This document shows positions 1 to 64,000 of a DNA stretch of 64,000 bases, one piece after another. Below the pieces are notes generated by a model. It saw only the letters and a program-made list of their open reading frames with translations. It made no database searches and was not told the origin of the DNA. How positions within the stretch are numbered: the first letter of the stretch is position 1; every line of letters begins with the position of its first letter. Source of the stretch: Promethearchaeia archaeon (GTDB taxonomy: Archaea; Asgardarchaeota; Lokiarchaeia; Sigyniarchaeales; SOKP01); NCBI GenBank assembly GCA_029856105.1, contig JAHQWH010000226.1, forward strand, positions 1 through 64,000. Direction: 5' to 3'. A program made the translations under genes and the position numbers.

Positions 1-1
1 T

Positions 2-142
2 TTTCAACCATCTAAATTTGAGAAACTTGTTAACGAACATCTCCAACAAGGTTGAAAGGTTATTAATTGTGCCTCGCTTTTCATGGGTGGGGTTAGCCCA
101 ACAAATGGGATACATTATTGGGCTTATCTAAGTAAAGATTAG
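2..142 (+). pseudogene. 3' part of a small DUF1737/DUF4177-like protein with an in-frame TGA at a Trp-expected position (truncated by window edge)
   Basis: Frame from nt 2 reads FQPSKFEKLVNEHLQQG*KVINCASLFMGGVSPTNGIHYWAYLSKD*; the F..(V/L)N..L..GW motif has TGA (53-55) in place of TGG. Confidence 0.45.
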
Positions 143-278
143 AGTAGTAAATCAATTAAAGAAGGTATCAACTTAAGTTCTATATTTTTTTTTCATTTTC
201 TTTACTTAAAAGAATAAACTCACTTTAGGGCTGGATTTTTAACGCTTCTTCAATACATTTAAGAGTTTCATTATTTTA

Positions 279-351
279 TCAATTTAAATTTGCGGCATTT
301 ATTATTATATTCGTTTCTAATTTTGTAATTTCTCCTTGAGTTAATTTTCAT
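279..351 (-). pseudogene. Remnant of a macrodomain (ADP-ribose-binding) N-terminus
   Basis: Minus strand reads (MK, one extra A) LTQGEITKLETNIIINAANLN*, matching the macrodomain start L.QGDIT.L..DAIVNAAN; frameshifted at the start and stops before the GGG loop. Confidence 0.5.
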
Positions 352-491
352 GAATTCTTTATTTTAACTAGGTTTTATTTAGCCTAAAATTGGTTTTACA
401 GAAAAGTATAAATAGTCTGCAATAAGTTTTAAATGTAGGATATTTTTTGCGAAATCCTATCTAACGAAAATTATAATCTAAAGGTAAGATT

Positions 492-3400
492 ATGAAAAAT
501 TTAAAACAAATTTCAATTTTGGGAATTATTTTAGCTAGCGTAATACTCAGTTTTTCGTTCTTAAACTTCGCAATTTACATTCCGTATAATGAAATTGAAT
601 CTAAGGAATTACTAAATCCTCGTACTTCACAAGTTGATCCTTTTCTTTATGAGAAATATGTGACAATAGGGGGTAGTTATATAGCAAAAGCGCATTACAT
701 TGCACTAGATAGCTCAAATAATATATACATTACAGGTAATATAAGAATTAATGAAACAGAAACAACTGATGCCTTTTTAGCAAAACTTGATAACAACGGT
801 AATGAAATTTGGTATAAGATTTGGGGAGGAATATACGATGACTCTGGAAGTGGAATTGCGTTTGATTCTTCTGGTGATGTTTACATGGGAGGCTCTACAT
901 CAAGTTTTGGTCCATCTGTACCAAATGCAAATTGGTTCTTAGCAAAATTTGATAATGTCGGAAATCAAATATGGAATTACTCCTGGGGTACTGTTCAAGG
1001 AGAATGGGGCGGTCATATTGCCGTAGATTCCTCAGATTACATTTATTATACCGGATCAACATGGGGACATGGGGGGCCTTCTGCGAACGTGGGATTAGTG
1101 AAATTCAACAGTGCAGGTGCGATTCAATGGGCTCGTTATTGGGGTATTGGTGGATATGATTCACCAAGAGATTTAGTGATTGATACTTCGGATAATATTT
1201 ATATTATTGCAGGCTCGGATAATAGAGGTTTTGGTGGTAGAGATGTAGCTCTTATTAAATATGATAGTGCTGGTGCATTACTTTGGGATACAGCGTGGGG
1301 AAGTACTGGTTATGATGATCCAAAAGGAATAGCCCTTGATAATTTAGGTAATGTTTACATTACTGGAATGACAGATAGTTATGGAGCTGGAGATTATGAT
1401 ATCTTTATTGCAAAATATGATGGTGTTCCTACTCTGCTTTGGAATTTTACTTGGGGAGGTGTAGATTCGGATATTTCAGCAGATTTGGTATTAGATTCAT
1501 CTAATAATATATATATTGCTGGTTATACTGAGAGTTTTGGTTCTGGAAGTAGTGATATTGTATCAATTAAATTTAATAGTTTGGGATATCAACAGTGGAA
1601 TAAAACATGGGGAGGTATTGATATTGAAGAATCTTATCGTATCAGCATCGATTCTTCAAACAACACTTATATCGCTGGAAGGATCGATAGTTTTGATGCA
1701 ATCACATCAAATGCCTTAATCCTTAAACGCAACAGTACGGGGGATGCAGAATGGTTTAAGACTTGGGATGGAGAAAGCAGAGATGAATGCTCTAAGATTG
1801 CTTTTGATTCATTGGGTAATTATTACTTAACGGGATTTACTGAGGTTTTTGGTAAAGGAGGAAGAGACGCAATACTTATCAAATATGATGCTTCTGGACT
1901 TCAACAATGGAAAGTAACCTGGGGAGGACATGAAGCAGAAGAAGCCTATTCTATTGCTATAGATTCTTACGATGATATTTATATCACTGGAAAAACTGAA
2001 AGTTTCGGTCCAGGAGATTCATGTGCGTTTCTTTTAAAATATAACGATACTGGAGATTTGCAGTGGAATCATACATGGGGCGGTAATTATGTTGAATATG
2101 GAAGTGGAATTGCGTTCGATTCTTCTGGAGCTGTTTACATGGGTGGCTCTACATCAAGTTTTGGTCCAGCTGTTCCAAATGCAAACTGGTTCTTAGCAAA
2201 ATTTGATAACGCAGGAAATCAAATATGGAATTACTCCTGGGGTACTGTTCAAGGAGAATGGGGCGGTAATATTGCCATAGATTCCTCAGATTACATTTAC
2301 TATATCGGATCAACATGGGGCCACGGAGGGCCTTCTGCTAATGTGGGATTGGTGAAATTTGATACTGCAGGAGTGATTCAATGGGCTCGTTATTGGGGTA
2401 TTGGTGGTTATGATTCGCCTAGAGATATAGTGATTGATTCCTCAGATAATATATATATTATTGCAGGCTCGGATAATAGAGGCTTTGGTGGTAGGGATGT
2501 AGCATTGATAAAGTATAATAGTTCGGGTACTTTATTATGGGATGATGCTTGGGGAGGTACTGGTTATGATGATCCGAAAGGAATAACACTCGATAATTTA
2601 GGTAATATCTACATTACTGGCATAACGAATAGCTTTGGTGGAGGAGATTACGATATTATGACACTAATCTTTGACGAGTTTGGTTCAATTAAGTGGGAAA
2701 AAATATTTGGTTCTGATGAAGATGATGAAAGTCGTGATATTAAATTCGATTCGTCAAATAACCTTTTTATAGGGGGATATACAAAAAGCTTTGGCGTTGG
2801 AAGTGGTGATATACTCTTATTAAATTATGAAATTGATTTAAATCCTCCTGTAATATCTATAACAGATCCCGAATCTAATGAATTTTGTGGCGTAAATGGA
2901 CCAGATTTCGCAGTGTTGATTAACGAGGACAATATTGATGCTTCATGGTATACTTTAGATGACGGTATAATCAATATTTCATTTTCTGGACTCACTGGTA
3001 CAGTAGATCAAACTGAATGGGAAAAAAAAGGTAATGGAACTGTAAATCTAAATTTCTTTATTCGAGATTTTACGGGTTTTGAAGATGATTCCATGGTTAA
3101 ATTCTGGAAAGACATCATATGTCCCGTATCCTCGATTGATTTTATTCCTCACAGCGGAACTACTATTGTAAACAGTTCTACACAATTTACATTAAGTGCA
3201 AGTGATGGTGACGGATGTGGAGTTTCTTCAATAAAATATAGAATAAACTATGGTACTTGGATTGATTATTCTAGTCCTTTCACACTCGCAAGCCTAAGTT
3301 CAGGAAATCATCAAATTGAATTTTATTCAGTCGACGATTTGGACAATACTGAAAATATTCAAAATATCTACATTCAACTTGTAGATTTTGAATCAATTCC

Positions 3401-3494
3401 AGAAATAAGTGGATATAATCTCTTAATTCTAATCAGTTTAGTTGGAGTTATCTCACTATTAATACTGCGTAAAAAAATTAAATCAAAATATTAA
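492..3494 (+). CDS. Secreted beta-propeller (SBBP-repeat) surface protein with Ig-like domains and Loki-CTERM-type anchor
   Basis: N-terminal hydrophobic signal; many IAxDSSxNIYITG.T.SFG.G..D..L.KYD..G...W...WGG repeats; C-terminal ISGYNLLILISLVGVISLLILRKK. Confidence 0.85.
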   Translation: MKNLKQISILGIILASVILSFSFLNFAIYIPYNEIESKELLNPRTSQVDPFLYEKYVTIGGSYIAKAHYIALDSSNNIYITGNIRINETETTDAFLAKLDNNGNEIWYKIWGGIYDDSGSGIAFDSSGDVYMGGSTSSFGPSVPNANWFLAKFDNVGNQIWNYSWGTVQGEWGGHIAVDSSDYIYYTGSTWGHGGPSANVGLVKFNSAGAIQWARYWGIGGYDSPRDLVIDTSDNIYIIAGSDNRGFGGRDVALIKYDSAGALLWDTAWGSTGYDDPKGIALDNLGNVYITGMTDSYGAGDYDIFIAKYDGVPTLLWNFTWGGVDSDISADLVLDSSNNIYIAGYTESFGSGSSDIVSIKFNSLGYQQWNKTWGGIDIEESYRISIDSSNNTYIAGRIDSFDAITSNALILKRNSTGDAEWFKTWDGESRDECSKIAFDSLGNYYLTGFTEVFGKGGRDAILIKYDASGLQQWKVTWGGHEAEEAYSIAIDSYDDIYITGKTESFGPGDSCAFLLKYNDTGDLQWNHTWGGNYVEYGSGIAFDSSGAVYMGGSTSSFGPAVPNANWFLAKFDNAGNQIWNYSWGTVQGEWGGNIAIDSSDYIYYIGSTWGHGGPSANVGLVKFDTAGVIQWARYWGIGGYDSPRDIVIDSSDNIYIIAGSDNRGFGGRDVALIKYNSSGTLLWDDAWGGTGYDDPKGITLDNLGNIYITGITNSFGGGDYDIMTLIFDEFGSIKWEKIFGSDEDDESRDIKFDSSNNLFIGGYTKSFGVGSGDILLLNYEIDLNPPVISITDPESNEFCGVNGPDFAVLINEDNIDASWYTLDDGIINISFSGLTGTVDQTEWEKKGNGTVNLNFFIRDFTGFEDDSMVKFWKDIICPVSSIDFIPHSGTTIVNSSTQFTLSASDGDGCGVSSIKYRINYGTWIDYSSPFTLASLSSGNHQIEFYSVDDLDNTENIQNIYIQLVDFESIPEISGYNLLILISLVGVISLLILRKKIKSKY
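846..2620 (+). repeat. Intragenic direct duplication of about 520 bp (846-1366 and 2100-2620, offset 1254 bp)
   Basis: Near-identical nucleotide blocks, e.g. GGAAATCAAATATGGAATTACTCCTGGGGTACTGTTCAAGGAGAATGGGGCGGT in both copies. Confidence 0.95.
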
Positions 3495-3496
3495 AT

Positions 3497-3541
3497 CTTT
3501 TTTTCTTTTTTGTAATTCGTTTTTCAATTAAGAACGAATTA
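3497..3541. terminator. T-tract plus 9-bp inverted repeat between convergent genes
   Basis: CTTTTTTTCTTTTTTG right after the stop at 3494; TAATTCGTT (3513-3521) / AACGAATTA (3533-3541). Confidence 0.4.
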
Positions 3542-3566
3542 GATAGAAACTTGTATATAAAAAATT

Positions 3567-4889
3567 TTAATTTATTTGATAAAAATGTTCTTCAAATTCA
3601 GGCTTTCCCTTATATTTTCCTAAGAATAGCAGTGGAGCCATTTTTATGTTTTTAAAGATATAAGATGGAGCTCGAATCCCTGCTTGTCTCAGCGCTTCTT
3701 GTATGCCGTCAACTTCAGGAGGGCATCCTTTAATCGCGATAAGTTCGTTGATATCTGGATGGTCCTTATTTTTATTATATTGGCATTGTCCAAGAAGTAT
3801 GGTCTTATTCATTCCAGGAGATGGTTCCATGATTTTCCCCGTTAAAATTTCTATATTATCAAAATCCTTACCTTTCCACGCTTCTTTAATTGCCATTAAA
3901 ATAACGCCATTAAAAAAGCTACAATAAGTACACATTGTTTCGTCGTATTTGCGATAACTTATTCCGCCGATACCCGCTTTAGCATAAGAGAGAGGTAATG
4001 TATTGTTATTTTTGTATATGAATTCCCATCCATGAGGAACGGCAAGGTCTTCTATGGTCTCTCCTTTTACTTCAATGTCGGATAAATCTATTGGGCAATT
4101 TCTATCTTTAGCCGCTTGAACCAAATGAGGGACGGCTATAGGGTCAATGCCTAATAAACTCGAACCAACTAAATCTGCTGAAAGAATGTTAGTTGATGCA
4201 ACTATTATGTCACTTCTGCGGGCTTTACCGTCAAAAGTTGGGCCCCTCTCAAGCGTGTAAACCCCATCAATGATTGTAAGACTAGGTGGTGCTTTGTTCG
4301 CTAGTTTAGACACATTATAATGAAGAGTATATTTGGGATCGTCACCATGGAACTTTTTACGCGACGGAATGTTAATCAAACCTTTTAAATTTTTTAACCC
4401 TAAACTGACAACACATTGAGCGTGTGTTTTGAGAACTGGGACATCTATTAAAAAGTCAGATTGAAGCATATCTGAGTTCATTTTTGCGGTTACACCTTCT
4501 GCGAGCTCTACTTTTTCAAATGGGCGCTCAAAAATATCGTATACTTTAATGTCATACCGTTTCTTGAATATATTATATCCAAGCTTTTCGAAGGCATCTT
4601 TAGATGTTTCCCTATCTTTTGGATCTTCTGTAATTATTCCTTCTCCAATGGTGATATCAGTAACACCATGTTCTTTCAGCAATATTAAAATCTCTTCCAT
4701 TACGCTCGAAGTTGTTAGCATACCCCACTTCGGAAAATCACAGTGCCTATTCCAATAGACTAAATTAGGCTTTATGAAAACTTTCGCGCTAGGGTCAAGA
4801 TTTTCGAACCCATTAGCAAGATCAACGGCTTTTCGAACGGATTCCGATCCCTTTTCGTATTTAACAATAGAAACTATCGATTTATTCAT
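3567..4889 (-). CDS. DUF362 domain-containing (Fe-S associated) protein
   Basis: VFIKPNL, PVLKTH, LGLKNLKG, TIIDG motifs; C-terminal CTYC and GCPP. Confidence 0.85.
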   Translation of the reverse strand: MNKSIVSIVKYEKGSESVRKAVDLANGFENLDPSAKVFIKPNLVYWNRHCDFPKWGMLTTSSVMEEILILLKEHGVTDITIGEGIITEDPKDRETSKDAFEKLGYNIFKKRYDIKVYDIFERPFEKVELAEGVTAKMNSDMLQSDFLIDVPVLKTHAQCVVSLGLKNLKGLINIPSRKKFHGDDPKYTLHYNVSKLANKAPPSLTIIDGVYTLERGPTFDGKARRSDIIVASTNILSADLVGSSLLGIDPIAVPHLVQAAKDRNCPIDLSDIEVKGETIEDLAVPHGWEFIYKNNNTLPLSYAKAGIGGISYRKYDETMCTYCSFFNGVILMAIKEAWKGKDFDNIEILTGKIMEPSPGMNKTILLGQCQYNKNKDHPDINELIAIKGCPPEVDGIQEALRQAGIRAPSYIFKNIKMAPLLFLGKYKGKPEFEEHFYQIN

Positions 4890-5002
4890 ATAATTATACC
4901 ATTTCTTTTATTAAAATTATTAGCGATTAGTTATTAGTGACTTGAATATTGATTATTTTAAAAATTAATTTATTTTAGAAATAAGTCTAAAAATTATTTG
5001 GT

Positions 5003-5548
5003 TTATTCCCTCACTTTCTTTTCCCAGTCTTCTCTTAGGATAGCCATTATTATTTCGTCGTAATACTTGCCATTATGATATCTTGCTTGTCGTTTTCTTC
5101 CCTCTTCGACAAATCCAACATTTTGATAAGATTTGTAAGCACGAGTATTAAATTCGTAAACAGTTAATTCGATCCTATTCATATTTAATGTGTTGAAACT
5201 ATACTCTACGAGCATTTCCATCGCTTCTGTTCCCAAACCTTTGTTTTGGTATTCTTTTTCTCCAATAGTAATACCACACGAACATGCTCGATTTTTGGCT
5301 TCTATATTTTGAATTGCGCAATTTCCAATGATTTTTTGAGGATCCTCCTGTTCTAATAAAAGAATTGAAAAATAAACCTCATTTTCTTTGTGTTTAAGCG
5401 CGTCGAACCATTCTTCTTCCCAATCTCGAGTCAATGGTTTATACATCAATAAGTATTGCGTAATCTCGGGATCGTTAAACCACTTTAGAAAAATATCGAT
5501 GTGTTTTTTATCAAGAGGAGCAAATTTAATTCGCTTTCCTTTTATCAT
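5003..5548 (-). CDS. GNAT acetyltransferase, RimJ/RimL / spermidine N1-acetyltransferase-like
   Basis: YQNKGLGTEA acetyl-CoA motif; N.RA...Y...GFVEEG..R. Confidence 0.9.
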   Translation of the reverse strand: MIKGKRIKFAPLDKKHIDIFLKWFNDPEITQYLLMYKPLTRDWEEEWFDALKHKENEVYFSILLLEQEDPQKIIGNCAIQNIEAKNRACSCGITIGEKEYQNKGLGTEAMEMLVEYSFNTLNMNRIELTVYEFNTRAYKSYQNVGFVEEGRKRQARYHNGKYYDEIIMAILREDWEKKVRE

Positions 5549-5626
5549 AAATACTAAGATTTCTACAAATTTTAAAAAATTAACGGAAAACGGATAAAAA
5601 CAGTAAGTTATATAATAAAAAGTAAA

Positions 5627-8500
5627 TTAGAAATAGATGCCCTTCTTTCGAGCGAAATATTTAACTAATTCAAAAGATATTATGCATATTAGCGAGATTA
5701 AAAAGCATACAAGCCAATCCAACCCAGTAAGATACATAAACATGAAATTTAAATTCACCGAAGCAAGGGTAACTTGAACCCCCGGAATGTACATGAGTGC
5801 AAGGAATAAACCGAATAACAATCCAATTAATAAGTACATGAATTTAGTACTATCTTCTTTTATGCTCTTTATCAAAGATTTATTCGGTCTTCTTATTTGA
5901 AACACCAAGAACGACTCGCAGAAGAAAATCGTTACCATTAGCATCGTTAGGGTTTTTATTTCGTTCAACGAAGCACCAGTGTCGTATAAAGGCAGAGTTT
6001 CAGGTGAAAAAAGGTAAGCTCCGTTCCAATCGCCAAAATTTATATTCTCTGGAAAAATTGGATAAATTCCAGTAATTGTTGTAAAGTAAACCACTATCAT
6101 GCTGAGTGCCAAAAAAGCCCCGAAAGCAAACAATAAAATAATCGTGTTTTTAGAAAGAATTTCTTCTTCGTTATGAGGTTTTTGCTTCATTACATCTTTA
6201 GATGTCGTATCGAAAGTTAGTATAAGACTTGGAAATAGGTGAACTGTAATGGCAAGAAAAATCCATTGATAGTAGAAAACTTCGTCTAAAAAATAGGGGA
6301 AGTTTAATATTACGGATAATATAAATTGGACGATGCCCTCGAATACGTTAATTGCTATGAAAAAGAATACAACTGCCCTAATACGAGCAAAAATTCCCCG
6401 CCCTTCTTCTATTCCTGTTACAATTGAGGTAAAAGAATCGTCGCTTATTACCATGTCGCTCGCTTCTTTGGCAACATCAGTTCCTTGTATGCCCATAGCT
6501 ATACCTGCATCTGCCATATTTAGAGCTAGTGCATCATTTACACCATCTCCCGTCATAGCGACAACTTGATTAGCATTTTGATATCTTTCTATAATCTCTT
6601 GTTTGTGTTTAGGGGATACCCTAGCAAATACTTTAATTCTACTAAAATCGAAAAATGAACGATTCTTTTTTATATCTTTACCCTCTACTACAATATCGTC
6701 ATCATTTTGAACTATAGATATTTGCTTAGCAATTGCCCTTGCAGTAGCAGGTGAGTCTCCAGTGATCATTACCACATCGACTCCAGCAGCATGGCATTCT
6801 TCTACGCTCTCATTTACACCGTCTCTAGGGGGATCCAAAATCGTTACAAAACCAATATAGATCATGTCTGATTCACACAATTCCCTACTTCTATCGTCTT
6901 CGGTGGGAATTATATCTAATTTTTTATAACATAAACTTAAAATTCTAAATCCTCTTTCAGCATAGTTGTTTGCTATTTTCATCACTTTATCTTTAGTTTC
7001 ACCTAGAAAATCCAATTCTTGGTTATTATACAAGACTTTATTGCATAAAGGAATTAAGATTTCGCTTGCACCTTTAGTGAAGGAATAAAATTTATCTTCT
7101 TTCTTGTAAACTTTAGTCATCCGTTTTACTTTCGAATCAAAGGGATATTCTTTAAAATATTCAAATTCTTCGAGGATATAATCGCCCATGCCTTTTTGGA
7201 ATATAACCATTAAAGCACCTTCCGTTGGAGAGCCAATGACGGTCCAGTTTGGAATGATTCTGCCTGAAATCTCAATCTCATTCTTTACTAAAGCAGAATT
7301 GTTGTTTAAGAATCCAGAAATTAATAGTAATTTAAGCTGTGGAAAATCATCAATGTGTTTCACATAAACCGGATTTTTTGGATCGTCAATTAATATTATT
7401 TCGCCTTCAGGGGTATACCCACTTCCTGTAACCTTATAGGTTGACCCGTTTGTCCAAATGATCGGAATGCTCATTTGATTCTTCGTTAGCGTGCCAGTTT
7501 TATCGCTGCAAACTACACTAACTCGGCCCAAACTATCTACTGAGGCTAAATTTCTAACAATAACGCCATGATGAGCCATTGTTAAAACTCCCGTAAGTAA
7601 AATAATTGTTACTAAAAGAGGGATGTTAATTGGAAGTAGATCCATAGCAGAATTCAAGCTTTTTACGAATTCTAATTCACCAGTAGCCCCCCATACAATC
7701 AATATTATAAGAAGCCAAAATCCTATTACAATTATACCCAACCATTTACCGAAGTTGTTCATTTTCTCTCGGATAGGGATTTCGCTTGTTCCAGCCTCTT
7801 CTAACCCTTGCGATATTTTTCCGATTTCAGTGTCCTTACCTGTCTTTACTGAGATTGCTGTAGCATTGCCTGTCGCGATAAAAGTTCCGTAAAATGTCAT
7901 ATTTTTACGATCACCAATTGAAATATCTTCTTTTTCTAAAGCTATACCTTCTTGAAGCTTTCTTACAAGTTCGGATTCGCCAGTAAGACTCGATTCATTA
8001 ACCTCTAAATTGGAAGATTGAATTAATCTTCCGTCTGCCGGAATCCTATCGCCTTGTTTTAATACTAATAAATCGCCAACTACTACCTCTTTTGTTGGTA
8101 TATCTATTTTTTGGCTATCTCTAATAACTGTGGATGTTGGTGCGGTCATTTCTCTTAAAGCTTTCAATTTTTTCGTAGCTCTATACTGCTGAATAATCGC
8201 AACAATACAGTTAAGACCAACAATCCCAAGAGTTAATAAAATAAAGGACATATTACCTTTGCCACCAAAGAAAGAGGACAAAAATAAGAATAGAGCTCCT
8301 ATTAAGTAAATTACAATTAACCAATTAAACAACGGAGCAAGGTAAATTTTGATGAACCCTTTAGACGCTTTTGGTATTTCGTTTAAGCCATAAAGCTCTA
8401 ACCTTTTTTGCGCTTCGTCTTTCGTCAATCCATTATTCGGATTTGTCTGAAACTTTTTGTAAATTTGCTCTAATTCCATATTATAATAAATTTCTTCCAT
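5627..8500 (-). CDS. P-type ATPase, P2A-like scaffold with non-canonical transport site
   Basis: TGES, DKTGT, KGASE, DPPR, TGD, GDGVND; M4 reads PINIP instead of PEGLP. Confidence 0.95.
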   Translation of the reverse strand: MEEIYYNMELEQIYKKFQTNPNNGLTKDEAQKRLELYGLNEIPKASKGFIKIYLAPLFNWLIVIYLIGALFLFLSSFFGGKGNMSFILLTLGIVGLNCIVAIIQQYRATKKLKALREMTAPTSTVIRDSQKIDIPTKEVVVGDLLVLKQGDRIPADGRLIQSSNLEVNESSLTGESELVRKLQEGIALEKEDISIGDRKNMTFYGTFIATGNATAISVKTGKDTEIGKISQGLEEAGTSEIPIREKMNNFGKWLGIIVIGFWLLIILIVWGATGELEFVKSLNSAMDLLPINIPLLVTIILLTGVLTMAHHGVIVRNLASVDSLGRVSVVCSDKTGTLTKNQMSIPIIWTNGSTYKVTGSGYTPEGEIILIDDPKNPVYVKHIDDFPQLKLLLISGFLNNNSALVKNEIEISGRIIPNWTVIGSPTEGALMVIFQKGMGDYILEEFEYFKEYPFDSKVKRMTKVYKKEDKFYSFTKGASEILIPLCNKVLYNNQELDFLGETKDKVMKIANNYAERGFRILSLCYKKLDIIPTEDDRSRELCESDMIYIGFVTILDPPRDGVNESVEECHAAGVDVVMITGDSPATARAIAKQISIVQNDDDIVVEGKDIKKNRSFFDFSRIKVFARVSPKHKQEIIERYQNANQVVAMTGDGVNDALALNMADAGIAMGIQGTDVAKEASDMVISDDSFTSIVTGIEEGRGIFARIRAVVFFFIAINVFEGIVQFILSVILNFPYFLDEVFYYQWIFLAITVHLFPSLILTFDTTSKDVMKQKPHNEEEILSKNTIILLFAFGAFLALSMIVVYFTTITGIYPIFPENINFGDWNGAYLFSPETLPLYDTGASLNEIKTLTMLMVTIFFCESFLVFQIRRPNKSLIKSIKEDSTKFMYLLIGLLFGLFLALMYIPGVQVTLASVNLNFMFMYLTGLDWLVCFLISLICIISFELVKYFARKKGIYF

Positions 8501-8625
8501 TAAGATTTCTCCCGCGACTTTTTATGAAATTTTATTATTAAATTAAAAAATGAAATAGTTATAATAAATAGACTATAGAAGTAATTGTTTTTATTTTATG
8601 TGTTTTTTGGTTAAATGAAAAAATA

Positions 8626-11502
8626 TTAGAAAATGATATCTTTTTTTCTAAATAAATACTTCAAAAGTTCGATTCCAATTAATCCTGGTAATGTCAATAA
8701 AATGCACATTATCCAATCTGTCCCACTTAGAAATAAGAAGTTGATCTGAAAGTTTAAACCGAATATATCGTTCACGTAATAATTTACCGAGTGCGAGAAT
8801 ACAATATAGAGGATGTGTAAAGCTAGAGTAAATAGACTTACAATTAACAAAGAAAGACAGAATTCTTCCTTTAAACTTTTTAAAATAGATTTATTTGGGC
8901 GCCTAAAAGTCCAGATAAATGTCGTTTCAACAATAAATAACGTTGTGATGAACATAGTCCTTGCTTTTTGAGCAATTAATTCGTTGGGAGTAGCTCCAAT
9001 CGGAATATAGCTAATATTCGGGTTAAGGTTCCATTCGTTTAATGGAATCATTCCCCCTAAGGTTAGTTGAAGCACTAAAACCAGGCCTAAACCCATTAAT
9101 AACGCTTGTATTAACATCATAATCCACATATTTTTGTTTAATAATTGTTGTTCGTCTCTAGGTGGTTCCTTCATTACATCCGAGGGATGTTTATCGATTA
9201 CCAAGGCTAAAGCCGGTAGTGAGTGGACTATTCCAAAAATATAAATATGTTGCCATTCTGAACTGAATAAATCGAAGAATGGGATGAATTCGTAGGTAAA
9301 AAATATGGTTGCTTCCATTATGTTTAAACAGATGAAAAAATATATAATGGTGCGAATTTTAGCAAATAGCCCACGACCAATCTTTACTCCCTTGACAATC
9401 GAAGAAAAATTATCGTCGCTTATGACCATGTCCGCAGTTTCTTTCGCTACATCTGTCCCCGTAATACCCATAGCTATACCGGCATTAGCAAGCTTTAACG
9501 CTAAAGAGTCGTTGATCCCATCCCCAGTCATAGCACATATGTGATCTTGTGATTGATATTTTTCTACTATTATTTCTTTGTCAGAAGGATCGACTCTTGC
9601 AAAAACTGAAACATTATTGAAATCGCTATCGTCTAAATTGGAAATATCGGCTCCTTCTACTACTAAATCTCCCTCTTTATAAATTCTCATTTGTGCGGCA
9701 ATCGTTTTAGCAGTAGCGGGGTGGTCTCCAGTGATCATAACGGTTTTTATACCCCCAGATTCGCTCTCTTCCACAGCAGATCTTACGTCTGGGCGTGGTG
9801 GGTCTAAAATTGAAATAAAACTCAAAAAAATTAGATTGGATTCAGTTTTTTCTCTATTTAAACTGTTTAAATCTTTAATTTTCTCAATATTCTTATAGGC
9901 AACAGCTAAAGTTCGGTATCCTTGGTTGGCTCGCAACTGGATTTTTTTTAAAAGCTCTTCTTTTATATCTTCGTCTAACATCTTTATTTCGCCGTTGACT
10001 TCGATTTTGTTTGAAATGTCTAAGATTCTTTCGGGAGCTCCTTTAGTAAAAGCAAAATTACCTTTAGGATTTGATTTAGACTTACATATAGTGGTCATCC
10101 GTTTGATTTCAGAGCTGAATGAAAATTCTTTCAAAACTTCGTACTTATCTTTTATATCGTAATTAATATATCCCGCTTTTTCAGATAGTACTAATAATGC
10201 TGCCTCTGTTGGTGACCCTAAAGCTTTTCTTACGGCCATTTCGTTTACATTTTTTAGTCGAACCTTAACATCCTCGTATATTAATTTAACATTGTTGTTT
10301 AATACTATTGAATCTATAAATTTCTGAAACGTAAGACTATCTTTTAACTCAACTTCGTTGTTATTTTCAAGAATTATTCCCTCGGTATCATAACCCGAAC
10401 CTGAAACATGATATTCTATATTGTTTATCCAAAATCTTTCTACGGTCATTTCGTTTTTGGTGATAGTTCCTGTTTTGTCTGCACAGATTACCGAAACTCG
10501 ACCAAGAGATTCAATCGAAGCTAAGTTTTTTATAATTACCCCACTTTGAGCCATATTTAATACACCAGTTATGAGGACAAGCGTTGTAAGGAGCGGTAAG
10601 TTTATGGGCATGATATTCATTGACCTTAGAATTGAACTTATTAAGGCATCGCTAATAAAATCTCCATATAAATTGCCTTCTATCCCTAAAAGTACAAATT
10701 TATAGGTAATTAAGATTATTAAATTGATAATAACTATAGATCCAAGGATATAACCTAACCTATTCAATTTACGCGTCAATGGGATATCTTCAATGCTACC
10801 CATTTCATTTAATTGATCCGAGATTTTACCAATCTCCGTATTTTTTCCCGTTCCAACCACTAAGGCTTTTCCCCTACCTGTGTGAATGTATGTCCCCATA
10901 AACACCATGTTAGTTCGTTTCTGGAGTGGAACTTTGTTATTTTCTAGGCGATGTTTGCCTTTTTCTACAGGCTCACTCTCTCCGCTAAGTGGAGCTTCGT
11001 CTATGGTTAAATTGGTAAATTCGATAATTCTAGCATCTGCAGCGATTTTATCGCCTTGTCTTAACAAGATAACGTCTCCAGGCACGATTTCTCTGGTAGG
11101 AATCTCAAATTGAACTCCATCCCTCAAAACCGTTGTCTTTAAAGCAGCGATTTTTCTTAAGGATTCTAGCGCTTTTTGGGCTCTGAATTGTTGAACAATT
11201 ACCGTTGTCGAATTCATAATGACTACAGCAAAAGTTATAATCGTAGAACTTGGGGAGCCAAGAATCAAAATAATTGTTCCTGATATAATTAGAATAATAA
11301 TTAAAAAATTAAAAATTGGAGCCAAATAAATTTTCCATAAAGACTTCTTAATTTTAGGCAACTCGTTATAACCATATTTAAGATATCTACTCTCTATTTC
11401 TGAAGACTTCAAACCATTATTCGGATCTGTTTGAAATTTTGTAATTAATTCATCTATTGATTGAGTTAGTAATTCTTCAGAACGAACTTGGATTAAATTC
11501 AT
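8626..11502 (-). CDS. P-type ATPase, P2A-like scaffold with non-canonical transport site (tandem paralogue)
   Basis: SGES, DKTGT, KGAPE, DPPR, TGD, GDGIND; M4 reads NIMPINLP. Confidence 0.95.
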   Translation of the reverse strand: MNLIQVRSEELLTQSIDELITKFQTDPNNGLKSSEIESRYLKYGYNELPKIKKSLWKIYLAPIFNFLIIILIISGTIILILGSPSSTIITFAVVIMNSTTVIVQQFRAQKALESLRKIAALKTTVLRDGVQFEIPTREIVPGDVILLRQGDKIAADARIIEFTNLTIDEAPLSGESEPVEKGKHRLENNKVPLQKRTNMVFMGTYIHTGRGKALVVGTGKNTEIGKISDQLNEMGSIEDIPLTRKLNRLGYILGSIVIINLIILITYKFVLLGIEGNLYGDFISDALISSILRSMNIMPINLPLLTTLVLITGVLNMAQSGVIIKNLASIESLGRVSVICADKTGTITKNEMTVERFWINNIEYHVSGSGYDTEGIILENNNEVELKDSLTFQKFIDSIVLNNNVKLIYEDVKVRLKNVNEMAVRKALGSPTEAALLVLSEKAGYINYDIKDKYEVLKEFSFSSEIKRMTTICKSKSNPKGNFAFTKGAPERILDISNKIEVNGEIKMLDEDIKEELLKKIQLRANQGYRTLAVAYKNIEKIKDLNSLNREKTESNLIFLSFISILDPPRPDVRSAVEESESGGIKTVMITGDHPATAKTIAAQMRIYKEGDLVVEGADISNLDDSDFNNVSVFARVDPSDKEIIVEKYQSQDHICAMTGDGINDSLALKLANAGIAMGITGTDVAKETADMVISDDNFSSIVKGVKIGRGLFAKIRTIIYFFICLNIMEATIFFTYEFIPFFDLFSSEWQHIYIFGIVHSLPALALVIDKHPSDVMKEPPRDEQQLLNKNMWIMMLIQALLMGLGLVLVLQLTLGGMIPLNEWNLNPNISYIPIGATPNELIAQKARTMFITTLFIVETTFIWTFRRPNKSILKSLKEEFCLSLLIVSLFTLALHILYIVFSHSVNYYVNDIFGLNFQINFLFLSGTDWIMCILLTLPGLIGIELLKYLFRKKDIIF

Positions 11503-11611
11503 TTCTCTAAATAATACTTTTTTAATTGAATAATTGAATAATAATAAAAAATATTGATTTAAACCTTATTAATTATGCATTCTTTCCACAATTCTTTAAA
11601 TGAGTAAAAAA

Positions 11612-12574
11612 TTAAAGGTCTAACTCTTGCGGGTCCCCTAAAATCTCCTTTAATTCATTATATTTTTTTCTAATTGTCGTGCTTGAGAATCGACTGGTGC
11701 GTTCAACGATACTTTGAGTAAAAATCTTGCGATTCTCTAAGGATTGGCCAATGTAATAGATTAAACCCGCTGTAAATGCTTTGTAATTCAAGCTTTGAAT
11801 TTGGATGTAAGTAATTTTGTTTAAGATTTCATTGACTTTTAACTGCATATCTAATTTTAATTGATTGTATTCAGTTTTATTGGTAAGATGTTGTTTGACA
11901 TCTTTAAATAATATGTTATTCAAATCTTTTTGGAACAAGATTTTAATTTTATTTTTTATTTGTTCTTCTAAGTTAGAACCACTTTCGGCAATTTCCAGCC
12001 TTTTTTCTGTTCTTTTGACCTTTAACATAGCGTTAGAAAGCATCTTTTTGTTTATTTTATGTCCTAATTCTCTTGTTCTTTTAATAAATTCTTCAATTCT
12101 CACGTTTGTAGTTTCTTTTATCTCCATCCATACTATTGCAAGAAAGATAATGACCATATTTTCGTATGTTTGTCGATGATGTTTGTTATATAGCAAATAT
12201 TTTGCTTTAATTTCTTGATATTTTACAGAATCTATATTTAGGCCAATGCCATAACCCTTTAACAAGTCAATCGTCTTTTTCTGTTCAGAAAAGTTGCTTT
12301 GATAGTCCCGAAACCATATCTTTAAAGTATTGATTTGATCGTATCGTTTTTTAGTCTTTGGGTCCTGAATTGCTTTTGAATTACTTGTTCGAATTTTTCT
12401 TTCATATTCTAATCGGGAATCAGAAAAATAGTTTGAAGGAGAGGATGTTTCAAAAGCAACATAATCTTCTAAGATTATACCACAATCTTGGCATACAAAA
12501 TACCCACTCTCTTGCTTTACGTTTTTATGGGTACAAGCGGTTAATTCCTTACCATTTTTTTTTTTATCGTTCAA
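11612..12574 (-). CDS. Divergent TFB/TFIIB-like protein (Zn ribbon + cyclin-like folds)
   Basis: CxH...VCQDCG Zn ribbon; C-terminal AGLIYY..TQS.V......S.TTIRK.Y.EL HTH resembling the TFB C-terminal repeat. Confidence 0.7.
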   Translation of the reverse strand: MNDKKKNGKELTACTHKNVKQESGYFVCQDCGIILEDYVAFETSSPSNYFSDSRLEYERKIRTSNSKAIQDPKTKKRYDQINTLKIWFRDYQSNFSEQKKTIDLLKGYGIGLNIDSVKYQEIKAKYLLYNKHHRQTYENMVIIFLAIVWMEIKETTNVRIEEFIKRTRELGHKINKKMLSNAMLKVKRTEKRLEIAESGSNLEEQIKNKIKILFQKDLNNILFKDVKQHLTNKTEYNQLKLDMQLKVNEILNKITYIQIQSLNYKAFTAGLIYYIGQSLENRKIFTQSIVERTSRFSSTTIRKKYNELKEILGDPQELDL

Positions 12575-12697
12575 AAAAGATCAATAAATTATTATATAGT
12601 TCAAAAAAAATATTAGTTTTTAATTTATAACTTTTTATAAAAAACCATCAAATTAAATATTATATAAAAGATTTTAATATTTTAAAGAAATTAATGA

Positions 12698-13270
12698 GTG
12701 ATTAAAATGGAACGTAAAGTCATTTTAAAATGGTTGTCAATTTTTAGCATCAGTTTCTCTATAATTTCAATAGTCGAACTGCTTGATCTTATTATTTTTA
12801 GTACAGCAATTAATATGGATTTAGATGGTCAATTAACAATTTTTTACTTAATATTTCAATCAGGGTATATGTCTATTCACGCACCACTTTTGTGGATATT
12901 TTTATTATGCGTAATTTGCGCATTCATCGCCTTGACACTTTCAATATACAGAGTTGCAAAGAAACAAATCATTGAAAATTATAATCTAGCCAAGTTTTTG
13001 CTACTTATTGGTTTGTTTTTTGTAATTGGCGGTTTTATCAAAATGAGCTTTATTGTTTTATTGGGTAACAATATAGTGAGTACGGGTTTAAACCCAACAT
13101 TTCAAAACGCTTTATATTCGCCTACTATTACACCTGTAATCGGAGCTATAATGTGGGTTTATTTTATTGTTGTTGTATGTAGTATTTTGATTTCTGGCTT
13201 GATTTTTGGCGCAATTGGTCTTCAATGGATGCTCCTTATTCAAAATGAAAAAGCCTCTCAAGAACAATAG
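12698..13270 (+). CDS. Four-TM membrane protein of unknown function
   Basis: 190-aa ORF with four hydrophobic segments. Confidence 0.7.
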   Translation: MIKMERKVILKWLSIFSISFSIISIVELLDLIIFSTAINMDLDGQLTIFYLIFQSGYMSIHAPLLWIFLLCVICAFIALTLSIYRVAKKQIIENYNLAKFLLLIGLFFVIGGFIKMSFIVLLGNNIVSTGLNPTFQNALYSPTITPVIGAIMWVYFIVVVCSILISGLIFGAIGLQWMLLIQNEKASQEQ

Positions 13271-13372
13271 TAACTTACGAAAATCCTTAATTTATTCTCT
13301 TTTTTTTGTAATTAAATAATCAAAAAAAAAAGAAAATAGGATAGTTTAACAAAAGAAATAAAAAACCTAATT

Positions 13373-14500
13373 TTAAAACAAACCTAAGTTTCTTGTGATT
13401 TTCTCTCGGTTAGGATCTTGATTAATTTGTTTTCGCACATTCGAAAGGAGTCCTTCTTTACTTAATCCAATTTTTTCTAAAGTAAAATTTACTCCCGATT
13501 CGTTGAATTTTCCATCTCGAATCATCGGAGTTAGGCGCTTCAGAGTGATTAACCATTTTTTCCTAATGCTCGGGTCTTGACGGATCAATTCAGCGAATTG
13601 TAGGGCGTATGGAAGAGCCCCAAATCGATTCAAATCGTAGAAAAGAGCGGCGGCGATAACATGACAGCTAGTCTTGAGAGTATTTGAGTTCCCTTTCTTT
13701 ACTAAATTCTTGGATTCTATTAGCTGAATTATGTCTTCCTCGTTATAATCTATTACATGATATGGCAATATTATTCGAGGAACGGTGTGATTTTCGAAAT
13801 CTTCAGGCGTAAAGTAACGCTTTCTATCTTCTTCTGTAAAGGACTCTCTATTAATAAAGCTTGGTTTCCAATCGTGCTCTATTTCGTGTTGTGGAATTTC
13901 GTAAAAATACCTTCTAATCTCGTCGGGGGAGTATCCGAATAGAATAATAGCTATTTCGCGTTCCATCGCCTCTCGTACAACTAAGCTATGAACTAAATCA
14001 CCACAACTATCGCATAAATTTCTTGTCAAGGTCAAATCATTTGAATCTTGATTCGTAAATACCCATTGATATAATTTCCTAAATGTTTCTTTCGCACCAT
14101 CGATTATAATGTGATCTACGCTTATCTTTTTGAGAGTATCTTTCATGTTTTCGAAAGCAGTATCTGGGATAAACCCTGAGTCAATAGTTACTGCGAGCGG
14201 GTTAAACCCATAATCGTGTACCACTGTATATAAAAGAGCAGTCGAATCCTTTCCTCCCGAATAACCCACAATACAATCGTACTTATTCTCTTCTTGGCGT
14301 GAACGCATAAGTTCAATGGTAGAATTCCAATCCTTTAAACCAGTTTCCTTCATTTTCTCAGTTATTTGAGTCTTCCACCAATTTGTAGTTCTGTAAGTTG
14401 GATTTTCACAGTAATTACAAATTCCTTCAGAATTTAACTTAATTCCAAAAGAACCGTCAATCAAAATACAATTTTTGCAGATATAATGTTCATGTATCAT
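13373..14500 (-). CDS. PP-loop ATP pyrophosphatase, N-acetyl-sugar amidotransferase (WbpG-like) family
   Basis: N-terminal CKNC...GICNYC; YDCIVGYSGGKDS; LAVTIDSGF. Confidence 0.8.
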   Translation of the reverse strand: MIHEHYICKNCILIDGSFGIKLNSEGICNYCENPTYRTTNWWKTQITEKMKETGLKDWNSTIELMRSRQEENKYDCIVGYSGGKDSTALLYTVVHDYGFNPLAVTIDSGFIPDTAFENMKDTLKKISVDHIIIDGAKETFRKLYQWVFTNQDSNDLTLTRNLCDSCGDLVHSLVVREAMEREIAIILFGYSPDEIRRYFYEIPQHEIEHDWKPSFINRESFTEEDRKRYFTPEDFENHTVPRIILPYHVIDYNEEDIIQLIESKNLVKKGNSNTLKTSCHVIAAALFYDLNRFGALPYALQFAELIRQDPSIRKKWLITLKRLTPMIRDGKFNESGVNFTLEKIGLSKEGLLSNVRKQINQDPNREKITRNLGLF

Positions 14501-14613
14501 ATTATTTCTCCTACAATCATAATTTACAAAGTTTATAGGATAAAATATTGGATGTATTTAAAAGAAAAAGTATAAAAAAAATAAAAAAAGATAAAACAAT
14601 TTAAGAGATCAAG

Positions 14614-15561
14614 TTAATTTAATTTCTCTTTGATTTGTTTTGCCCTACTTCGTAGAGTTACCTCAGTGATCTTTGCTACATCGGCTACCAAGGATTGAGT
14701 TTTTTTAATCGCTCCGTCTTTAGCTGCGATATAAATACAAGCCGCGGCTAAACCTTTTGGATCTTTTCCAGTTCGCGCTAACCCATTTTTAGATGCGGTT
14801 CTCAACATTTCTATAGCTACTTTTTGAACTTTCATGGGTAAGTCTAACTCGTTCCCAAATCGAAAAACAAGCTTCTCTGCCGTAATTGGCTGATATCTTA
14901 GGCCCAATTCGGGTAGAATTTCGCGAATAATCATTGAAAGGCTTCTATGTACCGTTCTTCGCGGCGTGAGGGACGCTTCACAGACTTCGTCTAATAATCG
15001 AGGGAAATCGTGAACCCTTATCGCGGCGTATAAAGAACCTGCTATAAACCCATTAATAGATCTTCCCATTGTTAGCTTCTTTTTAGCTACAATACTATAA
15101 ATCTTCCATGCCGTTTCTGAAATATATTCTGGAATGTTTAATTTTGAGGTGAGCATCTTCAACTTAGGTTTTGCTTCCCAGAAGTTCCTTTCAATACTTG
15201 ATATTAAAGAATTTTGAATTTTTGATAAGCGAGAAAATAAAGCTTGCTCTTTAGGACCTATTGATTTTCCTTTTGAGTCTGTCTTTGTGGTAGGAAGCAT
15301 TGTTCGAGGGCCAAAATCCCTCCAACGGGGCTCTGTTCTTCTTCTATTCTGTATTTCTTCCACAGTATATGCCCTTCGCTCATTCCCTACGTAAGTTCGT
15401 TCTGCAATCATACCACAGTTAAGACATACTTTATTCCCATCACGTTCTTCAATAGATGGATTATCACAACACTTAATACTACTTGTAGAGGACAAATTAT
15501 CTTGATCTGCATTCTTAGTTTTTATTAGATCACGGTAATTACTATTCATATTATACATCAC
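14614..15561 (-). CDS. tfb: Transcription initiation factor IIB (TFB)
   Basis: Zn ribbon CC...VCLNCG; E.RAYT B-reader-like segment; GRSI and GKDPKGLAAACIY; TQ..VA..A..TEVTLR. Confidence 0.92.
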   Translation of the reverse strand: MMYNMNSNYRDLIKTKNADQDNLSSTSSIKCCDNPSIEERDGNKVCLNCGMIAERTYVGNERRAYTVEEIQNRRRTEPRWRDFGPRTMLPTTKTDSKGKSIGPKEQALFSRLSKIQNSLISSIERNFWEAKPKLKMLTSKLNIPEYISETAWKIYSIVAKKKLTMGRSINGFIAGSLYAAIRVHDFPRLLDEVCEASLTPRRTVHRSLSMIIREILPELGLRYQPITAEKLVFRFGNELDLPMKVQKVAIEMLRTASKNGLARTGKDPKGLAAACIYIAAKDGAIKKTQSLVADVAKITEVTLRSRAKQIKEKLN

Positions 15562-15882
15562 AAAAATTTATTGATAAAATTGCCATCTAACGCAAATTTA
15601 ATACAAAAATTAGATCATATTACGACTTTAATAATACTAATAATATCATAATATCCAAGTCATAAATTTAAATCTTTGTCTTCAAAATTGTAGAAGTGAT
15701 AAAAGGGGAACGTAATGGGAAGCAGAATATAATGTTTTAGTCATTTCTTCTCCTTTTATTATTAATAAGGATAACACTTTAAAGTTTTAAGTTCAAAAAT
15801 TAAAATAAGATAAATTATTAAATTTTTAAAAAAACTGTATAACCAATAATTTCTTTTAAATTATATTAGAGTTGGTGTATAA

Positions 15883-16398
15883 ATGGATTTTTACGAAGTT
15901 GTGAGAAAAAGAAGAAGTTACAGGGTTTATAAGCCTGAAATGCCTGAAGAAGAGAAAATTACTCGTATCTTGGAAGCAGCGAGATTGGCTCCAACTTGGG
16001 CAAATAAGCAAGGTATGCATTATATTGTTGTTAAAGACTCAGAAGTTGTGAGAAAGATATGGAAGGCCGTTGGACAAGCACAAAAGTTTGCCGCAGCCCC
16101 AATATTTGTTGTAGGCGTAATCTCCGAATCAGGATCAGGAGCAAACGCAAATGGTATAAAATATTTTCCATTAGATTGTGGAATTTGCTTCGAACATCTA
16201 ATCTTAGCCGCAACAGCGGAAGGTTTGGCTACTTGTTGGATTGGTTGGTTTGACGAAGTTAAAATAAGAGACATCCTTGAAATACCAAAAAAATATAGAG
16301 TCCTAGCTTTAACCCCATTAGGATATCCTGTAAAACAGAAGGGGGATGTTGAGGAGCGTAAACCGCTCGAAAAGATAGTACATTACAACAAATTTTAA
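15883..16398 (+). CDS. Nitroreductase family flavoprotein
   Basis: RRSYR, LEAARLAPTWANKQ, GLATCWIG, LGYP motifs. Confidence 0.92.
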   Translation: MDFYEVVRKRRSYRVYKPEMPEEEKITRILEAARLAPTWANKQGMHYIVVKDSEVVRKIWKAVGQAQKFAAAPIFVVGVISESGSGANANGIKYFPLDCGICFEHLILAATAEGLATCWIGWFDEVKIRDILEIPKKYRVLALTPLGYPVKQKGDVEERKPLEKIVHYNKF

Positions 16399-16478
16399 TT
16401 AAATTTTTAAAAATCTTTCTTTTTTTATTTTATTAATTTGTAAGTAAAGATAAAATAATTTCGAATTTTACTTTACTT

Positions 16479-18200
16479 ATGAAAATTGTAAGAATCGATG
16501 TTAATTCGAACGAAATTGATTACGAAGAAATAACTAGTGATTCAAAATATCTTCTTTTAGGAGGTCGTGGATTGACATCCCAAATCGTTCACGACGAGGT
16601 TCCACCGAAATGCGATCCACTTGGACCAGAAAACAGGTTTATTTTATCAAATGGTACACTTGCTGGAAGTCCATTCCCAAATTCTGCTCGTACTTCAGCA
16701 GGGGGTAAAAGTCCTTTAACCAATGGTATTAAAGAAGCGAATGTCGGAGGTAGAGGTGCAATGATGCTCGCTAGGCATGGAATAAGGGCGTTAGTATTGC
16801 AAAATAAATCCCCCGAGCTAAAAATCGTTTTAATTACCGACGATGGAATTGAATTACTACAAGGCAAAGAATATAAAGGATTAGGAAACTACAAGCTTCA
16901 TCGAAACTTAAAAGAAAAGTTCGGGGAAAACATAGGTATTTATTCCGTTGGACCTGCTGGTGAATTTATGATGAAATCAGCTACTATTGCAGCTAACGAT
17001 TTAGAAGGATATCCTAGCAGGCACGCCGCACGTGGTGGTTTAGGGGCAGTAATGGGTTCTAAAGGAATTAAAGCTATAGTAATTAAACCCACAAAAGAAT
17101 CAAAAGTCAAAATTCACGATTTAAAAAAATTTAGAGAAACTTCAACGCCATTTGCAAAAAATTTGGCAAAAACTAAAGAAGTGTTTTCAACCTTTGGTAC
17201 GCCTTTAATGATGAGAGCAATGAGTGAATATCGCGGAATTCCTACCAAAAACTTTCGAATGGGTTCATTTGATAAAATCGCAAATATCACTGGAGAAAAA
17301 CTCCATGAGCTTATAATGGCTCGAGGGGGAAAAAATCGATTGGCGTGTTCTCCTAACTGCGTAATAAAATGCTCTAATTTAGTTGTGGATAAGGATGGCA
17401 ATCACTTAACTTCGAGTCTTGAATACGAAACAATGGCGTTAAATGGTTCTAATCTAATGATTGATGATCTAGATAGTTTGGCTAGGATTGACCGTTTATG
17501 CGATGATAATGGTGTTGACACGATAGAATTTGGTGGTTCTGTGGGGGTTGCTATGGATTGTGGAAAAATTGAATGGGGCAACGCTCAAAAAGTCTTTGAA
17601 ATCTTGGATAAGGAAATAAGGAATAATACGGAATTAGGAAAACTGTATGGAAATGGAGTTAAGAATATTGGCGAAAAATTAAATGCAAAAAGAATTCCTC
17701 AAGTAAAAGGCCAAGGTATTTCTGGTTACGATCCAAGAGTGTTTAAGGGAATGGGGGTAACATTCGCCACTTCACCACAGGGCGCTGACCACACCGCTGG
17801 AGCAGCAATAGCGGGTAGAAATGCAAACCAGGCTAAAGATTACGGTGAATTAACTGAGAACGAGGGTAAATTCGACTTATCATACGAACTACAATTGTAT
17901 ACGATTGTCATGGATTCGATGGGTTGTTGTTATTTTATTGGTCCCAGTTACGAAAACATGGAGCTTATTGCCCATGCGATTAATGCTATGTATGACCTTA
18001 ATTTAACGAGAGACGATGTAATCGATATTGGGAAAAACATATTAAAAACGGAAATTAAATTTAACGAAAAAGCAGGCATCACGAATAGTACGAATGACGT
18101 ACCCGAATTTTTCAGACAAGAGCCATCAGAACCTACTGGTTTAAAATACACTTTTTCTAAAGAAGATTTGAAATCATTCTGGGATAAATTGAGGGAATAA
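16479..18200 (+). CDS. Aldehyde:ferredoxin oxidoreductase family (tungstopterin)
   Basis: GGRGL, DPLGPEN, KSPLT, GRGGLG-like ARGGLGAVMGSKGIKAI, EYET, GADH. Confidence 0.92.
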   Translation: MKIVRIDVNSNEIDYEEITSDSKYLLLGGRGLTSQIVHDEVPPKCDPLGPENRFILSNGTLAGSPFPNSARTSAGGKSPLTNGIKEANVGGRGAMMLARHGIRALVLQNKSPELKIVLITDDGIELLQGKEYKGLGNYKLHRNLKEKFGENIGIYSVGPAGEFMMKSATIAANDLEGYPSRHAARGGLGAVMGSKGIKAIVIKPTKESKVKIHDLKKFRETSTPFAKNLAKTKEVFSTFGTPLMMRAMSEYRGIPTKNFRMGSFDKIANITGEKLHELIMARGGKNRLACSPNCVIKCSNLVVDKDGNHLTSSLEYETMALNGSNLMIDDLDSLARIDRLCDDNGVDTIEFGGSVGVAMDCGKIEWGNAQKVFEILDKEIRNNTELGKLYGNGVKNIGEKLNAKRIPQVKGQGISGYDPRVFKGMGVTFATSPQGADHTAGAAIAGRNANQAKDYGELTENEGKFDLSYELQLYTIVMDSMGCCYFIGPSYENMELIAHAINAMYDLNLTRDDVIDIGKNILKTEIKFNEKAGITNSTNDVPEFFRQEPSEPTGLKYTFSKEDLKSFWDKLRE

Positions 18201-18208
18201 TTCTTTTT

Positions 18209-18787
18209 TTAAATATAGTTCAGTAATCCTTTTTTTTTCATACTTAATTCTGCTACTATTATTAACAGTATTCCTATTAAAGCGAGGATTAATGGTAATA
18301 AAATATTAACAATTAAGTAATGAAATAACAACGAATAAGTAAATATATTCAAAATAAAATAGGCAAACCATAAAAATAATTTTATAATGCAGTACCCTAA
18401 ACCACTAAAGATGAAGATTATTCTGTGTTTCTTATAGAGCGATAACGAAAAGTGCCAACAACTAACAAGTAAGAGGTTAGAACTAACAACTAAAACGAAT
18501 AAAATCATCAAAGATGAAATAAAATAAATAGCTGTTATGATGAGACTTATAATTATTGTTGCTATTATTAATAAGATCTTCGACGAATATTTAACGATAA
18601 AATCTTGTTCTAATTTTAAGAAAATACTCAATATAAAAGGAGGAATACAAATAAAAATAAAGAGTAGATACAAGAAGGGATTGTTAAGAATAAAATAATC
18701 AAAAGATATTGATATAATAATAACTAACAAAAGCATGAAACTACCTTCTAGTCTACATTTTCCTTCTTTTTTACCTTGAATACTCAT
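18209..18787 (-). CDS. Multi-pass membrane protein of unknown function
   Basis: About 6 hydrophobic segments; ends MKKKGLLNYI. Confidence 0.65.
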   Translation of the reverse strand: MSIQGKKEGKCRLEGSFMLLLVIIISISFDYFILNNPFLYLLFIFICIPPFILSIFLKLEQDFIVKYSSKILLIIATIIISLIITAIYFISSLMILFVLVVSSNLLLVSCWHFSLSLYKKHRIIFIFSGLGYCIIKLFLWFAYFILNIFTYSLLFHYLIVNILLPLILALIGILLIIVAELSMKKKGLLNYI

Positions 18788-18957
18788 ATTTTAATTATAA
18801 TTAGTTCTCTAATTAACATTCTGAAATTTCTTTTAAACTCTCATAAATTAAAAACTTAAATAGAAAAAAAAGTATTCTGAATTAATACTAAAATATTTGA
18901 ATTCTTATTCAAATTAAATAAAAAGAATTAATAATTACTAGCAACGAGCTATAAATC

Positions 18958-20328
18958 TTGAATGATAAAAACATTTTAAAAGAATTGGAAGATATTGTTG
19001 GGAAAGATTTTGCTTCGAATAGTTCGGGAGATTTATATATTTACTCCCAAGATCCGGGAGCATCAATCCCCCGCCCTGCAGATTTTGTAGTAATGCCAAA
19101 TACATCTAAAGAAGTCCAAGATATAATGAAACTAGCAAATCGAGAAAAAGTTCCAATAGTTCCGATGGGTGGTGGTTTAACGTTAAGTGGACTTGTAATT
19201 CCCGTAAAAGGAGGCATAGTTATGGATATGAAACGCATGAATAAAATAATTGAAGTTAACGAATTAAGTCGGTTTGCCCTTGTAGAAGCGGGTGTAACTT
19301 CAGGCCAACTTTTAGCGTATTTAAATGAAAATCATCCAAAGCTACAACCCCCAATTCCTGATGCACCTCCTTCAGTTACAATTGCGGGTAATGCGTTAAT
19401 TCATGGTTCTGGTTACTTATCTCAAAAATTTGGAGATCACGGCGCTATGATTAATGGATTAGAAGTTGTACTCCCTGATGGAGGACTATACAAATTAGGC
19501 TCTTGTGCGGTTTCAGATTATTGGTTTACGAGAGGACCCATTCCAGATTTTATAGGTTTATTTACTAGCTCATTTGGTACCTTAGGAATTGTTACAAAAC
19601 TCTCTATTAAACTATTTCCAAAACCCAAGATGCGAGATATAGTATTTGGATTATGTAAAGACCCAAATGTACTCCCAGAATTAATTTCAAACATAACATT
19701 TACGGATGTAGCCGAAGATATTTTACTAGGGATTCAAGATAAACCCGATTGGATGAAAGGCTATACATTTATTATCGTTTATATCACTGGTGAATCAGAA
19801 GAAGAATTAAATAATAAAACAAAAATCCTTAAGAAAATGTATCGCAAAGCAAAGTCTAGATACATGAAAGTTCCAAAAAGAATTGAAGATATATTTCTCG
19901 AAAAACCACAATTTGCAGCGAAAGCGGCAGACTTTAGGAAGGGAGGTGGCTTTGAATACGTTGGGGCCTTCATACCGCTCCAATTAATCCCGGAAATAAT
20001 TCAAATTGGCATAGATATTTCTTTAAAACACGGAATCGTACCTACCTTGGGCGCTAGACTTATAGGACAAGGTCATTCTGCGATGTTTTTTATATCCTAT
20101 TCTTTTAATCGGGCAGATCCAGAAGATATGAAAAACGCGCGAGAGGCATTACACGATACAGATAAAGCTGTGCTTGAAATTGGAGGAATTCCATGGAAAG
20201 CAGAAATAGTAGGGCAACAACTAATACTAGAAAAGATGGACCCTAATTACAAGAAACTTCTAAAAAGCATTAAAAATTTATTAGACCCAAATGGGATTAT
20301 GAATCCAGGAAATTGGGAGGTTAAATAA
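18958..20328 (+). CDS. FAD-linked oxidoreductase, GlcD/D-lactate dehydrogenase-like
   Basis: P.GGG.TLSG, VEAGV, GLEVVLPDG, GTLGIVTK, LDPNGIMNPG. Confidence 0.9.
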   Translation: MNDKNILKELEDIVGKDFASNSSGDLYIYSQDPGASIPRPADFVVMPNTSKEVQDIMKLANREKVPIVPMGGGLTLSGLVIPVKGGIVMDMKRMNKIIEVNELSRFALVEAGVTSGQLLAYLNENHPKLQPPIPDAPPSVTIAGNALIHGSGYLSQKFGDHGAMINGLEVVLPDGGLYKLGSCAVSDYWFTRGPIPDFIGLFTSSFGTLGIVTKLSIKLFPKPKMRDIVFGLCKDPNVLPELISNITFTDVAEDILLGIQDKPDWMKGYTFIIVYITGESEEELNNKTKILKKMYRKAKSRYMKVPKRIEDIFLEKPQFAAKAADFRKGGGFEYVGAFIPLQLIPEIIQIGIDISLKHGIVPTLGARLIGQGHSAMFFISYSFNRADPEDMKNAREALHDTDKAVLEIGGIPWKAEIVGQQLILEKMDPNYKKLLKSIKNLLDPNGIMNPGNWEVK

Positions 20329-21510
20329 ATGACTTTAAAAGTTGAACAAGATTGGAAAGACATAGTTCATAGGTGCTTCAGATGTGGATATTGTAAATTT
20401 ACCTATGATTATTCCGATTTTAATTGTCCTAGCTACAAAAAATTCCGATTTGAGACTTATTCCACAGGTGGAAGGTTGTGGTTAATTTACGGATTGATAA
20501 CTGGTGAAATCTCGTGGAGTCAAGATGTAGCCAATGTTCTTTACGCGTGCCCTACTTGCGGAAATTGTTCTGAAAATTGCAGATTTGATAAATTTAACGA
20601 TCTTCTGGTAGACATTATAGAAGCTGCTCGGGCAGAAGCAGTGGAAAAGGGTTTTTGTCCTGAGAGGCAAAAGGCTTTAATTGAACGCACAGATAACCCT
20701 GAGATGTACAATCCATATGGCGAACAAAATTCAGATAATGAAGATTTGAAGAAAGAATACGATTTACCAGATAAAGCAGAATGGGTTTATTATATCGGAT
20801 GTACATCTAATTATCGTCAAAAGAATTTAAGAGACGCTACTTTGAGATTCTTGAAGAAAGCTAATATCGATTTTACTTTAATCGACGAACATTGTTGTTG
20901 TAGCCCCGTAATGCGAACTGGTCAAATTAATTCTGTTAAAGACTTCATTAATTTTAATATTACTCAAATAAACAATGCGGGCGCGTCAAAGGTCATTACA
21001 TCATGTGCGGGCTGTTATCGTACGTTAAAAAAGGATTGGTTAAAATATGGTGCTGATTACAATTTTCAGATATATCATACAGTAGAATTAGTTAAGGAGC
21101 TATTAGACGACGGAAAATTAAAGTTTCAATCAGAATACAACAAAACAGTAACTTATCACGACCCCTGCCACCTTGGAAGACACATGGGTATCTACGAAGT
21201 TCCAAGAGAAGTGTACAAACAAATTCCAGGAATTAAACTTGTAGAAATGAAAAGAAATCGGGAAAACGCTTGGTGTTGTGGCGCTGGAGGTGGCGTAAAA
21301 ATAGGTTATCCAGAGTGGTCAGTTGAGATCTCAAAGGAAAGGCTAGAGGAAGCAAATACGACGGGAGCATCCGTTATATCGTCAGTATGTCCCTTTTGTA
21401 GAACGAATTTGAGCGACGCAAACGATAAATTCGATATGAATTTTGAAGTTATCGACTTAATTGAGATAATAGATAAATTAGACTTCGAAATTACCAATAC
21501 AAAACATTAA
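20329..21510 (+). CDS. Fe-S / CCG-domain protein (GlcF/HdrD-like), partner of the upstream oxidoreductase
   Basis: CFRCGYC and CPTCGNCSENC ferredoxin motifs; YHDPCHLGRH, WCCGAGGG, CPFC; start abuts the upstream stop. Confidence 0.9.
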   Translation: MTLKVEQDWKDIVHRCFRCGYCKFTYDYSDFNCPSYKKFRFETYSTGGRLWLIYGLITGEISWSQDVANVLYACPTCGNCSENCRFDKFNDLLVDIIEAARAEAVEKGFCPERQKALIERTDNPEMYNPYGEQNSDNEDLKKEYDLPDKAEWVYYIGCTSNYRQKNLRDATLRFLKKANIDFTLIDEHCCCSPVMRTGQINSVKDFINFNITQINNAGASKVITSCAGCYRTLKKDWLKYGADYNFQIYHTVELVKELLDDGKLKFQSEYNKTVTYHDPCHLGRHMGIYEVPREVYKQIPGIKLVEMKRNRENAWCCGAGGGVKIGYPEWSVEISKERLEEANTTGASVISSVCPFCRTNLSDANDKFDMNFEVIDLIEIIDKLDFEITNTKH

Positions 21511-21583
21511 TTAAAAGAATTTATTACCTCTTTTTGTTTTAAAATTATTATTAATTTTATTAGTAAATCATTAATTTGTAGAT

Positions 21584-22459
21584 GTGATTGAAATGAGGTT
21601 AGGTGCTCACATGAGCGTTACAGGAGGTAAGTACATGGCTCTTGAAAGGGGAAAGGAGCTTGGATGCGAATCTATTCAAGTATTTATAAGAAGTGTGCGC
21701 TCTTGGGCGGCAAAACCTTTAGTCCAAAGCGATATCGACGATTTTCTTAAAAAAAAGGAAGAATTAAAAGAAGAGATTTGGCCTGTCATCTCTCACAATA
21801 GTTATTTAATAAATTTAGCAAGTATCGATAATGAAAAATTGGAAAAATCTTATAATGCTATGCTAGATGAGCTTATTAAAGCTGATCAACTCAGTATCGA
21901 ATACGAAAACATACATCCTGGAGTTATTCCTATAAGCGATAAAAATGAAATCTCCAAAAAAGAAGCGTTAACTCAGATTACTAATCAATTAAATCAATTG
22001 ATGGTTGAAACTAAAGGTTCAAAAGTTATAATTTTGTTAGAAACTACCGCTGGGCAAGGTAAGGGTTTAGGTAATAAATTTTATCACTTAGCTACGATTA
22101 TAGATAAAATTAATGATAAAAGTAGAATTGGAGTTTGTTTTGATACAGCCCATTCATTTGCAGCAGGCTACGACTTTACTACCAAGAAAAAATATGACGA
22201 AATGTGGAATGAGTTTGACGATATTATTGGATTGAAGTATCTATTTGCTTTTCATTTGAACGACACTGAAAAAGATTTAGGTTCTAGAGTTGATCGTCAT
22301 ACTCACATAGGACAAGGAAAGATTGGCAAGGAAACCTTTGGATTCTTGTTAAATGATGATAGATTTAGAGATCATCCCGGAATTCTGGAGACGCCAAAAG
22401 GCAAAGATATGAAAGAGGATATTATGAATTTGAAAGTTCTTAGATCCTTAGTAAAATAA
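21584..22459 (+). CDS. nfo: Endonuclease IV (AP endonuclease)
   Basis: GAHMS, H.SYLINLAS, HPG, LETTAGQG, CFDTAH, HLND, DRH.HIG.G, ILETP. Confidence 0.95.
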   Translation: MIEMRLGAHMSVTGGKYMALERGKELGCESIQVFIRSVRSWAAKPLVQSDIDDFLKKKEELKEEIWPVISHNSYLINLASIDNEKLEKSYNAMLDELIKADQLSIEYENIHPGVIPISDKNEISKKEALTQITNQLNQLMVETKGSKVIILLETTAGQGKGLGNKFYHLATIIDKINDKSRIGVCFDTAHSFAAGYDFTTKKKYDEMWNEFDDIIGLKYLFAFHLNDTEKDLGSRVDRHTHIGQGKIGKETFGFLLNDDRFRDHPGILETPKGKDMKEDIMNLKVLRSLVK

Positions 22460-22470
22460 AATATCTTTGA

Positions 22471-22878
22471 TTAATCAAGAACATTAAACCATACAGGACT
22501 TTTATCGTTAACCAGACCATTATAATTTACTGTGAGTTCCTCACCTTCTTTAATCTCTCTAATAGCAGAGAACTCTATTGCTTTTATTTCATAATCATAT
22601 AAATATTTAATGTTAGGTTCAAAAGAGTGATTAATGAACTGAGATATACTGAGCGTTATAGCATTATCAAATTCTGGTTTGTGCTTGGGATCTTCCCAAA
22701 TATAGCAATAATCATATAGGACAGTTTTTTTAATTTTCTTATACTCCTTATTGGGAATTAAAATTACATTTGCTACATCAATTATAGTATTCTTTTTAAT
22801 ATCTTTCTTAGCAAACGCGCCTTTTCCTTTCCATTTTGAGATATTTCTTATCTTAATATACTCGTTCATAAAATACAC
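22471..22878 (-). CDS. Stand-alone SET-domain protein-lysine methyltransferase
   Basis: KGKGAFA..DI, FINHSFEPN, A.REIKEGEELTVNY. Confidence 0.9.
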   Translation of the reverse strand: MYFMNEYIKIRNISKWKGKGAFAKKDIKKNTIIDVANVILIPNKEYKKIKKTVLYDYCYIWEDPKHKPEFDNAITLSISQFINHSFEPNIKYLYDYEIKAIEFSAIREIKEGEELTVNYNGLVNDKSPVWFNVLD

Positions 22879-22895
22879 TAATAAAATTTATTCAA

Positions 22896-23483
22896 TTATT
22901 CAATCGAAGCATGACGCTTATCGATATCTTTCTCAGTGACTCCCAATAATTCCATTAATGTAGCTCCAATTGAATCTAATACTGTTAGCGTTGAGATGTC
23001 GAATAGAGTTGTGTAAGGTGCAAGTGTTTCCTGAGAAATCGCCTTATCCTTACTTTTACCTTCAATTTTAATTATAATATTTGATATTTTTCCTATAGTG
23101 CTTTCAGGATTATTTGTTAGGACCGCGATTTTTCCACCTATTTCTTTTGCTTTTCGCGCTATAGCAACGGGAGAAGTTGTTTCACCACTTCCACTTATTA
23201 TAATAAGTAAATCTTCTTTACTGTAACGATGAGTAATCGCATCGGAGACAAAACAAGAATTAACTCCTAAATGCATTAATCTTTGAGCAAAACAACGACC
23301 AATAAAGCCAGACCGCCCAGCCCCATAAATAAAAATCGTTCCATCGTTAGAATTAACTTGAGTAATCAAATCAATTAATTTTAAAACATGTGAAGCGTTA
23401 ATTGTTTTAGAATTTTTTATAATCTGATTTGCTATTTCAAGAATTGTATTTAAAAACCTTTCGCTTCCTTTATCGTAATTCAT
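22896..23483 (-). CDS. hxlB: 6-phospho-3-hexuloisomerase (SIS domain)
   Basis: GAGRSG..G..FA.RLMHLG, ISGSGET, C-terminal RHASIE; start moved to the ATG at 23483 (GAGGTG SD upstream) to avoid overlap with the upstream gene. Confidence 0.88.
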   Translation of the reverse strand: MNYDKGSERFLNTILEIANQIIKNSKTINASHVLKLIDLITQVNSNDGTIFIYGAGRSGFIGRCFAQRLMHLGVNSCFVSDAITHRYSKEDLLIIISGSGETTSPVAIARKAKEIGGKIAVLTNNPESTIGKISNIIIKIEGKSKDKAISQETLAPYTTLFDISTLTVLDSIGATLMELLGVTEKDIDKRHASIE

Positions 23484-23497
23484 ATTTTCACCTCTTT

Positions 23498-24769
23498 TTA
23501 TTCTCCTTTCGAAGATTCTGGACGTACACATCTTCTCCATTGCTCTACGCTCTCTTTAGGTCCTAAACTAATTAGTAAATCACCTACTTCAAAAACAAAA
23601 TCTGATTTGAAACTATATATCCATTTGTCTTTTCTTTTTAGAGCAATTATATGGAACCCTCGTTTATATCGTTGATCTTGTAATTCATCGTATGTTTTGC
23701 TTTTAAAGTAAGAATCTGCAGACAGTGTTTCTCGAACTACAATCTCAGCTGTTTCTTTAATCGCTTTCTGAATAATTACGTGTGGTTCAAACCCTTCTAA
23801 GATGGTTTCAGCTAAGTGAGCCGCAGCATCGGCTATTAATTCGCATGAAAAAACTATGCGCATAATTCCCGTCAGATTCCTTGGACTACCAACTAAATGC
23901 GCAAAATCTAGAAGATTCTTCTCGAAATTTATATTAAGCCCATCCATTAAGGCTTCCATTTCGATTACATCTTCAGCTAATTCATAGCTGTTAAAGAACA
24001 ATGCTGCAAGTGCCAATTCTATCATTGTTTCAGAAATATCTGTGATTATTACATAATCTCCTTTAAGTTCTTGAATCTCCTCAAATATTTCAGGGTTTGT
24101 GAGATCAAATTCAGGTTCCTTTTCTTCCTCATCAATATCGAAACAAATCTCCTCTTCGTCAAGAGTTAATTTCTTCAATTCTTTAATCGGTTCAAGCTCG
24201 CCTTTAATAATTAAGATGTCTCCTTTTTCAATTATGTCATTCTTATCAAATAACCAATTTTCGTTTCTTTTTATAGCAATTAAGTCGACTCCATGTTGTG
24301 ATCTAAAATGTATATCTTGGCGATTCATACCTATGAGTCTGCAATATTCTTTAACATTTATTTTTACTATTGGTTCAGGAACTTCGTCCCAAAAGAGTTG
24401 TGTAAAGTCAGATATATCGCTATTTATGTAAACTACACGGGCGATATCAGCAAGAGCGTCCGACATTTTATCAATTGAATAACCCATTACAACAATTGGC
24501 TCTAATCTCTTGGCTTCTTTAAACCCCCCAGTTTGTGTTTGAGTAATTTGTAAATTTAATAGAAAAGTTAACTCATGGATACGCTTTTCGATTTTAGTAG
24601 TTTCGTCTGCTATCTCTTTACTACCGAATTTAATCGCGCTATAGGCGAGATCAATCATTAGATCAATCTTTTGTTTCATCTCTCTCAAAATATCTTTTAG
24701 AGATATAGGTTGATATTGGAATTCTTTCTTCTTTCTTTTTTTTTCATGCGGCTTAATTGAATTTCTCAC
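23498..24769 (-). CDS. Tandem PhoU-like / TrkA-C (RCK-C) regulatory protein
   Basis: Two repeats of M.DLAYSA / MIELALAAL helical domain, each followed by IAIKR...W....GD.L...G. Confidence 0.8.
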   Translation of the reverse strand: MRNSIKPHEKKRKKKEFQYQPISLKDILREMKQKIDLMIDLAYSAIKFGSKEIADETTKIEKRIHELTFLLNLQITQTQTGGFKEAKRLEPIVVMGYSIDKMSDALADIARVVYINSDISDFTQLFWDEVPEPIVKINVKEYCRLIGMNRQDIHFRSQHGVDLIAIKRNENWLFDKNDIIEKGDILIIKGELEPIKELKKLTLDEEEICFDIDEEEKEPEFDLTNPEIFEEIQELKGDYVIITDISETMIELALAALFFNSYELAEDVIEMEALMDGLNINFEKNLLDFAHLVGSPRNLTGIMRIVFSCELIADAAAHLAETILEGFEPHVIIQKAIKETAEIVVRETLSADSYFKSKTYDELQDQRYKRGFHIIALKRKDKWIYSFKSDFVFEVGDLLISLGPKESVEQWRRCVRPESSKGE

Positions 24770-24785
24770 TCTCGTTTTTATATAT

Positions 24786-25337
24786 TTAAATAAATATTTG
24801 TATAAAAATTATAATAAACATAGGCGTTAGAAAATCTGCTAAAGATGTAACCATGGGGATTAAAAAATTATTGGGATCTTTACCTTTTTTAAAAATAAAA
24901 ATGGAACTAATAAATAATAACACAAACATCAAGCCGAAAAGGATCAAAATAGTAATAATTATAATAGATATTATCAACAACGGATTTACAATTTCTATTC
25001 CAGTTACTATTCCAAGTAAGTAACCTAAGCTTATTAATGCAACTAGGCTTAATAAAATTGTCATAAGTAAACCATAAAAATCTTGCTTTAATCTATCAGA
25101 AACTTGTATTTTTGGAGATAAAGTACCTAAATATAAGTGAGAAGTAAGGTGCGAAATTAAAACCGTAGAAATATCACCTATTAAAGAATTTAAAGAAGGT
25201 AAAACTAACAAAATGATTGGAAAAGAATATAAAATCTTTTCGTTATTGGATAAAAGCGTGCCGGAAAAAAGACCCATAATAGAACTAATAATAACGATTA
25301 TTATAGATTCTTTAAAGATCTTTTTGAAGTAATCCAA
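24786..25337 (-). CDS. MgtE/SLC41-type magnesium transporter membrane half
   Basis: LPSL....GDI; GKDPNNF.IP.VTSLADF. Confidence 0.8.
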   Translation of the reverse strand: MDYFKKIFKESIIIVIISSIMGLFSGTLLSNNEKILYSFPIILLVLPSLNSLIGDISTVLISHLTSHLYLGTLSPKIQVSDRLKQDFYGLLMTILLSLVALISLGYLLGIVTGIEIVNPLLIISIIIITILILFGLMFVLLFISSIFIFKKGKDPNNFLIPMVTSLADFLTPMFIIIFIQIFI

Positions 25338-25339
25338 AA

Positions 25340-25894
25340 TTACGGCACCCCCAGCATAATAATTGCTAAATAGAAGCTAATAACAGTAAGAAAATCATCA
25401 ATGGCTGTCATTATAGGATTAACAATGTTATTTGGGTCTAAACCGCGCTTAAACGCGAAGATATTTAGGAGGGTAGAACAAGGAATTGAAACTGATAATG
25501 TTAGTAAAATAGAAATTATTGGTATAACAATTAACAAACCAATATGAAAAATAAAGAGTCTAATTAATAAGAAGTTTAAAATAATACTTAGAATTCCAAT
25601 GGCGATCGCAGTTATTAAGGCTAGTGCATATGTTGCTATTACATTTTCAAACCAAGATTTTAAGTTAAACTCTCCAATAATTAAGTCTCTCGAAGTCCTT
25701 GCTATAAAAGGACCGCTTAAATTTCCCCTTAGCGAAAGCAAAGCAGGAATAATTAGAATAAGTATTAGAAAGCTCTCAAAAGAGACTATTAAAATAGAAA
25801 GAACGATTCCCGCGAAAATGTCTCCCACAATCGAAACCATCTCAGATGGAAAAGTTTCTTTAACAATTTTACCTTTTGTATCTCGAGCTTCCAT
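25340..25894 (-). CDS. MgtE/SLC41-type magnesium transporter membrane half
   Basis: PALLSLRGN; GLDPNNIVNPIMTAIDDF. Confidence 0.8.
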   Translation of the reverse strand: MEARDTKGKIVKETFPSEMVSIVGDIFAGIVLSILIVSFESFLILILIIPALLSLRGNLSGPFIARTSRDLIIGEFNLKSWFENVIATYALALITAIAIGILSIILNFLLIRLFIFHIGLLIVIPIISILLTLSVSIPCSTLLNIFAFKRGLDPNNIVNPIMTAIDDFLTVISFYLAIIMLGVP

Positions 25895-26136
25895 ATGTCA
25901 TCATCGTCGTCAGATGAATTTAAAGATAAACTTTCGTTCATATTCTTAATAATTAATTAAGATTCTAAAATATTTAAAATTTTTTGAATGATTCTTTAAA
26001 ATTTGTAAGTATATAAAAATCTAAATAAAGAATTTAATCAATTTAGTAAAAAAATATAGAATTCTATCTTTTTTAAATAGGAAATTAGTTGCAACTAAAT
26101 TGATATTAAAAAAAAATAAAAAAAAGATTGATTAGG

Positions 26137-28563
26137 TTATTGAAATTTCTTTGTTTTTTTTAGGTAAATCATTACTAAACCGATCGTACTCATTGAGAGA
26201 ATTCCAAGAGTTAGTAATAGAGGGTATCCGGGGATACCTCCCGGAGTTGTATCGCTGCCTATATATACGTATGACATCGCCATAATAATTGAGATCGCAC
26301 CTGAGCTACCTTCTACTGGAAATTTGATAGTCAAAGAATTATCAGCGTAATCATAAACAAACATATCCGCTGCTTCCGGAGGAGCTGCTTCCCATTGGTT
26401 ATTACCACTCATGTTCCATGCCCAAAAGGTAAGGTTATAGTTATTTAGGTCAAAAGTATCATCAAATTTTATGTAGAATGTTAAGTTCTCTAATCCCGTA
26501 CTGTTGCTAATTAAAAGATCGTTATAATAAAGGACCGTTCCATTGGTGATCGAAGTATTTGTAGGATTATAAGCTAAAAGCGCATTTATTACTTCTATAC
26601 CGGTATTGTTAGTAATGATTTCAATATTATTTACTGCTATTTCACTTACAGCATCACTGTTGACGGAAATACTGTTTGTTCCAGAATGGAGCGTTTCGTT
26701 ATGCATTGGATATAATGTCATATACATCCAATCAGTGTCGTCTCCACCAGGCATGTTCATCCAGCCTCCCATAAATGTTATTTGACCTGTAGATATGTCT
26801 ATATATGTATCATATTCTTTGTCAAGCGTTGAATTTCTAAGATTAGCGCGACCTTCAGTGAATGTCATCTCATCAAACACGCTGCTTAACATTCTTAAGA
26901 GATCCTCAAAATCTTCTCCCGTAAAACCTAGAGGTATAAATAATGGAGGAGATGTGCCCCCAAACATAGCGGTAGGTGAGATCGGCCAATATGTATTTGC
27001 TTCAAGGAACAAATCGTCTCCTTTATATTGCCAAGTTCCTGTTTCTTCATCAAATTCTTCAAAATCAGCAATGACTACCTTAAAGAATTGCAATTCAGGT
27101 TGTCCAGGTATTGTCATGAAGAGTCCACCGCTATCCTGTTCCCATTCTGTCAAATTAGCGAATTCACCATAAGTAGCGATAATTGTTGCTCTCAAATATA
27201 TCTCACCGTCTCGAGAATTTTGTTTATAATAAATAACATCGCCTATTTCAACATCCCATTCGACTAACGTCATGTTTTTTATCTCGTAATATATTAAATC
27301 TGAACCATCCTGCATTAAAAATGATTGAGTTATTCCAGTTGATTTTTCCATTACAATTTTAACTATAGAATTACTCGAAGAATTTTGCATTATAAATTCA
27401 AAATTACCATTCTCAAGTAAAATAACCTCAGTAAATGGCATTTCCATGATATGTAAGGTGTCAAGGTTCCACATAAATTCTATGTCTTCTCTAAGTGTAT
27501 TATTGGGAACGAGTAAGTTGAACATCGAGGATCCAGATCCAAAATACTGGGGATAAAAATTATTTGCAATCCCAATAGGAATATCAGAATCTTCTAAAGA
27601 ATATTTTGTTCCGTCCCATTCTGAAATGTTAGCATAAACTACTTCGAAAATCATTGGAATCGTTTCTTCAGAGAAACTGTTATATGTTTTCGGGAGCATT
27701 ATCTCTGTAATATCAGTAATATAAAATTCGAGATCGTAATAATTACCTTCTTCTGTAAAATCGTAGTGTATAGTGTCTCCAATATTTACGCCCCATTCAA
27801 TTTCGTCTATGATGTCGTAATCATAAACTCTCTGCATTGTGAAGTTAAATAACATTGGATCTGGCATGTAGACCATAATATATCCATCAGCATATTCTGC
27901 AACGCCATTTGTTGAACCAAATTCCACATAGACATAAAAATCATCAGTCGTATTTGTAAATGTAATGCTATCATCCCCCGTATTGGATGAATAACTATCA
28001 AATTGATTGAATGGTCCCATAGAAAGAGGGTTATATAACGATTCGTTAAGGATATCTGCTAGTACATCGACTTCTAAATTGTTTGATCCATTTAAGGGAA
28101 GTATGTATGGAGCTGCACTCATCCATGCTCGGTATTTATGATGAATGGAATCTGAATTATTATATCCAAAAAGAGCGAATTCCTCGGGAGAACCATACGG
28201 TTCTAATTCGTCGGTTGTAAGATTATAATAACATTGAGCAGCGTTTACCCGGGAAAATTCGTTTAAACCTAAATAATCTATAGTAACATTTTCAATATAG
28301 GTTATGTTATAAATAAAAATGTCTCTAAACATCATGGTAACCTCTCCGCTTGACGCGTTTGTCATTACAATCTCAATTTCCCAATAAAGTTCCTCTCCAA
28401 CATCTACGCCCCAATGCCAACCGTTATTTGCGTGTTCTTCTGGGACATATGGTCCAGCTTTAATCGTCGTAACCAGAAAGCTCAAATTTATAGCTATAGT
28501 TAATCCTATAAGCAAAACTAAGATTGCGTGTTTTTTTGTTCTAAAATTATTCATAAATTTCAA
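26137..28563 (-). CDS. Acidic secreted glycoprotein-like surface protein, three internal modules, Loki-CTERM-type anchor
   Basis: Signal peptide; WGVDVGE / WGVNIGD / WDVEIGD repeats; many NxS/T sequons; C-terminal GIPGYPLLLTLG..KKTKK. Confidence 0.8.
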   Translation of the reverse strand: MKFMNNFRTKKHAILVLLIGLTIAINLSFLVTTIKAGPYVPEEHANNGWHWGVDVGEELYWEIEIVMTNASSGEVTMMFRDIFIYNITYIENVTIDYLGLNEFSRVNAAQCYYNLTTDELEPYGSPEEFALFGYNNSDSIHHKYRAWMSAAPYILPLNGSNNLEVDVLADILNESLYNPLSMGPFNQFDSYSSNTGDDSITFTNTTDDFYVYVEFGSTNGVAEYADGYIMVYMPDPMLFNFTMQRVYDYDIIDEIEWGVNIGDTIHYDFTEEGNYYDLEFYITDITEIMLPKTYNSFSEETIPMIFEVVYANISEWDGTKYSLEDSDIPIGIANNFYPQYFGSGSSMFNLLVPNNTLREDIEFMWNLDTLHIMEMPFTEVILLENGNFEFIMQNSSSNSIVKIVMEKSTGITQSFLMQDGSDLIYYEIKNMTLVEWDVEIGDVIYYKQNSRDGEIYLRATIIATYGEFANLTEWEQDSGGLFMTIPGQPELQFFKVVIADFEEFDEETGTWQYKGDDLFLEANTYWPISPTAMFGGTSPPLFIPLGFTGEDFEDLLRMLSSVFDEMTFTEGRANLRNSTLDKEYDTYIDISTGQITFMGGWMNMPGGDDTDWMYMTLYPMHNETLHSGTNSISVNSDAVSEIAVNNIEIITNNTGIEVINALLAYNPTNTSITNGTVLYYNDLLISNSTGLENLTFYIKFDDTFDLNNYNLTFWAWNMSGNNQWEAAPPEAADMFVYDYADNSLTIKFPVEGSSGAISIIMAMSYVYIGSDTTPGGIPGYPLLLTLGILSMSTIGLVMIYLKKTKKFQ

Positions 28564-28701
28564 CTCTTAATTGTTTTAGATTTTTGTTAAAAATACTTAC
28601 TAAGCTTTAATATGGAAACTTAAGTTTAAAAATTCTTGCACAAAAAGCATGAATTAAGAAATTGTACAATCTTGTTAATAATAAAAAGATAATAAACTCA
28701 A

Positions 28702-30216
28702 TTAAATTAATTCAAACCAATTAGGGTCGATCGAGTTAAGGGCAAACTCAATTTCTTTCTTCACTTTCCAATCGTCGTCCCATAGCGATTTAGCTAACCA
28801 TTTTAAAGCTTCTTTATCTCCTATTTGACCCAAAGCTTTTGCCACAGCAATCCGCATCTTAGGGTCTTTGTCTTCTAACAGTGTTATAAAGGGAGTTATA
28901 TCGCTAATATTTTCCAGTTTTCCTAATGACATCGCGATCCAACTTCGGATAAATATATCTTTATCTCCCATTAATCCAATTAAAGATTCGGTAGACTTAT
29001 CATTACCAATTTTTATTAAAAGTTTAACTGCTGCTCTTCTTGTTTTCCAGTTTAAATCGTTTGTTAAAATTTTTGCGCTTTCAATTACCTTTTCGTTCCC
29101 AAACTTTGATAACGCTTCAATTACTGCGTCCCTTACATTATTATCATTATCATTTAATAAACTAAAAAGCGGTTCGATTAAATTTTCGTCACCAATTTCT
29201 CCGATAACCCTTGCACAAAAACTCCTAATTTTCCATTCTTTCGCGTTCAAACCCTCGATAATTTGAGTTGGAATAGTATCATTATAAATATTTAAAATTG
29301 CTTTATACGCTAACCTTCGCAATTTCGCGTCTTTACTGTTAAATGTTCTTATAAGATAATCGATAGAATTCTTATCCTCTAATAAGCTCAACAATTTTAT
29401 CGCTTCCCTTCTAGAGATAATATTTCGTTGGTTTAAAATTTCGTAGATTTTATCGTATGGTGGTTGGTTTGAAAAAATTGAGAATAAAGTTCGCACAGAT
29501 AATTTTCGAATTTCAGGATTTTTTTCTTCTAAAAATTTAATTAAATGTGGAATAGCCCTTTTACTTTTTATAGTGCCTAATGCTTTGATTGCTGATTTTT
29601 TTACGCGTAAGTCTTCGTCGCTTAAAGCGTTCAGAATAAACTTTGCGTCTTTTAATTGAAGTAAATTTTCTAACCCTTTGATTGAATTCTTACGGATTAA
29701 TGAGTCTTCGTGTTTTACTAATTCTTTTAAGTTCTCAATGCACTCTTCACTGCCAATCTTTCCTAATATATATGGGATCGATCTTTTAATATGAATATTT
29801 CCTTCGTTTATGTACTCTAATATTGAATCAAGGTTATTTTCTTTCCCAATTTTAATAATAGAAGCAAGCACGATCCCTTTGATCTCTAAAGAGGGGTTCT
29901 GAAGCATGTCTAACAAAGGGTTTAAGGCTATGGTTGCTTTTGCTTTTCCCAAAGCTATCACAGATGCTTTTCTTGACTCAATATTATTGTCTGTAAGAGC
30001 TTTGATTAATAATTGGATGGAAATGTCGTTTATATTTTTCCCGGCAACATCGATTATTTTTTTTCTTACTTTTCCATCGCTTTCGCTTTTATACTGAGAT
30101 AATAGAAATTCTAGCCCTTCTTTTTTAAAATGCAGAGACACCGATTCGATTAATTGTATTTTTTTCAGAGGAACTGTCTCTTTTAGGTATGAACTTTTAA
30201 GTTCTTGAAAATTCAT
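28702..30216 (-). CDS. HEAT-repeat (PBS lyase-like) solenoid protein
   Basis: More than 10 repeats of L.D.D..VR..A..ALG.IG. Confidence 0.9.
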   Translation of the reverse strand: MNFQELKSSYLKETVPLKKIQLIESVSLHFKKEGLEFLLSQYKSESDGKVRKKIIDVAGKNINDISIQLLIKALTDNNIESRKASVIALGKAKATIALNPLLDMLQNPSLEIKGIVLASIIKIGKENNLDSILEYINEGNIHIKRSIPYILGKIGSEECIENLKELVKHEDSLIRKNSIKGLENLLQLKDAKFILNALSDEDLRVKKSAIKALGTIKSKRAIPHLIKFLEEKNPEIRKLSVRTLFSIFSNQPPYDKIYEILNQRNIISRREAIKLLSLLEDKNSIDYLIRTFNSKDAKLRRLAYKAILNIYNDTIPTQIIEGLNAKEWKIRSFCARVIGEIGDENLIEPLFSLLNDNDNNVRDAVIEALSKFGNEKVIESAKILTNDLNWKTRRAAVKLLIKIGNDKSTESLIGLMGDKDIFIRSWIAMSLGKLENISDITPFITLLEDKDPKMRIAVAKALGQIGDKEALKWLAKSLWDDDWKVKKEIEFALNSIDPNWFELI

Positions 30217-30416
30217 AAATCACAACTCCTAATTAGTTTAACAAAAGTTTAAAGATTTAGATAAAAAAGTCTAAATGGATTATAGGTTAAGGATTTTTAA
30301 TATTAATGAAATACAAAAGTTTGTTTAAATTAATCAACTTAAATTTAATTTTAGTAAATTAAAATTAAATATGAAAGATTATAATAAAACATTCAAATTA
30401 ACGATTAGAATTAATC

Positions 30417-31181
30417 ATGTCGAAGAATCTAGCAATATATACTAAAAATCTTACGAAGAATTATGGAAAATTATGCGCTGTAAATAATATAAACTTAAAA
30501 ATCCCTTATGGAACAACTTACGGATTACTAGGTCCAAATGGAGCAGGCAAAACTACAACTGTTAAGATGTTAAATTCAATAATAAAACCTTCATCTGGAG
30601 ATGCTGAAGTTATGGGGTTTAACATCGTATCGCAAAGACAGAAAGTAAAATTAAATTGTGGGTTTTTATCAGAATCGCCAAGTATATATGAAAAATTAAC
30701 CGCAAGGGAATTTTTAGAATTTGTAGGTGAATTATATAACTTACCTAAAAATTTAATCAACTCGCGAATTGATGAATTCTTAAAAATATTTGATTTAAAA
30801 AAAAGAGAAAATCATCTTTTAGAAGGATATTCTAGAGGAATGAAACAGAAAGTCTGTTTATGTGCTACATTAATACACGATCCCAAAATTCTATTTTTTG
30901 ATGAGCCTACAGCAAATTTAGATCCTATTGCAGCTAGAATTGTTAAAAATATTATTTTAGATTTAGTAAAAAAGGCAAATAAAACCCTCTTTATTTGTAC
31001 TCACTTACTCGATATTGCTAAAGAACTATGTGACGTTATTGGAATTATTGATAAAGGGGTTTTAATAATTGAAGGAAGTCCAAAAGAGGTGATAGATTCG
31101 GTAAATGCTAGTAATTTAGAAGATGCATATATAAAAATAATGAAACCCGTTGATAATAAAGATTACTTAGCATGGAGATGA
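30417..31181 (+). CDS. ABC transporter ATP-binding protein (ABC-2/DrrA type)
   Basis: GPNGAGKTT, YSRGMKQK, FFDEPT, H-loop. Confidence 0.95.
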   Translation: MSKNLAIYTKNLTKNYGKLCAVNNINLKIPYGTTYGLLGPNGAGKTTTVKMLNSIIKPSSGDAEVMGFNIVSQRQKVKLNCGFLSESPSIYEKLTAREFLEFVGELYNLPKNLINSRIDEFLKIFDLKKRENHLLEGYSRGMKQKVCLCATLIHDPKILFFDEPTANLDPIAARIVKNIILDLVKKANKTLFICTHLLDIAKELCDVIGIIDKGVLIIEGSPKEVIDSVNASNLEDAYIKIMKPVDNKDYLAWR

Positions 31182-31231
31182 AAACTCTTGATACCTAAAA
31201 TAAATTATACCAAAAGTTAAGAAGGAAAATT

Positions 31232-32884
31232 ATGAGCCTTTGGATAATAATAGCAAAAAATGAGATTAGAATAAAAACAGCTAAATTTAGATCTCATAGA
31301 AACTTATTTTTCGTCATAATTTATGCTATCTTCATTTTTTGGGCAACATATTTGGGACCTGTGATTTTTGATGCTATATTACCAGACTTTTTACTAGCAC
31401 TTTCAGGTGTTCTTGAATTTGTTCTTCATTTTGTAATTGAAGTTTCTTTAACGACTATTTTTGTAATGATGATACTATATCCCATTTTTTTACTTTTTAG
31501 AAAATCGGAAATTGGAGTTAAAGATGTAATATTAGCTTCACCAGCAAAATCGGGTGATATCTTCCTTGGAGAATTTGTTGGGCAGTTGCCATTTTATTTT
31601 CTAATTGTTTTAGCAATAGGACCTGCGGTAGTAAGCTTATTAGGGCAAGCAAACCCCCAATTGACAATCCTACATTACCTTATTATCTATTTAGTAATCT
31701 TTTTAATGATGAACTTTAGTTTAATAATTGGAACCATTATAGCTAATTGGATTGAATTTAAATTATCATCAAACAAAAAAATTAAAGATTCAAGTAATTC
31801 TGTACTTCTATTGCTTTCATTTATTGTAATCATTTCCTTTTATCTATTCCACTATATATTTTATTTTGTTTATGAGGATCCGGTTCTTAAAAATTGGATA
31901 TCGATTTTCCCTTCTTTTTGGTATTCAAATATAATTTTATATCTTGTTAATCCATTGCTTATTGAATCTTACGTAATAAATATATGGTTAAGCGTAGGAT
32001 TAGCAATCGGAATTCCTATGCTCATACTCTATTTTTCATACAAAAAAGCTGAAAAATTTTATAGCATTGATCTTCAATCTGAAAAGAAACTATTGGTTGT
32101 TAAAACAGAAGGATTTATTTTAAAATTTATAAAGAAGATTACCTTAAAAAAATACAAAGTATTGGTAATGGTTCAATTTAAAAATTTCTTAAGAAAAAAA
32201 GAAAATATTACAAAACTAATCTATTCAGTTGCATTTACTGGCGTATTGGGGCTTTTCATTTCTCTATCTTTAGATAATCCAATTACAGAAATAGAAGAGT
32301 TTCCATTACTTGGAATTGTTTCAATACCAGTAGAATATTTTAGCGTATTAGTAATTATCATTATAGCGTGGATGGGTGGTTTAATCTTTGGTATGATGAT
32401 GGGGATTAGTGTCATATTTGATTCAAAAAACATTCTTTATCTCTATAAAAAGTCAATAAGAGGCGTCCATGCTTCAATATTTGCCTTTTTATACCAAATG
32501 GCGTTTTTAATATTATTTTACGATATTATTTTAACGATTTTTTTCACTTTATTATTTGCTTTCAATATCTACAATGTTGTTCTTTTTTTCTGTATATATT
32601 TTATTTATTGTTTCATAGTTCTTATCCAAGTAGTTGGATTACAGTGCATTAGACCTTTTTTTGACGAACGTGGGAAACAAATATACTTTAAAATCTATTT
32701 TATTTTTGTCTTACAATTTATTTCATTACTTATTTCGCTATTTATTAACATTCCTTTATTGCCTATTGTTGTTGATTATTCTCTAGGATTTCTGTATATA
32801 CTCTTAACCAATATTGGAATATCATCGATAATTGCATTTCTCATGCTTTCCATAGGAATCTTTAAATTAAATAGAACCGATTAA
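31232..32884 (+). CDS. Putative ABC exporter permease
   Basis: About 12 TM segments in two halves; directly follows the ABC ATPase. Confidence 0.75.
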   Translation: MSLWIIIAKNEIRIKTAKFRSHRNLFFVIIYAIFIFWATYLGPVIFDAILPDFLLALSGVLEFVLHFVIEVSLTTIFVMMILYPIFLLFRKSEIGVKDVILASPAKSGDIFLGEFVGQLPFYFLIVLAIGPAVVSLLGQANPQLTILHYLIIYLVIFLMMNFSLIIGTIIANWIEFKLSSNKKIKDSSNSVLLLLSFIVIISFYLFHYIFYFVYEDPVLKNWISIFPSFWYSNIILYLVNPLLIESYVINIWLSVGLAIGIPMLILYFSYKKAEKFYSIDLQSEKKLLVVKTEGFILKFIKKITLKKYKVLVMVQFKNFLRKKENITKLIYSVAFTGVLGLFISLSLDNPITEIEEFPLLGIVSIPVEYFSVLVIIIIAWMGGLIFGMMMGISVIFDSKNILYLYKKSIRGVHASIFAFLYQMAFLILFYDIILTIFFTLLFAFNIYNVVLFFCIYFIYCFIVLIQVVGLQCIRPFFDERGKQIYFKIYFIFVLQFISLLISLFINIPLLPIVVDYSLGFLYILLTNIGISSIIAFLMLSIGIFKLNRTD

Positions 32885-33171
32885 TTCCTTTCTAAATCCC
32901 TTATAGACTTAAAGTACTTACTTAAGAATCTATAGATGTAATTTATTATTAAAGGTATAAATATAATCGTAAAACCAATAGGATTTAAAAAGATAAAAGA
33001 TACGACCGAAAAAAGGATTTCATATGGGCCCATGAGAAACAGTGAAATAACGACGTAGAATAAAATAACTAAACCAAATATTATAAAAAAGAAATCTGCT
33101 TTAATTGAGACTAGAAGCATTAAAAGAATAAGTAAAAAAATCAAGGAATTAAAAAAGTCCATATTACTCAA
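32881..33171 (-). CDS. Small membrane protein
   Basis: Hydrophobic 96-aa ORF filling the gap; start uncertain. Confidence 0.5.
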   Translation of the reverse strand: MSNMDFFNSLIFLLILLMLLVSIKADFFFIIFGLVILFYVVISLFLMGPYEILFSVVSFIFLNPIGFTIIFIPLIINYIYRFLSKYFKSIRDLERN

Positions 33172-33220
33172 TTTTTATATTTGATAATAATAAAATAAAA
33201 AAAAGTTAAAATTTTAAATT

Positions 33221-34090
33221 TTAAATATGCTTCTTTCGTTTTATGTAAACTATCGCGAGAACGGTTACAATCGAGACGCCTATAATAGTGACTATTTCAT
33301 ATCCAGGTATTAAGTCATTACTTGGTACTAATTGGATGGATACAAGTACTAAACCACCATATACTAACGAACCATATTCAAAAACACCATTACTGTTCCA
33401 TCTAACATTGAATTCAACATCACTCAATGTAAAATTAAAAGGCATTTCGGTCATATTTATCGAGGCTTCTAAATAGCTCGTTTTAAGCGTAACCTTGAAT
33501 CCAGTCCCTTGAGTTTGAACGGTTATGTTCCCATTCAAATACGGATCAGCAGCAATGTTTGTACTCACCCAATTGGTAAACATGGTATAATTAAACCCTT
33601 TAGCCATTATTAAAGGTACTCCACCAAAACCAGCCATTATGGTAGTTTCGTTTAAGCTATTAGGATCGTATATCGTTACTGCTGTACTATTAGCAACCGA
33701 TGTCCAATTGTTATGTCCTGCAGATGTATAAATATCCATGGTTAAACTTGATCCAAATATTCCGGGTGCGAATGTTATCTCATCAGAAACATTTTTGACG
33801 ACAGCTTTTATGCCAGCTCCTGCAAAAGAACCTAAATCCATTCCTGTGTCATTTTCATACAGTTCTACAAGCATGTTATATGCAATTGTCCAATTTTCTT
33901 CGCCAATTAACGCAATAGCAGTTGTATTTACATTTACCATATTAACTGAAGGGACCCATACAAATTCGTCTCCTTTTGCCACTCCTACATAACTAGGAGG
34001 AGCTGCCATAGAAGTATTTACAAATGATAAAAGGATCAATGTACTCAATAATGCGAAAGCTAATTTCTCTTTTCTTTTCATTTTTACCAC
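33221..34090 (-). CDS. Secreted surface protein with Loki-CTERM-type anchor
   Basis: Signal peptide; YVGVAKGDEFVW module; C-terminal IPGYEIVTIIGVSIVTVLAIVYIKRKK. Confidence 0.8.
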   Translation of the reverse strand: MVKMKRKEKLAFALLSTLILLSFVNTSMAAPPSYVGVAKGDEFVWVPSVNMVNVNTTAIALIGEENWTIAYNMLVELYENDTGMDLGSFAGAGIKAVVKNVSDEITFAPGIFGSSLTMDIYTSAGHNNWTSVANSTAVTIYDPNSLNETTIMAGFGGVPLIMAKGFNYTMFTNWVSTNIAADPYLNGNITVQTQGTGFKVTLKTSYLEASINMTEMPFNFTLSDVEFNVRWNSNGVFEYGSLVYGGLVLVSIQLVPSNDLIPGYEIVTIIGVSIVTVLAIVYIKRKKHI

Positions 34091-34241
34091 ACAAATTATT
34101 AATTTTTATAGTTGAGTAAAAAAACTTTTTATAAAACATATAATAAATGAGCTATATAAACTTCTAGATTAGCAATAAAAAATATTAAGCTAATTGGCTA
34201 ACTTCTATCCATTATAAAAGAAAAGTAAAAAAAATAAAGAT

Positions 34242-34508
34242 TTATGAGCTGATCAATTGAAAGAGAATGTTTGCGTGTGGTATAAAGAATTGGTCTTTGG
34301 TTTTTATCACCACAGTATGAAAGTATTCAGCCAAACCTAAGAATCCACGAATTACAGATTCGTCTTCCTCAAATTTAAACACAACCTTCGCTATGGCCGC
34401 ACTACCACTAAAAGTGACTTTATCGTAAACCCGCTCATCGATCAATGGAATTTTTAACTCATTTACAATTTCATAAACTCGTTTAATAAAGAGTTCTCGC
34501 TTTGGAAT
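34242..34508 (-). CDS. Small hypothetical protein (88 aa if started at ATT 34508)
   Basis: Frame is open upstream of the track start (34445) as (I)PKRELFIKRVYEIVNELKIPLIDERVY; AGGTG SD-like motif precedes the ATT. Confidence 0.65.
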   Translation of the reverse strand: MPKRELFIKRVYEIVNELKIPLIDERVYDKVTFSGSAAIAKVVFKFEEDESVIRGFLGLAEYFHTVVIKTKDQFFIPHANILFQLISS

Positions 34509-34803
34509 ACTTTAACACCTATGCATTATTAAATAATAATTATTAAATTTTCAAATGAAATATGATATATAATATTATAAGATTTGACACTTTTAATTGT
34601 TTTTTTTTTATAGAGTTCAAGAAAATCGAATAAATAAATCTAACAAAAGAAAGTTCAATCATTTATATTTTTTCGATATACCTATATTCAAGTATTATAA
34701 AAAATTAAAAATAAAAATATAAATTAATATAATACAATTACTACTTTAATAATAATAAATTATTCTACTTATAATAGAAAAAAATTAGAGGAATGATTGA
34801 ATA

Positions 34804-35505
34804 TTGGTTTCTAAGGAATACAAAAAGATAGAGCGCGTCGTTAATTTTATGAAAAAAGGTTTACAATCATTAAGTGACGATCTAGAAGACACAGTTAGCG
34901 GAATAAACGATTTTATAAAATCGTTAAATAAAGCGTTAAAGGATTTGAAAGATGTTTCATTAAAACCAGAGGTTCAAACTGTTAGTAGTTCCTCTAAACA
35001 AATTGTTGCTCCAGCAAGTGGAACGGCAAAGACTGCTGCTGCGAGCACATTATTTAGTTTACTTAGCGGTAGTTCCGGACCCGTTCAACAAGCACCCGCT
35101 GCTACTACAGCTAGCTTAGCTCCTGCAATTGGTGTCCCTCCCAAGAAACCAGGAAAAAGGAGTCCTCCAACAGCTCCAGTAGCTGGAGGACCTCCAAAGA
35201 GACCCGTAAAGGGTGGCCCTCCAAGGGCTCCAGTGGGCGGCGCCCCTCCTAAGCGTGCTAATCTACCACCCGCTCCAAAATTACCTCCAACATCTGGTGG
35301 ACCTCCACAAGCTCCTAATGCGGGAGTTGTTCAAGCACCATCATTTGCTAAAAGACCTGCACCTCCCGCCGCGCCCGTAGCAGGTGCCCCCCCTCGACCC
35401 GCAGTGCCCGTAGCAGCACCTAGCGCAGGAGGCGGCTTGAGTTCTTTACGTGATGAAATGTTAGAAGAGTTAAATCGCCTGAAGAAAATAATGAGAGGCG
35501 AATAA
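34804..35505 (+). CDS. Coiled-coil / proline-rich protein with C-terminal WH2-like or VASP-tetramerisation-like helix
   Basis: N-terminal heptad helix; GGPP/APP-rich middle; ends GGGLSSLRDEMLEELNRLKKIMRGE. Confidence 0.8.
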   Translation: MVSKEYKKIERVVNFMKKGLQSLSDDLEDTVSGINDFIKSLNKALKDLKDVSLKPEVQTVSSSSKQIVAPASGTAKTAAASTLFSLLSGSSGPVQQAPAATTASLAPAIGVPPKKPGKRSPPTAPVAGGPPKRPVKGGPPRAPVGGAPPKRANLPPAPKLPPTSGGPPQAPNAGVVQAPSFAKRPAPPAAPVAGAPPRPAVPVAAPSAGGGLSSLRDEMLEELNRLKKIMRGE

Positions 35506-35587
35506 AAACAATTAATTTCTCATAATTTTTTATTCTAACCACTATAATACGCAAAATTTTTAATCCTAAAACAAGAAGACATTACTT

Positions 35588-36334
35588 GTGGAGAGAAAAG
35601 ATTTTCTTGTAACTGAAAATGAAATTCCTATTGTTGTTCCTAAACGTTTAATGGTATTTGCGGGTCACCCAGATGACGAAATTGTTTCATGTGGTGGAAC
35701 AATTCTTAAATATCAAGCATTAGGCTCTGAAATCATTGTTGTAGTAGCTACAAGTGGGTTGGGTGGATACGCTAAAACGGCCCACAAGGAAGATATCTTA
35801 GAACAGCGAAAGCAAGAACTTGATTTAGTCCGAACTGCTTTAAAATGTAGAGTTATCGAATTAGGATACTCTGATTTGGAGGTTAAAAGAGAAATTATCT
35901 CTGAAGTGACAAATCTTATTAGAGACATCCGCCCTCAAGTGATTCTATTACCTCACTTCTCGGATTTTCATAGAGTTCATAGAACATTATCTTTAATTAC
36001 AAGAGAAGCTATTTATCATTGTTCGACGGGAAAAGCTTATGGAGGACACGAGAGGAACTGGACTCCGCTAGGAGCGTATTATTACGAATCTCCTTCTTGT
36101 AAATTTCAATATATAGAAGGTTCTGTCTTTATAATAGTCAATATTGAAAAATATTGGGTAGAAAAGAAAGAAATTTTTAATCGAGTTTATAAATCTCAGA
36201 AAGAAGTGTTAGAGCGAGTTTTGGATTGGGCAGAAGATACGTCAATTTTACGAGGTAACGAAATTAATTCAAAGTATGGAGAAGCTTATATTCCTATGAC
36301 AGAATACACTCCTTTGAAGATTTTATTAGTGTAA
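35588..36334 (+). CDS. PIG-L/LmbE family deacetylase
   Basis: GHPDDE..SCGGTI, R..E, IR..RP..ILLPH..D.H..H, Y.SQ, YGEAY. Confidence 0.9.
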   Translation: MERKDFLVTENEIPIVVPKRLMVFAGHPDDEIVSCGGTILKYQALGSEIIVVVATSGLGGYAKTAHKEDILEQRKQELDLVRTALKCRVIELGYSDLEVKREIISEVTNLIRDIRPQVILLPHFSDFHRVHRTLSLITREAIYHCSTGKAYGGHERNWTPLGAYYYESPSCKFQYIEGSVFIIVNIEKYWVEKKEIFNRVYKSQKEVLERVLDWAEDTSILRGNEINSKYGEAYIPMTEYTPLKILLV

Positions 36335-36403
36335 AAATAGATAGGTTAATTGGAGAATTCAAATAAAGTTATATTAATTAAATATTGTATAATAATAGAA
36401 ATA

Positions 36404-37519
36404 ATGGGCAATCTTACTGTTGTTTTGGATATTGGGCAGTTCTCGACTAAGGCCGGGTATGCTGGGGAAGATATGCCAACTCAAATCTTTTTTACGATAG
36501 TAGGAAAACCTAAGTATAGACAGATCGATTACGAATACGCGGGTATTAAACAAGACGAATATTATGTAGGAGACGAAATCCAATCAATAGGCTTGTATAA
36601 AGTTTTTTATCCAATTGATAAAGGAATAATCCAGGACTGGCTGTCGTTTGAAAAAATAATTGATTACATTTTCTACAATTTGAGAGTTGATCCAAGTTTA
36701 GTCAACGTTTTATTCGCCGTCCACCCATTGTTTCCACACGGGGATATAAAACGGCTATTTGAATTATTTTTAGAAAACTACCAGTGCAACGCGTTTTATC
36801 CCGTTTTAGACTCTATGCTTACTTTATACGCGGGAGGATTTCAAACAGGGTTAGTGGTTGAAATAGGGGATAGTATCACGAGAATAGTGCCAATTTACGA
36901 GGGATACAAGTTAGATCATGCAGTAAGGATACTTGAGATTGGTGGAAGAACTTTAACCAAGTATATGGAAAAAATATTAGGTGAAAGTGGCTTTTCAGCT
37001 GACTCTTCAATTAGAAAAGAACTGGTAAGAGCCCTCAAAGAAAAAGCTTGCTTCGTCTCGCTCGATTATAAAGAAGATTTAAAAAGAGCTGAACAGTATG
37101 AAAAAGAGTATTCTTTACCGGATGGTTCTACCATTTCTTTGAGTAAAGAAAGATTTGCCGTGCCTGAGCTTTTTTTTAATCCATCATTAGAATTGGAAGA
37201 AGATTCTTTAACAGAGGCTATTATGGATGTAATCGACATGTGTGACGTCGATATCCGAGCAGACTTATTGAACAACATTTTTTTATCGGGAGGATCGTCT
37301 CTATTTCCGAATTTCAAATCTAGAATGTATCAAGAATTAGAATTTGAATTAGCACGGAGGAAAAAAAAGAACCAAATTATCAAAATAATAGCACCTAGGG
37401 AACGAGTATTCTCTGTTTGGGTTGGTGGTTCAATCTTAGCTACCATTCCTGAATTTCAAAGTAATTGGGTAACGCGTGCAAAATATTTTAAAGATGGTAT
37501 TCCTGAGAATCTTTTATAG
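36404..37519 (+). CDS. Asgard actin-related protein (divergent)
   Basis: VVLDIG..STKAGYAGED.P, YVGDE, YPI..GII.DW, GLVVEIGD, VPIYEGY, KEK.C.V.LDY, Y.LPDG, LSGGS, SVWVGGSILA; start placed at ATG 36404 to match the actin N-terminus. Confidence 0.95.
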   Translation: MGNLTVVLDIGQFSTKAGYAGEDMPTQIFFTIVGKPKYRQIDYEYAGIKQDEYYVGDEIQSIGLYKVFYPIDKGIIQDWLSFEKIIDYIFYNLRVDPSLVNVLFAVHPLFPHGDIKRLFELFLENYQCNAFYPVLDSMLTLYAGGFQTGLVVEIGDSITRIVPIYEGYKLDHAVRILEIGGRTLTKYMEKILGESGFSADSSIRKELVRALKEKACFVSLDYKEDLKRAEQYEKEYSLPDGSTISLSKERFAVPELFFNPSLELEEDSLTEAIMDVIDMCDVDIRADLLNNIFLSGGSSLFPNFKSRMYQELEFELARRKKKNQIIKIIAPRERVFSVWVGGSILATIPEFQSNWVTRAKYFKDGIPENLL

Positions 37520-37568
37520 TCGATAGTTCAAGATAGTCTGTACTCTTTTTTAATTGTATTTTTATGAT

Positions 37569-37620
37569 AAGCGTATTACAAGCGTATTACAATTTATTAA
37601 AACTATTACTTGGGTATTAT
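37569..37620 (+). promoter_or_regulatory. Tandem 11-bp repeat plus phased TATTA boxes; putative operator
   Basis: AAGCGTATTAC x2 (37569-37590); TATTA at 37574, 37585, 37595, 37604, 37615. Confidence 0.5.
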
Positions 37621-37643
37621 ATCTTAGTATAATATAATCTTAA

Positions 37644-38027
37644 GTGGTGTTTTTAAATATGGAATTAGGTCCTCCAAATAATAGTTTTGAACAAACTAAA
37701 ATCCTGAAAAAATATTACAAACCAGATTACTCTCAATTGTTTAATAAAATTAAAGAAATTAAAGCCCCTATCAAAAAAGAAATATTAATCGGGCTAATTG
37801 ATGGCGTTTGGCATTCGGAATTAGATTTAATAAGGATCGCAAAAAAACAACAAAGATACATGGGTGCCGTTACTCTTGGAACGATGATCCATTCTTTAAA
37901 TAACAGTTTAAAAAACGACTATGTTGAGAAGAAAGTCGTGAATGGAAAACTATTTTACAAAATTTCTGACAATTACGTAGGTCTAACTCGAGCTGCTTAT
38001 AACAAATATAATTTCAAAATGGATTAG
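37644..38027 (+). CDS. Small basic protein, probable winged helix-turn-helix
   Basis: Helices followed by a VEKKVVNGKLFYKI wing-like hairpin. Confidence 0.6.
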   Translation: MVFLNMELGPPNNSFEQTKILKKYYKPDYSQLFNKIKEIKAPIKKEILIGLIDGVWHSELDLIRIAKKQQRYMGAVTLGTMIHSLNNSLKNDYVEKKVVNGKLFYKISDNYVGLTRAAYNKYNFKMD

Positions 38028-38068
38028 TAGTAGTAAAATCTTTTTATCCTTATTCTTTTTTTTGATGC

Positions 38069-40258
38069 TTATCTTTTCACGCACTGTTCATTTAAAATTT
38101 TATGAGTTTCGCAATTAGAACAAAACCCATTAAAAACAGAAGCGTTCTTAAAGCTATCGTTCCAACATTTTGGACAAATATAATACGGTAAAGGTTTACC
38201 GTTCTTTCGTTTCACGATTTTAAAAGTATTAAAACCACATATTGAGCAGAATGAGGCTTTTAATATAGTAATTCTACCCGTTTTGGGAACGGAAAGGTAA
38301 GTTTTGCAATTTGTATCTGAACATACGAGAAATCTTTTCTTTTGTGAGGTCGTAATTAGCTTCATTGGATATTTTTTACAGGTTGGGCAATTAGCAGTAG
38401 TTTGTGGAAACTTTTTTTGTTTAAACTCCTGTTGCATTGCCGTTTTTAAATTTGTTTTAACGCTATCAAATCTTAAAGTAATAGCATTTCTGTTGTTAAG
38501 AAATTTATCAAACAATTCAAGAAAAATTTTTTTAACAATTTTTATCACTTCTTCTTTAGTCTTTCTTTGTTCCTTTATGTCTTCGAGTAATTTTTCCACA
38601 AATCGCGTAAATTCAGGTTTTAAGAAGGGCAGCCATACTTTTATTAACTCTATTATTATAAATTTGCCCCACTCCGTAGTTTTGAAATGATTTTTGTTAG
38701 TTCGCAAGATTAATTTTCGATCTATAAGAATTTTAATTATAGTTGGACGAGTCGATTTGGTTCCTAAATGTTCTCTCTCCATTAATTTCAAAAGAGTAGT
38801 ATCAGAATATTTTGGGGGGGGCTGAGTTTCCTTAGCGTTTAATTGAATATTTTTAATTGGAAGTTGTTTTGCTTCGATTTCTATCGTTGGTTGATAGCTT
38901 TTCTTTAAAAAGGGTGCGATTTCGTAAAAACCACTTGAGACTAACGAAACCAACCGCGATGTAAATGGTTCTACTTTTATTGATATTTTTAAAATTGTCC
39001 TCGATTCTTCTGCTTGTTCTCCGAAAAGAGCTAAATAATGTCGAGCTAACAAGTCGTAAACTCTTTTTTGAATGTTATTTTCAAATTTAGAACTATTTTG
39101 TTCCAAGCTCTCTAAAGGAGTAATGGGAGGATGATCTCCGGCGTCAACTTTCCCAATTGTAGGCATTAGGCGTTTTTTAGTTAGCAATTTTAAAGTGTAA
39201 GTTCCATAGTTAGTGTGAAGTTTGAGCTTATCTAAGTATTGAGTATGGTTAAAGTTTGCTTGGTATTTATCGCTATCAGTCCTAGGATAAGAAATTATCT
39301 TATTTAAGTAGAGCGCGTTCATGGCGTTCATGGCAGCATTTGCGCTAATCTTTAGCCTCCTAGTTAATAAAACTAGCGCCTTCGAAGTATTTAAAGGCGT
39401 CGGAGGGTTTATAACATTAGTATTTTTACTAGTACTCAAAACTACAGCAATTTTTTCATTTCTTATTTTCTGATGGATATTTTTTGCTTCAAGTTCTTTC
39501 TCTTTAATAAAAGGGTTCTTATCGTGGAAGGCTTTTATTATATGGGTTTTATGGCTTAAATTCGCTTCTATTGTCCAATATGGTTCAGGTACAAATCGCT
39601 CTATTTCTTGGTCCCTTAAGAATATTAAATAGAGCAAAGACGTCTGTACCCTTCCTATCGACACAAATTTAGCGTTAATCTCGTTTAATAAAGGTCTAAA
39701 CGTATTTGTGACCTCTCTCGTGCTTGAAAACCCGATTACTGCGTCAATAATGGCTCTTGCCTCGCCTGTTTCACCCCAACTCCACTTGGGATTTATCAAA
39801 TTAGAATATTTAGAAACAATCTCTTTTTTTTGTAACGAACTTAACCACAGCTGACGCACTTTAATAGCTTTATTAGCTTTCTTTACAAACGGTAAGGCAT
39901 CAAAAAGCCCAATGTTACATCCCTCAATATCCGCATCGGTACCGATTACGCATTCGTCGCATAATTTAGCATATTCTTTTAACGCGCTAATATATGGTCT
40001 AGCATAACTTATGGATGCTTTTTCAATCGAACTTGGATTAGTAATTATTTCCCTAGGATTAGATTTCGTCCAGCTTTTAAATTGATCGGTGTTTTTATAC
40101 TCTAAAATATGTCCTCGAAGAGGAACAACGTAAATATCTTTAGAATTTACCCGATATACTTTCAAGAATTTTGTTTTGTTTATAATCGTTACAGGACCTA
40201 ATGCTTCAGCTATAGCCTTTGCTGCTTTATTTTTTTCCGATATTATTAAAATCGTCAT
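38069..40258 (-). CDS. topA: Type IA DNA topoisomerase with C-terminal Zn fingers
   Basis: TOPRIM ISEK and TDADIEG; SIGRVQT; catalytic ISYPRTDS; HPPITP; LGTKSTR; CxxC clusters. Confidence 0.93.
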   Translation of the reverse strand: MTILIISEKNKAAKAIAEALGPVTIINKTKFLKVYRVNSKDIYVVPLRGHILEYKNTDQFKSWTKSNPREIITNPSSIEKASISYARPYISALKEYAKLCDECVIGTDADIEGCNIGLFDALPFVKKANKAIKVRQLWLSSLQKKEIVSKYSNLINPKWSWGETGEARAIIDAVIGFSSTREVTNTFRPLLNEINAKFVSIGRVQTSLLYLIFLRDQEIERFVPEPYWTIEANLSHKTHIIKAFHDKNPFIKEKELEAKNIHQKIRNEKIAVVLSTSKNTNVINPPTPLNTSKALVLLTRRLKISANAAMNAMNALYLNKIISYPRTDSDKYQANFNHTQYLDKLKLHTNYGTYTLKLLTKKRLMPTIGKVDAGDHPPITPLESLEQNSSKFENNIQKRVYDLLARHYLALFGEQAEESRTILKISIKVEPFTSRLVSLVSSGFYEIAPFLKKSYQPTIEIEAKQLPIKNIQLNAKETQPPPKYSDTTLLKLMEREHLGTKSTRPTIIKILIDRKLILRTNKNHFKTTEWGKFIIIELIKVWLPFLKPEFTRFVEKLLEDIKEQRKTKEEVIKIVKKIFLELFDKFLNNRNAITLRFDSVKTNLKTAMQQEFKQKKFPQTTANCPTCKKYPMKLITTSQKKRFLVCSDTNCKTYLSVPKTGRITILKASFCSICGFNTFKIVKRKNGKPLPYYICPKCWNDSFKNASVFNGFCSNCETHKILNEQCVKR

Positions 40259-40471
40259 TAAAGTGTTTTTCTTTTGCTAAATTCGCTTTTATCTTAATGT
40301 AATTTCATTCTATTATAAAAGTTAACAGAAACTTAAATTACTAATTGCTTGATTGTTTATAAATGAAAAGTTTCAAGAGAAATAAGATGACTTACCTTAT
40401 TATAATTTTTTATTATGTATTTATTATTTTCACTACTTAGCTATCAATAACCAGATTAGGGTTCAAATTTA

Positions 40472-43400
40472 TTACTTTGGTAAGGTAAAACTAATCTCGG
40501 CTCCCTTATCCCTTCCTTCTGATTCCACCCAGATTTTACCACCGTGTACTTCAATCATTCCTTTACAAATATAAAGACCTAATCCACTCCCTTTCTCAAA
40601 AGCAGAATAGCTTTCAGTAGCTTGACCAATTGTAACAAATTTACCAAATAATTTCTCAATTTCTTTTAGAGTTAACCCTTTTCCGTGGTCCTTTATTTTA
40701 AAAAGAAAATTTTGGTTTTCTTCCAAAACCTTAATGTTAATTATACTATCGTTAGGAGAAAATTTCACGGCATTTGATAATATATTCGAGAAAACTTGCG
40801 CGATTCTAAATCGATCCACTATTAGTTCAAGATCCTCGGAGACATTTAAGTTTATAGCTATTTTTTTTTGATTTATTTGGTATTCTAATTCAGAAAGACA
40901 ATCTCTTATTATATCGTAAATGTTCTCGACTTTCTTAATTATCTCTATTTTGCCCGCATCAATTTTCATTACATCCAATAACCGATTTATGTAATTTTCC
41001 AAACGAGCTACGTTGCTTAATACTCGATTTAAATCTTCTTTAATATCATCTTTTAAATCTTTCTCTCTTAATAATATTAAATCGATATAACCCCCAACAG
41101 AAATTAACGGTGTTTTTAAGTCGTGAGCGGCGATGCTAATAAAATCGGTTTTTAATCTATCTAATTCTTTTAGTTCTATATTTTGCTGCCTTAAGATTCG
41201 CTCGGATTCTTTTAATTTCTCTTCTGCGATTTTTTTATCGTTTATATCTTGTATTATGGCCTGAATCATTAATTCACCACCAATTTCAATAGTGGATAAT
41301 TCAGATTCGACCCAAATCATTTTGTTATCTTTATTAAATATTTGTATGGCTGAAGGTTTCATCACGATATTCGTCGGGTCTCTCTTACGATCTAGTTCTT
41401 GAAGCGTTCTCAATCCTGGTTTTGTTTCTGAAGGAAAAATGTTTGAAAGTTTTAAATAATTCTTACCTATAAGATCATCTTTTTTAAAACCGAACAATTT
41501 AGAAGTTGTAGAATTAATATCAATAATTTTACCATTAGTGTTTAAGAGCGCAATACTGAACGGTGAGTTTTCAAATAAATGCCGATATTTCCGTTCAGAT
41601 TCTCTTAACTCCTTCGTTCTTTCAAAAATTATTTTCTCAAGTTCTCTATTTAATATTTTTAATTCTTCTTCAGACTTCTGTAATTTTAAGGCAGCTTCTT
41701 TCTTTTCTGTAATGTTCTGAATTAAGACTTGTATCAAAGTTTCATTTCCTAACTTAATTTTAGACGCTCGTATGTTAATCCATTTTTCTACTTTATCTGC
41801 GCGAGTCATTTTAAATTCCAATGGTTTTACTCTCTCGTTCTTGATAAAGCTTTCAAGTTTGCTTTTTAAAAGCGGAATAAAATATTCTGGACGATCGAAT
41901 AAAGTTAAAAATTCTATAAAATTCTTTCCAATAAGGTCATCTCTCTTGTATTCTGAGAGTAATATATTCATAGTCGAATTACAGTCAATTATTACTCCCT
42001 TTAAATTCACTATCCATATGGAAAACGGAGAGCTTTCAAACAAGTGTCGATATTTTTTCTCCGACATAATTAAGTTTTGTTCCGCTTGTTTACGGGCGGT
42101 TATATCTCTGGCAAAACTTATAGCTCTATTAATTTTTCCGTCTTTTTTCAAAGGAACCGCATTTATCTCATATTCATAAATTTCACCTAGAGTGTTTTTT
42201 GCAGTAGTTTCAAGATCTTTTATTATTTTACCTGCTCTCAGTTCATTAATTTTAGCCTTTAAATCTTCGAGATTTTCTCCAGCAAAAAAATCTAGAACTT
42301 GTTTATTTTTTGCATCGTTTAAACTAATTTTTGTTTTCTCTAGAAATGCTTGATTGGCATCTAATATGTTTCCTTTTAAATCAGTGAGATATACTAAATT
42401 AGGGCTGGCATTAAAAATTGTGTGGTATTTTTCTTCTGATTCTTTAATTCTTTTATCGGCTTCTTTGCGTTCTGTAATATCCCTTCCGATAATTATTCCT
42501 TTAATCTTACCATCTTTATCTTTAAAAGTGTTTCCTTTAACTTCTATCCATATCCAACGATTATTTTTATGTTTAATTCTTACCTCTAAAACGCCTTTGC
42601 CCGTATCGAGACCTTCAACCATCGTTTTAATCGCAATTTTTTTATCGTCAGGATGAATTATTGCTAGAACTGATTTTCCAATAATTTCCTTATAGGTATA
42701 ACCTAATGTCCTTTGCCACGGTTGTTCGTTTACGTATTCAAATTGAAGGTTTTGATTTAAAATACTAATCAAATCATAAGCATTCTCTGATATCAATTCG
42801 TATCTTTCTTCTGAGCGTTTAAGTTTTTCTTCTAAAACAATTTTCTCGGTAAAGTTTTGCACCATTCCAAAAAAACCAGATTTAGCACCTTTAGCATCGT
42901 ATTTCAAATATCCTGATGAATTTACTACGATTTTTTGGCCATTTTTGTGAAAAAACTCAAACTGGAAATTGCGTTGCCCTACCTCTGTTTTATAAACTTG
43001 GTTATAGAAGTTAAGCACTTTTTTCCTATTGAATTCATCTGACATATTTTGATAACTTTTCCCAAGTAATTCTTCTTTTGAATAACCCCCCATTTCGCAA
43101 AAGGATTCATTTAAAAATGTAAAATTTCCTTTTAAATCAACTTCATAATATCCTTCTTTAATGTTTTCTAATATGTTCCTATATTTAATTTCGGATTCTT
43201 TTATCTTTTGCTCAGCTTTCATTCTATTAGTGATATTGTTATAAGTGCATAAAATTCCTCCTACGATATCCCCTTCGAGATTATGAAGCGGTACTCGATT
43301 TATCTCAAACCACGCTTTGCTTCCATCGCTTAACATCCACGATTCAATCTTCTCTTCACTTTGATTATTTTTCATAACTCTTTTTTCATTTTCTTGAACA

Positions 43401-44056
43401 GATTTTAAGTTAGCTTTTGCCCATGGTAAGTTTTCATCTTCATCAGTTTTTCCGACAATAAAATCAGGATCTTCAATATTATTTACTAAAGCAAAATTTT
43501 GGTTACAACCCAGATATGTTAGATTTTTATCTTTCCAATAAATTAATTGAGGGATATTATCGATAACAGAGTCTAACATCTCACGCGATCTTTGAAACGA
43601 TGTTTTTTCATCTTTAGTTTGCAATAGTTTCCAGAATCGAAGCTCTGGCATGGTTTCTGCTAATCTCCTTAAGTTAGATTCCCGCTTAAACCAGTCTTCT
43701 TCTTTTTGTTTAAATTTAGAGATGTCTCGAGAAATTATTAATATTTTAGCTTTTTCAGTGTCGCTAATAAATCGTTTTCCTTTTAATTCGTAATAAACAT
43801 ATCCTTCATCTTGACGAATCCTTATCTGCTCGCTTGCTTTTCCCGCTTTTAAGATGTTTTGAAGAAAATTCAAACCACGATCTAAATCGGCGTAATAAAA
43901 ATTATCTAATATTTTTTGAGCTAAACAGGAGTAGCCTAATTTCTTCAAATGGACTTCTTCATTAACGTATTCACATTCAAAGTTTTCATTTAAAATAAAA
44001 ATTAAATCATCAAAATTTTCTATAAGAATATCTCCAAAATCGGAAACTGATGCCAT
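40472..44056 (-). CDS. Cytoplasmic multi-PAS sensor histidine kinase
   Basis: About 7 PAS/PAC repeats (SE.KYR.LFE...DITERK); H-box AAHDLKTPL; N-box NAVKF; D.G.G; GSGLGL. Confidence 0.93.
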   Translation of the reverse strand: MASVSDFGDILIENFDDLIFILNENFECEYVNEEVHLKKLGYSCLAQKILDNFYYADLDRGLNFLQNILKAGKASEQIRIRQDEGYVYYELKGKRFISDTEKAKILIISRDISKFKQKEEDWFKRESNLRRLAETMPELRFWKLLQTKDEKTSFQRSREMLDSVIDNIPQLIYWKDKNLTYLGCNQNFALVNNIEDPDFIVGKTDEDENLPWAKANLKSVQENEKRVMKNNQSEEKIESWMLSDGSKAWFEINRVPLHNLEGDIVGGILCTYNNITNRMKAEQKIKESEIKYRNILENIKEGYYEVDLKGNFTFLNESFCEMGGYSKEELLGKSYQNMSDEFNRKKVLNFYNQVYKTEVGQRNFQFEFFHKNGQKIVVNSSGYLKYDAKGAKSGFFGMVQNFTEKIVLEEKLKRSEERYELISENAYDLISILNQNLQFEYVNEQPWQRTLGYTYKEIIGKSVLAIIHPDDKKIAIKTMVEGLDTGKGVLEVRIKHKNNRWIWIEVKGNTFKDKDGKIKGIIIGRDITERKEADKRIKESEEKYHTIFNASPNLVYLTDLKGNILDANQAFLEKTKISLNDAKNKQVLDFFAGENLEDLKAKINELRAGKIIKDLETTAKNTLGEIYEYEINAVPLKKDGKINRAISFARDITARKQAEQNLIMSEKKYRHLFESSPFSIWIVNLKGVIIDCNSTMNILLSEYKRDDLIGKNFIEFLTLFDRPEYFIPLLKSKLESFIKNERVKPLEFKMTRADKVEKWINIRASKIKLGNETLIQVLIQNITEKKEAALKLQKSEEELKILNRELEKIIFERTKELRESERKYRHLFENSPFSIALLNTNGKIIDINSTTSKLFGFKKDDLIGKNYLKLSNIFPSETKPGLRTLQELDRKRDPTNIVMKPSAIQIFNKDNKMIWVESELSTIEIGGELMIQAIIQDINDKKIAEEKLKESERILRQQNIELKELDRLKTDFISIAAHDLKTPLISVGGYIDLILLREKDLKDDIKEDLNRVLSNVARLENYINRLLDVMKIDAGKIEIIKKVENIYDIIRDCLSELEYQINQKKIAINLNVSEDLELIVDRFRIAQVFSNILSNAVKFSPNDSIINIKVLEENQNFLFKIKDHGKGLTLKEIEKLFGKFVTIGQATESYSAFEKGSGLGLYICKGMIEVHGGKIWVESEGRDKGAEISFTLPK

Positions 44057-44202
44057 ATTTCGTAAAAACCTCTTTAAGATAGTAGAAACTAAATACTTAT
44101 GTTATATTTTAGTAAATATTTCTAATAATGTTAACCTTTTAGTAAAAATATAAAAGAGATTTTTCTAATCTGAAATTATAGAAAGGAAATAAAAATTACA
44201 TC

Positions 44203-44796
44203 ATGACATTTATTGAACCTTCTTTTGAAATCGACGAGAAAGGTAGAGTTATATGTCAATCTCATTCAGATTATCCTCAATTAATTAAACCTGAGAAGAC
44301 CACATTTGAAGACATGCAGATGGAAACCCAATTAACTTGTAAGACTTGTTTACATTACAAAAACGACGATTGTTATTTTCCTAAGGCTGATATAGATAAA
44401 ATTGAATTCGATAGAATCAACAGAACTCGCTTTGAATGCAATTTTTGCGGTAATAAAATCGATCGCATGTTAACCATCATGCAAAAAATTTATTTAGAGG
44501 AAAAATTTCGAATGAAAATGCCCTTAATTTGCTGTAGTTGTTATGAAAGCTTAAAAATAAAGAAATTCGATGAATATTATAACAAAAGAATTTGGGAGGC
44601 TTTACTTTTTTATACGCCAGTTTTATTTTCATTCGGTAGTCCCTATCCAACCAATTTAATATTAGCTATCGGTTCTTTTTTCGTAATTATCCTTTTAAAG
44701 TTTATTATTAAGCAATATTTCCATTATAGTCTCTTTTTGATAGATTTATTAAAAGGAAAGAGATTCTACGATAAAAATTTCCGAGATAAATCTTGA
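44203..44796 (+). CDS. Cys/His-rich (Zn-binding) protein with C-terminal TM helices
   Basis: CQSH, CKTC.HY...C, CNFC, CCSC; hydrophobic C-terminus. Confidence 0.7.
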   Translation: MTFIEPSFEIDEKGRVICQSHSDYPQLIKPEKTTFEDMQMETQLTCKTCLHYKNDDCYFPKADIDKIEFDRINRTRFECNFCGNKIDRMLTIMQKIYLEEKFRMKMPLICCSCYESLKIKKFDEYYNKRIWEALLFYTPVLFSFGSPYPTNLILAIGSFFVIILLKFIIKQYFHYSLFLIDLLKGKRFYDKNFRDKS

Positions 44797-44830
44797 TAAA
44801 ATGGGTTTATTTCCAATTACCGTTTCCGTT

Positions 44831-45940
44831 TTATGCTAAGTTTCCTGCCCATCCTCGGACTTTTTTTCTGAATTTTTCTTGTTTTAAAATTATTAGATCG
44901 AGCTGTTTTTTAGTTTTATTAGATAAATTCTCAATTTCGGGTACAAATTTGTACTTAATAAAATAATTTTTAACTTCTTTTGATATTAATTTACTCGGTA
45001 TTTTTTCAGGGTTATTTTTAAAGCTACTATAAAGCTTTTCCCAAGAATCGAGAAAATTTTCAATGTTATTTTTAGATTCGAAAATTGCTAAAGTTCCTAA
45101 ATTGTTTGGTGTAGTAATCGCAACATTTGATCTATCTACAGTAAATCGATTGCCATTAAAGGAAACCGCAATTCCTCCTTCGTCTTTTAATCTTTGGAGC
45201 ATATTAATATCAGTAATCGAGTCTCCAAGCGCTACCATTTCAGATATTGGAACTTGTGTAATTCTAGAGATTCTTTCAACTGCCATTTCTTTTCTTTTAC
45301 CGCCCCTAACTTCAATAAAGTTCATCGCTTTAACATAATCAGATTCTTTATTATTCCAAAAAAAATTATTTAAATCTTCTATAACTAAATCCAAATTTTT
45401 ATCGTTATCTATGTAGTTTTGGAATATGATGTTAACTAAGTTTTTTAGGTCTCCTTCAATATTATAAATAGTTTTATTTGCTTCTTTAATATTTAAATCT
45501 GTGCAATAGATGTGATCAAGCGGAATATTCAAGCTTTTTGCTATGTTGTGCGCAAAATGACGATAACTCGTAGAAATAACGAATATATCCCAATTTTTGT
45601 GTAATACTTTCATTAAATCTTTACAACCGGGTAATAAACCAAGATTATTATTAGCTAGTTTAACTAATTCTTTATCAGAAAAACAAGACATATATAATGG
45701 AGCCATTAATCTCAAAGTGTCCCCTGGTTGATAATTTGGTATGTTTAACCTTTTTTTTACGCCAGGAAAATCGATAAGGTAATCGTCATAAATAGAAATC
45801 ATCTCAAAAAATTCGCCCATATTAAATTTTTGTAAATCAAACTTGGTTTTTTTACTTAATAAGCGGCCTAATTCAGCAGCAAAGTCCAGTGTACTTATAG
45901 GACCTTCTAGATCCCAACAGCATACATTTTTTGGAGTCAA
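44831..45940 (-). CDS. HAD-superfamily hydrolase, EhaR/COG4030-like
   Basis: WDLEGP motif I, Y.PGDTL.L..P, ISTSY, GDSITD..ML, AVSFNGN. Confidence 0.8.
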   Translation of the reverse strand: MTPKNVCCWDLEGPISTLDFAAELGRLLSKKTKFDLQKFNMGEFFEMISIYDDYLIDFPGVKKRLNIPNYQPGDTLRLMAPLYMSCFSDKELVKLANNNLGLLPGCKDLMKVLHKNWDIFVISTSYRHFAHNIAKSLNIPLDHIYCTDLNIKEANKTIYNIEGDLKNLVNIIFQNYIDNDKNLDLVIEDLNNFFWNNKESDYVKAMNFIEVRGGKRKEMAVERISRITQVPISEMVALGDSITDINMLQRLKDEGGIAVSFNGNRFTVDRSNVAITTPNNLGTLAIFESKNNIENFLDSWEKLYSSFKNNPEKIPSKLISKEVKNYFIKYKFVPEIENLSNKTKKQLDLIILKQEKFRKKVRGWAGNLA

Positions 45941-46061
45941 ATTAAATTGCCTATCTTAATGTGATATTATTAGTACAAGAGAAATTAGATAAATTGAATA
46001 ACAAGAGATTAAAATAACTTTTTATTAAGTACTTATTATTTTTTTATAGATATAGAGTTAG

Positions 46062-46553
46062 CTACATATTAACTTTAAAAATATCTTGAATTGATCTTTC
46101 TCTGCGAGCTTTTTCAACGATTCTACGCCAATCCGGTTCGATTTTATCAAAAGTATTTTCAGTAAGTTGTCGTAATTTGTCGTCAGACGATTTAAGAAAA
46201 TGTCCTATGTATTCTAAAGCCCTTTTATCTTTTATTTTAGCAAAACTTTCGATGATAAAAATCACTTTTAACTTATCCAACTCTATTTCTGGTTTTTCAA
46301 TTTCTTCTTTTAATTTCTGTAATATTCTTAGCGTTGCTCTTCCATCTGCTATTTGTCCTAAGGCTTCTATAATTCGATTAACAACCATCGGTTCATCTTC
46401 GATATTTAACGCTCGACACAATAAATTGACGGCCCTTCCATCTTTTAAAAACCCAAGTTGTCTTGCAGCTTCAGCTCTTTTTTCGGCTTCTTTTTCGTGA
46501 AATAATTGTTTGATTAAGTTATTATAATTAGCGTTTCTAGCATTCCAATCCAT
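46062..46553 (-). CDS. HEAT-repeat protein
   Basis: RAEAARQLG..KD.RAV..L, IIEALGQI.D.RA repeats. Confidence 0.85.
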   Translation of the reverse strand: MDWNARNANYNNLIKQLFHEKEAEKRAEAARQLGFLKDGRAVNLLCRALNIEDEPMVVNRIIEALGQIADGRATLRILQKLKEEIEKPEIELDKLKVIFIIESFAKIKDKRALEYIGHFLKSSDDKLRQLTENTFDKIEPDWRRIVEKARRERSIQDIFKVNM

Positions 46554-46632
46554 AATCCTATTTAAAATAAGAGCTACAAATATTAGAATGTAATCTTTAT
46601 AAAATATAATTAAAAAAAAGGTTAGTAATAGC

Positions 46633-46686
46633 TTATTTTATTCCGTGTATGATGGAATTCATGTGATCTATTCTTTTTTGCAGTAA
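46633..46686 (-). repeat. Displaced purD 3' end, copy A (encodes LLQKRIDHMNSIIHGIK*)
   Basis: 28-bp core GAATTCATGTGATCTATTCTTTTTTGCA (46655-46682) identical to purD 47942-47969. Confidence 0.92.
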
Positions 46687-46759
46687 TACATCAAAGAAAA
46701 AACTTATAAATTAATTATGTATAATTTTATATTGAAATTCAAAATTATTTTGTTTAAGA

Positions 46760-47404
46760 GTGATAATAATGAGTTCGCAAATAAGCTGTCCAAATTGTGG
46801 TAAAGTAAATAATATTAAAAATACATATTGCATTGAATGTGGATTTCAATTTGAAGGAAATAGTTCTATTGAGTTTCAAATTATTGAAAATTTAAAAGTA
46901 GATCTCTATGGAAGTATAATATGCATCATAATTTTTGTCGCTTTTATGATCTTAATAACTGTTGGAATTATATCTGAATATGGCCTATATGGATGTATTT
47001 CAATTGTAATAATTTGGCCACTAACAATAGGGTTTATAGTTTGGGCAAAAAGTTATTTTAAAGGGCTTTCAAAGTCTAGGAGATTTACAATTACTAAAGA
47101 TTTTATTGAAATAATTGTTCCTCATAAGCCTGCCTTTCAAATTAAATGGTCTGAATTTGATTCTCTCGAAATTACCAGACGAGACTCAATGACAACAATA
47201 CCAACAGGAGGCGGAAATATTTATGGTCCTAGATTTGTATACTTTAACTTAATTTTTAAAGGAAGAAATGAAGAACGTAGCTATGAATTTGAGTCAGGAA
47301 AAGATTTTAAAGTGAAATCGAGAAAAAAAATACAAATTGCTTTAGAGCAATATTCTAAAGATAAAGGAAAAGATTTTACAGGATGGAAGCAGAAGGATAG
47401 TTAA
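46760..47404 (+). CDS. Zinc-ribbon + 2-TM + PH-like domain protein (cargo of cassette 1)
   Basis: CPNCG...YCIECG, two TM helices, beta-rich C-domain with I.WSEF motif. Confidence 0.75.
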   Translation: MIIMSSQISCPNCGKVNNIKNTYCIECGFQFEGNSSIEFQIIENLKVDLYGSIICIIIFVAFMILITVGIISEYGLYGCISIVIIWPLTIGFIVWAKSYFKGLSKSRRFTITKDFIEIIVPHKPAFQIKWSEFDSLEITRRDSMTTIPTGGGNIYGPRFVYFNLIFKGRNEERSYEFESGKDFKVKSRKKIQIALEQYSKDKGKDFTGWKQKDS

Positions 47405-47410
47405 AAAAGG

Positions 47411-47458
47411 TATTATTTTAGTAGAGAATTCATGTGATCTATTCTTTTTTGCAATAAC
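47411..47458 (-). repeat. Displaced purD 3' end, copy B (encodes LLQKRIDHMNSLLK*)
   Basis: Matches 47927-47974; the differences (CTA CTA vs CTT TTG) are synonymous. Confidence 0.95.
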
Positions 47459-47659
47459 AATTCTCAGGTTTGGTTGTGACACTTATCAAGCGATTAAATA
47501 TCGATTTCATGCTTTCTCCCTTAATTAGATATGACGAAAAAATTCTCCTTTGTATAAGATTTTTTAATATCTGAAGACTCTAGACTCGTCTCTTTTTTCA
47601 GTATTTTGTATAATTTTTCGTGATTAAAATTCTGGAAAAAAAAAATGATCGATTCTCCA

Positions 47660-47854
47660 TCAATTTTCTTTTTTAATTCTTTTATAATCGGCAGTACAAT
47701 AATGCCAGATTGCTTCAATTAAAAAGAATAAAGCTAGATAACCAAACACAGAAGACCACCATTCCAACTTAAAATAAGACCAAACTAAAACCAATATCAT
47801 ACCTGTAACCAATAAAATTGAGCCATGTATTTCTAATTTCATTATTTTATCCAT
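47660..47854 (-). CDS. Small 2-TM membrane protein (cargo of cassette 2)
   Basis: 64 aa, two hydrophobic helices, GAGGT SD-like motif upstream. Confidence 0.6.
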   Translation of the reverse strand: MDKIMKLEIHGSILLVTGMILVLVWSYFKLEWWSSVFGYLALFFLIEAIWHYCTADYKRIKKEN

Positions 47855-47901
47855 TTTTAAACCTCAAGATTAAATTTAATATTCAATATGTTCCATATAA
47901 T

Positions 47902-47923
47902 AAATATGCACATATGCATATTT
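47902..47923. promoter_or_regulatory. Perfect 9-bp inverted repeat next to the purD stop
   Basis: AAATATGCA-cata-TGCATATTT. Confidence 0.45.
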
Positions 47924-47928
47924 TGATA

Positions 47929-49248
47929 TTATTTCAAAAGAGAATTCATGTGATCTATTCTTTTTTGCAATAACTTTAAGGTTCCAACATCTTTTCTATA
48001 AAATAGTTTTCCACTTATACATCCAATTCCTTGTTCAGCAATCTTTTCCGCACTTTCTAAATCGTTCGCAATGCCAACCACTCCTATAGCTCTTGATGTT
48101 GTAGTATAAATATCGTCACCTTTTCGGTAAATCGAAGCGTAATAATATTTCGCACCAATCTGTTTCAACTTATTTTTATCGATTTTTACCAGTTCATCTT
48201 TCTTAGGAGCGCCGGGATATCCTTCGGGAGCTAAATATTTACATACCGTAGCCTTGTTCTCAAATTCAATATTGGATTTTAAGTTGCCATTTATTATTCC
48301 CATACAAATATTAATGAAATCAGTTTTTAATATAGGCAACATGTTCATTGCTTCAGGATCTCCCAACCGAGAATTAAATTCAATTAATTTAATGCCATTT
48401 ACCGTTTTCATGTACCCTCCGTATAAAAATCCTTTATATTCAACACCCGTCTCTGCTTTAACTGCGGCTACAACCTTCTTCATATCTTCGAGAGCTTCAT
48501 CCACATCATTTTGAGTGATAAATGGCATTAGATGGTTCTTCATAGAGTAACTTCCCATACCTCCCGTATTCGGACCAGTATCGTCTTCGTAAGCTCTCTT
48601 ATGATCTTGAACTAAAGGAGTACCAACGACATTTTTCCCGTCAACGAATGTCTGAAGCGTGAATTCTTCTCCTTCGATTTTTTCTTCAATTAGAAATGGC
48701 GATTTTTGTTTAACTATTGATTGACAATAATCTAAAATATCTTGTTTCGAAAAAAGATGGTCACCATAAACTTTTACACCTTTTCCTCCAGTTAGACCAT
48801 CTGGCTTAACTACGATGTTTTCTAAGCCTAAATCTTTAAGATATCTTTCTAAGTTCTCCATAGATTTGAAACTTTTACTTTTGATATTCGATGCGATTTT
48901 ATATTTTTCCAGAAGAGCTCGAGTAAATACTTTTGATCCTTCTAATTGAGCAGCCTCAATTCCAGGTCCTACGCAGGGTATTCCATTCTTTTCTAAAGCA
49001 TCGACTATTCCGACAACTAAAGGTGCCTCTGGACCAATAACAGCAAAATCTATACTATTTTCTTTAGAATAATCTATAATTTCCTTAAAGTCACTTTCAG
49101 AGTGAATCTGTATTCTTCCTTGGCTTAGGTCTTCTAATCCCGCATTTTTAGAACTCATGAACGCGTATAGAGTGGCACCATCCCTTACTAAAGTCTCTCC
49201 TATTACGTGTTCTCTTGCTCCATGTCCAATAATTAATACTTTAACCAT
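47929..49248 (-). CDS. purD: Phosphoribosylamine-glycine ligase
   Basis: G.GAREH, IGPEAPL..GIVD, AAQLEGSK, VVKPDGL.GGKGV, QDHKRAY..DTGPNTGGMG, EFN.R.GDPE. Confidence 0.97.
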   Translation of the reverse strand: MVKVLIIGHGAREHVIGETLVRDGATLYAFMSSKNAGLEDLSQGRIQIHSESDFKEIIDYSKENSIDFAVIGPEAPLVVGIVDALEKNGIPCVGPGIEAAQLEGSKVFTRALLEKYKIASNIKSKSFKSMENLERYLKDLGLENIVVKPDGLTGGKGVKVYGDHLFSKQDILDYCQSIVKQKSPFLIEEKIEGEEFTLQTFVDGKNVVGTPLVQDHKRAYEDDTGPNTGGMGSYSMKNHLMPFITQNDVDEALEDMKKVVAAVKAETGVEYKGFLYGGYMKTVNGIKLIEFNSRLGDPEAMNMLPILKTDFINICMGIINGNLKSNIEFENKATVCKYLAPEGYPGAPKKDELVKIDKNKLKQIGAKYYYASIYRKGDDIYTTTSRAIGVVGIANDLESAEKIAEQGIGCISGKLFYRKDVGTLKLLQKRIDHMNSLLK

Positions 49249-49456
49249 TATTTACCAACAAAAATGAATAGAATTTCTATTACGTATTAATACCTATCAA
49301 AGATAATATATAATTTAATTTGTTTTAATATTAATTTTAAAATAATTATTAATCAAAGATTATAAAGTCTGGTTAACTTAAAACTCGCTTAAAAAGTATA
49401 AACTTTAATATAGGAATTAAGTTAAATAAAATTAAAATTAGGATGATATAATCATT

Positions 49457-52093
49457 ATGATACCTAAAGGGATTCTCACTCTAATCGGTAAAAAACTAAG
49501 ATGTTCAGCCATGCCTCTGGGAGGAATAGGTACGGGATCTATTGCTATTGGAGGAGATGGACTTTTAAAGCAATGGCAAATTAATAATAATATAAATCAT
49601 CGCTCATTTGTACCAAATTGCTTTTTTGCTGTAAGAACGCGCCAATTAAACGTTTCAGACGGAAAGGTAATTACGCGCGCATTGATTAGTTCCAAACCTC
49701 ATGAAGAACTTAATTTTATACCGGCTAAATCCATTGGGGACCACGTAATTAGTAAAGAAATGAAAAATTTACTTAATAAGCTACCTGAAGTTGAGAACAT
49801 TCAATTTGACGGTGAATACCCCATTTCATTTTTGCAATTTAAGGATTCTCTGCTCCCTATTGAGATTAATTTGAAAGCCTTTAATCCCTTTATACCTTTA
49901 GATCCAAAAAATTCTGGATTACCAGTAATAATATTCCAATTTCAAGTTAAGAACATTTCTAAAGATAATATTGAAGTAATTGTTTTGGGAAATTTATTAA
50001 ATTTTATTGGATGGGATGGACTAAAAACATTAAGGGGCGATTCTAACACTCTATTTGGGGGTAATTTAAACCTCCACAAACATGTAGGTAATTGGAATGC
50101 TATTCATATGAAATCAAAATTACTTCTTAAAACCGATAAACGATACGGTGATTTAACACTAGCTATTGATCAACCTGATGCTATGGTATCAACTCAATGG
50201 GAAGATTTGGAAAACTTCTGGTCTCAATTTTCGCAAAAAGGAGTTTTAATGGAACCAAGTGAGGATGATATGAGTAAAATCGGAAAAACATATGCGGGAA
50301 GCCTTGCTGCGAAAAGAATCTTAAAACCCGATGAAAAAGTATTAATCACGTTTTATTTGGCTTGGAACTTTCCTAATCGCCTTATGGATTGGCGTTTGAA
50401 TAGGGCTTTATTTCCCGATACGAAAACGGAATACTGGATTGGAAATCAATATAACGAGTGGTTTAGCAATTCAATAAAAGTTATTGAATACGTGAGAGAT
50501 AATTGGTCCTCTCTATTAGACAACACATTTAGGTTTCACGAAAATTTCTTTTATAGTACACTCCCTTCCGAAGTTTTGACTTCAATTTCAGCAACACTTT
50601 CAACAATTAGGACTCCAACTTGTTTTTGGACAAGAGATGGATCTTTTTACGGGTTTGAGGGATGCAACGGAGTTTCTACGGGAAATAGATCTGGAGGAAG
50701 TTGCCCTCTAAATTGTACACATGTTTGGAATTATGAATTTAGCCTAGCACATCTATTCCCTACGCTCGAAAGAACAATGCGTGGGACGGAGTTCAAAACG
50801 CAGCATAAATTAGGTTATTTACCTCATCGTGCTGTTATTCCCTTGTACTTGCCACAATTTGAAATGATTCCTGACCCAGGAGATGTCCCCCCTGCTATAG
50901 ACGGAATGTTTGGAATGATTTTGAAGATTTATCGAGATTTTCTAATCTCTGGCGATTTAAAATTCCTAGAGGAATCCTGGCCTAATATCCAAAAACTAAT
51001 GGAGTATATACTTAAAGATTACGACAATAATTTAGATGGCACAATTTCTTGTGCTCAACCCAATACATACGATTGCTCTCTTTATGGCATTAATTCTTTT
51101 ATAGGGTCGCTTTATTTAGTAGCACTTCTTGCATGTGAACAAATCGCTACAAAATTAAATCTACGAGACTGGGCTAAAAAAAGTAAAGGAATATTTGATT
51201 CTGGTCGTAAAATTCTTGAAAAAGAATGTTGGAATGGAAAATATTATATCCAAAAATATGACGCAACCAAAATAAAAGAATATCAATATGGAGTTGGTTG
51301 TTTCTCTGACCAATTAATTGGCCAATGGTGGGCATTTCACTTAGGTTTTGGATATATTCTACCCGTTGAACACGTTAATAAGGCAATAGAGTCTATAATG
51401 AAATACAATTTTAAAGAATCGTTAGAAGGAATAACTCAAACTCCACGAATATTCGCATCACCTACGGACTCTGGATTATTAAATTGTACTTGGCCTTATG
51501 GAAATAAACCTACAGTTCCAACATATTACACAGATGAAGTTTGGACGGGACTTGAATATGAAATCGCCGCACTATGTATTTATACAAACCGTATTGATGA
51601 TGGTTTAAAGATTATTAGTTCAATTAGGAAAAGATACGATGGCTCACATAGAAATCCTTGGAACGAAGTGGAATGTGGCGATCACTACGTAAGGGCAATG
51701 TCATCGTGGACTTTACTTCACGCGTTAACGGGAATCTCTTATTCTGTAGAACTTAAACAGTTAATACTCGCACCGAGAATAAATCTATCGGATTTTCAAT
51801 CGTTTTTTATTACTAATACTGCTTGGGGCAAAGTGAATCAAAAATTAAGTGAAAGAAGATTAAATTTTACTTTATGTGTCTCTTATGGAAACCTTAATCT
51901 TAATTCAATTCATCTGAAATCCATAGAAAAACTCAAACCTGATAAAATCAAATATTGCAAAATATTAAGCCCTGAAAAGGAGGATAAAATAATAAACGCA
52001 AAATTAATACTCAAAAATTCAAGCATAGAAATCTCCCTTTCAGAAACTATCTCTATTAAAAAAAAACAAAGATTTCTAATTGAACTAATTTGA
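49457..52093 (+). CDS. GH116 glycoside hydrolase (GBA2-like beta-glucosidase / glucosylceramidase)
   Basis: MPLGGIGTG, FYGFEG, CPLNCTHVWNY, QPNTYD, DQL.GQW, EVWTG.EY, NPWNE.ECG.HY.RAMSSW. Confidence 0.92.
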   Translation: MIPKGILTLIGKKLRCSAMPLGGIGTGSIAIGGDGLLKQWQINNNINHRSFVPNCFFAVRTRQLNVSDGKVITRALISSKPHEELNFIPAKSIGDHVISKEMKNLLNKLPEVENIQFDGEYPISFLQFKDSLLPIEINLKAFNPFIPLDPKNSGLPVIIFQFQVKNISKDNIEVIVLGNLLNFIGWDGLKTLRGDSNTLFGGNLNLHKHVGNWNAIHMKSKLLLKTDKRYGDLTLAIDQPDAMVSTQWEDLENFWSQFSQKGVLMEPSEDDMSKIGKTYAGSLAAKRILKPDEKVLITFYLAWNFPNRLMDWRLNRALFPDTKTEYWIGNQYNEWFSNSIKVIEYVRDNWSSLLDNTFRFHENFFYSTLPSEVLTSISATLSTIRTPTCFWTRDGSFYGFEGCNGVSTGNRSGGSCPLNCTHVWNYEFSLAHLFPTLERTMRGTEFKTQHKLGYLPHRAVIPLYLPQFEMIPDPGDVPPAIDGMFGMILKIYRDFLISGDLKFLEESWPNIQKLMEYILKDYDNNLDGTISCAQPNTYDCSLYGINSFIGSLYLVALLACEQIATKLNLRDWAKKSKGIFDSGRKILEKECWNGKYYIQKYDATKIKEYQYGVGCFSDQLIGQWWAFHLGFGYILPVEHVNKAIESIMKYNFKESLEGITQTPRIFASPTDSGLLNCTWPYGNKPTVPTYYTDEVWTGLEYEIAALCIYTNRIDDGLKIISSIRKRYDGSHRNPWNEVECGDHYVRAMSSWTLLHALTGISYSVELKQLILAPRINLSDFQSFFITNTAWGKVNQKLSERRLNFTLCVSYGNLNLNSIHLKSIEKLKPDKIKYCKILSPEKEDKIINAKLILKNSSIEISLSETISIKKKQRFLIELI

Positions 52094-52173
52094 ATTAGAT
52101 ATGCTGTTCACGAATGCTAAGATGTCCATAAATATAAAGATTTCCTAAGAATATCTGCAAATATCTGATTATA

Positions 52174-52749
52174 TCATAAAACTTTTTGACCACATTTTGC
52201 ACAAAATTTTGCTTCATCTAACAATTCTGCTCCACAATTTGCACAATGCTTAGCTACCAAATCTTTTTCCTGTTTTAGTTTTTCTTCTACGTTCGATCCA
52301 CAGTGAGGGCAAAATTTTGCGTCTTCGCTTATTTCTGTTTGACAATAAGGGCAACTTACCTTGGAAACAGGTTTATCAACAATTGGTTTTGAAAGTAATG
52401 ATATAGTTTTTGTAGGTGCTTGAGCCGTTCCAGCTTGAACTATAAATGGGAACGTGATATTATGGCCCTTCTTAGTCGTGAGTGTAGCAGTAATATCGTA
52501 AACGCCATTTTCTTTAACTAATATTGTAAATAGACGATTTTTACTATAATGCTTTGCAATTCCACCATACCATTCTGATTTAACTACTAACCTAACCTGG
52601 GGTGGCATGGTTAATCTTACTTTTACTTGGGGCATATAATTTTCAGTAAGATTTTGAACGGTGATATAGAATTCTTTACGTGTACCTAAACTTGCGTAAA
52701 TCGCGTCTACGTTTCCTTTTAAACTAATGTTAAAATCTGATTCTGACAT
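52174..52749 (-). CDS. Ig-like domain + double zinc ribbon protein
   Basis: CPYC...AKFCPHCG and CANCG...AKFCAKCG. Confidence 0.85.
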   Translation of the reverse strand: MSESDFNISLKGNVDAIYASLGTRKEFYITVQNLTENYMPQVKVRLTMPPQVRLVVKSEWYGGIAKHYSKNRLFTILVKENGVYDITATLTTKKGHNITFPFIVQAGTAQAPTKTISLLSKPIVDKPVSKVSCPYCQTEISEDAKFCPHCGSNVEEKLKQEKDLVAKHCANCGAELLDEAKFCAKCGQKVL

Positions 52750-53005
52750 TTTTATAATCCTTTTTTTTTAATTTTGTTTAGATAATTATAATATTTATCT
52801 GTTTATGTTATTTTAAAACATTTTTAAAAATTAATATTTCTTATAAAAATTAAATAAATCTTATTATATATAAAATTCATAGTCCAATTTTTTTGATATA
52901 TATTAAATAAAAAATGATCTTTATTCGATTTTGAAACATATAAACTTTAAATAAACTTTAAAGAAAAAAAAGTTTTCAATGATTAAAATAACATTTTAAC
53001 CTGTA

Positions 53006-54157
53006 TTGATAAAAATGTCAGAAGAAAAATATAAAAAAGCAGCAAATATAATTATAAAGGCAGGCTCGCTCCCTTTTCCGGTTAACGATACGTTGATTGA
53101 AATTTTAAAGCTACTCCTTACAGAGGAAGAATTAGAATTTATCAACGCTTTTAAGAGAAAAACCTCTCAAACAATGGAGCAGCTAACAAAGAGTAGTAAG
53201 CTGTCAGAAGCTCAAATCTTGTCGTTTATTAATCCTTTAGCTAAAAAAGGATTTATTTTTAATCAACCGAGCTCTAAAGGTTTAATGGTCTATAGATTAA
53301 TGCCAATAGTAATGGTCGGAGTTTTTGAATACCTTTTTATGAAAAAAATCGAATTTTCTGAAACCGAAAAGAAAATAGCAAAAATGTTTGAAATCTACTT
53401 TGACGAAATTGCAGATTTTATTCAAGGAAATTACGATGTGGTCTTACCTGTTTTTGAGAAAATGCTTCCAATCGATAGAACCGTACCGAATCTAAACAAA
53501 AGCGTTCAAGGAGCTGAAATAAACATCTCCATCAATGAAGCTATAGAAGTTCCTGAAGAAATAATTTTACCTAATCAAAAAATCGAAGAAATCATTGAGA
53601 AATTTGATGTTATCGCAGTAGGGCATTGCTTTTGTAGGCACCATAGAGATCTACTAGGAAAACCATGTAAGCAAACAGATCTTAGAGAAAATTGCTTTAC
53701 TTTCGGAAAATCGGCAAAATACGTGAGTGAGCAAGGGTTTGCTCGCTTAATCTCAAAAGAAGAAGCGTTAAAAATAATGAAAGCGTCTGAGGAGGATGGT
53801 TTAGTGCATAAAGCTTTTCATCCACATTCCGATATAAACAAAGACGAGACTAGCATATGTAATTGCTGTAACGATTGTTGTGGGACGATCGAATGGTGGA
53901 AATTAGGGTTAGCCGCTATGATTAATTCAACCAACTATCTAGCACAGGTAAACGAAGATTTATGCGTGGGATGCGGAACATGCGTAGAATATTGCTCTGT
54001 AAATGCTATTGAATTGGACGATAATAATATCGCACGAGTTAGATCCGAGTTCTGCATTGGATGTGGAGTTTGCGCTCATTTTTGTCCAGAAGACGCAATC
54101 TCACTCTTAGAAGGTATGAGAAGAGTCTTTGTACCTCCGCCTAGGTTGAGAAAATAG
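53006..54157 (+). CDS. 4Fe-4S dicluster protein with N-terminal wHTH-like region
   Basis: CFCR, ICNCCNDCC, CVGCGTCVEYC, CIGCGVCAHFCP. Confidence 0.9.
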   Translation: MIKMSEEKYKKAANIIIKAGSLPFPVNDTLIEILKLLLTEEELEFINAFKRKTSQTMEQLTKSSKLSEAQILSFINPLAKKGFIFNQPSSKGLMVYRLMPIVMVGVFEYLFMKKIEFSETEKKIAKMFEIYFDEIADFIQGNYDVVLPVFEKMLPIDRTVPNLNKSVQGAEINISINEAIEVPEEIILPNQKIEEIIEKFDVIAVGHCFCRHHRDLLGKPCKQTDLRENCFTFGKSAKYVSEQGFARLISKEEALKIMKASEEDGLVHKAFHPHSDINKDETSICNCCNDCCGTIEWWKLGLAAMINSTNYLAQVNEDLCVGCGTCVEYCSVNAIELDDNNIARVRSEFCIGCGVCAHFCPEDAISLLEGMRRVFVPPPRLRK

Positions 54158-54196
54158 ACTCTTATAACATTAACACCAAAAATCTTTATTTTATTA

Positions 54197-54874
54197 CTAT
54201 CCTTTAATTTTTTGCTTGAATATATCTATTGTATCTGCGATCTCAGTTAATCTTATTGAAAACTCTTTTGGTTTCAATTTCTTTAAATTTTCGAAATTTT
54301 CAATAATTTCTTTAAATTCGTCAACCCAAATTTTCATAAGCAATTCGCTTTCTTTTCCTTGAATTAGTTTCCTTAAAGATTTGGTTATCGAAATATTAAT
54401 TTTATCCATGAGTTTTTTTTCGTTTACCGTGTATGATATTTTCAAAACATCCTGTTGGGTTTTAAGAGTTTCAACATCTTCTTGCATCTGAGATTTATGT
54501 ATTAGTAGTTGTTCGTTAAATTTATTAATCATATCCATTATGATTTCTTCTTGTGTTTTAATTGTTTGCTCCATCCTTTCTTGATTAAGGGAGATGTCTT
54601 TTTTTATTGCTGTAATTATTTCATTTGCAGATTTTAAAGAAGTCTCTAATTTAATTATTTGATTTGTTAAATTTTGAATAGTTTCAGAGTTTTTTTTTAC
54701 CGAATCTATTTTATCTTGAGCTTTATCAAATCGTTCTTCTAAATTTTTTACTCTTTTTGGCATGTTTTTCAAAGAATTGATTGAGTCGTTTAATTTTTTT
54801 GTTTGCTCAATTAGATTTTGAAAATCCTTAGGGGAGATTTCTTCTAGTTTATCTTTTTTAGGAATTTTGACCAC
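54197..54874 (-). CDS. Long coiled-coil protein coupled to the Rab-like GTPase gene
   Basis: Heptad-rich, no TM; 17-bp overlap with the upstream gene. Confidence 0.75.
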   Translation of the reverse strand: MVKIPKKDKLEEISPKDFQNLIEQTKKLNDSINSLKNMPKRVKNLEERFDKAQDKIDSVKKNSETIQNLTNQIIKLETSLKSANEIITAIKKDISLNQERMEQTIKTQEEIIMDMINKFNEQLLIHKSQMQEDVETLKTQQDVLKISYTVNEKKLMDKINISITKSLRKLIQGKESELLMKIWVDEFKEIIENFENLKKLKPKEFSIRLTEIADTIDIFKQKIKG

Positions 54875-55871
54875 CCTTTATGACTTTTTCAGCTTTAGTA
54901 TTACTAACATCTTCGATTGATTGTAGCTCTAAAATCGAGTCGAGTTTTAATTTGAAATCTTCTTTAAAATTTGTTAGATCATCTAATGTTTTGTCTATAT
55001 TAACTATAAGTGAATCAATTGGACTTTTTTTTAATTTATTAATTATATCTGAAATCATCGCTATGTTATTACCGAACGCATTAACAATATTTTCCTTAAT
55101 TTGGTTAACATCGATGTCGCTTTCGCTAATTTTTTTAAGATCATTGATTTCTTTAAGAGTGACTATATCATTTTCAGAAGATTTTATATTTTTCTTTATA
55201 ATTTTAGGAGTTATAATTCTATGAAGCTTACTTGGATCGATTTCTTCTAAATTAATAATTAATTCTTGCAATTCTTTGTCATTTTTCTTAATCAAGTCAA
55301 GAAATTGCTCGGAAACTCTTTTAAATTGTATATCATTGCTTTCTTCTTCTAACTTTTTCAGATAGTCTAATACAACCAAAGAAAATACCTCAGAAATATT
55401 ATCTTGAGACTTCGCTGATACGAAAATAATGGGATAACCTTCGATTTGGTATTGGCGTATATTGTTTAAGAGAATCTCAAATTCTTCTGGTTTTATCAAA
55501 TCTGATTTGTTTCCAATTAAATAGGTGATACAATCAGGAGAAAAATTAGATAAGTTCTTTAGATATGTTTTTTTGATTTCTTGTAACGTTTCTTTCGGAT
55601 TGCTTAAGTCAAAAATCAAAAAAGCTACATCTAAATTACTGAAAAACACTGGATTCAGGGGGTTAAAGCTTCTTTGGCCCCCAATATCCCAAATATTCAA
55701 CCTAATATGAATATCATTTAACTTATACTCTTTTCTTGCAATATTAGACCCTATAGTTGGGATGTACATCGAGGGGAATTCTTTACCTACAAAACTATTC
55801 ACTACTGAGGTTTTACCAATGCCCCAAAGTCCTACGATAGTAAGTTTGATGTTTATCTCAGAGACAATCAT
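54858..55871 (-). CDS. Rab-like small GTPase with C-terminal helical extension
   Basis: G1 GLWGIGKT, G2 YIPTIG, G3 WDIGGQ, G4 NKSD, G5 SAK. Confidence 0.92.
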   Translation of the reverse strand: MIVSEINIKLTIVGLWGIGKTSVVNSFVGKEFPSMYIPTIGSNIARKEYKLNDIHIRLNIWDIGGQRSFNPLNPVFFSNLDVAFLIFDLSNPKETLQEIKKTYLKNLSNFSPDCITYLIGNKSDLIKPEEFEILLNNIRQYQIEGYPIIFVSAKSQDNISEVFSLVVLDYLKKLEEESNDIQFKRVSEQFLDLIKKNDKELQELIINLEEIDPSKLHRIITPKIIKKNIKSSENDIVTLKEINDLKKISESDIDVNQIKENIVNAFGNNIAMISDIINKLKKSPIDSLIVNIDKTLDDLTNFKEDFKLKLDSILELQSIEDVSNTKAEKVIKGGQNS

Positions 55872-55950
55872 AATTGCTCACTTGATAAAAAATATTTGAC
55901 AATTTAATAGAATATAACAAGAGGTTTATTTAAATATGCTCAATCGAAAA

Positions 55951-56538
55951 CTACTCATTATTATTTTTTGCTGAAAACTTCTTGAAAGCGTAAACAATTC
56001 GTTGAATTACTGTAATATTAGTCCCAATAGCAAGAATAATCATGGTCCACCAGATAGCGGTGGGAAACCAGATTTGCAAAATCGAACCTATTAAAATAAT
56101 TGGGATTCTATCCGTTCTCTCCAATAGTCCTACGCCGTATAAGTTTGGTACGCCTAAAGTTTCAATTTTAGCTCTAGTATAAGAAGTCATAAAAGCTCCA
56201 AAAATAGTTATAAATCCAATATACACTTCGGTATAGCCCCCAAATATAATTCCAAAAAAAATAAAGAAATCTCCAATTCGATCCAAAGTAGAATCTAAAA
56301 ACGCCCCTAATGTTGTTGGCCCTTGAAGTCGTGCAATTACCCCATCTAACTGATCAAAGAATTCGACGAGAAATAAACAAATTATTATAAAAATTATGTT
56401 TTGGAAGATAAATCCAAAAAAAGTTAATAATGAGAAAAAAAGTCCTATTAATGTTATTACGTTTGCCGGTATTTTGGTTAACTTTTTAGCGAGAGGGAGC
56501 AGTAGTTTTTCTGAGAATTTCTTAACTCGTAATAACAT
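55951..56538 (-). CDS. CDP-alcohol phosphatidyltransferase (archaetidylinositol phosphate synthase-like)
   Basis: DQLDGVIAR....T.LGAFLDSTLDR; SY.RAK.E; GLLERT.R. Confidence 0.9.
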   Translation of the reverse strand: MLLRVKKFSEKLLLPLAKKLTKIPANVITLIGLFFSLLTFFGFIFQNIIFIIICLFLVEFFDQLDGVIARLQGPTTLGAFLDSTLDRIGDFFIFFGIIFGGYTEVYIGFITIFGAFMTSYTRAKIETLGVPNLYGVGLLERTDRIPIILIGSILQIWFPTAIWWTMIILAIGTNITVIQRIVYAFKKFSAKNNNE

Positions 56539-56665
56539 CTCGTTTTACACCAATATAATTAAAGAATTGTATTATTTTTTAAATAAAAGATTTATGGTAA
56601 TTAAAAATTAATTAGTCCTTAAAATCATGAATAAAAAAATAAATAAAAAGAAATTGAAAAAGAAA

Positions 56666-58159
56666 TTAGAATCCATAAATAGGATAAAACTTCTTTTCTA
56701 TGTATTCTATAAAATAGTTTGGATTTAAATCTTCCCCTGTAATTCTTTTAATTAATTCGTTTGCTTGATAAATTTTACCGTATTGGTGTACATTTTCTCG
56801 TAAGTAAGTAAGTAAGTTTGAAAAGTTTCCCTTTTCGTATTCCTCAGGTAGGGACGGATTTTTTTTAAGAGCGTCTCTATAAATCTGGGCGCCATATAAA
56901 TTACCCAAAAAGTATGTAGGAAAATAACCGAAATATCCAGAGCTCCAATGTACGTCTTGCAACACGCCATCGGCATCACTTGGTGGAGTGACCCCCAATA
57001 GGCTTTCCATTTTTTCGTTCCATAAATTGGGTAGTTCACTAACCTGTACTTTTCCTTCTATAATGTCTTTTTCCATTTCAAATCTGAGAATAATGTGCAT
57101 ACCGTAAGTAACTTCATCGGCTTCTACACGGATCAATGAAGGTTGCACCGTATTAATACTACGATAAAAATCTTCCATATTTTTCCTCTTCAAATTTTTT
57201 GGAAACCTTTTTTCCAGTTTAGGATACCAGAATTTCCAAAACTCTTTACTGCGTCCAACCATGTTTTCCCACATGCGAGATTGAGATTCGTGGATACCCA
57301 TCGAACATCCACCTGCTAAAATGGTGTCGTGAATATTTTCCTTAAATCCCATTTCATAAAGACCGTGCCCACATTCGTGAATAGTTCCAAAAAGGCATGC
57401 TGAGAAGAAATCTTCATTAATTCGCGTAGTAATTCGCGTATCAGTCGACGATAAAGATGTTGTAAACGGATGTGCTGATTTGTCTTGACGGCCATGTTCG
57501 AGATCAAAATTTAGTTTTTTAATAACTTCAATACTAAATTTCCACTGCTCATCAGGGTTCCATTTTTGCGTGATAATTGAAAAATCAGGTTTATCGCTTG
57601 AAGAGTCTAATTTTTTAATAATTTTGATTAGTTTTGGTTTTGATTCATTAAAAATGTTAGCAATCCAATTGTATGTCGCACCTGGTTCGTAAAGATCAAT
57701 TAGAGTAGAGTATGGGTCCGGGTGGGTCTCCAATTTATTAGCGACTTCTATTTGCAAACCAGTCATCTTTTCTAAAAGAGGTTGAAAAATTGAAAAATCG
57801 TCTTTTTTCCTCGCTTCCACCCATTTACTATGGCCAATAGAAGCGGTTTTTGCGATTTCTTCCACTAATTCAGTTGGTAATTTAACTTCCAGCTCATATG
57901 CTCTTTTGGCTTCACGTAAAGTGGCAGCATCAATTAAATTTAAATCATTTAGTTTCTCAGCTTTTTTTATTAAATTTCTAATTTTTTCGGAAATTAATCG
58001 TTCGTGCACAATTTTGCTCATGAGTGCGTTTTGCGCGCCTCTCCCCTCAAACGCTCCGTGAGGTAAATTAACCTGTTCGTCCCATCCTAATAAAGCACGG
58101 ATATAATTAAGACGAGTTATTTCGGTAAATTCTTTTTTAAGTTCTTTTATAGGATTCAT
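56666..58159 (-). CDS. Carboxypeptidase M32 (Taq family)
   Basis: HPF, DTRITTR, HECGH, HESQSR, IRVEADEVTY, QDVHW, GYFPTY. Confidence 0.95.
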   Translation of the reverse strand: MNPIKELKKEFTEITRLNYIRALLGWDEQVNLPHGAFEGRGAQNALMSKIVHERLISEKIRNLIKKAEKLNDLNLIDAATLREAKRAYELEVKLPTELVEEIAKTASIGHSKWVEARKKDDFSIFQPLLEKMTGLQIEVANKLETHPDPYSTLIDLYEPGATYNWIANIFNESKPKLIKIIKKLDSSSDKPDFSIITQKWNPDEQWKFSIEVIKKLNFDLEHGRQDKSAHPFTTSLSSTDTRITTRINEDFFSACLFGTIHECGHGLYEMGFKENIHDTILAGGCSMGIHESQSRMWENMVGRSKEFWKFWYPKLEKRFPKNLKRKNMEDFYRSINTVQPSLIRVEADEVTYGMHIILRFEMEKDIIEGKVQVSELPNLWNEKMESLLGVTPPSDADGVLQDVHWSSGYFGYFPTYFLGNLYGAQIYRDALKKNPSLPEEYEKGNFSNLLTYLRENVHQYGKIYQANELIKRITGEDLNPNYFIEYIEKKFYPIYGF

Positions 58160-58353
58160 CTTAGATAAGTTAGTTTTATATATTTTTTAATTTGATATAT
58201 ACGACTTATATCAATGTAACCAAAAAAAATTTCTGTTTTATCAAAAAAATAATTTTTTAAGAGTTCAGAATCTGTATTAATTAAAGTTTTTAAATTAAGT
58301 GATAAATTATTTATTAATCTCTTTCAAATAATTAAAGTTAACGTGAAAAATCA

Positions 58354-58704
58354 GTGTCTTACGACTCAGAGAATTTGATAGTTATTTCTTTTGTTGGAAT
58401 ATACATATTAATTGTTCTTATACTTATCATTAGGGGAAAAAAAGAAAACAGAAATTTAGTAATTCAAATTTTGCTTATTTCTGCTCTTATTTTTATAAAC
58501 TCGTTTATTCGATTTCCTATATTTAACTTTATTATTTTAATAACTATAGTTGCTTTGTTTTGTTATATATTAGTAGCATTACTTAAACCATATGTGTTAG
58601 TCAAAAAAGAGAAAGATTCGTTCTTAAAATTAGATAAAAGTATAAATGAAAATACTGAAAACTCTAATTCTTCAAATGAAAACGCCATAAATGGGGGGGA
58701 TTAA
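58354..58704 (+). CDS. Small 3-TM membrane protein
   Basis: Hydrophobic ORF overlapping the start of the next gene. Confidence 0.6.
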   Translation: MSYDSENLIVISFVGIYILIVLILIIRGKKENRNLVIQILLISALIFINSFIRFPIFNFIILITIVALFCYILVALLKPYVLVKKEKDSFLKLDKSINENTENSNSSNENAINGGD

Positions 58705-60190
58705 TATAACAAACATAATTACAGCTTTAGCACCTTTAATCCCTATGTATGTCCTTTTCTTTGGGGCTTTTGTCGCATATATCTTACAAAGTGATGTTAA
58801 AAGGAAACAGGTGATTTTTGGATTATTGTTTTTCAATTTAGTTCTTAATTCATTTTTGTGTGTAATGCACATTTTTTATTATTTTAATGGTTCAAATTTA
58901 AAAGGTACATACATAACAATCGAACTGATACTTATTTTTGGTTTAATTGCAACCCAGTTTTCTAATAATCAACTAAAAGATTCTCCAAATAAAAGTTTAT
59001 ATGATTTTCTTGTGCTAATCATTATATTTGGGTTAATTGGAATCGTTTTAACGACAAATATAATGTCCACCGTTTTATGGTTTCTGTTCCTCTCTCTAAT
59101 TTTTGGCGTAATCTTCTTCATCGATAATTTCAAAAAAGAGTTAGAATTGTTAAAATTCTATTTTATTGTTCTAATCATCAGCGCAATTTGCTTGATAGGA
59201 GCAACAATTTTAATTTATTTAGCAACTGGAAGTCTAGAATTAGACGTAATAAATGGAATTCAAATCTCCGAAGAGCTCAATAATTTTATCTCAGTCACTT
59301 TATTCTTAGGAATTGGTTTATTATGTGGTTTGGTTCCTTTCTCAATATTTCATTTGAAAAATTATTTTCAAGATAATTCATACGCTAACTTGCTTCTTTT
59401 TACAATTTTTATTTACATTATCTCTTTTATTGCGATTAGAATTCTTAATGTCTTAAGTTACGAGTCGTTGTTAGTCAGTTTTGCGCTAATGACTCTTTTA
59501 ATTCTGGGGATAATATTATCTATGGTTTATATTATAATAGAATTATTTACCCACATAGATGGAAATACATATTCTATTAAAAAAATATTTGGATATTCGG
59601 TTGTATTAGATTTTAACATGGTTTTAATATTCGTTGTGTTTTCTAATCTACTAACTACTCCTTTAAATGAGATTTTTCTAAATTCTATAATTTATTTCTT
59701 ACTGACTATTTTTTCGGTTAAAATGTTAATTTTTTTTACTTTCTATCCCGTCACAATTAATACTGACGAAGATAACATGAAGTTATTAGGTGGCTTTAAG
59801 AACGAGTATAGAAAGTTTGGTACGGCTTTATTAGTTTCGGGTTTAATTATTATTGTTTTATTAGGCTTTTTGTTTTTAAATAATACTTTACCTATACTAT
59901 TTAGTTATGAAATTACTTCTAATTCTTTATATTCATTGACAGCAAGTTTTGTCCTAACGGTTTATGTTCTATTTTTAATAATGGTTCTTATTTTTATATC
60001 TATAAATTTCAATCACTTATATAACCAGAATGAACCTCAATATATACAAAGGGATAGTGCGAAAAATATACGTTCAATTGATTTTATGCCTATTATGATC
60101 CTTTTAATTATAATTATTTGTCTCAGTTTAAGCTATATCTTTATTGGCAACTTTTATTACGATTTATTCAAAGATTTCTTTTATTTTTAA
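58691..60190 (+). CDS. Divergent MrpD/NuoN-like proton-conducting membrane subunit
   Basis: About 14 TMs; LIY..TGSL.., GLVPF, IKK..GYS and LGG motifs in the expected order. Confidence 0.6.
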   Translation: MGGINITNIITALAPLIPMYVLFFGAFVAYILQSDVKRKQVIFGLLFFNLVLNSFLCVMHIFYYFNGSNLKGTYITIELILIFGLIATQFSNNQLKDSPNKSLYDFLVLIIIFGLIGIVLTTNIMSTVLWFLFLSLIFGVIFFIDNFKKELELLKFYFIVLIISAICLIGATILIYLATGSLELDVINGIQISEELNNFISVTLFLGIGLLCGLVPFSIFHLKNYFQDNSYANLLLFTIFIYIISFIAIRILNVLSYESLLVSFALMTLLILGIILSMVYIIIELFTHIDGNTYSIKKIFGYSVVLDFNMVLIFVVFSNLLTTPLNEIFLNSIIYFLLTIFSVKMLIFFTFYPVTINTDEDNMKLLGGFKNEYRKFGTALLVSGLIIIVLLGFLFLNNTLPILFSYEITSNSLYSLTASFVLTVYVLFLIMVLIFISINFNHLYNQNEPQYIQRDSAKNIRSIDFMPIMILLIIIICLSLSYIFIGNFYYDLFKDFFYF

Positions 60191-60220
60191 AGAATTAGCT
60201 CAAAATTTAATAAATAACGC

Positions 60221-61732
60221 CTATACAGAGTCGTGTTTCACAAATATTTCAGCTGCGAATTCGACATCCTCTATAGTAAGAGGTCTTGCCATGGTTTTTT
60301 GTAGCTCGGTTATCAATTGTAGGCATAACTCTAAGCTTAGCGAACTACCTTTCTTTTCGATCGTCCTTTGAAGCGTGCTTGATAATTCCTCACCAATCTT
60401 TCTCTCTTCAAGTATAGGTCGTTTTTCTTCAGGAATAACCAAATTTATATCAAGCGTGATATCTTCTTTGTCCAATTCAGCTTCTTTTGACTCAACCGTA
60501 GAATCAGATTTTGAAAATAACATTAAATCCTCAGCCTTTTTCTCTATTTTTTGCGATTTTTGAGCTCTATAAGTAGTTTTTGGTACTTCTGCTGATGGTG
60601 GCGCTTTTACATCTGATTTACTTGAAGGTAAAGGTTGTACTTTAATACTTTTAGAGAACTGAATTTTTCCCGGGATTTCAAATTTCATTTTCTTATCTGC
60701 TTTTTTTCTTAGTTCAGCTTGCTCGGCTACTTTTTTTTGTAACTCATCTAAATTTTTCTTGAGCTTGTTTATGTAAGTAAAATCTTGATAGTTGTTACAT
60801 ATTTTTATCAATTCTTTATACTTAGAAATAGCGAGTATTAAGTTTCCCTCTCTTTTTAGATTTTCTGCTTCATTCAACAATTCTGTAAAATAATGAGGTA
60901 ATAGTTTTTTTAAACTCAGCATTTTAGCAATTAAAGATTTGATTTTTTCTTTAATGTTCGCTTCGATTAAAGAAATTTCTTCGAAATGTGGAATGTCTAA
61001 TTCGTTCTTTATGAGTTTAATATCTTCATCTTCAACTAAGTCGCGCTTAGTTCCGAGAATCAGTAATTTTGAGAATTTGCTTTCTTGCTTTTGCAAGTTT
61101 AGGAAGTGATTAATCACTCGTAAATGGTAATTTGATAAATCAAATAGTAGGATGACCAAATCGGAGCCTTTTATAAATTTTGACCACATGAGCGAGAAGT
61201 TATCATTAAGGGCAAAATCCCAAATATCAAATTTCAGGTTGTCAACCATATACTCAGAAGTTCTAGCAAAATTCATGATTGCGCGCTCCTTACCACCTCT
61301 CAGCATAGTATAAAGCAAAGTTTTTCCTGAATGAGTTGGACCTATTATTGTAATTTTTGAGTGTAATTCGTATTGCTGTTCTCTTAAAAAGTCTACAAAT
61401 TCTCGCTTATTTTCACTTGAATTTTTTATATCTATCGGGTTTGGGAACAATTCTTTAAAATTTTTAGCCGTATTCTCTATCGTGGGACCGACATAATCAA
61501 GACTGTCTACCAAGTCGGTTATAAATAAGAATAGTACATTCCCCTCTGATTTGTGAAATATTTGAAAGTGTTCTGATACCGGTCGATGAAATATTTTACC
61601 GGGTATTGGCATTTCGATGAAGGATTGAATAATCTTTGTTACGTTATTCAACTCATCTTCTGCTAAAGCTAAAGCGTATGTATGATTGTAAATGCACTCA
61701 TTCATATGAAAAATGTGAATTTGTCGAAGCAA
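60221..61732 (-). CDS. Longin-like domain + degenerate Arf/Rag-like small GTPase + helical repeat fusion
   Basis: N-terminal longin-like beta/alpha pattern; G1 GPTHSGKT; WDFALN at G3; TKRD at G4; TPR/MIT-like helices. Confidence 0.7.
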   Translation of the reverse strand: MLRQIHIFHMNECIYNHTYALALAEDELNNVTKIIQSFIEMPIPGKIFHRPVSEHFQIFHKSEGNVLFLFITDLVDSLDYVGPTIENTAKNFKELFPNPIDIKNSSENKREFVDFLREQQYELHSKITIIGPTHSGKTLLYTMLRGGKERAIMNFARTSEYMVDNLKFDIWDFALNDNFSLMWSKFIKGSDLVILLFDLSNYHLRVINHFLNLQKQESKFSKLLILGTKRDLVEDEDIKLIKNELDIPHFEEISLIEANIKEKIKSLIAKMLSLKKLLPHYFTELLNEAENLKREGNLILAISKYKELIKICNNYQDFTYINKLKKNLDELQKKVAEQAELRKKADKKMKFEIPGKIQFSKSIKVQPLPSSKSDVKAPPSAEVPKTTYRAQKSQKIEKKAEDLMLFSKSDSTVESKEAELDKEDITLDINLVIPEEKRPILEERKIGEELSSTLQRTIEKKGSSLSLELCLQLITELQKTMARPLTIEDVEFAAEIFVKHDSV

Positions 61733-62114
61733 TTTCTTCCTCTTCCAGTCTTTATATTTTTAAGGAAACCTTTTTATCAATCTTAATAATTATTAGATAA
61801 CACTTCCTAATATAGTTTACATTACATTCGATTAATTTTAATTTTTAGGATCTTTTTTTTATTTCTTAGGAGAATAATGATATTTAGATTTTAACATAAG
61901 TGAATATATAATTATTCAGAAGTGGTATATAGTAAAAAGTTATCGAAGATTAAATACAAACATGTTAAATTTTAAATAATATCGCACCAAATCTTTTTTA
62001 AATTATAATTAAAACATCAAATTTGATTATATGACAACAATAAAATATAAGAAGTATATACTATATTACATAGTGGTAATAGCATTCTTTATTCAATAAT
62101 TTAAAATCTCGATA

Positions 62115-63071
62115 ATGCCCTTGGAACAAAATCACGTTGAAAATTTTCTCAAGAATAATTCAAATCCTAAACATAAATCTGAATTATTCAATCTTCTTAG
62201 AGAAAGGATTGATGACTTATGTGATATTTGTTCAAAAGATCGAATCCGAAATGTATTAAACCCAATGTGTTATCATCGGTTTTTACTTGCGCTAAGACTC
62301 TTGAACGGTCTAGGAATTGAAGATCAACCTGAATTCTGTTACGGTGTTCACAAGGATATAGTTTTTCGGGATTTTAGGAATAAAACGGTAATCTACAAGC
62401 CAAACGATGCGTATTTGTATTTAATAGATTTCTTTGATGTTTTTTTCCACGGTGATTATAGAAAACTCAACAAATTCTTTTCTAAAAAAGATTTTAAAGA
62501 AACCAATAAAATTTTTGACGATAGAATAAATAATAGAGATGAGCACTTTCAATATCTATTAACCGATGATAAAAGTTTTATGTTATTCAAATACGATGAA
62601 AGGATTCATGTTGCTTTTATTAAGGAGAATTACGCTCTCTGCAACGCTAATAGAGAAAACATTACAGATTTAGAACTCTTACTAGGATTATGCAAACTCT
62701 TCGCACGAATTTATTTTCCAGAAATAAAGTTAAAATTAATCCCAAATGACTGCGTTGAGATTAAAACCATTATTCCAAAAGAGGCACTTCAAAAAATTAG
62801 CCCTACAGAACCTACAGAAGAAGACTCTAAACGAGATAAATACATATGGAATGTTTTCCCTAGTGAACTTGATACGTTAAGTCAATTTTCTAAAGAAATA
62901 AACATATATTTAGATAAAAAGAAAAATTTGGCAATAAGATTACATATTGGCATAGAATCTGAGGGCATCTTCAATCGATCTAAACGCATGTTATTACGAT
63001 ATCGAGATTTAAGATTAATATTTAACATTCTTTATCGGTTGTACAACGATTTCTATATACTACATATTTAA
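62115..63071 (+). CDS. Hypothetical protein with Cys cluster
   Basis: 318-aa ORF, CDIC...C...FC; no family recognised. Confidence 0.7.
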   Translation: MPLEQNHVENFLKNNSNPKHKSELFNLLRERIDDLCDICSKDRIRNVLNPMCYHRFLLALRLLNGLGIEDQPEFCYGVHKDIVFRDFRNKTVIYKPNDAYLYLIDFFDVFFHGDYRKLNKFFSKKDFKETNKIFDDRINNRDEHFQYLLTDDKSFMLFKYDERIHVAFIKENYALCNANRENITDLELLLGLCKLFARIYFPEIKLKLIPNDCVEIKTIIPKEALQKISPTEPTEEDSKRDKYIWNVFPSELDTLSQFSKEINIYLDKKKNLAIRLHIGIESEGIFNRSKRMLLRYRDLRLIFNILYRLYNDFYILHI

Positions 63072-63120
63072 TGAATAAAAATTATATAAGTCAAAAAAAA
63101 ATAGTTTTAAGTTGGTTAAA

Positions 63121-64000
63121 ATGAGCGAAAAAGATCAAAAAAATCCCGAAATTACCAAGATAAAAGATTTCGTGAAAGATGGTAGAATAGACGATGCAGT
63201 TAAAATTATTGCACTCTATCTTGGAGATTCAACTCAAGAAAATAATATAGAAAGACTTGAAGATATAATCGAAATGCTTTTGTCGCTCCATGGTGGACAA
63301 ACCGTCTTAAGATCTCTAATAGAGCAATTAGTTATTGACATCCCATCTTTATTAGAGAATCTCTCAAAACGCGATTCTGTCTTAAGATATAGCTTTCTTT
63401 TGCTCTTGAAGACGATGTGTGAGCAAGAATGTTCTATTTTTCTTCCCTATAGTGAAGATTTGTTAAGTTCTGAAGACCCAAACGTTAGAGAAGCCGTTCT
63501 ACAGCTCATAATTTTTATGGCGGGAGGAGAAGAATACATCGAGGACGAATCGTTGATTGGAAAGATCGCTAAAGCTTTAACTGATGAAAAAGAATTCGTA
63601 GTTGAGAAAGCAGTTCAAGCGTTAAAAATTATAGGTGGAAATAATCCATCCTTAGTCACCAAAATGATTACTCAAAATGTTAAAGAAAATCCAGAAAACG
63701 ATGAATTAAAAAGAATTGTGGACAATGTGCTAAAATCAGTTGTTACAATTGAGAGGATCGATGAATTAGTAGAAGAGAGTGAGAAAAGAGAGATTACAGA
63801 TGAGGAATTAATAGAAAAAGAAGAGTCAGACATAATCGATAAGGAACTCGAACTAAAGAAAAAAGAAATAGAAATTAAAAAGAAAAAGTTAGAATTAGAA
63901 GAGAAAGAAAAAGAAATAGAAAAAAAAATTATTCAAGAAAAGGAAAAAACGCTAAAATTAAAAGAAGATCTCATTGAACAAGAGAGTAAAGAACAACCTG
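63121..64000 (+). CDS. HEAT/ARM-repeat + acidic/basic coiled-coil protein (runs off the window, not in the ORF track)
   Basis: Open from ATG 63121 (MSEKDQKNPEITKIKDF...); LLSSEDPNVREA and LTDEKEFVVEKA repeats; EK-rich tail. Confidence 0.8.
   Translation, partial: MSEKDQKNPEITKIKDFVKDGRIDDAVKIIALYLGDSTQENNIERLEDIIEMLLSLHGGQTVLRSLIEQLVIDIPSLLENLSKRDSVLRYSFLLLLKTMCEQECSIFLPYSEDLLSSEDPNVREAVLQLIIFMAGGEEYIEDESLIGKIAKALTDEKEFVVEKAVQALKIIGGNNPSLVTKMITQNVKENPENDELKRIVDNVLKSVVTIERIDELVEESEKREITDEELIEKEESDIIDKELELKKKEIEIKKKKLELEEKEKEIEKKIIQEKEKTLKLKEDLIEQESKEQP

Follow-up and report, generated by a model that had tools for sequence, protein, structure and literature searches.

The ion specificity of P-type ATPases is read from a few residues in the membrane helices M4, M5, M6, and M8. 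The closest described relatives of the proteins considered here are the P2A pumps, among them LMCA1 from Listeria (6zhf), SPCA1/PMR1 (8iwt), and SERCA1/2. In SERCA, D800 is a ligand of both Ca2+ ions, and N768, E771, and E908 are ligands of site I. The Ca2+ pumps known to use a single site, LMCA1 and SPCA, retain site II and have lost site I. Two other classes are useful for comparison. P3A H+-ATPases (AHA2, Pma1) have one site, for a small ion, and work without a beta subunit, and P4 lipid flippases (ATP8A1/ATP8A2, Drs2) share a conserved PISL in M4, in which the Ile forms a hydrophobic gate. P4 pumps are further recognised by DGET in the A domain and by an M5 Lys (ATP8A2 K873) directly before the M5 Asn (PMC4937031).

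We describe two tandem pump genes from a Promethearchaeia archaeon that belong to the PxN/His family, an old and apparently undescribed offshoot of the prokaryotic P2A (SERCA/PMR1/LMCA1-like) Ca2+-ATPases that is essentially confined to Asgard archaea. The family keeps the pump engine, probably swaps the use of SERCA's two sites, and carries His at the position of the central Asp. Both genes lie on the minus strand of contig JAHQWH010000226.1, within the 64,000-nucleotide window (positions 1 to 64,000) that was analysed:

5627-8500, minus strand: pump A (P0001), 957 aa, intact, a type-II P-type ATPase belonging to the PxN/His family (open reading frame and translation)
8501-8625, minus strand: AT-rich spacer of 125 bp between pump B and pump A (sequence read)
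8626-11502, minus strand: pump B (P0002), 958 aa, a paralogue in another subclade of the PxN/His family (open reading frame and translation)

The two proteins are 42% identical across their full length, and each contains the Pfam domains Cation_ATPase_N, E1-E2_ATPase, Cation_ATPase, Hydrolase, and Cation_ATPase_C. In the spacer, a T-run follows the end of the pump B reading frame and TATA-like A/T boxes precede pump A; the two genes are probably separately promoted. Their tandem order is repeated in one other Lokiarchaeon. Seven gene neighbourhoods of the family show no recurrent partner or regulator gene, and this context gives no hint of the substrate. Pumps A and B are diverged paralogues that have probably sub-specialised.

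Both paralogues had been described in the initial annotation as catalytically intact, and motif mapping located every element:

7490-7504, minus strand: DKTGT phosphorylation motif of pump A (D333)
10465-10479, minus strand: DKTGT phosphorylation motif of pump B (D342)
7973-7984, minus strand: TGES dephosphorylation motif in the A domain of pump A
10975-10986, minus strand: SGES motif in the A domain of pump B
6533-6553, minus strand: TGDGVND hinge of pump A
9508-9528, minus strand: TGDGIND hinge of pump B

Across 32 family representatives, D333, K334, G336, T337, T339, E175, T580-G581-D582, and G651-D652-G653-x-N655-D656 are invariant. With all motifs present, the pumps score 289 and 260 bits against the superfamily model TIGR01494 (P-type superfamily, HAD-IC; cut-off 62.3) and are thus members of the superfamily.

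The membrane helices that line the transport site are where these proteins part from the P2A pumps:

7613-7645, minus strand: M4 of pump A, MDLLPINIPLL, with P290, I291 at the SERCA E309 position, and N292 at the G310 position
10588-10620, minus strand: M4 of pump B, MNIMPINLPLL (family alignment and motif mapping)
6338-6349, minus strand: M5 of pump A, NVFE, with N718 and E721 equivalent to SERCA N768 and E771
9313-9324, minus strand: M5 of pump B, NIME (family alignment and motif mapping)
6230-6253, minus strand: M6 of pump A, AITVHLFP, with H754 in place of SERCA D800
9214-9237, minus strand: M6 of pump B, FGIVHSLP, with His at the D800 position as in pump A
5912-5926, minus strand: M8 of pump A, FFCES, with E862 equivalent to SERCA E908
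8923-8937, minus strand: M8 of pump B, FIVET, with the M8 Glu as in pump A

Motif mapping and alignment agree on these assignments, which match the earlier reading of PINIP/PINLP in M4, His in M6, and a retained M5 NxxE and M8 Glu. In the HMMER alignment against LMCA1 (6zhf), the M4 P-I-N stands opposite P-E-A and the His opposite the M6 Asp, and the register is unchanged when the pumps are aligned with about 95 canonical relatives. The ligands of SERCA site II (M4 Glu, M6 Asn and Asp) are absent; I291, A750 or Phe, and H754 take their places. These substitutions are not chance events, because they are found in every member of a monophyletic family. The claim that the genes encode something other than ordinary Ca2+ pumps therefore stands, as site-II ligands are replaced in both genes and across the family.

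Both pumps fall inside one clade (about 35 clusters when grouped at 50% identity; support 100, stem 0.32-0.37), which comprises at least 5 subclades and places pump A and pump B in two different ones. In the family signature, P290 and E721 are invariant, and N292, H754, and E862 are each found in at least 90% of members, the M8 residue E862 being nearly invariant. Where P2A pumps have G310, 93% of the family has Asn, and where they have D800, 98% has His. Glu is found at the E309 position in 0% of members; the residue there is hydrophobic or aromatic (I, V, L, F, or W). Neither the N796 nor the T799 position is conserved, and the former is hydrophobic or aromatic, often Tyr, Phe, or Trp. Both window genes are placed in the family by the M4 P-x-N, M5 N-x-x-E, M6 His, and M8 Glu as well as by their position in the clade. 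Other departures from P2A pumps are GDGVNDAL in place of GDGVNDAP, inserts in loops L7/8 and L9/10, and Tyr at the L65 position in most members. In addition, the acidic entry residues of M1/M2 are neutralised in most members, including both window genes (Q56P, D59N, E105Q, E109Q). The deepest branches of the family have canonical M1/M2 residues, yet carry P-W-N/S-F-P in M4 and Tyr...His in M6; therefore, the site changed first and the funnel was neutralised later. In an MgtA-rooted tree, the clade sits among canonical prokaryotic P2A lineages; eukaryotic P2B-D, P3A, P4, and P5 sequences lie outside the trees and were compared by curated HMM scores and motifs. Literature searches on Asgard P-type ATPase subfamilies, on FUPA families, and on Lokiarchaeota and SERCA turned up no description of a PxN/His clade.

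What might such a pump transport? We lean towards an Asgard offshoot of P2A with an inverted transport site that moves one small non-Ca2+ cation per cycle. The phosphoenzyme machinery is complete, and the proteins would therefore run a normal, ATP-driven Post-Albers cycle between E1 and E2. Relative to the known single-site Ca2+ pumps, the site would be used in reverse: LMCA1 and SPCA keep site II and dispense with site I, whereas here site II would be erased (E309 to a hydrophobic residue, N796 to a hydrophobic or aromatic one, D800 to His). The site-I ligands in M5 (Asn and Glu) and M8 (Glu) would be retained, joined by His in M6 and Asn in M4 as new elements. Together these conserved residues would make up the binding site, whose geometry is predicted by homology with SERCA. 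Two buried Glu that vary little or not at all point to an ion site; with site II erased and site I rebuilt around a His, a small non-Ca2+ ion is probably pumped. The substrate is most likely a small cation other than Ca2+, actively transported at a Glu/Glu/His/Asn/Asn site. Loss of the acidic cytoplasmic entry funnel in M1/M2 would belong to the later-branching majority, both window genes included, and an accessory subunit is apparently unneeded. The leading candidate substrates would be protons or a transition or other divalent metal. At the position of the M6 Asp that acts as proton acceptor in AHA2, the family has His. P3A pumps also share Ile or Val after the M4 Pro, at the E309 position, together with a retained second Pro, in motifs resembling PIAMP/PVGLP (PMC4937031). 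The family is nevertheless apart from P3-type sequences in the HMM ranking, at 340 and 330 bits for the two pumps against a cut-off of 615.5 for the P3A model TIGR01647. Identification of the substrate would give the superfamily a new specificity class and would clarify ion homeostasis in Asgard archaea.

The retained Glu771- and Glu908-type ligands could, however, still bind Ca2+ or Mn2+. The pumps might then still carry Ca2+ (or Mn2+/Mg2+), with one pocket resembling site I serving in place of site II, a reading for which the conserved equivalents of N768, E771, and E908 would speak. Sequence, HMM, and fold comparisons also all match Ca2+ pumps best. Among curated models, the PMR1 and SERCA types score highest, and the type-II architecture (Cation_ATPase_N, ten transmembrane helices, Cation_ATPase_C) is shared with P2A pumps. 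The AF2 model of pump A (pLDDT 81.6) matches SPCA1 and SERCA best; in Foldseek, each of the top 49 matches is a P2A or P2C pump, and SPCA1 in E2P ranks first with a TM of 0.72. The comparison of structures that had been proposed returns a SERCA/SPCA-like fold, and P4 comes last in the fold search as it does among the curated models. Current databases annotate the proteins as Ca2+-transporting ATPases, and a transportome survey enters Asgard P2 pumps as putative Ca2+-ATPases (PMC7997004). Several observations weigh against a Ca2+ pump. His is found at the D800 position in 98% of members and the E309 and N796 ligands are gone, as are, in most members, the acidic entry residues of M1/M2. Scores are 180-340 bits short of the Ca2+-pump equivalog cut-offs: the two pumps reach 421-435 bits with the SERCA-type TIGR01116 (cut-off 703.4) and 453-460 bits with the PMR1-type TIGR01522 (cut-off 798.3), and family members overall reach 420-520 bits, whereas the canonical representative P0160 passes its cut-off with 726 bits. 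Moreover, the genome also encodes a canonical pump with PEGL/NxxE/NxxTD (contigs C168/C206; cluster of P0221) and hence does not lack a Ca2+ pump. This canonical pump has the same architecture and about 35% identity, differs in its standard Ca2+-type site (VPEGLV, NFDE, NIATDGIP), and groups with canonical lineages in both trees. We consider a Ca2+ pump unlikely, and the database label of Ca2+-ATPase is probably wrong for PxN/His proteins. Such mislabelling feeds into what is claimed about Ca2+ signalling in archaea related to eukaryotes.

The initial annotation took the Ile at the E309 position as a hallmark of P4 flippases and suggested a lipid substrate and a bearing on P4 origins. Its view of an altered-site Asgard subfamily is upheld; its lipid and P4 components are not. 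The one point in favour of the window pumps being ancestors or sisters of P4 flippases is that Ile, found after the M4 Pro in many PxN/His members, occurs in the lineage closest to eukaryotes. The position varies among I, V, L, F, and W, the conserved residue being the next one, Asn; Ile is derived within the family, whose deepest branches have Trp or Phe, and P3 pumps have Ile or Val there as well (PMC4937031). The window genes read P-I-N-I/L-P in place of PISL. Their clade nests among prokaryotic P2A pumps, the very outcome that had been named beforehand as contradicting P4 ancestry. The P4 model TIGR01652 gives 111 and 97 bits against a cut-off of 431, the lowest of all type II-V models, and none of 400 Asgard genomes passes this cut-off, the best score being 103 bits. 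The remaining P4 hallmarks that were tested are all missing. TGES/SGES stands in place of DGET, and the second M4 Pro is present in both genes and mostly kept in the family, as earlier caveats had recorded. No row of the family alignment has the M5 Lys, since the residue ahead of the M5 Asn is I, L, V, or A. Unlike P4 pumps, the family has Glu in both M5 and M8. The CDC50 profile PF03381 finds no match in the 92%-complete genome in a search run without a positive control, and there is no CDC50 candidate among the gene neighbours examined. Pumps A and B are probably not lipid flippases, the P4-ancestor reading is not supported and in our estimate is extremely improbable, and the family has no bearing on the origin of lipid flippases.

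A related proposal does without P4 ancestry. Aromatic or hydrophobic E309 and N796 positions together with a neutral funnel would also fit an organic cation, and the pumps could have converged with P5B or P4 on a large or organic substrate (organic cation, polyamine, or lipid head-group) held by a hydrophobic/aromatic M4/M6 pocket and buried carboxylates. The spread of I/V/L/F/W at E309, the frequent Tyr, Phe, or Trp at N796, the prevalent Tyr at L65, the loss of acidic residues from the cytoplasmic entry funnel, and the inserts in L7/8 and L9/10 are in line with this proposal. On the other side, the P5 model TIGR01657 (231 and 241 bits against a cut-off of 618) and the P4 model give the lowest scores among type II-V models. 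DGET and the P4 M5 Lys are absent, as is the P5 motif PP(E/A)LP, in place of which the pumps have LPINIP, without the double Pro. The second M4 Pro is mostly kept, CDC50 went unmatched in the search described above, and two buried Glu and the His vary little or not at all, a pattern seen in ion sites. We regard such a substrate as quite unlikely. Improbable, too, is the reading that the family is functionally a new class of P-type ATPase, with a non-metal substrate of this kind in the M4/M6 pocket beside the buried Glu/His; if true, ion pumps would have evolved into large-substrate transporters a further time in the archaeal lineage closest to eukaryotes, independently of the eukaryotic P4 and P5 pumps and in parallel with them.

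The PxN/His family is widespread in Asgard archaea. Family-level matches are found in at least about 280 of 400 Asgard genomes (roughly 70%), usually with two copies each; this count is a lower bound, as it takes E=0 matches (about 1000 bits or more) with two candidates scored per genome. The stricter E=0 criterion was used since canonical pumps reach 800-916 bits against the family profile; at E<=1e-100, a level that canonical pumps also reach, 382 of the 400 genomes match. Several Asgard lineages are without the family. Among the matches listed, 80 named non-Asgard relatives from bacteria, DPANN archaea, and methanogens, a sample and not a census, have PxN in 0/80 cases and a PE[GA]L-type motif in 80/80. 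Distribution over Asgard genomes, monophyly, and the shared signature bear out the idea of a distinct, essentially Asgard subfamily. One family member (L127) is labelled 'Korarchaeota'.

Two neighbouring P-type ATPase genes in the window, those of pump A (P0001) and pump B (P0002), belong to an essentially Asgard clade defined by a P-x-N motif in M4 and a His in M6 at the SERCA D800 position, the PxN/His family. ORF reading and motif mapping place their features as follows:

5627-8500, minus strand: pump A, complete ORF, 957 aa
8626-11502, minus strand: pump B, complete ORF, 958 aa
between the two ORFs: AT-rich spacer, 125 bp
7613-7645, minus strand: pump A M4, MDLLPINIPLL
10588-10620, minus strand: pump B M4, MNIMPINLPLL
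6230-6253, minus strand: pump A M6, AITVHLFP
9214-9237, minus strand: pump B M6, FGIVHSLP

The pumps align over their full length at 42% identity. Both contain the complete type-II P-type domain set (Cation_ATPase_N, E1-E2_ATPase, Cation_ATPase, Hydrolase, and Cation_ATPase_C) and all catalytic motifs (TGES or SGES, DKTGT, and TGDGxND). The M4 and M6 motifs lie exactly where the initial annotation read them, and the M5 NxxE and M8 Glu are, as it stated, retained in both pumps. Alignment by HMMER against Listeria LMCA1 and by MAFFT with about 95 canonical relatives sets the register: Ile corresponds to SERCA E309, Asn to G310, and His to D800, while at N796 and T799 the residues vary or are non-polar.

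These features define a family. In an exhaustive HMMER search over 1.84 billion cluster representatives, about 35 score above roughly 520 bits, and all share the signature M4 P-[IVLFW]-N-[ILF]-[PVI], M5 N-x-x-E, M6 His, and M8 Glu; matches under that score are all canonical (PEGLP, NxxE, and N-x-x-T-D). Across 32 family representatives (P0001 numbering), P290 and E721 are invariant, and N292, H754, and E862 are at least 90% conserved. The residue at the E309 position, where the initial annotation emphasized Ile, is hydrophobic throughout the family and not conserved as Ile. The family forms a single clade with support of 100, a stem of 0.32-0.37 (FastTree, 79 rows; IQ-TREE, 45 rows, LG+G4), and at least 5 subclades. 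Pumps A and B fall in separate subclades, pump B beside Helarchaeota-labelled sequences; thus, the tandem pair arose by an old rather than a recent duplication.

The tree also orders the changes. Both of the deepest-branching subclades (PWNFP/PWSFP and PFNFP/PVNFP) keep canonical M1/M2 residues (Q56, D59, L65, and Glu at 109), and the deepest member still has the canonical GDGVNDAP; these subclades already possess an aromatic residue at E309, Asn/Ser at G310, Tyr/Trp at N796, and His at D800. In the later-branching majority, window genes included, Q56 is replaced by Pro, D59 by Asn, and the M2 Glu pair by Gln; the hinge motif changes from AP to AL, Ser becomes Arg after M8, and inserts are gained in loops L7/8 and L9/10. 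Therefore, the site was rebuilt first and the acidic cytoplasmic funnel was neutralized later. P0152, from the deepest subclade, is 37-41% identical to bacterial PMR1-type pumps, about as near as to family members, which fits an origin of the family from a prokaryotic P2A pump.

In SERCA, site II comprises E309, N796, and D800, and site I comprises N768, E771, T799, D800, and E908. Site II is the one retained by the known single-site Ca2+ pumps; an LMCA1-like sequence in our alignment has lost site I, carrying an M5 Ala and an M8 Arg. With sites assigned by SERCA homology, the PxN/His family keeps the opposite one: site II would be filled by hydrophobic or aromatic side chains, whereas the site-I carboxylates and M5 Asn would be retained, with His and Asn added. 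The resulting buried Glu/Glu/His/Asn/Asn cluster suggests a small-cation substrate; the likeliest candidates are protons and transition or other divalent metals, with neither preferred. The hydrophobic or aromatic pocket and neutral funnel could also accommodate an organic cation, a substrate that we consider improbable. The pumps' own genome also holds a canonical Ca2+-type pump and two P1B-like pumps, so the pair fills no obvious missing Ca2+ or heavy-metal role. This canonical P2A pump (VPEGLV, NFDE, and NIATDGIP) is split over the ends of contigs C168 (959-3165) and C206 (reverse strand); the fragments overlap by about 40 residues, reflecting an assembly break rather than a broken gene.

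Both pumps score under the cut-off of every curated class model tested, as do other family members, while a canonical representative exceeds the SERCA-type cut-off.

Scores against NCBIfam class models, in bits (pump A / pump B; cut-off)
PMR1-type: 460 / 453; 798
SERCA-type: 421 / 435; 703
ENA-type: 427 / 405; 645
P2C: 377 / 356; 946
PMCA-type: 371 / 386; 507
P3A: 340 / 330; 615.5
P3B: 282 / 311; 610.75
P5: 231 / 241; 618
P4: 111 / 97; 431

The initial annotation had linked the M4 motif to P4 lipid flippases, yet the P4 model scores lowest, and its cut-off is exceeded in 0/400 Asgard genomes. P4 flippases have DGET, whereas the pumps have TGES/SGES; the P4 M5 Lys is absent and, unlike P4 flippases, the pumps retain the second M4 Pro. 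Ile/Val at the E309 position is also a feature of P3 pumps, AHA2 among them (PMC4937031, a P4 review), so the Ile is not diagnostic of flippases. CDC50 was not found in the pumps' own genome, in a search run without a positive control. The AF2 model of pump A (mean pLDDT 81.6, pTM 0.76; the L7/8 insert is the sole low-confidence stretch) resembles SPCA1, SERCA, and Na,K- and H,K-ATPases throughout its top 49 fold matches, none of which is a P4 structure. With E. coli MgtA as root, the family clade sits among canonical prokaryotic P2A lineages whose branching is poorly resolved. The P4 hallmarks fail singly, and essentially nothing supports either P4 ancestry or a lipid substrate. No description of the clade was found in the literature searched; a transportome survey groups such proteins with Ca2+-ATPases (PMC7997004), and public annotation files them likewise.

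Named family members are all Asgard (Promethearchaeota, Lokiarchaeota/Lokiarchaeia, Helarchaeota, Odinarchaeota, Hodarchaeota, and Hermodarchaeota), save one from a Korarchaeota-labelled MAG. The latter (GCA_012974725.1, contig JABAHQ010001742.1) has PINIV and the His, near an Arf/Ras/Roc-type (Arf-family) small GTPase gene and C25 peptidases; the MAG may be mislabelled, or this contig may derive from an Asgard archaeon. Of 80 named relatives from bacteria, DPANN archaea, and methanogens, inspected among the matches listed, none carries the PxN motif and all are PE[GA]L-type. The family profile matches 382/400 Asgard genomes at E<=1e-100, but canonical PEGL pumps reach 800-916 bits against it (916 being E of about 1e-275), so prevalence at E looser than ~1e-290 counts ordinary Ca2+-type pumps. 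Rows with E=0 cover about 280/400 genomes, a lower bound because two candidates were scored per genome, and 18/33 sampled family-level groups; the signature is present in 30/30 fetched top loci. Some Asgard lineages truly lack the family: G117 and G303 (single-contig, 98-100% complete), G007, and G085 hold PE[GAS]L pumps only. Another genome, G127, has a deep-branching PWNFP member.

Within the window's own family-level group, tandem pairs recur in >20 genomes, and the entire neighbourhood is syntenic in another Lokiarchaeon, GCA_013375495.1 (nitroreductase, TFB, two small ORFs, ATPase, ATPase, GNAT, and DUF362). Elsewhere, the gene is single and in unrelated contexts; the neighbourhoods compared suggest no conserved accessory subunit or regulator. 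On one Helarchaeota contig (L138; 452-1330, 7981-9114), the deep-branching PWNFP-type relative P0305 has a VIT1 (Fe/Mn transporter) gene nearby and sits upstream of a protein whose ArsR-type HTH matches are faint, a single occurrence that weakly hints at metal homeostasis.

Other genes in the window include the following:

492-3494, plus strand: 1000-aa ORF, N-terminal hydrophobic segment and C-terminal TM anchor
11612-12574, minus strand: 320-aa ORF, immediately upstream of pump B
14614-15561: bona fide TFIIB/TFB gene, near the 320-aa ORF

The first contains numerous short beta-propeller-type repeats rich in Gly/Asp/Ser/Tyr and a long internal near-duplicate (residues roughly 95-270 recur at about 520-700), and is probably a surface protein. 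The 320-aa ORF has an N-terminal C-x-H...CxxC zinc-ribbon-like motif and no Pfam match; at the matching syntenic position, another Lokiarchaeon (L126, 3910-4872) has a 320-aa ORF that likewise lacks a Pfam match. The window ORF may encode a divergent TFB-like factor.

Follow-up and report, generated by a model that had tools for sequence, protein, structure and literature searches.

The window (the whole stretch of 64,000 nucleotides that was analysed) carries a real gene that belongs to an undescribed Asgard-archaeal family. Its 233-residue product, here given the working name PRO, combines a coiled coil, a Pro-rich arm and a docking helix (Table 1). On balance, the undescribed family to which PRO belongs is probably one of flexible tethers or adaptors that is restricted to Asgard archaea. 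The N-terminal helix would oligomerise and the Pro-rich arm would act as a long flexible spacer, while the end helix would either dock on a common, very conserved partner or zip with the same helix on other carriers. PRO would thereby tether the partner of its end helix.

To our knowledge, the only established Asgard actin regulators are gelsolins and profilins, and we know of no account of how Asgard actin, membranes and the many Rab-like GTPases are connected. The PRO family would offer a conserved single-copy tether protein, together with a short, sharply defined helix motif that is common to the tether, GTPase fusions, zinc-ribbon proteins and membrane proteins. Because the shared motif is short, a 25-residue peptide would be directly usable as bait for a conserved hub of Asgard cell organisation. 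Any partner that such a bait recovered, be it actin, Vps4/ESCRT or a new protein, would bear on the origin of eukaryote-like short-motif wiring. A partner other than actin would remove the tempting but unsupported annotation of an 'archaeal WASP/VASP'.

The features of PRO exceed chance expectation, since both termini are near-invariant among its 202 homologs and the Pro-rich middle is variable. The TTG start is assigned correctly, as homologs begin with methionine at the same position (MVSKE.KK). Neither PRO nor the 127-residue product of a downstream gene gave a significant match in Pfam or NCBIfam. The initial annotation had described a PIG-L deacetylase gene and an actin-related gene (ARP) on the same strand as PRO with gaps below 100 bp, which was confirmed: 82 bp separate PRO from PIG-L, and 15–69 bp separate PIG-L from ARP, whose reading frame opens at 36350 and whose probable ATG is at 36404. 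The PIG-L gene is not an obligatory part of the locus, as some genera have it and others do not.

Table 1. Coordinates of PRO, its parts and its neighbours in the window. Family f1 is the taxonomic family of the source genome.
Feature	Position	Strand	Evidence
Companion gene, 88-aa alpha/beta protein, divergent from PRO	34242..34508	-	Unannotated; about 390 homologs, typically 88 aa
PRO gene, 233 aa, TTG start	34804..35505	+	202 homologs; 169 of 400 phylum genomes; 117 of 134 f1 genomes
N-terminal long helix, aa 4-49, heptad-like hydrophobic pattern	34813..34950	+	AF2 pLDDT about 90; conserved across homologs
Short motif AASTLFSLLSG, aa 77-88	35032..35067	+	Conserved; L87 invariant in phylum-wide alignment; weak AF2 helix
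Disordered Pro/Ala/Gly arm, aa 95-208, GGPPK-type repeats	35086..35427	+	Length and sequence variable
Linear motif LPPAPKLPP in arm	35263..35289	+	Invariant in 36 sequences; next family reads LP[PA]PPK[LM]PP
Linear motif PSFAKRP in arm	35338..35358	+	Conserved
C-terminal amphipathic helix LSSLRDEMLEELNRLKKIM, aa 212-230, portable 'LRDEML' module	35437..35493	+	AF2, alignments, profile searches
PIG-L family deacetylase gene, between PRO and ARP	35588..36334	+	PF02585, E=1e-23
Divergent actin-related protein gene (ARP)	36404..37519	+	PF00022, E=4e-90; 42% identical to the genome's main actins

The reading frame, the homologs and an AF2 model built on a 36-sequence alignment bore out the earlier description of a 233-residue protein in which a Pro-rich arm lies between an N-terminal and a C-terminal helix. 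The N-terminal helix is probably a coiled-coil or oligomerisation element, judging from its hydrophobic pattern and from the single helix in the AF2 model. In lineage L059 it is replaced by a transmembrane (TM) helix and a coiled coil, followed by the arm and the tail helix, giving a membrane-anchored variant. A weak AF2 helix at residues 77–87 covers the conserved LFSLL motif, and the model is disordered from about residue 90 to 210. Residues 95–208 comprise 30% P, 22% A and 11% G, with 10 PP and six units of the type G(G)xPP[KRQ]xP; the longest run of prolines is two, in agreement with the earlier observation that the runs are no longer than PP. Three conserved short motifs lie within or near this otherwise variable disordered region.

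The tail had been placed correctly at 35428–35502 (GGGLSSLRDEMLEELNRLKKIMRGE), with the helix at 35437–35493 and LKKI at 35479–35490. AF2 predicted one continuous helix over residues 212–230 (pLDDT 78–94), in which L215, E218, M219, E222 and R225 are invariant. LKKIMRGE forms the very end of the protein, Trp is absent, and all homologs end likewise. The tail contains five acidic and five basic residues, a composition on which the idea of a membrane-targeting helix was rejected; helices of the MinD/FtsA membrane-targeting type are unlike it.

Judged by sequence, the PRO tail helix (LR[DE]EMLxELxRL[KR]xI[MI]) is a portable module. The 19-residue helix is near-invariant, with the consensus S-L-R-D-E-M-L-x-E-L-x-R-L-K-x-I-M, and an exhaustive profile search returned only 91 representatives. 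Besides PRO, the carriers include fusions to Ras/Roc-type GTPases (PF00071/PF08477), multi-copy small proteins, Zn-ribbon proteins and a family of polytopic membrane proteins with about 10 TM segments and the helix at the end. A shared-word search for longer tail-bearing proteins had found none, but the exhaustive profile search did find such carriers. Helix copies usually lie between Pro-rich linkers, sometimes with two or three in tandem. In two representatives of the GTPase fusions (P0161 and P0202), a GIPCCxCF zinc ribbon lies downstream of the LRDEML helix, which sits amid Pro-rich linkers. What PRO has in common with the Asgard Rab-like GTPases that have a long tail and a terminal zinc ribbon is confined to the helix with its Pro-rich flanks; unlike them, it lacks both a GTPase domain and a zinc ribbon. 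Thor-Rab (7EZB) is a short-tailed relative of these GTPases (PMC10933270).

The source genome has exactly two helix carriers, each at E about 1e-9. The second (C108:3230-3700), which had no significant match in Pfam or NCBIfam, belongs to a family in which [FL]LRDEML[NE]ELN.. is kept in 24 orthologs that are only 40–53% identical overall. Positions that were unconstrained during extraction of the helix were still conserved (E+7 in 92%, R+10 in 67%). Across carriers, the first position of the LKKI tetrad is L in 96%, the second [KR] in 91%, the third is variable and the fourth is I, L or V in 88%. The neighbourhoods of four other helix carriers contained no common actin or ESCRT gene.

The initial annotation had interpreted PRO as a WASP/WAVE/VASP-like nucleation-promoting or elongation factor with a terminal WH2-like motif. 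On this reading, the motif would deliver actin to, or activate, the ARP encoded two genes downstream. Of the proposed architecture, coiled coil, polyproline and WH2, the oligomerisation-type helix, the Pro arm and a terminal helix are real and conserved, but the identification of the last as WH2 had no profile match behind it. The tails of four members (last 39–40 residues) matched neither PF02205 nor any other Pfam family at E ≤ 10, the whole protein matched no WH2, VASP or WASP profile (Pfam, E ≤ 0.1), and neither WH2 nor thymosin chains came up in a PDB profile search at E ≤ 10. The tail also failed to match a strict LLxxIxxGxxLKKV-type pattern. The tail does match a permissive WH2 pattern, but this pattern is uninformative, since it gave 1469 matches in the proteome versus about 1450–1520 in shuffled sequence.

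There are likenesses to the WH2 (PF02205) arrays of WASP, WAVE, Spire and Cobl, which are short helical modules beside Pro-rich sequence, occur in many architectures and are sometimes in tandem; the Pro-rich flanks and tandem copies of the other helix carriers are organised in this way, and in both cases an amphipathic helix precedes L-[KR]-x-[ILV]. WH2, however, consists of a helix, a linker (often with G) and an extended LKK[TV], whereas the PRO tail is predicted by AF2 to form a single helix that runs unbroken through LKKI. Its invariant acidic and basic residues (E218, E222 and R225) are not a WH2 signature, and LKKI is not conserved as such, being replaced in other lineages and carriers by LKSI, IKEI, LKRL, LKKL, LKKY, LRRI or LREI. 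In contrast to the VCA region of WASP/WAVE, PRO has no C helix, acidic region or conserved Trp after its tail. It resembles Ena/VASP (EVH1, a Pro-rich middle, and EVH2 with GAB/FAB and a tetramerisation coil) in that a helix for oligomerisation is combined with a Pro-rich middle and short helical motifs for binding, but differs in lacking EVH1 and (G)P5 runs, with only PP present, and its domain order is reversed, the PRO coil being N-terminal. The initial annotation had noted a resemblance of the tail to the VASP tetramerisation helix; there was no match to VASP_tetra (PF08776). The G-rich lead-in and L..EM...L.R.K of the tail presumably recall the VASP F-actin-binding segment, which we take as a lead only. 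A further point against a VASP-like role is that Loki and Odin profilins were reported not to bind VASP polyproline (PMC8410842).

Gene order provides an argument for such a factor. The order PRO-(PIG-L)-ARP is kept across at least eight genera of f1, also where PIG-L is missing, and in one closed genome of the next family PRO, its companion gene (see below) and the likely ARP ortholog lie within 45 kb. ARP adjoins PRO only within f1, however. No actin gene was present within ±8 kb of PRO in 10 loci outside this family, and in two closed genomes PRO and the likely ortholog of ARP are 44 and 273 kb apart. Linkage to actin in relatives, proposed earlier as a check, is therefore confined to one taxonomic family. 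Two of the three observations that had been named in advance as counting against the initial annotation were thus largely made: LKKI is not conserved as such, and the actin linkage is absent outside f1. In addition, the PRO family is present in a 1.4-Mb genome with a single actin, and groove residues of ARP are altered. We consider it very unlikely that PRO is a WASP/WAVE/VASP-like factor acting on ARP. A role with actin is possible, with the tie to actin seen in one archaeal family only.

Since the helix keeps the same contact face throughout the class, its partner must be Asgard-wide and very conserved. The main actin, with 96–100% identity within f1 and about 80% over the class as a whole, fits this demand. 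A tentative possibility is that the PRO tail docks in the barbed-end hydrophobic groove of this ultra-conserved actin, in an arcadin-2/WH2-like mode without being a WH2 homolog, and that the carriers thereby connect monomeric or filamentous actin with other structures. Arcadin-2 of Pyrobaculum, a crenactin regulator, provides the precedent: its C-terminal helix, on an unstructured linker, docks in the groove of the archaeal actin (PDB 5LY3; PMC5173319). Compared by layout, both are small archaeal proteins with a conserved C-terminal helix on a non-conserved, unstructured linker, and both are encoded beside an actin homolog, in the case of PRO only in f1. Arcadin-2 differs in that it lacks a Pro-repeat arm, and its helix is not used as a portable or tandem module. 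The synteny with an actin paralog in f1 and the existence of membrane-anchored helix carriers are consistent with docking on actin. Against it, the other carriers have no actin-system neighbours, and the main text of a Lokiactin co-immunoprecipitation study in L. ossiferum names gelsolins, a profilin and an Arf and no PRO-like protein (bioRxiv 10.1101/2025.11.30.690169). The L. ossiferum PRO ortholog is placed approximately, near local tag 0062x, from anchors that are linear with positions in genome G138; it lies at about 729.4–730.2 kb on the 6.04-Mb chromosome. A broader proposal sees in the LRDEML helix a motif for actin docking throughout the Asgard archaea, analogous to the WH2 and arcadin-2 helices but of independent origin, with PRO, the membrane proteins and the Rab-like GTPases as the missing links between actin, membranes and GTPase switches; this is rather doubtful.

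The helix might instead be a short coiled-coil element that pairs homotypically or with its counterpart on another carrier (GTPase, Zn-ribbon, membrane or tether proteins), or forms intramolecular bundles in proteins with tandem copies. The only PDB profile matches were the ends of leucine zippers (GCN4 NEVARLKKLM), and the putative heptad core L212/R216/M219/L223/L226/M230 has a regular 4-3-4-3-4 spacing in sequence. The occurrence of two or three tandem copies with flexible linkers between them, and the fixation of all faces of the helix within f1, would also suit such pairing. Nineteen residues are short for a stable zipper, however, the AF2 model did not pack the tail on the N-terminal helix (pTM 0.22), and the source genome contains only two carriers. 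We regard pairing between helices as a somewhat shaky proposition.

A different partner is suggested by the ESCRT-III protein encoded beside Vps4 in the same genome, which ends in ...KVKELEDELNKLKSRD; its relatives end in ...KIAELEKELNRLKSDE. This tail is in the same register as that of PRO (...DEMLEELNRLKK), and likewise forms the very end of its protein, behind a flexible linker that contains P. The two share the core E-phi-x-x-E-L-x-[KR]-L-K, and PRO has the hydrophobic residues at 0, +4 and +7 and the basic residue at +8 (M219, L223, L226 and K227) expected of MIM1, the tail type of Vps2/24/46-class ESCRT-III. Tails of Asgard Vps2/24/46 have been described as MIM1-like (PMC7240154). The pattern E[LMI]..E[LI].[KR][LI][KR] occurred seven times in 4085 open reading frames, at the C-terminus only in that ESCRT-III protein and PRO (0 in five shuffles), but it was composed after both sequences had been seen. 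When the 4085 reading frames were ranked by C-terminal match to an HMM made only from ESCRT-III tails, PRO came third, directly ahead of the second ESCRT-III paralog, albeit with tiny scores (4.9 bits, global E=13).

PRO could then be a client or recruiter of Vps4, its tail binding the MIT domain of Vps4 or of another protein. Its helix is longer than MIM1 tails, however, with L rather than E at +1 and extra conserved hydrophobic residues (L215, I229 and M230), and MIM1 does not typically occur internally or in tandem, as the helix does in other carriers. PRO also lacks a Snf7/ESCRT-III core: there was no PF03357 match, and its N-terminal part is a single 46-residue helix. The MIT domain of Vps4 is only 50–82% identical in f1, yet the PRO tail does not vary there even on its exposed face; this argument is weak, since core positions of the ESCRT-III tail are fixed too. 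Lineage-specific co-variation was not seen, as ESCRT-III of family f5 has I at +4 and +7 where PRO keeps L, and PRO showed no genomic link to ESCRT genes. The resemblance of the PRO tail to the MIM1-like tail of ESCRT-III in the source genome is suggestive only, and binding to MIT is quite unlikely.

The steadiest neighbour of PRO is the companion gene, which accompanies it in at least four families with changing orientation. It directly adjoins PRO in families f1, f5, f7, f19 and f27, where the pair is convergent, co-directional or divergent, and its phyletic pattern tracks that of PRO. Within family f3, three closed genomes have the two genes 24, 92 and 262 kb apart. The distribution suggests that the 88-residue protein is likely to be a subunit or cofactor of PRO. 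Three further families were tallied together, and only three of their 89 genomes were found to have it; if these families include the Hodarchaeales-labelled lineage, which has the membrane-protein form of the helix, the companion is not a universal partner. There is only a slim chance that it is the partner of the end helix. That the helix binds something other than the actin groove, carrier helices, a MIT domain or the companion is an unlikely outcome, but one to be kept in mind.

The companion (67 or 88 residues) had no significant match in Pfam or NCBIfam. Its 67-residue core, modelled without the N-terminal 21 residues, reached an AF2 pLDDT of 81.5, with a best Foldseek E-value of 0.03 and a best VIA-align Z of 5.3 (RsfS/iojap-like and glyoxalase-like), which is below the method's own noise guide. 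The open reading frame as listed by the ORF finder encodes 67 residues from a TTG, and the conserved N-terminal 21 residues start at an ATT where relatives carry ATG.

The 233-residue protein studied here (PRO) begins at a TTG codon. Its homologs start with MVSKE.KK at the same position, and the TTG start is therefore right. Structure prediction by AF2 on a 36-member alignment placed a helix at either end of the protein (see table). Over residues 95-208, in the arm between them, Pro accounts for 30%, Ala for 22% and Gly for 11%, the longest Pro run being two. What the initial annotation had observed of the architecture and neighbours was correct in every particular.

Features of the PRO region, in window coordinates or protein residues
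Feature	Position	Strand	Remarks
Companion gene, 88-aa product	34242-34508	-	
Companion as listed by ORF finder	34242-34445	-	opposite strand to PRO
Companion, conserved first 21 codons	34446-34508	-	upstream of TTG used by ORF finder
PRO gene	34804-35505	+	open frame, 233 codons, TTG start
PRO, long helix	residues 4-49		AF2, pLDDT about 90
PRO, weak short helix over conserved AASTLFSLLSG	residues 77-87		AF2
PRO, disordered stretch	up to about residue 210		AF2
PRO tail, single unbroken helix	residues 212-230		AF2, pLDDT 78-94
PIG-L gene	3' of PRO	+	PF02585, 1e-23
Actin-family gene (ARP)	36404-37519	+	3' of PRO; PF00022, 4e-90
127-aa gene	37644-38027	+	3' of ARP

A word-indexed search returned 202 homologs, none of them named and every one from an Asgard MAG. 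Both ends are near-invariant, while the Pro-rich middle varies around two fixed motifs, LPPAPKLPP and PSFAKRP. Of 400 genomes surveyed in the phylum, 169 had a profile match. By family, the counts were 117/134 in f1, to which the window belongs, 14/14 in f3, 3/4 in f4, 3/3 in f5 and 2/2 in f7; matches were weaker in f9, f19, f27 and f28, and several further large families had next to none. Distant members retain the architecture, although in one lineage (L059) a TM helix and coiled coil substitute for the N-terminal helix. Invariant across the phylum are L87 of the LFxLL motif, arm prolines P140 and P191, and tail residues L215, E218, M219, E222 and R225. When 1.84 billion representatives were searched exhaustively with the profile, only 91 proteins were returned. 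We conclude that the family is real, conserved and restricted to Asgard. In P0128 (549 aa), residues 57-262 form a complete PRO-like sequence, and a TIR domain (PF13676, 6e-18) comes after it. Both stand in a single gene call, on a contig of 2.1 kb, so this is either a genuine fusion or two genes merged by the caller. A member of the window's order (L047, G280:C262) shows a genome region of strikingly high GC, where long spurious ORFs abound in every frame; even so, it retains the PRO family, with a tail ending ...SLRDEMLSELNRLKKIMGGAK.

PRO had been read as a WASP/WAVE/VASP-like nucleation-promoting factor with a WH2-like tail. The architecture behind this reading stands; WH2 identity and coupling to the ARP are unsupported. 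Whole PRO matched no Pfam family, and the tail alone matched nothing in Pfam at E<=10. Against the PDB, the tail profile found no WH2 or thymosin chain at E<=10, its sole partial matches being leucine-zipper ends. The strict WH2 pattern was unmatched by the tail. A permissive pattern did match, but it occurred 1469 times in the proteome versus about 1450-1520 in shuffles and is thus uninformative; this chance-level behaviour is reported here for the first time. The second K of the terminal LKKI falls on the helix's variable face, and LKSI, IKEI, LKRL, LKKL, LKKY and LRRI occur as variants. PRO has neither EVH1 nor an acidic/Trp region. For profilins from Loki and Odin, a lack of binding to the VASP polyproline motif has been reported (PMC8410842), and Asgard WH2-like motifs in the searchable literature are gelsolin-embedded only (PMC9433394; bioRxiv 10.1101/2025.11.30.690169).

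The host genome has five actin-family genes: two canonical-like actins (442 and 427 bits, mutually 85% identical), the window copy (297 bits) and two more divergent copies. With the main actins the window copy shares 42% identity, and it retains only 110 of 216 positions invariant among 17 main actins. Its nucleotide site is rewired (phosphate-1 loop DNGTG to DIGQF, Gln137 equivalent to Asp, His161 equivalent to Arg), changes affect several positions of the barbed-end groove, and ENLL replaces the C-terminal HRCF. The window copy is accordingly classed as an actin-related protein. The order companion(-)/PRO/[PIG-L]/ARP/127-aa gene/topoisomerase(-) is conserved in ten f1 loci, some f1 loci having PIG-L and others not. 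Adjacency of PRO to an actin-family gene was confined to f1; ten loci from other families had no actin homolog within +-8 kb. In two closed f3 genomes, PRO and the likely ARP ortholog (50-52% identity, the main actin there having 44%) are separated by 44 kb and 273 kb, and the family is also encoded in a genome of 1.4 Mb that has just one actin. The family is therefore not dependent on this ARP. The 127-aa gene, which had no Pfam or NCBIfam match, accompanies the ARP throughout f1; two genera have it as a tandem duplicate (L051:10044-10793, L055:10258-10964).

An HMM of PRO tails found one other ORF in the host genome (C108:3230-3700 (+), locus L117; E=3e-5). This 157-aa protein has the LRDEML helix at residues about 57-75, then NNPDLKL, and ends in a zinc-ribbon-like CPIC...CCTC segment. 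Its 24 orthologs, 40-53% identical overall, all carry an internal [FL]LRDEML[NE]ELN[HN][LI][KR]x[LI]I ahead of such a zinc-ribbon-like end. Paralogs of the zinc-ribbon half are numerous, with 1-6 matches per genome. The exhaustive search also found the helix in Ras/Roc GTPase fusions, one with two copies, and in triplicate in some proteins; one carrier is labelled Sigynarchaeota. In a Hodarchaeales-labelled family (P0188, P0171, P0215; 509-567 aa), about ten TM helices, a helical segment and a Pro-rich arm precede the helix at the very C-terminus, ...ELRGEMLKELRRLREIFKEE. One such gene, L178:8001-9674, sits among ribosomal-protein genes. LRDEML copies have Pro-rich linkers on either side. A profile from 72 distinct copies found exactly two carriers in the host genome (E about 1e-9 each) and was also conserved at positions unused for extracting the copies. 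Such a pattern marks a short motif that would dock onto, or pair with, a shared and conserved counterpart. New here are the portability of the tail helix and its connection with Rab-like-GTPase/zinc-ribbon tails. The description of PRO with the best support is that of a tether or adaptor, new to Asgard biology, with a portable docking motif as its end helix.

Neighbourhoods of the other carriers gave no further clue to a partner beyond nearby Ras-like GTPases. Actin is the single most likely candidate counterpart, though at well under even odds: arcadin-2, with a layout like that of PRO, is a precedent (PMC5173319), no other candidate matches the degree of conservation as well as the main actin (identity of 96-100% within f1 and about 80% over the whole class) and the f1 synteny with the ARP points the same way. 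A second candidate is an MIT domain, with the tail acting as a MIM1-like element. The host's Vps2-class ESCRT-III, adjoining Vps4, ends KVKELEDELNKLKSRD (relatives, KIAELEKELNRLKSDE); a core pattern, composed post hoc, occurred at a C-terminus only in this protein and PRO, and an HMM of ESCRT tails only ranked PRO 3rd of 4085, just over the second ESCRT-III, though with tiny match scores. This resemblance is new here. Against an MIT partner, the MIT domain evolves fast, and tandem or internal LRDEML copies are atypical of MIM1. The top non-ESCRT C-terminal match of the ESCRT-III-tail HMM (7.6 bits), a 147-aa ORF at C39:6925-7365 (-) ending ...KIKMLEKELKSSKKK, may be another MIM1-like tail. Helix-helix pairing among LRDEML carriers is a further candidate, consistent with the heptad spacing of the PRO tail, its GCN4-like PDB matches and the tandem copies.

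The companion is also a candidate counterpart, given its strong synteny with PRO. It adjoins PRO divergently in f1, convergently or co-directionally in f5 and f7, and convergently in f19 (about 150-170 bp apart, two genomes) and f27 (86 bp); it lies 3 kb away in one f3 genus and 24-262 kb away in three closed f3 genomes. Its phyletic pattern tracks that of PRO, and it is a steadier neighbour than actin. It was present, however, in only 3/89 genomes in a tally pooling the three remaining families, and is thus not a universal partner if these include the Hodarchaeales-labelled lineage with the membrane-protein helix. Its 67-aa core was predicted to fold as beta-beta-alpha-beta-beta-beta (pLDDT 81.5), and the model had no convincing match to any known fold. 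The 21 codons upstream of the listed start, M[PA]K[RK]ELFIKRVYEIVNELKIP, are conserved with synonymous changes, and the homologs (about 390) are typically 88 aa; the true product is thus 88 aa. The start codon is ATG in relatives and ATT in the window and in L007, where AGGTG precedes it, which suggests an AUU start. This extent and start are new here. In one relative (L054), the conserved ELFIKRVYE stretch is interrupted by about 30 nt of inserted, in-frame sequence that contains a TAG.

Follow-up and report, generated by a model that had tools for sequence, protein, structure and literature searches.

The 3′ end of the purD gene of the Loki-type Asgard archaeon studied here carries two small one-gene cassettes in tandem. 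Among its relatives, some have no insert at this site and others have the same cassettes in a different order, so the purD site is a real and active gene-swapping hotspot of a little-known kind. In the window, which is the whole stretch of 64,000 nucleotides that was analysed, both cassettes are bounded by direct copies of the last codons of purD, and no integrase lies in cis. The reading that I favour, to which I give about an even chance, is that two recombinase-less mini cassettes were inserted serially into the last purD codons by a recombinase acting in trans. Gene exchange among Asgard archaea is little known, and few of their mobile elements have been described; literature searches returned no account of arrays at the purD tail in this group. 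The locus consists of the following features.

46062..46553, minus strand: HEAT-repeat gene (Pfam HEAT_2, E 1e-11).
46554..46632, minus strand: ancestral purD-HEAT intergenic DNA, which also aligns to empty-site spacers.
46633..46687, minus strand: repeat copy A (attR-like), the right end of cassette 2 plus the decayed original purD tail; core at 46655-46682.
46683..47425, plus strand: cassette 2 (Z), a unit of 771 bp with the Z gene and about 80 nt of its own upstream region.
46769-47404, plus strand: Z gene, a 211/214-aa Zn-ribbon membrane protein.
47411..47458, minus strand: repeat copy B, the right end of cassette 1 plus the tail brought earlier by cassette 2.
47454..47941, minus strand: cassette 1 (T+R), a unit of 516 bp with the T gene and the segment R.
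47454-47659: R segment, conserved non-coding DNA of about 200 nt whose end is the arm in front of copy B.
47660-47854, minus strand: T gene, a 64-aa membrane protein with two hydrophobic helices.
47927..47974, minus strand: repeat copy C (attL-like), the native left part of purD plus the tail of cassette 1; exact core at 47942-47969.
47929..49248, minus strand: purD (phosphoribosylamine-glycine ligase), 439 aa (Pfam GARS_N, GARS_A, and GARS_C, E 1e-17 to 1e-50).

The 28-bp core of the repeat is present in three exact copies (46655-46682, 47426-47453, and 47942-47969), the number expected by chance being 0 (100 dinucleotide shuffles). No fourth copy with 5 or fewer mismatches was found in the whole assembly (238 contigs, 3.66 Mb) of G000, the genome that carries the studied array; other G and L numbers label the genomes and contigs of its relatives. 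With its flanks, the core forms a 48-nt repeat at 46640-46687, 47411-47458, and 47927-47974, with start-to-start spacings of 771 and 516 bp. The active copy corresponds to the last 14 codons of purD and lies after the GARS_C domain, whose end is residue 423 of 439. All three copies read in frame, each to its own stop codon. The active copy and copy B share the peptide end HMNSLLK, in which the leucine codons of SLLK are CTT TTG in the active copy versus CTA CTA in copy B. Copy A ends with HMNSIIHGIK, the pseudo-tail at 46633-46654 reading SIIHGIK up to its stop codon, which lies 80 nt ahead of the start of the HEAT gene (46553). These points agree with the initial annotation, which had listed the three core copies with their in-frame stops, the 80-nt distance, and one small membrane-protein gene in each intervening segment.

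The individual copies differ in their surroundings. Downstream of the stop codon of copy C there is a short palindrome, and the tail of copy C together with this palindrome forms the left end of the T module at every occurrence of T. An in-frame TGA lies just upstream of copy B, which is identical at 48 of the 48 positions to the active purD tail of G017, whose proximal cassette is a U-Z unit. The copy A region aligns colinearly with the purD tail and the intergenic DNA of empty-site relatives. Its junction has orthologues in L095 and L096, and the orthologous junctions of G009, G005, L095, and L096 share the right-hand part of copy A and the HEAT-side flank. The stretch 46554..46632 and the HEAT-proximal flank of every close relative are 94-98% identical, regardless of the cassettes present. 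Inverted-repeat arms around the core are significant in the active copy only (p<0.005) and absent in copy B; they were rejected as a conserved recombinase site, as the symmetry is not kept across the copies. A degenerate fourth core after the T stop codon (around 47641-47658) was also rejected, as were degenerate tails where T meets HEAT in G009 and G005; all of them scored no better than the best shuffles and are suggestive by position alone.

Is this arrangement found in relatives? Orthologues of purD were found in 38 of the 41 relatives. The HEAT gene is the conserved downstream neighbour of purD in the genus, and the two genes are adjacent, with a gap of 69-106 nt, in 17 same-genus genomes with an empty site; three further empty sites came from other collections. 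Since the PurD proteins of empty sites end with NSLL followed by K, Q, or other residues, the C-terminus has not been rewritten in G000. The active tail keeps the ancestral peptide end (SLLK/SLLQ), contrary to the initial annotation, which had proposed a rewritten PurD C-terminus and expected empty sites to end with SIIHGIK. The SIIHGIK end of copy A, which it had read as the original tail, is a decayed version of that tail and not the ancestral sequence. Among close relatives there are at least 10 array types, which combine six or seven modules of one gene each (T, T+R, Z, U, S, X, and A) in shuffled order; examples are T; T,S; T+R,Z; X,T; Z,T,S; U,Z,S; S,Z; U,Z; and A. All the array types fit insertion at the purD-proximal copy. 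The predicted empty sites and the predicted variation in the number and content of cassettes were thus found, and the sites of the relatives support two small insertions into the 3′ end of purD, one after the other, each with a replacement tail. At the T-S, T-HEAT, and U-insertion junctions, the core copies are absent or truncated, and these junctions resemble the products of illegitimate deletion or insertion.

As cargo, the arrays have single accessory genes, most of which encode small membrane proteins and evolve under purifying selection. The T gene has a Shine-Dalgarno-like GAGGT 8 nt before its ATG and a pN/pS of 0.1-0.2. The R segment was treated as non-coding because its ORFs (65 aa and 34 aa, rejected as genes) are conserved neither in frame nor in substitution pattern in comparison with G002; no Rfam family was found in R, a scan of the interval giving chance-level miRNA matches only. 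The Z protein has an N-terminal CxxC...CxxC zinc ribbon with weak Zn-ribbon Pfam matches; it also has two membrane helices and, at its C-terminus, a domain of about 100 aa. Its family comprises 83 clusters, every one of which is Asgard. The Z module is 86-91% identical in G017, L034, L041, L095, and L096. The G000 Z unit lacks about 520 nt that G017 has, and the distal cassette of G000 is a deletion derivative of a two-gene U-Z unit. In PHROG and Pfam searches, T, U, and X had no informative family, and the S module had only a weak SRPBCC match. In other species, the Z gene lies at a different chromosomal locus, and Z, T, and U are all ordinary accessory genes that have other chromosomal homes.

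Transfer of a small unit across species was found in G002, a more distant species, which has T+R with both full flanking copies at 88-100% identity per 60-nt window. The T+R cassettes of G002 and G000 are about 93% identical, versus about 76% for purD and about 68% for the HEAT gene, which indicates that the 516-bp unit itself moved horizontally and recently. The distal copy of G002 retains the native SLLQ tail and the spacer of its lineage. The inferred attB and attP of G002 differ at 4 of the 28 positions, with the exchange placed within their 8-nt identical block, a stretch that falls short of what ordinary homologous recombination needs and is typical of the overlap region of tyrosine recombinases. 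The arms to the left of the internal copies in three different cassettes resemble one another more than they resemble purD. When L096 was compared with G000, it was revealed that copies inside one genome share private variants, which indicates that exchange between copies continues. Homologous exchange between close-relative lineages is rampant, because purD is strongly mosaic among them (79% versus 97% identity in the first 400 nt).

Under the favoured mechanism, the purD-HEAT site would at first have been empty. The Z unit, as a trimmed U-Z unit, would then have entered and left the original tail as copy A, and the 516-bp T+R unit would have entered at the active copy and left the Z-borne tail as copy B. 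Every unit would have arrived, presumably as a small circle, with a copy of the 28-bp core and its own replacement tail, and insertion by conservative recombination would keep purD intact and shift the previous tail downstream. I infer that strand exchange would take place inside the central CACATGAA block of the core, and that the recombinase in trans would most likely be a tyrosine recombinase, either the Xer-like enzyme of the genus or that of an unsampled element. The exact triple repeat without another copy in the genome, the empty sites, the array types, the identity of copy B with the G017 tail, the G002 cassette with its 8-nt exchange block, the related arms of the internal copies, the private variants, and the Xer-like enzyme of nearly every relative speak for this mechanism. 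The points against it are that a recombinase is missing at the arrays and in the G000 assembly, that the scans returned no attP-bearing element, that nothing like the site lies around the extra integrases of relatives, that the inverted-repeat arms are not conserved, that some junctions resemble illegitimate events, and that four other G000 genes, described below, have tail duplications of unrelated sequence.

The search for a recombinase or a parent element gave the following results. No recombinase gene was found in or near the G000 array or in the arrays of relatives (about 12 sampled), in line with the integrase-free array of the initial annotation, and no replication or virion gene was found in the sampled arrays or in the database matches to the core. 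The conserved Xer-like tyrosine recombinase, of about 315 aa, exists in 37 of the 41 relatives and is not in the G000 assembly (92% complete), in which PF00589 and PF00239 have no match. Extra tyrosine recombinases are encoded elsewhere in the genomes of G005, G017, and G009, and the DNA up to about 8 kb away from the extra integrases in G005, G017, G008, G009, and G007 had no att-like sequence above background. In viral contigs, species-representative genomes, and metagenome contigs, neither the core nor its halves occurred outside purD, and an attP-bearing virus, plasmid, or circle junction was not found in three viral scans, one genome-collection scan, and one metagenome scan. Mobilisation in trans by a recombinase, as initially proposed, is unproven.

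Similar tail duplications were found at other genes of G000. At least four other genes (on contigs C32, C132, C11, and C96) have a duplicated tail around small integrase-free inserts of 1.4-2.7 kb. The repeats are 30-150 nt in length, are unrelated to one another, and have their right edge at the stop codon, and the matching loci of relatives are empty or have different cargo. On C32, at least 200 nt of the active gene end, a stretch longer than the 105-nt repeat, belong to a foreign allele like that of G002, and the distal copy is native. On C11, there is a clean attL/attR-type hybrid pattern, which either mechanism, site-specific or homologous, yields. A single purD-specific enzyme cannot explain these four other tail duplications with their unrelated sequences. 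Both the tail duplications at these genes and the other homes of the cargo genes are new here.

A site-specific recombinase in trans is favoured over homologous recombination, which is nevertheless a possible, tentatively held explanation. Circles or fragments consisting of a gene tail and its cargo would enter independently of any recombinase, by a Campbell-type single crossover or by a one-sided crossover with an illegitimate join at the other end. The tail would be mere portable homology, and the repeat would end at the stop codon because donor and recipient differ past it; unequal crossing-over between copies would then grow and reshuffle the arrays. The same signature with unrelated repeats at the other G000 genes, with a stop codon at the right edge, fits such traffic, as do the foreign C32 allele that extends past its repeat (at least 200 versus 105 nt) with a native distal copy, the mosaicism of purD among close relatives, the private variants common to the copies of one genome, which fit gene conversion, the poor conservation of the inverted repeats, and the lack of an integrase near the loci. 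However, the purD repeat is just 28-48 nt, and in G002 the partners mismatch at 4 of the 28 positions with exchange in the 8-nt block, far under the usual homology need. Furthermore, the left edge of the internal copy is the same within a few nucleotides in three cassettes with related arms, and random fragment ends would not yield such a common edge and related arms.

It is rather unlikely that the cassettes are eroded remnants of larger integrase-bearing elements or proviruses that used the purD tail as attB, with later deletions and inter-strain homologous recombination producing the small modules and their varied orders. Deletion is evident (of R and the distal core after T in G009, G005, L039, and L034, of U in L034, and of the 520 nt in the G000 Z unit), the L040 array has a MazE/AbrB-type antitoxin and a toxin-like remnant, which are typical island cargo, and the extra tyrosine recombinases of G005, G017, and G009 also fit this explanation. 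In contrast, the arrays and the core matches are devoid of integrase, replication, and virion genes, the intact 516-bp unit with both copies is conserved at about 93% across species whose purD genes are about 76% identical, and Z, T, and U are ordinary accessory genes with other homes. The two heavily eroded islands that the initial annotation kept as its alternative are disfavoured because the same small modules, with conserved ends, recur in orders that vary and the 516-bp unit was itself transferred to a more distant species. An assembly artefact, in which strain variants or a free circle and the chromosome were mis-joined, is very improbable: G000 is a metagenome-assembled genome of 238 contigs with 6% contamination, and the related contig L044 has an odd inverted purD fragment, but the 28-48-nt repeats are below the usual final k-mers, so that reads support the junctions, arrays of this kind were recovered in independent assemblies from different projects and assemblers, and the flanks of the copies differ in a phylogenetically coherent way. 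A transposon or MITE was rejected, as the cassette ends have no terminal inverted repeats and the direct repeat of 28-48 nt is a functional gene tail; an IS200/IS605-type origin, considered for the TTAC before some internal copies, was dropped, as those elements make no target duplication of 28-150 nt.

Several known systems resemble the purD array. In Streptococcus, with ICESt1 and ICESt3, integrative elements and cis-mobilisable elements (CIMEs) accrete in tandem at the 3′ end of fda, a conserved gene. As in CIME accretion, the units here are bounded by direct repeats of the target 3′ end and stacked in tandem, some units have no recombination gene and would use an integrase in trans, and the target is restored by an element-borne copy. 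The array consists of att-flanked units without recombination or transfer genes in tandem at one attB, as is required of CIMEs. Unlike CIMEs, however, the units are 0.5-0.8 kb with one gene instead of many kb, the host is an Asgard archaeon, and the modules recur in many orders like cassettes. Of the hallmarks of integrative elements, the direct repeats at the gene 3′ end and the restored target are present and an own integrase is absent; no integrase-bearing parent element with the same att was found, the core occurring at purD loci only in databases that may lack such an element. Xer-dependent modules (IMEX and the pdif modules of Acinetobacter plasmids) have sites that mimic dif, with 11-bp arms and a 6-bp spacer, and are moved by the housekeeping tyrosine recombinase of the host. 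They are likewise small and integrase-less, with sites of about 28 bp, and can form arrays, but the site here is a coding gene tail, and the Xer-like gene is in relatives and not in the G000 assembly. In IS26 translocatable units, a circle of cargo and one repeat copy inserts beside an existing copy, conservatively or in a RecA-dependent manner. Such units also form arrays with directly repeated spacers, but their repeat is an 820-bp IS with its own transposase, in contrast to a gene tail of 28-48 nt without an enzyme.

The comparison with integrons, made in the initial annotation, holds only as an analogy. The units are mostly promoter-poor, one-gene units in tandem with the newest nearest the insertion point, their order and content vary between strains, and the recombinase would lie outside the cassette. 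Unlike in integrons, there is no adjacent intI and no attI or attC, the boundaries directly repeat a coding tail, without conserved inverted symmetry, and the array lies behind a housekeeping gene whose reading frame must survive. Tycheposons in the genomic islands of Prochlorococcus use tRNA genes as targets and encode a tyrosine recombinase as well as a replication module, and repeated integration at the same site pushes older elements inward (bioRxiv 10.1101/2020.12.28.424599). The purD arrays share with these islands this displacement of older units, the scattered partial target copies, and a cargo of environmentally variable flexible genes (bioRxiv 10.1101/2020.12.28.424599). They differ in the lack of recombinase and replication genes, in the protein-coding target purD, and in units that are about 10 times smaller.

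The locus is a compact system with a 28-bp site, units of 0.5-0.8 kb, empty and filled alleles, and documented cross-species transfer, in which accessory genes are added singly behind an essential gene without disrupting it. For genetic work in cultivated Loki-type archaea, the site could act as a natural landing pad. If a host recombinase or recombination on very short homology is responsible, the mechanism would amount to a new means of assembling flexible gene arrays, and it could account for the tail duplications at the other G000 genes. It is conceivable, if somewhat doubtful, that the purD array is one instance of a genus-wide cassette system without a dedicated integrase, in which accessory genes would shuttle among the 3′ ends of housekeeping genes with the gene tail as a portable attachment site. 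I would suggest with similar reserve that such a system is catalysed by the Xer-like recombinase of the host or by its recombination machinery on very short homology. If real, it would be an integron-like route of gene flux in archaeal relatives of eukaryotes. The other target genes in this genus-wide reading would include a dCMP-deaminase gene and an acyl-CoA-synthetase-like gene.

The 28-bp core occurs in the window as three exact copies, at 46655, 47426 and 47942, where none is expected by chance. The repeat family measures 48 nt including the flanks, with start-to-start spacings of 771 and 516 bp, and no further core copy with five or fewer mismatches was found in the source assembly (3.66 Mb in 238 contigs, G+C content 32%). 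The source is a Loki-type Asgard archaeon, and the matching public records are titled Promethearchaeota. The repeat corresponds to 14 codons of purD beyond the last GARS domain. Translated in frame with purD, copy B (47426) and the active copy (inside purD) encode an identical peptide with different leucine codons, an in-frame stop preceding copy B, while copy A (46655) has a longer and different tail. Each of the two segments between the copies carries a single gene, T or Z.

36350-37519, actin homologue, also in the window
46062-46553, HEAT-repeat gene, beginning 80 nt past the copy A stop
46769-47404, plus strand, Z gene, a 211-aa zinc-ribbon membrane protein
47660-47854, minus strand, T gene, a 64-aa membrane protein with two helices
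47929-49248, minus strand, purD, with three GARS domains

An 18-nt near-perfect palindrome lies immediately 3′ of the purD stop (window 47903-47930) and is a candidate terminator or protein-binding site. Wherever module T, U or X is found, its left end contains the same palindrome.

HEAT directly follows purD, with a spacer of 69-106 nt, in 17 further members of the genus of the source genome (purD identity 70-84%), and the empty site was also found in three contigs from other collections. In all empty-site genomes, and even in other genera of the order, PurD ends with ...LLQKRI.HMNSLL and, after this, K, Q or a few residues, so the active-copy peptide is ancestral. The initial annotation had proposed that the insertions rewrote the PurD C-terminus; this is not so in the source genome, whose active tail peptide matches those of the empty-site genomes and other genera. 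Copy A, its tail and the next 80 nt are colinear in alignment with the empty-site purD tail and spacer, and the end of the copy A tail and its HEAT-side flank are common to orthologous junctions in four relatives (G009, G005, L095 and L096). Copy A is thus the original purD tail that was left behind, and a change of about 10 nt has since degraded it.

The purD-HEAT interval is occupied in all genomes and contigs whose purD is at least about 87% identical.

Module arrays at the purD locus, written from purD to HEAT (G, genomes; L, loci or contigs; R, about 200 nt of conserved DNA beside T)
G009: T
L039, L042, L044: T, S
G000 (source genome of the window): T+R, Z
G005: X, T
L034: Z, T, S
G017, L041: U, Z, S
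L095: S, Z
L096, L097: U, Z
L040: A
G002: T+R

Module S encodes a 143-aa SRPBCC-like protein, U another membrane protein of 64 aa, X a multi-pass membrane protein of 484 aa, and A a MazE/AbrB antitoxin with a toxin remnant. X in G005 is bounded by full core copies, as is T+R in both G000 and G002, and one lies on the HEAT side of Z in G000, G017 and L034. All the observed module orders fit insertion at the purD-proximal copy. The G000 tail after copy B matches the active G017 tail at 48 of 48 positions, and in G017 the U-Z unit is the proximal one. This supports an order in which Z would have entered G000 first and T+R second; the Z unit of G000 is a trimmed U-Z unit. At the T-S and T-HEAT junctions and at the position of U, the core was lost or never present, and these junctions resemble the products of deletion or of illegitimate joining at A-rich microhomologies. 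In the U, Z array of L096, the Z gene (5001-5626) is split into ORFs of 157 and 51 aa by a frameshift or sequencing error, which may reflect cargo decay. The purD contig L044 contains a short fragment of purD in inverted orientation as well as an insertion of 11 aa (1434-1517; 751-2100); misassembly or rearrangement may explain this.

G002 belongs to a more distant species, and its HEAT protein shares 63% identity with the G000 protein. Its array is exactly T+R with two bounding copies, and the distal copy retains the SLLQ* tail and the spacer of its own lineage. Along the alignment with G000, the cassette is 88-100% (about 93%) identical, whereas purD is 62-85% (about 76%) and HEAT about 68% identical. 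Thus, the 516-bp unit recently entered two or more lineages in independent events. Purifying selection acts on T (pN/pS 0.1-0.2), and R is 92% conserved and non-coding. When the two G002 copies were compared with the element copy and the native alleles, the recombining partners differed at 4 of 28 core positions, and the exchange seems to fall within an 8-nt block identical between them. In G002, purD (L064:4617-6953, minus strand) is an open frame of 778 aa, interrupted past residue 227 by an insert of about 340 aa that bears Hint and LAGLIDADG domains, that is, an intein with a homing endonuclease.

Is this design found at other genes? I scanned the G000 genome for isolated direct repeats overlapping ORF ends and found four further loci of the same design (L072-L075), on contigs C32 (3232/4642), C132 (8533/9938), C11 (6636/9139) and C96 (22369/24154). 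At each, the last 30-150 nt of a gene are repeated 1.4-2.5 kb downstream, the repeat ending at the stop codon; the interval between the copies holds one or two small genes and lacks an integrase. In close relatives, these loci are either empty or occupied by other cargo. Both copies at C11 are clean hybrids of native and foreign alleles, as in attL/attR (element-chromosome hybrid sites). The foreign allele at C32 reaches past the repeat. The purD gene itself (47929-49248) is strongly mosaic among close relatives (L031-L034 and L039-L041 were compared): its first 400 nt fall into two allele groups, 79% identical between and 94-98% within groups, and the remainder is 89-96% identical, the last 70 nt or so of G009 purD being an outlier (76-81%). 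Private variants are common to the repeat copies within single genomes.

There is good support, whatever the enzyme, for serial insertion at purD with restoration of its tail. A site-specific enzyme acting in trans has about an even chance of being responsible; it is favored by the fact that mismatched partners exchanged within an 8-nt block, by core edges that are constant across different cassettes, and by the related arms. Less probable is recombination that needs no dedicated enzyme; it is favored by the number of unrelated target tails, the failure to find any integrase, an inverted symmetry that is not conserved and homologous exchange that is evidently rampant. That the segments are eroded remnants of large islands is improbable, and an assembly artefact is very improbable. 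No tyrosine or serine recombinase match was found in the 92%-complete G000 assembly. A single conserved Xer-like gene (about 315 aa) is present in nearly every relative and was probably overlooked in that assembly; some relatives have extra integrases. None of the relatives' recombinase genes lies at the arrays, no site-like sequence was found around them, and the core was not found outside purD loci in three public collections.

The purD array works like accretion arrays with cis-mobilisable elements and like Xer-dependent modules. It also works like integron cassettes and tycheposon islands (bioRxiv 10.1101/2020.12.28.424599), but the defining features of integrons and tycheposons were not found in it, nor were those of transposons. 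It is best called site-directed accretion, by one-gene units that are very small and lack a recombinase, behind a protein-coding gene of an Asgard archaeon; no description of a purD-tail array was found in the literature searched.

The cargo consists of ordinary, nomadic accessory genes, since Z, U and T also sit at other loci. The Z family (83 clusters) is Asgard-wide, with none in G005, G009 or G002. In other species, Z homologues (74-82% identical) lie between a GH2 glycosidase gene and HGD-D genes (L065, L068 and L098, about 4001-4660), and the DNA similarity to the array Z spans the gene and about 80 nt upstream. At this spot, G000 has a different gene (C19:141333-142364) for a 343-aa nitronate-monooxygenase-like protein; thus, the GH2-HGD-D spacer is also a one-gene replacement site. 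G017, L041 and L096 carry the 276-bp U unit in their purD arrays, and a copy 97% identical over 276 nt lies at an unrelated G000 locus (L076, C58:4269-4544) without purD-tail repeats. T homologues in other genomes lie behind an arginine decarboxylase gene. In one Loki genome (Loki_b32 contig, L091:2555-3529), a T homologue (83% aa identity) is found behind an acetyltransferase gene in a unit of 931 bp with a direct repeat of 44 nt (89% identical) at its ends, which may be the same kind of insertion at another target.
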